10,173 nt of DNA, from NCBI GenBank assembly GCA_034440375.1, contig JAWXBZ010000181.1, positions 1 to 10,173 on the forward strand. The letters are read 5' to 3'. The translations under genes and the position numbers were made by a program. Position 1 is the first letter of the stretch; every line of letters starts with the position of its first letter. The notes under the pieces were generated by a model. That model saw nothing but the letters and a program-made list of their open reading frames with translations. It had not been told where the DNA came from and searched no databases. This stretch comes from Candidatus Eiseniibacteriota bacterium. Lineage in GTDB: Bacteria; Eisenbacteria; RBG-16-71-46; JABDJR01; JAWXBZ01. Positions 1 to 10,173 of this stretch are shown one piece after another.

Positions 1-326
1 GCTTCAATGGAGCCGCGCTCACGTGAGCGCGGATACCGCGTGGTGGATCGTCGCATGATGCCGCTGGCGAGTTGCTTCAATGGAGCCGCGCTCACGTGAG
101 CGCGGATACTGATGACGAGACCGCCGCACCCATCCATGCAGAGGACGCTTCAATGGAGCCGCGCTCACGTGAGCGCGGATACTTGCTCAGTTGCCCGCTT
201 CTTTGCGGGCTTATTTTGAGCTTCAATGGAGCCGCGCTCACGTGAGCGCGGATACAACCTCGCCACGATCTACTCGGTCGCCGGCGTCACGCTTCAATGG
301 AGCCGCGCTCACGTGAGCGCGGATAC
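1..326 (-). CRISPR. CRISPR array: 5 identical 36-bp repeats and 4 spacers (37, 37, 37, 35 bp), possibly truncated at the window start
   Basis: The repeat GCTTCAATGGAGCCGCGCTCACGTGAGCGCGGATAC occurs at 1-36, 74-109, 147-182, 220-255 and 291-326, with unique spacers at 37-73, 110-146, 183-219 and 256-290. On the minus strand it reads GTATCCGCGCTCACGTGAGCGCGGCTCCATTGAAGC, ending in ATTGAAGC as is typical of type I-G repeats. The leader/cas2 side is at 327+, so transcription is inferred on the minus strand and spacer 256-290 would be the newest. Confidence 0.99.
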
Positions 327-503
327 CGCCCGGGCCATAACTGGCGATGCCAGAAGCACTTCCAGGATGGCATGCGAGCGGGGGCTAAACATCGACTGCG
401 AAATCATGCCTGCCAAGCCCATTCCTTTCTCAACTCATAATGGATTCACGGGTTATCTCACGCGAGCGCCCAGGCGAGCCCGCTCACCACTACCCTGCTC
501 GCC
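327..503 (-). promoter_or_regulatory. CRISPR leader
   Basis: 177-bp non-coding stretch between the cas2 stop and the first repeat. It has an AT-richer core (about 421-460) and repeated GCGAGC(G) motifs at 374-380, 462-468 and 474-479, plus an inverted copy at 497-502. Confidence 0.85.
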
Positions 504-797
504 TCAGACGATGACCGCGGTTTCCGCTTGAGGAGCGGGAAGTGGCTCTCCAAGATACTCGAAGGCGACCGCGGCGCGACCCTCTGTCGGCCCAATGTCC
601 ACGATCATGACCCGGTCCTCGGCATGATGAATGATCCCACCCAGGCATTCTCGCATTTTCATTTTCTCGACATCGGATAGACTGCAGAGGAAGACCGAGT
701 ACTGCACCGGGTCACCAAAGCCGTGCAGTTTCTTGAATACCTGCCGGAGCCGCTTCGGATCGCTGACGTCGTAGGCGACAAGATAGCGGTGGCGCAT
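504..797 (-). CDS. cas2: CRISPR-associated endonuclease Cas2
   Basis: 97 aa. N-terminal YLVAYDVSDPKRLRQVFK and G-x3-QYSVF-x-C-x-L motifs are characteristic of Cas2. The ATG lies 5 nt after the cas1 stop and the gene is adjacent to the leader. Confidence 0.97.
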   Translation of the reverse strand: MRHRYLVAYDVSDPKRLRQVFKKLHGFGDPVQYSVFLCSLSDVEKMKMRECLGGIIHHAEDRVMIVDIGPTEGRAAVAFEYLGEPLPAPQAETAVIV

Positions 798-802
798 ACT
801 CG

Positions 803-2467
803 TCAGCGGGTGGTGAAGGGACGGTAGGCCGGGATTTCCCCGAGAACGACCGCCCGCAGCACCCGAGCCTGCAGTTCGATGATCCGCCGATAGCTGACCG
901 TGTAACCGAACATCGGGTGGGTCACCATCTGGTTCAGCCGGCGCTCGAATCCCTCCAGCACAGTCTTTCTCCCGCGCGGGGTCAGCATCACACCGCGCGC
1001 CCGCTTGAGGAAATCCTGGGGACGGAGTTCACCCTGATTGAAGAGCGTGAGGCAGACGGAATCCGCGATCAGTGCCCGGAACTCTTCGCAGAGATCCAGC
1101 GCCAGCGCCGGCCGGCCGTACTTCGGCGCGTGATAGACACCTCGAAAGACTTCGAAACCGACCGACTGCGCGGCGACCAGGCACTCCTTGATCAGCACCG
1201 AATACAGGAAGGAGAGGACCGCATTGACCTCATCCCTCGGCGGCCGGCGATTGCGGCCCTGCTCACGAAAGACATTGCCTGCCCATTCGCCGGCACCCCG
1301 GAACAGCCGAGGCAGCGCCCCGAAATAGAGCTGCGCGCCCATACCCTCAATACCGAGCAGCGTCGCCACATCCGTCGTGTGCCGAGCCTGCCTGGCATGC
1401 AGCGCCAAGCGGCCGAGCAGCCTGATGTCCCGCTCCGGCAGGTTACGGCGGAGGAGGGTTCGCTGATTCAGAATCTTGCCCGACACGAGCGCCCGGGCGA
1501 CCGCCAGCGCGGCACCATTCTCAATCATCCGGTGCTGGGCGATACGCACCTCAATATTTTTGTGAGGCAGCCCGCTGGTCATGCCGTAGAACCAGCCCCC
1601 GAGACTGAGGTAGATGATCGGGATCTCCCGGTTGAGCAACTCACGGAGCGCCTGGGTCGTGATCTGAACGTGGCCGAAGATGGCGACCTGCGAGAGTTCC
1701 ATCAGGCGGACCTCCCGGACCGTCGATTTCTTCGTGGAGACCACGATCCTTTCATCCCGCTTGCCGATTGTCGTACCCTGCTCCTGCACGTACAGCGGTA
1801 CCCGATCGTCCCGCCCGGGTACGAGGCGTCGTGGCTCCTGCTCCGGTTTCGGGTGGCGCAACTGGTTGATCTCGTCAGGCAGGCAGATGCCGGCGAGAGA
1901 GCAGCGGACGCACTTCGGGCTATCCTGAAGCGGCGGGGGGAGCCTCCCCTCCGCCGCCAGCCCACGGAGCCCGGTGACGGCGTCGCGCGTGAGCTGTTCG
2001 AGTTCCGCGTCGAAAGGAACCTCTACGCGGGTTTTCGACTCCGCGAAGTACAGTACTCCCCCATCACATTCGTAGCCGTTGTCACGCAGAATCAGCCCCT
2101 GCACACAGAGCTGCACCCGCTCCGGGTCGAAGGCACGGGCCGGGATGTCCGGCACGGAGCCTCGCTTGTAGTCCACCGGAGTGGCGCGGCGACCGTCCAC
2201 CTCAAGCAGGTCCAGCCGGGCAATGCAGCCGAGGCTGGGGGACGAGAGCGTCACGGAGCGGGCAACAAGGCTGCGAGCTTCCGTATCCTCAGCCTCCGGT
2301 ATCTCGGTGGCAGCCTCAACGTCCACTCGGCGGTGGGTCCACCGCCCGGAGACCGTGTCCGCATTGTCGTCCCACTCGCCCTGGACCCACTCGAGGTAGG
2401 CTAGGCGGGGACAGTAGACGTACTCGTTGACCATGCGCGCGGGCACCAGATCGGGAGTCTCGCTCAT
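803..2467 (-). CDS. cas1: Cas4-Cas1 fusion (adaptation nuclease/integrase, GSU0057-like)
   Basis: N-terminal Cas4: YVYCPR, RecB-like H...LDLLE...[16 protein letters not shown], and the C-x2-C-x5-C Fe-S motif ([14 protein letters not shown]). C-terminal Cas1: [45 protein letters not shown]. Start placed at ATG 2467 ([12 protein letters not shown], 554 aa); the ORF-track start at 2515 lies inside the vapB promoter/operator and is less likely. Confidence 0.96.
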
Positions 2468-2477
2468 GGGGAAACTA

Positions 2478-2506
2478 TTGCGGAGTGGTGTGACATCGCG
2501 TATGGT
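2478..2506 (+). promoter_or_regulatory. Predicted sigma70-type promoter of vapBC
   Basis: TTGCGG (2478-2483), a 17-bp spacer, then TATGGT (2501-2506). The predicted start near 2513 falls in the operator, upstream of the vapB RBS (GGAG 2530-2533). Confidence 0.55.
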
Positions 2507-2523
2507 ATATATCACTGATATAT
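2507..2523. promoter_or_regulatory. Predicted VapBC autoregulatory operator (inverted repeat)
   Basis: Perfect 8-bp inverted repeat ATATATCA-C-TGATATAT, very AT-rich in a GC-rich background, immediately upstream of an AbrB-type vapB. It resembles the TATAT-rich palindromic operators bound by AbrB-fold VapB antitoxins. Confidence 0.7.
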
Positions 2524-2540
2524 CTCAACGGAGATCTCCG

Positions 2541-2828
2541 ATGCCCAAGGCACCAGAGGACCGCGAGCGCAGGAGTTCTGGCCGAGCCCGGCTGTTCTGG
2601 AATGGGCGCTCGCAGGCGGTCCGCCTCCCGCAGGAATTCCGGTTCGAGGGAGATGAGGTACTGATCCGGCGGGAGGGAGCGCGGGTGATTCTTGAGCCGG
2701 TGGCGGAGCGAGGGTGGCCCGAGGGCTACTGGGAGGTGCTGAAGACCGGCGCGCCGCTGTTCGAGGACTTTTCACTGCCCCTGCCGCTGACACCGGGCGG
2801 GACCGATGTGGATCTGGATCGCCGGTGA
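2541..2828 (+). CDS. vapB: VapB antitoxin, AbrB/MazE/SpoVT DNA-binding domain
   Basis: 95 aa from ATG 2541 with a [46 protein letters not shown] is the classic VapB/VagC AbrB signature, followed by an acidic C-terminal part. Its stop overlaps the vapC start (GTGA). Confidence 0.95.
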
Positions 2829-3226
2829 CTCATCTGCTGGATACCAGCGTGTGCGTCGAGGTGCTGCGCGGAAATCCACGCGTCACCGCGCGCCTCTCGG
2901 CGCTTCGGGCCACCGACGTAGCGGTGTCCGCGATGACACTCGCCGAACTGTGGCATGGCGTCCGAAAGAGCCAACGGGCCGACGCCATGCGTGAGGTGGT
3001 GGACCGGTTCCTGGCACCGCTCAACGTGGTGCCCTTCGAGCGGGCGGCGGCCGAAGCCCATGCGGCGTCCCGGTACGCGCTGGAAGGCAAGGGTCATCCT
3101 ATCGGCGAACGGGATCTGATCATCGCCGCGACAGCCCTGGCGCATGGCCTGACGGTCGTGACCGGGAATCTTCGCGAGTTCACCCGGGTGCCCGGGCTTC
3201 GAGTGGAGGAGTGGGGACGGGGGTAG
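2825..3226 (+). CDS. vapC: VapC toxin, PIN-domain ribonuclease
   Basis: 133 aa from GTG 2825, overlapping the vapB stop. PIN motifs [45 protein letters not shown] and VPGLRVEEW are present with the acidic catalytic residues (D, E, D, E) intact. Confidence 0.96.
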
Positions 3227-3260
3227 GGGGATGGAGAAGGGCGCAGAATGCCGGAGGGCC

Positions 3261-4865
3261 TCAGGACCCCAACGCCGCGAACAGTCCAACACCATGGAAA
3301 CGGCCCGCACCAAGGCATATCGGACCAGGCACTCTCACGGGAGCATTGCGCGCATCCCGCCAGGTGAGCATGACGTGATAGCGGGCGAACTGCCTCAAAT
3401 GACCGGGCACCCCGTAACGATCGGCCAGGTCGGTACCGGACCAGAAGCCGACCTTGCGCCACTGGAGTTCCGCCTGACTCGACAGCACCCGAGAGAAACC
3501 GGCCTGAGTAATCGCCTTCCGGAGCAGTCCATCCACGCGAGCATGGAGTTGATCCAGCAGTCCCCTCTGTTCCTCCGCGCTGACGCCGCGGCTTAGCCGC
3601 CGCCGATAGTGTCTGGGGTCGTCATAACCGGGGAGGACCACCGGCGTGACGGTCGCCCATGATGCAGCAGCCTCGGTGTAGCAACGGATGGTCCTGTCGT
3701 CCGCGGATATTGGAGATAGAAGCGCGACGGGTTGATTCGTGTTCTCGTCAATCAGCTCCTGGCCTGCCAACGCACGCCTGGCCCAGGCGATCTCGGGTTC
3801 GCAGTCGCCGGCGAAGGCGGCAAGAATTCCCCGCCGGATACTGCCAACCACCCGGGTGGTGCCCCACCCCCGCCCCTCAAGGCTGGGCAGAGGCAAATAG
3901 GCGAATCTTTTCGGCCCAACCGCGACGTGGCGAGTATCGTCTTTCGATTCACCATGACCGAGGACGAAAGAGTTGATCCGCTCGTCGGGCCAGCCAACCC
4001 GCGCAGCGGTGCGCCGGGCCACATGCCGCATCATGCCTGCGACGGTAAGTGCTCGCCGGACGACATCGAACGGACGGAAACCACTGGCATCGAGCTTCAG
4101 CAAGGAAAAGGCGGCGACCGGGCGGCTTGGCGGGTCGGTCGCGCGCCGGTACTCCACGCTATCGTACATGGTCAGCGGCGGCGGGGCGGTGAACGTCCAG
4201 CCATCCGGGCTCAGACGGTCGAGAAACCGGGCATGCCGGTGAATCAAGGCTTCGAGCGTGCCTTCCTTCGGCACGCGTAATCCATCAGTCGTTGTTCCGC
4301 CAAGCGGCAGCCAGCGCTCCCCTGACAGACTATCCAACTGCTCGTCGGACATGATTGCGCCATGCCCCACGACCATGTCTGCGCCCCAGCCCAGGGCAAT
4401 GACGCTGCGTGCGATGTCGGAGAGCGTGGCAAGATGGCCCCGAACTTCGTCTGTGAGCGGGTCCGGCAGGGACCAGAGGTAGTGGACGGCGTCGCCATCG
4501 CGCAGGAGTGTAGGGCGGACGGTCTTCATCGTTCGGTGCGTCGCCGGATTGGCATCGCCGACATTGGAGTAGTTGCCGCGGCACCACGCCCGCGCGACGA
4601 CGTCCATCGCGTTGTTGGGCACCGAGAGGCAATAGCCTGTTGAAGCCCTGACGCCGACTGGGGCGACCATCGTCGGCACGCGCTGCTGCTCCAGCCACTC
4701 CAGAGCAGATTTCAGCGACTCCAGGCGTTGCTGCCCCGCCGCCGCCGCGACCAGCGCCTGGAACACCCGCAGCGGCGACGGCGGCCACTCCGGTTCACCA
4801 CCGTCCCGCCGGCCGTGGAACAGCGGATCGAGGAAGCGCATCGAGAGATCAAATTGCAAAGGCAT
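3261..4865 (-). CDS. csb2: Type I-G Csb2 (Cas5-Cas6 fusion, GSU0054-like)
   Basis: 534 aa. N-terminal FHG...EWPPSPLRVFQALVA and ALEWLE Cas5-like motifs, a central LGWG, WATVTPVVL, and the C-terminal Cas6 glycine-rich loop GPICLGAGRFHGVGLF. GGAG RBS 6 nt before the ATG. Confidence 0.95.
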   Translation of the reverse strand: MPLQFDLSMRFLDPLFHGRRDGGEPEWPPSPLRVFQALVAAAAGQQRLESLKSALEWLEQQRVPTMVAPVGVRASTGYCLSVPNNAMDVVARAWCRGNYSNVGDANPATHRTMKTVRPTLLRDGDAVHYLWSLPDPLTDEVRGHLATLSDIARSVIALGWGADMVVGHGAIMSDEQLDSLSGERWLPLGGTTTDGLRVPKEGTLEALIHRHARFLDRLSPDGWTFTAPPPLTMYDSVEYRRATDPPSRPVAAFSLLKLDASGFRPFDVVRRALTVAGMMRHVARRTAARVGWPDERINSFVLGHGESKDDTRHVAVGPKRFAYLPLPSLEGRGWGTTRVVGSIRRGILAAFAGDCEPEIAWARRALAGQELIDENTNQPVALLSPISADDRTIRCYTEAAASWATVTPVVLPGYDDPRHYRRRLSRGVSAEEQRGLLDQLHARVDGLLRKAITQAGFSRVLSSQAELQWRKVGFWSGTDLADRYGVPGHLRQFARYHVMLTWRDARNAPVRVPGPICLGAGRFHGVGLFAALGS

Positions 4866-4877
4866 CTTGTTCTCCGG

Positions 4878-5984
4878 TCACTCGGCCTTCTTGGCGTCGG
4901 CCCCGGCCCGTTTCTTCTTCTTGTCCTTGGCGTCCGCGACGTCCTTCCTCGCCGATTCCTTGTCGAACTCAACCTCACGATCCTCCCCGATGCCAAATGC
5001 CTCGGTAGCGGCCTTGGCGTAGGCGAGCGCGTCCGGATGCGTCAGGGCAGCGTCTTCACGCCGGCCATCACCGTAGACCGCCTTGAACTCACGCGGCTTT
5101 TCGGGATCGAGCACGAGATTGCAGCCCTGCCTAAGGTAGCCGGATGGTGCGTGAGTGAACGCGGTCAGGGCAAGACCGAGGACGTAGCGACGCAGAACCA
5201 TGGTCTTCTGCTCGTCGCTGCCCGCAGCGAGCAAGCGTAACGCGGCGAGGTGGAGTGTAGAGTCGCGGCGGATGCCACCCGCGGCGATGACGCCGCCATG
5301 GGTGGCAGAGCCTTGTACGTCATGAAGAAACCCCCTCTGTGAAAGCGGGTTTTTCGTCTTCACCTTACCCTCAGTGGTCCTGAGGCCCTCGGGCTCCTCG
5401 AGCAACCCTTCATCCACATAGTCGACGGCCGGCACGTACGCTGCCGAGCGCGTCAGTTGACGAACATCGAGCGCCCGAATCGTCGAGGCGATTAATCGCG
5501 GCAGCTTGGCCTGTGTGTCACGGGAGTCCCACGCGCCGAAGACGAGCGATGTCGGCGCGATCTTCGCCAGCGGCTCGGCGTCACCGTTCAACACCGCCTT
5601 AAACGCCTCCTGGAGTTTCTGCTGCAGCGCCGAGCAGCGGACGATGGCGTCGCCGGCGCGGTGTCCCGCATCGAGCAGATTCACGCGCTTGTCGCCAGCC
5701 TTCACGACGACCTGTGGTACCAGGCGCGCGTAGTCCCCCTTGGCAAAGAGCGGCTCGATGCGGTTCGCTTGGGAACCGACGCTGTCGATCAGACAGACGT
5801 TCTTGCCGTCGGTGAACTCATCAATGTTGTAACCGCCCTTGAAGGCCTTGTCTTCGCTGGCGGCGAACGTCGCCGGGAACAGGACGCCGTCGTGGCCCTC
5901 GACGGGCATCAGGTGCTCCCGGATCACCAGCGCAGCTGGGCCAGTGTCCGTCAACCAGGCGTCAAACTGTTCCAGATCGCTCAT
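4878..5984 (-). CDS. cas7: Type I-G Cas7 backbone (Csb1, GSU0053-like)
   Basis: 368 aa from ATG 5984 with an AAGGAG RBS, 2 nt after the upstream stop. Motifs LFPATF, CLIDSVGSQANRIE, GHRAGDA and PTSLVFGAWDSR are typical of Csb1/Cas7u. The ORF-track start at 6074 overlaps the upstream gene. Confidence 0.95.
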   Translation of the reverse strand: MSDLEQFDAWLTDTGPAALVIREHLMPVEGHDGVLFPATFAASEDKAFKGGYNIDEFTDGKNVCLIDSVGSQANRIEPLFAKGDYARLVPQVVVKAGDKRVNLLDAGHRAGDAIVRCSALQQKLQEAFKAVLNGDAEPLAKIAPTSLVFGAWDSRDTQAKLPRLIASTIRALDVRQLTRSAAYVPAVDYVDEGLLEEPEGLRTTEGKVKTKNPLSQRGFLHDVQGSATHGGVIAAGGIRRDSTLHLAALRLLAAGSDEQKTMVLRRYVLGLALTAFTHAPSGYLRQGCNLVLDPEKPREFKAVYGDGRREDAALTHPDALAYAKAATEAFGIGEDREVEFDKESARKDVADAKDKKKKRAGADAKKAE

Positions 5985-5986
5985 CC

Positions 5987-6841
5987 TTAGCTCCTTGCAA
6001 ACGGGGTGGCCGGCAGGAATGCCTTGTGCTTTCTCTGGTCGGTCCGGAAGGCATTCTCGAAGCGGAAGCCGCAACTACCGACGTGCGGTAGCAGGCCGCA
6101 GACCGCCGTCGGCGCAATGCGGGCCTCCAGCGGGACGGCCCATGTATGGTAGTCGAACACGCGCCATGTGCTGGTGGGCATGGGCCGAAATCGCTGCAAG
6201 CCGACAAGACACAGGGACTCAACCGCAGGAAACGCAACCGTTGTCATCCCTTTGAGGGCATCGGGAGCGAAACCGATATCAAGAGATCGCGCACTGGCTC
6301 CACGTCTTGCGTCGAAATAAAACGGCTCGCGCTTCTTGCCTTGCTTCAACTTGCTATTGTTAGCCTTGCCCTTGGTATCTGGAACCGGATCGAAGACAAC
6401 ACGCCCATCGTTGAGTGGATCGGCACACGACGTATCTAGAGCGCTTGCCATGGCGCGGTAGATCACGCGGACGTTCATCGAGCCAGCCCAAGGCTTCAAC
6501 GATTTATCGGTCCACCAGTCAAGCCGCAACAGAGGTAACGGGTCAGGCAGCACGAGATCCAGAGGCTGCGCGTTGCTGTCTCCCTCCGCCTCGTCATCTT
6601 CGGCATCTTCGGCAATGTCGCCATCCGCAGTGTCAATGAGAGAGGTCTTTAACCTGTCCAGAAGCACCGGCAACGAGCATCCTTCGTCAGCACGGATGAC
6701 GAACCGGTCGCCTTCGAACCACCCTTCCGCTCCGCCCCAGAGCCGATCCGCCAATTCCAGCAGGCCACAGCAGGCGAAGAACTGGCCCGGATTGGTCGGG
6801 TCAACGCGGACGCGGATCGCAGCTTCGGGCTGCTCGCTCAT
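5987..6841 (-). CDS. csb3: Type I-G small Cas8 subunit (Cas8u2/Csb3, GSU0052-like)
   Basis: 284 aa from ATG 6841, overlapping the cas3 stop (ATGA). N-terminal VDPTNPGQFFACCGLLELA..W..AEGWF, LRLDWW, K.WAG, FYFDAR, LDIGF and VESLCLVGLQRFRP match my recollection of the GSU0052/Csb3 family. The position between cas3 and cas7 fits. Confidence 0.85.
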   Translation of the reverse strand: MSEQPEAAIRVRVDPTNPGQFFACCGLLELADRLWGGAEGWFEGDRFVIRADEGCSLPVLLDRLKTSLIDTADGDIAEDAEDDEAEGDSNAQPLDLVLPDPLPLLRLDWWTDKSLKPWAGSMNVRVIYRAMASALDTSCADPLNDGRVVFDPVPDTKGKANNSKLKQGKKREPFYFDARRGASARSLDIGFAPDALKGMTTVAFPAVESLCLVGLQRFRPMPTSTWRVFDYHTWAVPLEARIAPTAVCGLLPHVGSCGFRFENAFRTDQRKHKAFLPATPFARS

Positions 6842-9594
6842 GGCACGGCCTCGTCCGTCGGAGTCGAGGTCGGGGCGGTAGCCCCCACGCCCGTCGCTTC
6901 CCCCGGCTGGGACGCGAGGGCATCCGCAGTCCGCACCAGCGACTCGAGATACGCCAAGCCCCACCGTCCATACTTGCGCTGGAGCCGGGCAAAGCGGCGA
7001 GGAGCCTCGCGCGCAATCCTCGCTGTGCCTTCCTCGGTACTCTCGGGGTCAAACACCTCGTCGGCGGGAAAGTGCGGCCGTGCCCGGCCGTGGTGGGCGG
7101 CAATGAAATGCAGGACGAGATCCTGCACATCGAGCGTGAGTCGCTGGAAGTCAGGAACGTGCGCAAGATCGAGGAGCGATCCGAATTCGTGGCGGTAACC
7201 GCTGAGGTCAACGGGTCGCATCTTGCCCCCGGACTTTGCCAGTACTTGCTCAGGGTAGCACCGGTTGCCGATCGATCGCTGCCAGATCACTCGGCGTTTG
7301 CCTAGATCGTGCCACCGAGCTGCCAGCGTGACTGCCAAGGCTTCCGGATCGCTCAACCCGAGCCTGGCGACGAGCGAACTCGCGAAGCGCTCGGCGGATA
7401 GAAGGTGCGGCTCAAGTTCCTGCGGCTCCAGGGCGGTGCGTGACCCGTCGTCGTCCGCAGAGCGGGGCAGCACGTACCAGAGCCAGTTCCGTCTCCCAGG
7501 CATCGCTTCGCCGTCATCCTGGTCATCGTCAGCATCAGGCTGGGTGTCGATGGCCAGCACCAGCCTCATGCCCTCGGGCGGCGCATCGTTGTCCCACACT
7601 CTTCGACGACGAGGCTGACCGCGCTCGTCCTTCCACTCGTCCGTGATGTCATAGCGAATGGTCTCCTCGGCGGCAGCGCCGCCGTCGAGTATGCCGTTGA
7701 TCAATCCCCCCGTACTTGGCGGCAACAGCACGGTACAATTCGCCAAATTCACCTCCGGTTTGTTCTTTGGATCCTTCTTCACGAGTTCTGTCAAAGCGAG
7801 GACTCTGACATTGCCCTCGGGATCGACGAGCCATGCAGACAGGTCTGGACACCGTTTTGCCATGGTCTCCAGATGCTTGAAGACCCGTGCGGTACGGTCA
7901 CGAAGCAGCTCGTGCTGCTTGAGCGGGTAGTCCTCCAGCAGAGCTTCCGGCTTGTACTTCTCGATCAGGGCACCGGTGAGGCATCCGACCTCTTCGCGCC
8001 AAGCGACGTGGGTCTCGGACGGCTCCCACTCGGCGACCCCATGGAGCCAATCGGCCACCGGCGGGCGGCCAGGCAGCTTCTCACGGAGCGATGTCAGCGC
8101 CCAAGTATCGAAAAGGATGTCGGTTGCGGGAGGGATTTCCGGCGGTGGTGTGAAGGCGGCCTGCCGCTCGGCAGCAGGCAACCCGTTCAACACGGTAGGA
8201 CTGGCGTCGTGCCGCCTGGCAGCGTTCATGGGAAGACTGATGAGCAACTTTAGCGTGTTCCACCGTGCCTGCTCGTACACGTCATCTTTCTTCTTCTCGT
8301 CTTGTTTCTCTTCGGACACGACGTTGATCCGCGCATCACCGTCGCCGAAACGATTCACCCGGCCGAAGCGCTGAGCCATGCTATCGAAGGGAGTCAGATC
8401 ACAGACCAAGTGGTCGGCCGAGATGTCGATCCCCACCTCTCCGGCAGAGGTACACACAAGATAGACGGTGCCCGACTGAGGGTTGACTCCCGGGTTTGGT
8501 CTCGGCATGAAGCGAGCGAAGATGGGGTCCTCCTGCGCCAGTGCGTCGCGTTCGAGCCCGCGCATGGTGCCAGTCAGGACTTGAACAGCGAGTTGCCTCT
8601 CGCGGATCTCGGCTGTGACCTTCTCGACGTACTCCAGTTTTCGGAGAAAAACAAGGATCGCTTGGCCGCTCGCCTTGTGCTCTAGCGCGCGCTCGGTGAT
8701 GGCAGCGGGCAGCTTGGCCTCGTCGGCTGCGGATGAAAAGATGATCCCTTTCCTTGCCTCCAGCCGTTTCCCCAACACCTGGTGGGAGCGGTCGGCGTGA
8801 GTCAGCAAGGACTGCTCACCACCACTGCGCGACGTGGCGGTCAGCGCCATCACCTGGAACCGACGGAACTCGCCGCACCGCTTCTGCTCCGACTCGACCG
8901 TGGCGACGAGTTCCTGGAAGGCTGGCTCCAGATGGGCCTCGTCGTGGACCAGGAGTGCGTCCTGGCCGAGGAAGCCGGCGTGGAGCGGGCGGGACTTGAA
9001 GCCGCGGCCATAGCCGGCGAACAGCAAGCGGCTCCCGATCATGTCCACGGTGCCGATGATGATGGCAGGGCGCGAGGGATCGCGGCTCCAGCCACCGTCA
9101 TCCGCGAGTTGTCCGCGCAAGGTGCTTACCGTGACAGGGACCTCGCCGTTCATGCCGAGGAGTGAGGTCCCGGCGAGACAGGCTCTCAATGCGGAGAGCG
9201 CCTCGCGCTCCTCCGGCTTGAATGGGCTGTCTCCGGCGTCTGTCAGCCGGTCCAGTATGCCGCGCGCTTCATTGGTAGCCTGATCCACAACGGTGCGGCG
9301 ATTCACCACCCACACCAGGCGGCGTGGCAACGAGAGCTGCCCCGAAGATGCTTGCCTCGCGAGCGCCAGCAGCCAGATCGGGATCAAGGACGTTTTCCCC
9401 GTACCCGTCGGCAAGCTGACCAGGGATGGCACGTGACCGGAGGCGAGCATCGCAAACGCCCGTTCCTGCCAAGGGAATGGCGTGCGGCCTGTCAATAGGC
9501 TGAAATAGCGACGGAAGTATTCGTCCTGCTCGAAGCCAGCACAGGGCGTCACAGACGTGTCGCACATCCTCCCTCCCAAGCCCGCTTCGCTCAT
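6838..9594 (-). CDS. cas3: Type I-G Cas3 helicase with C-terminal HD nuclease
   Basis: SF2 motifs PFPWQ, LPTGTGKT, VVNRRTVVDQ, IIGTVDMIGSRLLF, DEAH, TATS, TSAGEVGIDI and QRFGRVNRFG. C-terminal HD domain: LEPHL...WHDLGK...YRHEFGS...AAHHGRARP...LESLVRTAD. An alternative start at ATG 9567, preceded by GGGAGGGAGG, is plausible. Confidence 0.97.
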   Translation of the reverse strand: MSEAGLGGRMCDTSVTPCAGFEQDEYFRRYFSLLTGRTPFPWQERAFAMLASGHVPSLVSLPTGTGKTSLIPIWLLALARQASSGQLSLPRRLVWVVNRRTVVDQATNEARGILDRLTDAGDSPFKPEEREALSALRACLAGTSLLGMNGEVPVTVSTLRGQLADDGGWSRDPSRPAIIIGTVDMIGSRLLFAGYGRGFKSRPLHAGFLGQDALLVHDEAHLEPAFQELVATVESEQKRCGEFRRFQVMALTATSRSGGEQSLLTHADRSHQVLGKRLEARKGIIFSSAADEAKLPAAITERALEHKASGQAILVFLRKLEYVEKVTAEIRERQLAVQVLTGTMRGLERDALAQEDPIFARFMPRPNPGVNPQSGTVYLVCTSAGEVGIDISADHLVCDLTPFDSMAQRFGRVNRFGDGDARINVVSEEKQDEKKKDDVYEQARWNTLKLLISLPMNAARRHDASPTVLNGLPAAERQAAFTPPPEIPPATDILFDTWALTSLREKLPGRPPVADWLHGVAEWEPSETHVAWREEVGCLTGALIEKYKPEALLEDYPLKQHELLRDRTARVFKHLETMAKRCPDLSAWLVDPEGNVRVLALTELVKKDPKNKPEVNLANCTVLLPPSTGGLINGILDGGAAAEETIRYDITDEWKDERGQPRRRRVWDNDAPPEGMRLVLAIDTQPDADDDQDDGEAMPGRRNWLWYVLPRSADDDGSRTALEPQELEPHLLSAERFASSLVARLGLSDPEALAVTLAARWHDLGKRRVIWQRSIGNRCYPEQVLAKSGGKMRPVDLSGYRHEFGSLLDLAHVPDFQRLTLDVQDLVLHFIAAHHGRARPHFPADEVFDPESTEEGTARIAREAPRRFARLQRKYGRWGLAYLESLVRTADALASQPGEATGVGATAPTSTPTDEAVP

Positions 9595-9726
9595 TGGTCG
9601 GTCCGCCGTCCAAGAAGTGTCAGGATGAACTTCAGGGGTCCGCCAACTGCTTGGCCGGCAGGGCCACGAACTGGCTTGGCAACCCGCGGGCTACTGGTCA
9701 TCGAAACCGATCAGGAGGTTTTAGAC

Positions 9727-9996
9727 ATGACAGGCGCTGGAATGGGGCGCACAAAGCCGACCACGGATACGGAGGCTTGCCGGTCGTCCGCTCAAAGAAC
9801 GTCGGGTAACCGAGTAGCTCGCCGGGTTGCACGAAGGGGCTCACAGATCTGGGGGAATCGCTCATTCCACCGGACTCCAGGCACGCGGGGAGGGGCTGTC
9901 AGGACCAGGGAAAGCTGCGACAGGGGTGTGACAGTGCCTCCACGCCGAAGCGAGCGCAAGGAGGCTTGGCGCCTCAGTGTCCCCTCAAGCGGCTGA
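9727..9996 (+). CDS. Possible small hypothetical protein (89 aa), divergent from cas3
   Basis: Consensus Shine-Dalgarno AGGAGGT (9713-9719) 7 nt before ATG 9727. The product is Arg/Gly/Ser-rich with no recognisable domain and may be spurious. Confidence 0.25.
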   Translation: MTGAGMGRTKPTTDTEACRSSAQRTSGNRVARRVARRGSQIWGNRSFHRTPGTRGGAVRTRESCDRGVTVPPRRSERKEAWRLSVPSSG

Positions 9997-10173
9997 GGAT
10001 CGCTCGGATGGTAGCGGCGCTCTGGTGACGGAGTCGTGCATTTGAGGGTGGAATATTACATGAACGCGTGGGGCAGAATCGCCAGGCATCGCACCGTTCC
10101 GCTGAAGCAGTCACCGGGGCGGGAGGTCCCTGCTTCACGCATCGCGTTTCCCACCATGATTGCCCCCCCGCAC

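Follow-up and report, generated by a model that had tools for sequence, protein, structure and literature searches.

About one-quarter of the sampled type I-G CRISPR-Cas loci carry a toxin-antitoxin system exactly at the boundary between the interference and the adaptation module. These boundary modules belong to about nine families and are found in many phyla, and the immediate flanks of the loci almost never carry one. In the 10,173-nucleotide stretch of DNA analyzed here (the window), this boundary is occupied by a vapBC pair. We consider it reasonably probable that this VapBC cassette is autonomous, was acquired independently, and occupies a slot of I-G loci that recurrently takes up cargo, where it probably stabilizes the locus.

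Architecture of the type I-G locus

The following features were assigned in the window:

1-329, no strand: CRISPR array, at least five copies of a 36-nt repeat with a period of 71-73 bp, running off the start of the window (repeat search)
504-797, minus strand: cas2 (PF09827, E 5.3e-17; TIGR01573, 38.6 bits, cut-off 24.5)
803-2467, minus strand: cas4g/cas1g fusion (adaptation module), 554 aa from the ATG at 2467 (NF049935, 752 bits, cut-off 560)
2468-2540, no strand: divergent intergenic region, 73 bp from the cas4/cas1 start to the vapB start
2507-2523, no strand: perfect 17-bp palindrome ATATATCAcTGATATAT, candidate VapB operator
2530-2534, plus strand: GGAGA ribosome-binding site, 6 nt before the vapB ATG, read off the sequence
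2541-2828, plus strand: vapB, AbrB/MazE-type antitoxin, 95 aa; ATG at 2541, TGA at 2826-2828
2825-3226, plus strand: vapC, PIN-domain toxin, 133 aa; GTG start at 2825
3227-3260, no strand: convergent gap, 34 bp from the vapC stop to the csb2 stop
3261-4865, minus strand: csb2, the Cas5-Cas6 fusion of type I-G (PF09609, E 3.8e-172; TIGR02165, 356 bits, cut-off 45)
4878-5987, minus strand: cas7g/csb1 (TIGR02570, 179 bits, cut-off 38)
5987-6841, minus strand: cas8g2 (TIGR04106, 162 bits, cut-off 125)
6838-9594, minus strand: cas3g helicase-nuclease (TIGR02621, 671 bits, cut-off 400)

The type I-G locus is complete, with six cas models above the NCBIfam curated cut-offs and the array adjacent. The last gene of the interference module (cas3-cas8g-cas7-csb2) is csb2, and the cas4g/cas1g gene is full-length from its ATG at 2467 because the NF049935 profile begins at residue 7. 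Between csb2 and cas4/cas1, vapBC runs on the plus strand, antisense to the minus-strand cas genes. A preliminary description of this DNA had reported an intact vapB-vapC pair splitting the minus-strand I-G locus, and gene content and spacing are indeed as described there, with flanking gaps of 73 bp and 34 bp that leave no room for a further gene. Its gene order also stands, but the name csb3 does not, since NCBIfam calls that gene Cas8g2. In agreement with the same description, we found no target-site duplication; any k-mer common to both flanks of vapBC is shorter than 6 nt. Rfam gave no match in the window.

Sequence features of VapB and VapC

Judged from its sequence, the pair is an intact VapBC type II toxin-antitoxin module that is ordinary in itself. 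The two genes overlap by 4 nt, the vapC start and the vapB stop sharing GTGA. VapB matches the Pfam model PF04014 (MazE_antitoxin; E 4.2e-9, 36.7 bits, cut-off 24.7), and its N-terminal domain aligns to the VapB chain 3zvk_E of the PDB (E 8.4e-9). The 2412 homologues of VapB are typically about 93 aa long and have the same layout. In a comparison within the subfamily the invariant core is retained. A variable N-terminal extension (about 14 aa) and a distinct C-terminal tail are features that VapB shares with this subfamily. VapC matches the Pfam PIN model PF01850 over residues 4-124 (E 5.4e-19, 69.4 bits, cut-off 23.6). Across an alignment of 32 sequences, its residues D6, E41, D97, and E118 show little or no variation. 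The nearest of 588 VapC relatives show 60-63% identity; for the nearest VapBC relatives the range is 60-81%. At least 5000 plasmid records carry this VapC subfamily, the plasmid copies being less than 50% identical.

VapC aligns over its full length to the VapC proteins of Shigella and Salmonella in the PDB (6ifc_A, E 8e-22; 3tnd_A, E 3e-21), and its acidic residues line up with D/E residues of these two proteins. The enteric VapBC and the Rickettsia VapBC2 (3zvk) also share the antitoxin-then-toxin order and the overlapping genes with the pair in the window, and the depositors' name in the PDB for the 3tnd, 6ifc, and 3zvk proteins is tRNA(fMet)-specific endonuclease. We rejected filing VapC as an equivalog of these enzymes because the scores for the NCBIfam tRNA(fMet)-specific endonuclease VapC models NF047863 (123 vs a cut-off of 140) and NF010285 (85.3 vs 143) are too low. 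VapC also stays below the curated cut-off of NF047959 (43.5 vs 80), and VapB narrowly misses the VapB subfamily model NF040493 (56.1 vs 60). Since no NCBIfam VapB or VapC model is matched at its curated cut-off, target specificity is not set by profile matches, and the predicted cleavage of initiator tRNA by VapC serves as a lead only. The enteric VapBC pair has a plasmid-stabilizing role; in contrast to it, the pair described here sits inside a cas locus instead of a plasmid, misses the equivalog cut-offs, and is less than 50% identical to plasmid copies.

The missed NCBIfam cut-offs could also be read as the mark of a decaying or inactive remnant without present function. This is highly unlikely, given that both reading frames are intact and coupled, that the four acidic residues of VapC and the invariant core of VapB are retained, that the modeled complex passes its controls (see below), and that codon use and GC3 are like those of the neighboring genes. 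GC3 of vapBC is 0.78, compared with 0.68-0.80 in the cas genes; the codon-use cosine of vapBC is 0.875, which lies between the mean (0.902) and the 5th percentile (0.871) of cas fragments matched in size. Judged by composition, vapBC does not stand out as foreign. The cluster contig counts are 8 for VapB, 7 for VapC, and 6 for Csb2, the longest contig measuring 11654 in every case, which is only suggestive.

A model of the VapB-VapC complex reached a score of 0.78, compared with 0.27 for the best of three controls. Among solved complexes, 58 of 80 attain the mark applied to such models; among mismatched pairs, 2 of 110 do. The runs showed at least 79% contact agreement and a partner pLDDT of at least 70, and the modeled contacts place VapB residues 57-83 against residues 7-8, 41, and 96 of VapC. 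The model supports the view that VapB covers the active site of VapC, although the pass may reflect mere likeness to solved VapBC complexes.

Toxin-antitoxin genes at the csb2-cas4/cas1 junction of related loci

As the preliminary description had proposed, we tabulated the genes between csb2 and cas4-cas1 in other I-G loci. The sample comprised the best 80 of 395 related (confirmed) loci, and the junction was readable in 50 of them. Extra DNA of at least 400 bp is present at this junction in 32 of the 50 readable loci; the corresponding counts for the other cas-cas junctions are 1 of 69, 0 of 74, 1 of 80, and 0 of 46. Among 269 ORFs scanned, toxin-antitoxin domains of about nine families were found, distributed over 13 of the 50 junctions. 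The csb2-cas4/cas1 junction is thus a recurrent cargo slot, or hotspot, as the preliminary description had suspected from the locus tags of Geobacter sulfurreducens. Of the 13 loci, 8 have toxin-antitoxin genes in the cas orientation and 6 have them antisense, one locus (L051) being counted in both groups. Antisense VapBC pairs occur at the junctions of two loci (L024 and L073), with the same geometry as in the window. Weaker positives among the 13 are L002, with DUF433 and a sub-threshold Xre/MbcA match, and L036, with a nucleotidyltransferase alone. Pfam had left 12 of the junctions with at least 400 bp blank; 64 ORFs from these, as well as six presumed partner ORFs, gave no NCBIfam match.

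This particular vapBC is not conserved at the junction: none of the 80 related loci contains a VapB or VapC match at E≤1e-5. The PIN genes at the junctions of other loci are 19-25% identical to the VapC described here, and both observations together argue for independent acquisition. The nearest Csb2 in a set of 5.8 billion proteins is only 70% identical, and none is close enough to show presence or absence of vapBC. We rejected an ancestral insert common to the nearest loci; the MazE-type ORF at the junction of L001 gave no BLASTP alignment with VapB. On the Csb2 tree, junction toxin-antitoxin genes (14 positive rows of 51) require 13 changes, compared with a mean of 12.5 after shuffling, and this scatter indicates that they were often gained and lost.

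For comparison with the flanks of the loci, we scanned length-matched stretches upstream of cas3, which contain toxin-antitoxin genes in 1 of 27 cases (162 ORFs), and stretches after csb2 without following adaptation genes, which contain them in 0 of 27 cases (209 ORFs). Fisher's test for the 13/37 split at the junction gives p = 0.0024 and p = 0.0003, respectively, against controls that are imperfect in that in 8 of 27 loci the DNA upstream of cas3 is taken up by a WYL regulator gene and that the control lengths of 25.5 kb and 31.6 kb are below the junction total of 43.6 kb. Because of this excess over both flank controls, a purely neutral "permissive site" is insufficient as an explanation, and either selection or insertion bias, one or the other, acts at the junction.

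The flank counts also bear on the explanation that vapBC is a stand-alone abortive-infection or persistence module that lies beside CRISPR-Cas only as defense-island cargo, works against phage by itself, and contributes neither to upkeep nor to regulation of the cas locus. The abundance of the family outside cas loci, documented by the plasmid records and the numbers of VapC and VapB relatives given above, and the fast turnover on the Csb2 tree would both be expected from such a module. However, with toxin-antitoxin genes in so few of the flanks, co-location in an island fails to explain the position inside the locus, and neither VapB nor VapC matched a PADLOC defense model. We therefore find this explanation possible but doubtful.

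The divergent intergenic region and the adaptation genes

The 73-bp gap must house the vapBC promoter as well as any promoter of their own that the cas4/cas1-cas2 genes may have. A scan of positions 2300-3500 revealed neither a consensus sigma-70 promoter nor an intrinsic terminator at the threshold used. By eye, a weak promoter candidate can be seen, consisting of TTGCGG (2478-2483) and TATGGT (2501-2506) with 17 nt in between. The palindrome lies upstream of vapB, at a distance of 18 bp from its ATG and of about 40 bp from that of cas4/cas1; it occurs once in the window, where 0.01 chance matches are expected at up to three mismatches.

This arrangement could couple the toxin-antitoxin system to spacer acquisition: VapB or VapBC would co-repress cas4/cas1-cas2, and depletion of VapB upon stress or infection would cause both arrest by VapC and de-repression of spacer acquisition, buying time for immunity. 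The palindrome does lie inside the sole DNA available for a promoter of the adaptation genes, and no terminator-like site, such as a hairpin in the 34-bp gap, separates the convergent or divergent units. The enrichment of toxin-antitoxin genes over the flanks and the shared geometry of the antisense pairs in L024 and L073 would fit as well, and a hypothesis coupling immunity to dormancy has been put forward in print, as stated in the part of PMC3506569 considered here. We nevertheless judge such coupling to be unlikely. Since 8 of the 13 loci carry cargo oriented like the cas genes, a divergent geometry is not required, and whatever is inserted antisense will inevitably face the downstream gene. 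The roughly nine families are unrelated and turn over rapidly. No second operator-like site was found near cas3 or the leader, and the divergent regions of L024, L073, and L010 contain no inverted repeats, that of L018 harboring one imperfect 11-nt palindrome. Since both orientations occur, nothing points to a dedicated coupling to I-G immunity.

Relation to known toxin-antitoxin systems in cas loci

Toxin-antitoxin genes in cas loci, including the I-G junction, have been published before (PMC9638904, PMC3936711, PMC4390879). According to the figure 1 legend of PMC9638904, the I-G locus of Thioalkalivibrio sulfidiphilus carries toxin-antitoxin genes as cargo between Csb2 and Cas4-1, which makes the novelty lower than the preliminary description had assumed. 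Subtype and junction are as in our case; the insert in the window differs in being a single antisense VapBC and nothing else. For Geobacter sulfurreducens, the skip in locus tags pointed out earlier is indeed found in a table of PMC8036902, which lists GSU0051-GSU0054 and GSU0057-GSU0058. In the sections of the two surveys considered here, type I cas loci are described as containing toxin and antitoxin genes, among them those of a G. sulfurreducens cas locus, where an antitoxin adjoins a Fic toxin (PMC3936711), and Sulfolobales cas cassettes as holding vapBC pairs (PMC4390879, section 8). According to the same sections, these cassettes combine PIN toxins and MazE-type antitoxins in cas loci as well, usually, though not in every case, in the orientation of the cas genes, and such genes have been proposed to serve in maintenance as well as in coupling to dormancy (PMC3936711, PMC4390879). 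These sections hold no I-G junction tabulation or flank comparison, and the supplements may contain such tables; supplements aside, our literature search yielded no table listing the toxin-antitoxin genes of this junction. VapBC, VapC, and I-G are not mentioned in the portion of a 2025 review that we considered (PMC12737573).

CreTA and CrePA are described, in the parts of the reports used here, as CRISPR-repressed toxins guarding cas genes (PMC9458426, PMC10097628, bioRxiv 10.1101/2024.01.05.574328). The pair in the window resembles CreTA, as presented there, in that a toxin is embedded in a type I cas locus and could penalize its loss. In contrast, Cre toxins are repressed by Cascade with an ectopic repeat-derived RNA, whereas the antitoxin here is a protein. 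In the window, no creA-like degenerate repeat was found outside the array (best ungapped repeat match 21/36), and the four visible spacers matched nothing (best 22/37). A CreTA-type CRISPR-repressed toxin was rejected because no ectopic degenerate repeat lies beside the toxin.

One could go further and regard the I-G boundary as a selected docking site at which toxin-antitoxin systems act as protein guards, that is, as a type II analogue of CreTA, the antisense form placing the adaptation genes under the operator of the antitoxin. We consider this improbable. If it were true, loss of the antitoxin during infection would switch on growth arrest and spacer acquisition together.

A model for the role of vapBC

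Returning to the autonomous cassette that we favor, an addiction function, by which VapBC would preserve the cas locus, is plausible. Transcription of vapBC would proceed rightwards out of the 73-bp gap, with translation probably coupled through the GGAGA site and the GTGA overlap seen in the sequence. The N-terminal AbrB-type domain of VapB would bind the 17-bp palindrome and repress the operon, as suggested by the protein family and the uniqueness of the palindrome, and according to the structural model its C-terminal part (about residues 57-83) would wrap around VapC beside D6, E41, and D97 and thereby block it. VapB is the labile partner of such pairs. If expression stopped, either by deletion or loss of the DNA or by shut-off of the host, free VapC would be expected to cut RNA and halt translation; by likeness to the closest solved VapC relatives, the RNA target would most likely be initiator tRNA. 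Our model does without any dedicated molecular connection to Cascade or Cas3. The likely net outcome would be selfish persistence that also stabilizes the locus, with deletions in the middle of the locus being penalized. The old idea that type II toxin-antitoxin pairs contribute to maintaining CRISPR-Cas loci is now directly testable in a compact 10-kb system.

As a side effect, the insertion would split the cas operon, and cas4/cas1-cas2 would need either a promoter within the 73 bp or read-through antisense to vapBC. For annotation, it should be kept in mind that I-G operons are often split at the interference/adaptation boundary.

A vapBC pair within a complete type I-G locus

The window contains, on its minus strand, a type I-G CRISPR-Cas locus that is complete: six cas genes, all above the curated NCBIfam cut-offs with agreement from Pfam, and an array detected by repeat search. 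A vapBC pair lies in it on the plus strand.

Features of the window
1-329: CRISPR array, at least five 36-nt repeats
504-797, minus: cas2
803-2467, minus: cas4g/cas1g fusion
2541-2828, plus: vapB, 95 aa; PF04014 MazE_antitoxin, E 4.2e-9
2825-3226, plus: vapC, 133 aa; PF01850 PIN, E 5.4e-19
3261-4865, minus: csb2
4878-5987, minus: cas7g/csb1
5987-6841, minus: cas8g2
6838-9594, minus: cas3g

Each repeat contains a perfect 20-nt palindrome (13-32 in the first copy), from which the pre-crRNA is predicted to form a long hairpin, as described for I-G repeats (PMC9638904). Two plus-strand ORFs, 9625-9996 (123 aa) and 226-531 (101 aa), have no match in Pfam, NCBIfam or PADLOC; the latter coincides in part with the array and leader and is unlikely to be a gene.

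The position of vapBC between csb2 and cas4/cas1, with flanking gaps of 73 bp (2468-2540) and 34 bp (3227-3260), agrees exactly with the preliminary description, as does the lack of an adjacent transposase, for which the gaps are too small, and of a clear target-site duplication, since no k-mer of at least 6 nt is common to the two flanks. The vapB TGA and vapC GTG overlap as GTGA; the sequence GGAGA precedes the vapB ATG by 6 nt. Composition and codon use of vapBC gave no foreign signal, Rfam returned no match in the window and PADLOC none for VapB or VapC, and neither an ectopic repeat nor a self-matching spacer was found in the window.

VapC aligns over its full length with the solved VapC structures 6ifc_A (E 8.3e-22), 3tnd_A (3e-21) and 3zvk_A (1.6e-20), and D6, E41, D97 and E118 show little or no variation among its nearest relatives (32-sequence alignment). 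The N-terminal domain of VapB aligns with VapB of 3zvk (8.4e-9) and 6nkl (3.8e-7); in its subfamily (2412 relatives, typically ~93 aa) the DNA-binding core is invariant and the C-terminal tail conserved, and the N-terminal tail of ~14 residues varies. The NCBIfam models scored below their curated cut-offs for VapC (NF047863, 123 vs 140; NF010285, 85 vs 143; NF047959, 43.5 vs 80) and for VapB (NF040493, 56.1 vs 60), and the pair is therefore assigned only to the PIN/VapC and AbrB/MazE-VapB families. Cleavage of initiator tRNA by VapC is a putative activity.

A structural model of the complex supports binding of VapC by VapB: it scored 0.78, against 0.27 for the best of three controls, and passed a mark that 58 of the 80 solved complexes and 2 of the 110 mismatched pairs attained. 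As VapBC complexes have already been solved, this pass may show no more than likeness. The runs agreed in at least 79% of contacts, with partner pLDDT of at least 70. The modelled contacts join VapB residues 57-83 to VapC residues including 7-8, 41 and 96, beside the acidic residues.

Positions 2507-2523, 18 bp 5′ of the vapB ATG, form a perfect 17-bp palindrome, ATATATCAcTGATATAT, which occurs only once in the window (0.01 chance matches expected) and, judged from sequence, is the obvious candidate operator. A scan of 2300-3500 yielded neither a consensus promoter nor a terminator. The palindrome sits in the only DNA able to hold a cas4/cas1 promoter, which speaks for a dedicated coupling of vapBC with immunity or adaptation; the half-sites were not found elsewhere, and the absence of a second operator-like site speaks against coupling as a general rule.

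The subfamily of this VapC is represented in at least 5000 plasmid records, the matches listed all being below 60% identity (best, Deinococcus, 49%). In a large protein set the nearest VapC relatives share 60-63% identity with it and come mostly from short contigs. The nearest Csb2 is only 70% identical; there is no close relative for comparing loci with and without vapBC. In the best Csb2 representative (P0121, 723 aa), the Csb2 match begins at residue 241, which may reflect a fusion at the N-terminus or a wrongly called start.

The csb2-adaptation junction is a recurrent cargo slot

A Csb2 profile (alignment A1) search of species-representative genomes yielded 395 confirmed I-G loci, of which we analyzed the best 80 (L handles; Csb2 identity 67% down to 43%). 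None of these 80 contains a VapB or VapC match at E≤1e-5. In 50 loci the gene after csb2 on its own strand is an adaptation gene; in eight the adaptation gene lies elsewhere, and 22 have none in the DNA examined.

In the 50 readable loci the median gap between csb2 and the adaptation gene is 631 bp, reaching at least 200 bp in 37 and at least 400 bp in 32. Gaps of at least 400 bp occur in 1/69 loci at cas3-cas8g, 0/74 at cas8g-cas7, 1/80 at cas7-csb2 and 0/46 between the two adaptation genes. The cargo slot proposed in the preliminary description is thus supported and quantified. It belongs mainly to the order csb2 then cas4/cas1, as in the window (at least 400 bp in 28/35). The order csb2-cas2-cas4/cas1, found in 15 of the 50 (L004, L006, L007, L011, L012, L019, L020, L021, L022, L025, L039, L042, L069, L077 and L078), is usually tight, with such gaps in only four.

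We compared with Pfam every ORF of 55 aa or longer (269 in all) from the 37 gaps measuring 200 bp or more. In this tabulation of genes between csb2 and the first adaptation gene, toxin-antitoxin-type domains occur at 13/50 junctions (11 to 13 by a strict count, L002 and L036 being the weakest calls). We take DUF433/DUF5615 and nucleotidyltransferase/HepT to be toxin-antitoxin pairs.

Toxin-antitoxin-type domains at junctions of related loci
L001: MazE; DUF433 with DUF5615
L002: DUF433; sub-threshold Xre/MbcA match
L007: nucleotidyltransferase with HepT
L008: YafQ/RelE
L010: HicB
L013: Zeta-like
L018: HicA with HicB
L024: PIN with VapB_antitoxin
L036: nucleotidyltransferase
L048: PIN
L051: RHH with PemK; DUF433; HepT with nucleotidyltransferase
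L060: PIN
L073: PIN with VapB_antitoxin

This cargo lies on the cas strand in eight loci and antisense in six (L051 has both). L024 and L073 carry antisense VapBC pairs with the geometry of the window, but their antitoxin is of another family (PF09957) and their PIN domains share only 25% and 19% identity, respectively, with VapC of the window.

Other recurrent cargo comprises Uma2 (four loci), ORF6N plus Fic-like genes (three loci), 23S_rRNA_IVP and DUF6429. Uma2 (PF05685, a putative restriction endonuclease) is antisense at the csb2/cas4-cas1 junction (L013:10536-11298, apparently split between two ORFs; L014:10582-11022; L023:9619-10269; L036:10155-10727), and L036 has a second copy 5′ of cas3 (2296-3045). 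ORF6N, Fic-like C-terminal, Schlafen AlbA_2 and 23S_rRNA_IVP genes follow csb2 in L015:4411-6787, L016:9724-10515, L045:2642-3205 and L043:9743-10941, echoing the Fic and 23S_rRNA_IVP genes described in cas loci (PMC3936711). At 12 junctions of at least 400 bp (420-2630 bp; L003, L021, L032, L041, L049, L058, L059, L065, L070, L074, L077 and L078) no ORF matched Pfam or NCBIfam; examples are a 358-aa ORF (L032:9584-10660) and a 301-aa ORF (L059:9702-10607).

Flank controls and turnover

The only toxin-antitoxin domain in length-matched stretches 5′ of cas3 (27 loci, 25.5 kb, 162 ORFs) was a ParE-like one in L048. No such domain was present in the stretch of up to 1.3 kb that begins after csb2 in 27 loci lacking a subsequent adaptation gene (31.6 kb, 209 ORFs). 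Fisher tests, which treat loci as independent and use control lengths that are both below the junction total, gave p = 0.0024 for 13/37 vs 1/27, p = 0.0003 for 13/37 vs 0/27 and p = 0.015 for 13/50 vs 1/27. This excess over both flank controls argues for a preferred position within the locus.

The cas3 control is dominated by a WYL/WCX regulator gene of ~340 aa directly 5′ of cas3 in 8/27 loci (L001:2037-3098, L002:345-1370, L013:1151-2191, L014:1041-2114, L016:1925-2920, L059:1446-2516, L060:1869-2897 and L073:2104-3138), a count confined to the control loci, as the window reaches only 579 bp 5′ of cas3.

A Csb2 tree built with FastTree has 51 rows, of which 14 (window included) are labelled for toxin-antitoxin genes at the junction; the label needs 13 changes, and the starred branches force at least seven. 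In 500 label shuffles the mean was 12.5 changes, and ~405 needed no more changes than were observed. The label differs within close sister pairs (L045/L048, L013/L014, L023/L036). Because the label is scattered, junction toxin-antitoxin genes are gained and lost often rather than inherited with the locus.

Origin and possible role of the cassette

The evidence best supports reading vapBC as an autonomous cassette, independently acquired and sitting in a recurrent cargo slot. Such cassettes are of a known kind. Type I cas loci are described with PIN toxins and MazE-type and other antitoxins, and a G. sulfurreducens cas locus with a Fic toxin and antitoxin (PMC3936711); vapBC pairs are interspersed in the cas cassettes of Sulfolobales, where a role in maintenance has been proposed (PMC4390879). 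The T. sulfidiphilus I-G locus has five genes between Csb2 and Cas4-1, including two toxin-antitoxin systems (PMC9638904), at the same junction as in the window. The locus-tag skip in the G. sulfurreducens I-G locus noted in the preliminary description is likewise in print (GSU0051-GSU0054, GSU0057-GSU0058; PMC8036902). We found no published table of the I-G junction against its flanks in the main texts of the literature; what the present analysis adds is the quantified slot.

The favoured position could possibly result from selection or from module exchange at the junction. Under selection, a mid-locus toxin-antitoxin pair would penalise deletions and link the two modules. Dedicated coupling of vapBC with immunity or adaptation, akin to a published dormancy-coupling hypothesis (PMC3506569), is speculative; against it as a general rule stand the occurrence of toxin-antitoxin cargo in both orientations, the roughly nine families at the junction and their rapid turnover.

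Two of the loci, L008 and L009, are on Methanothrix (archaeal) MAG contigs, with Csb2 56-57% identical to that of the window. L008 groups with an Acidobacteriaceae locus on the Csb2 tree, which suggests transfer of an I-G locus between domains.
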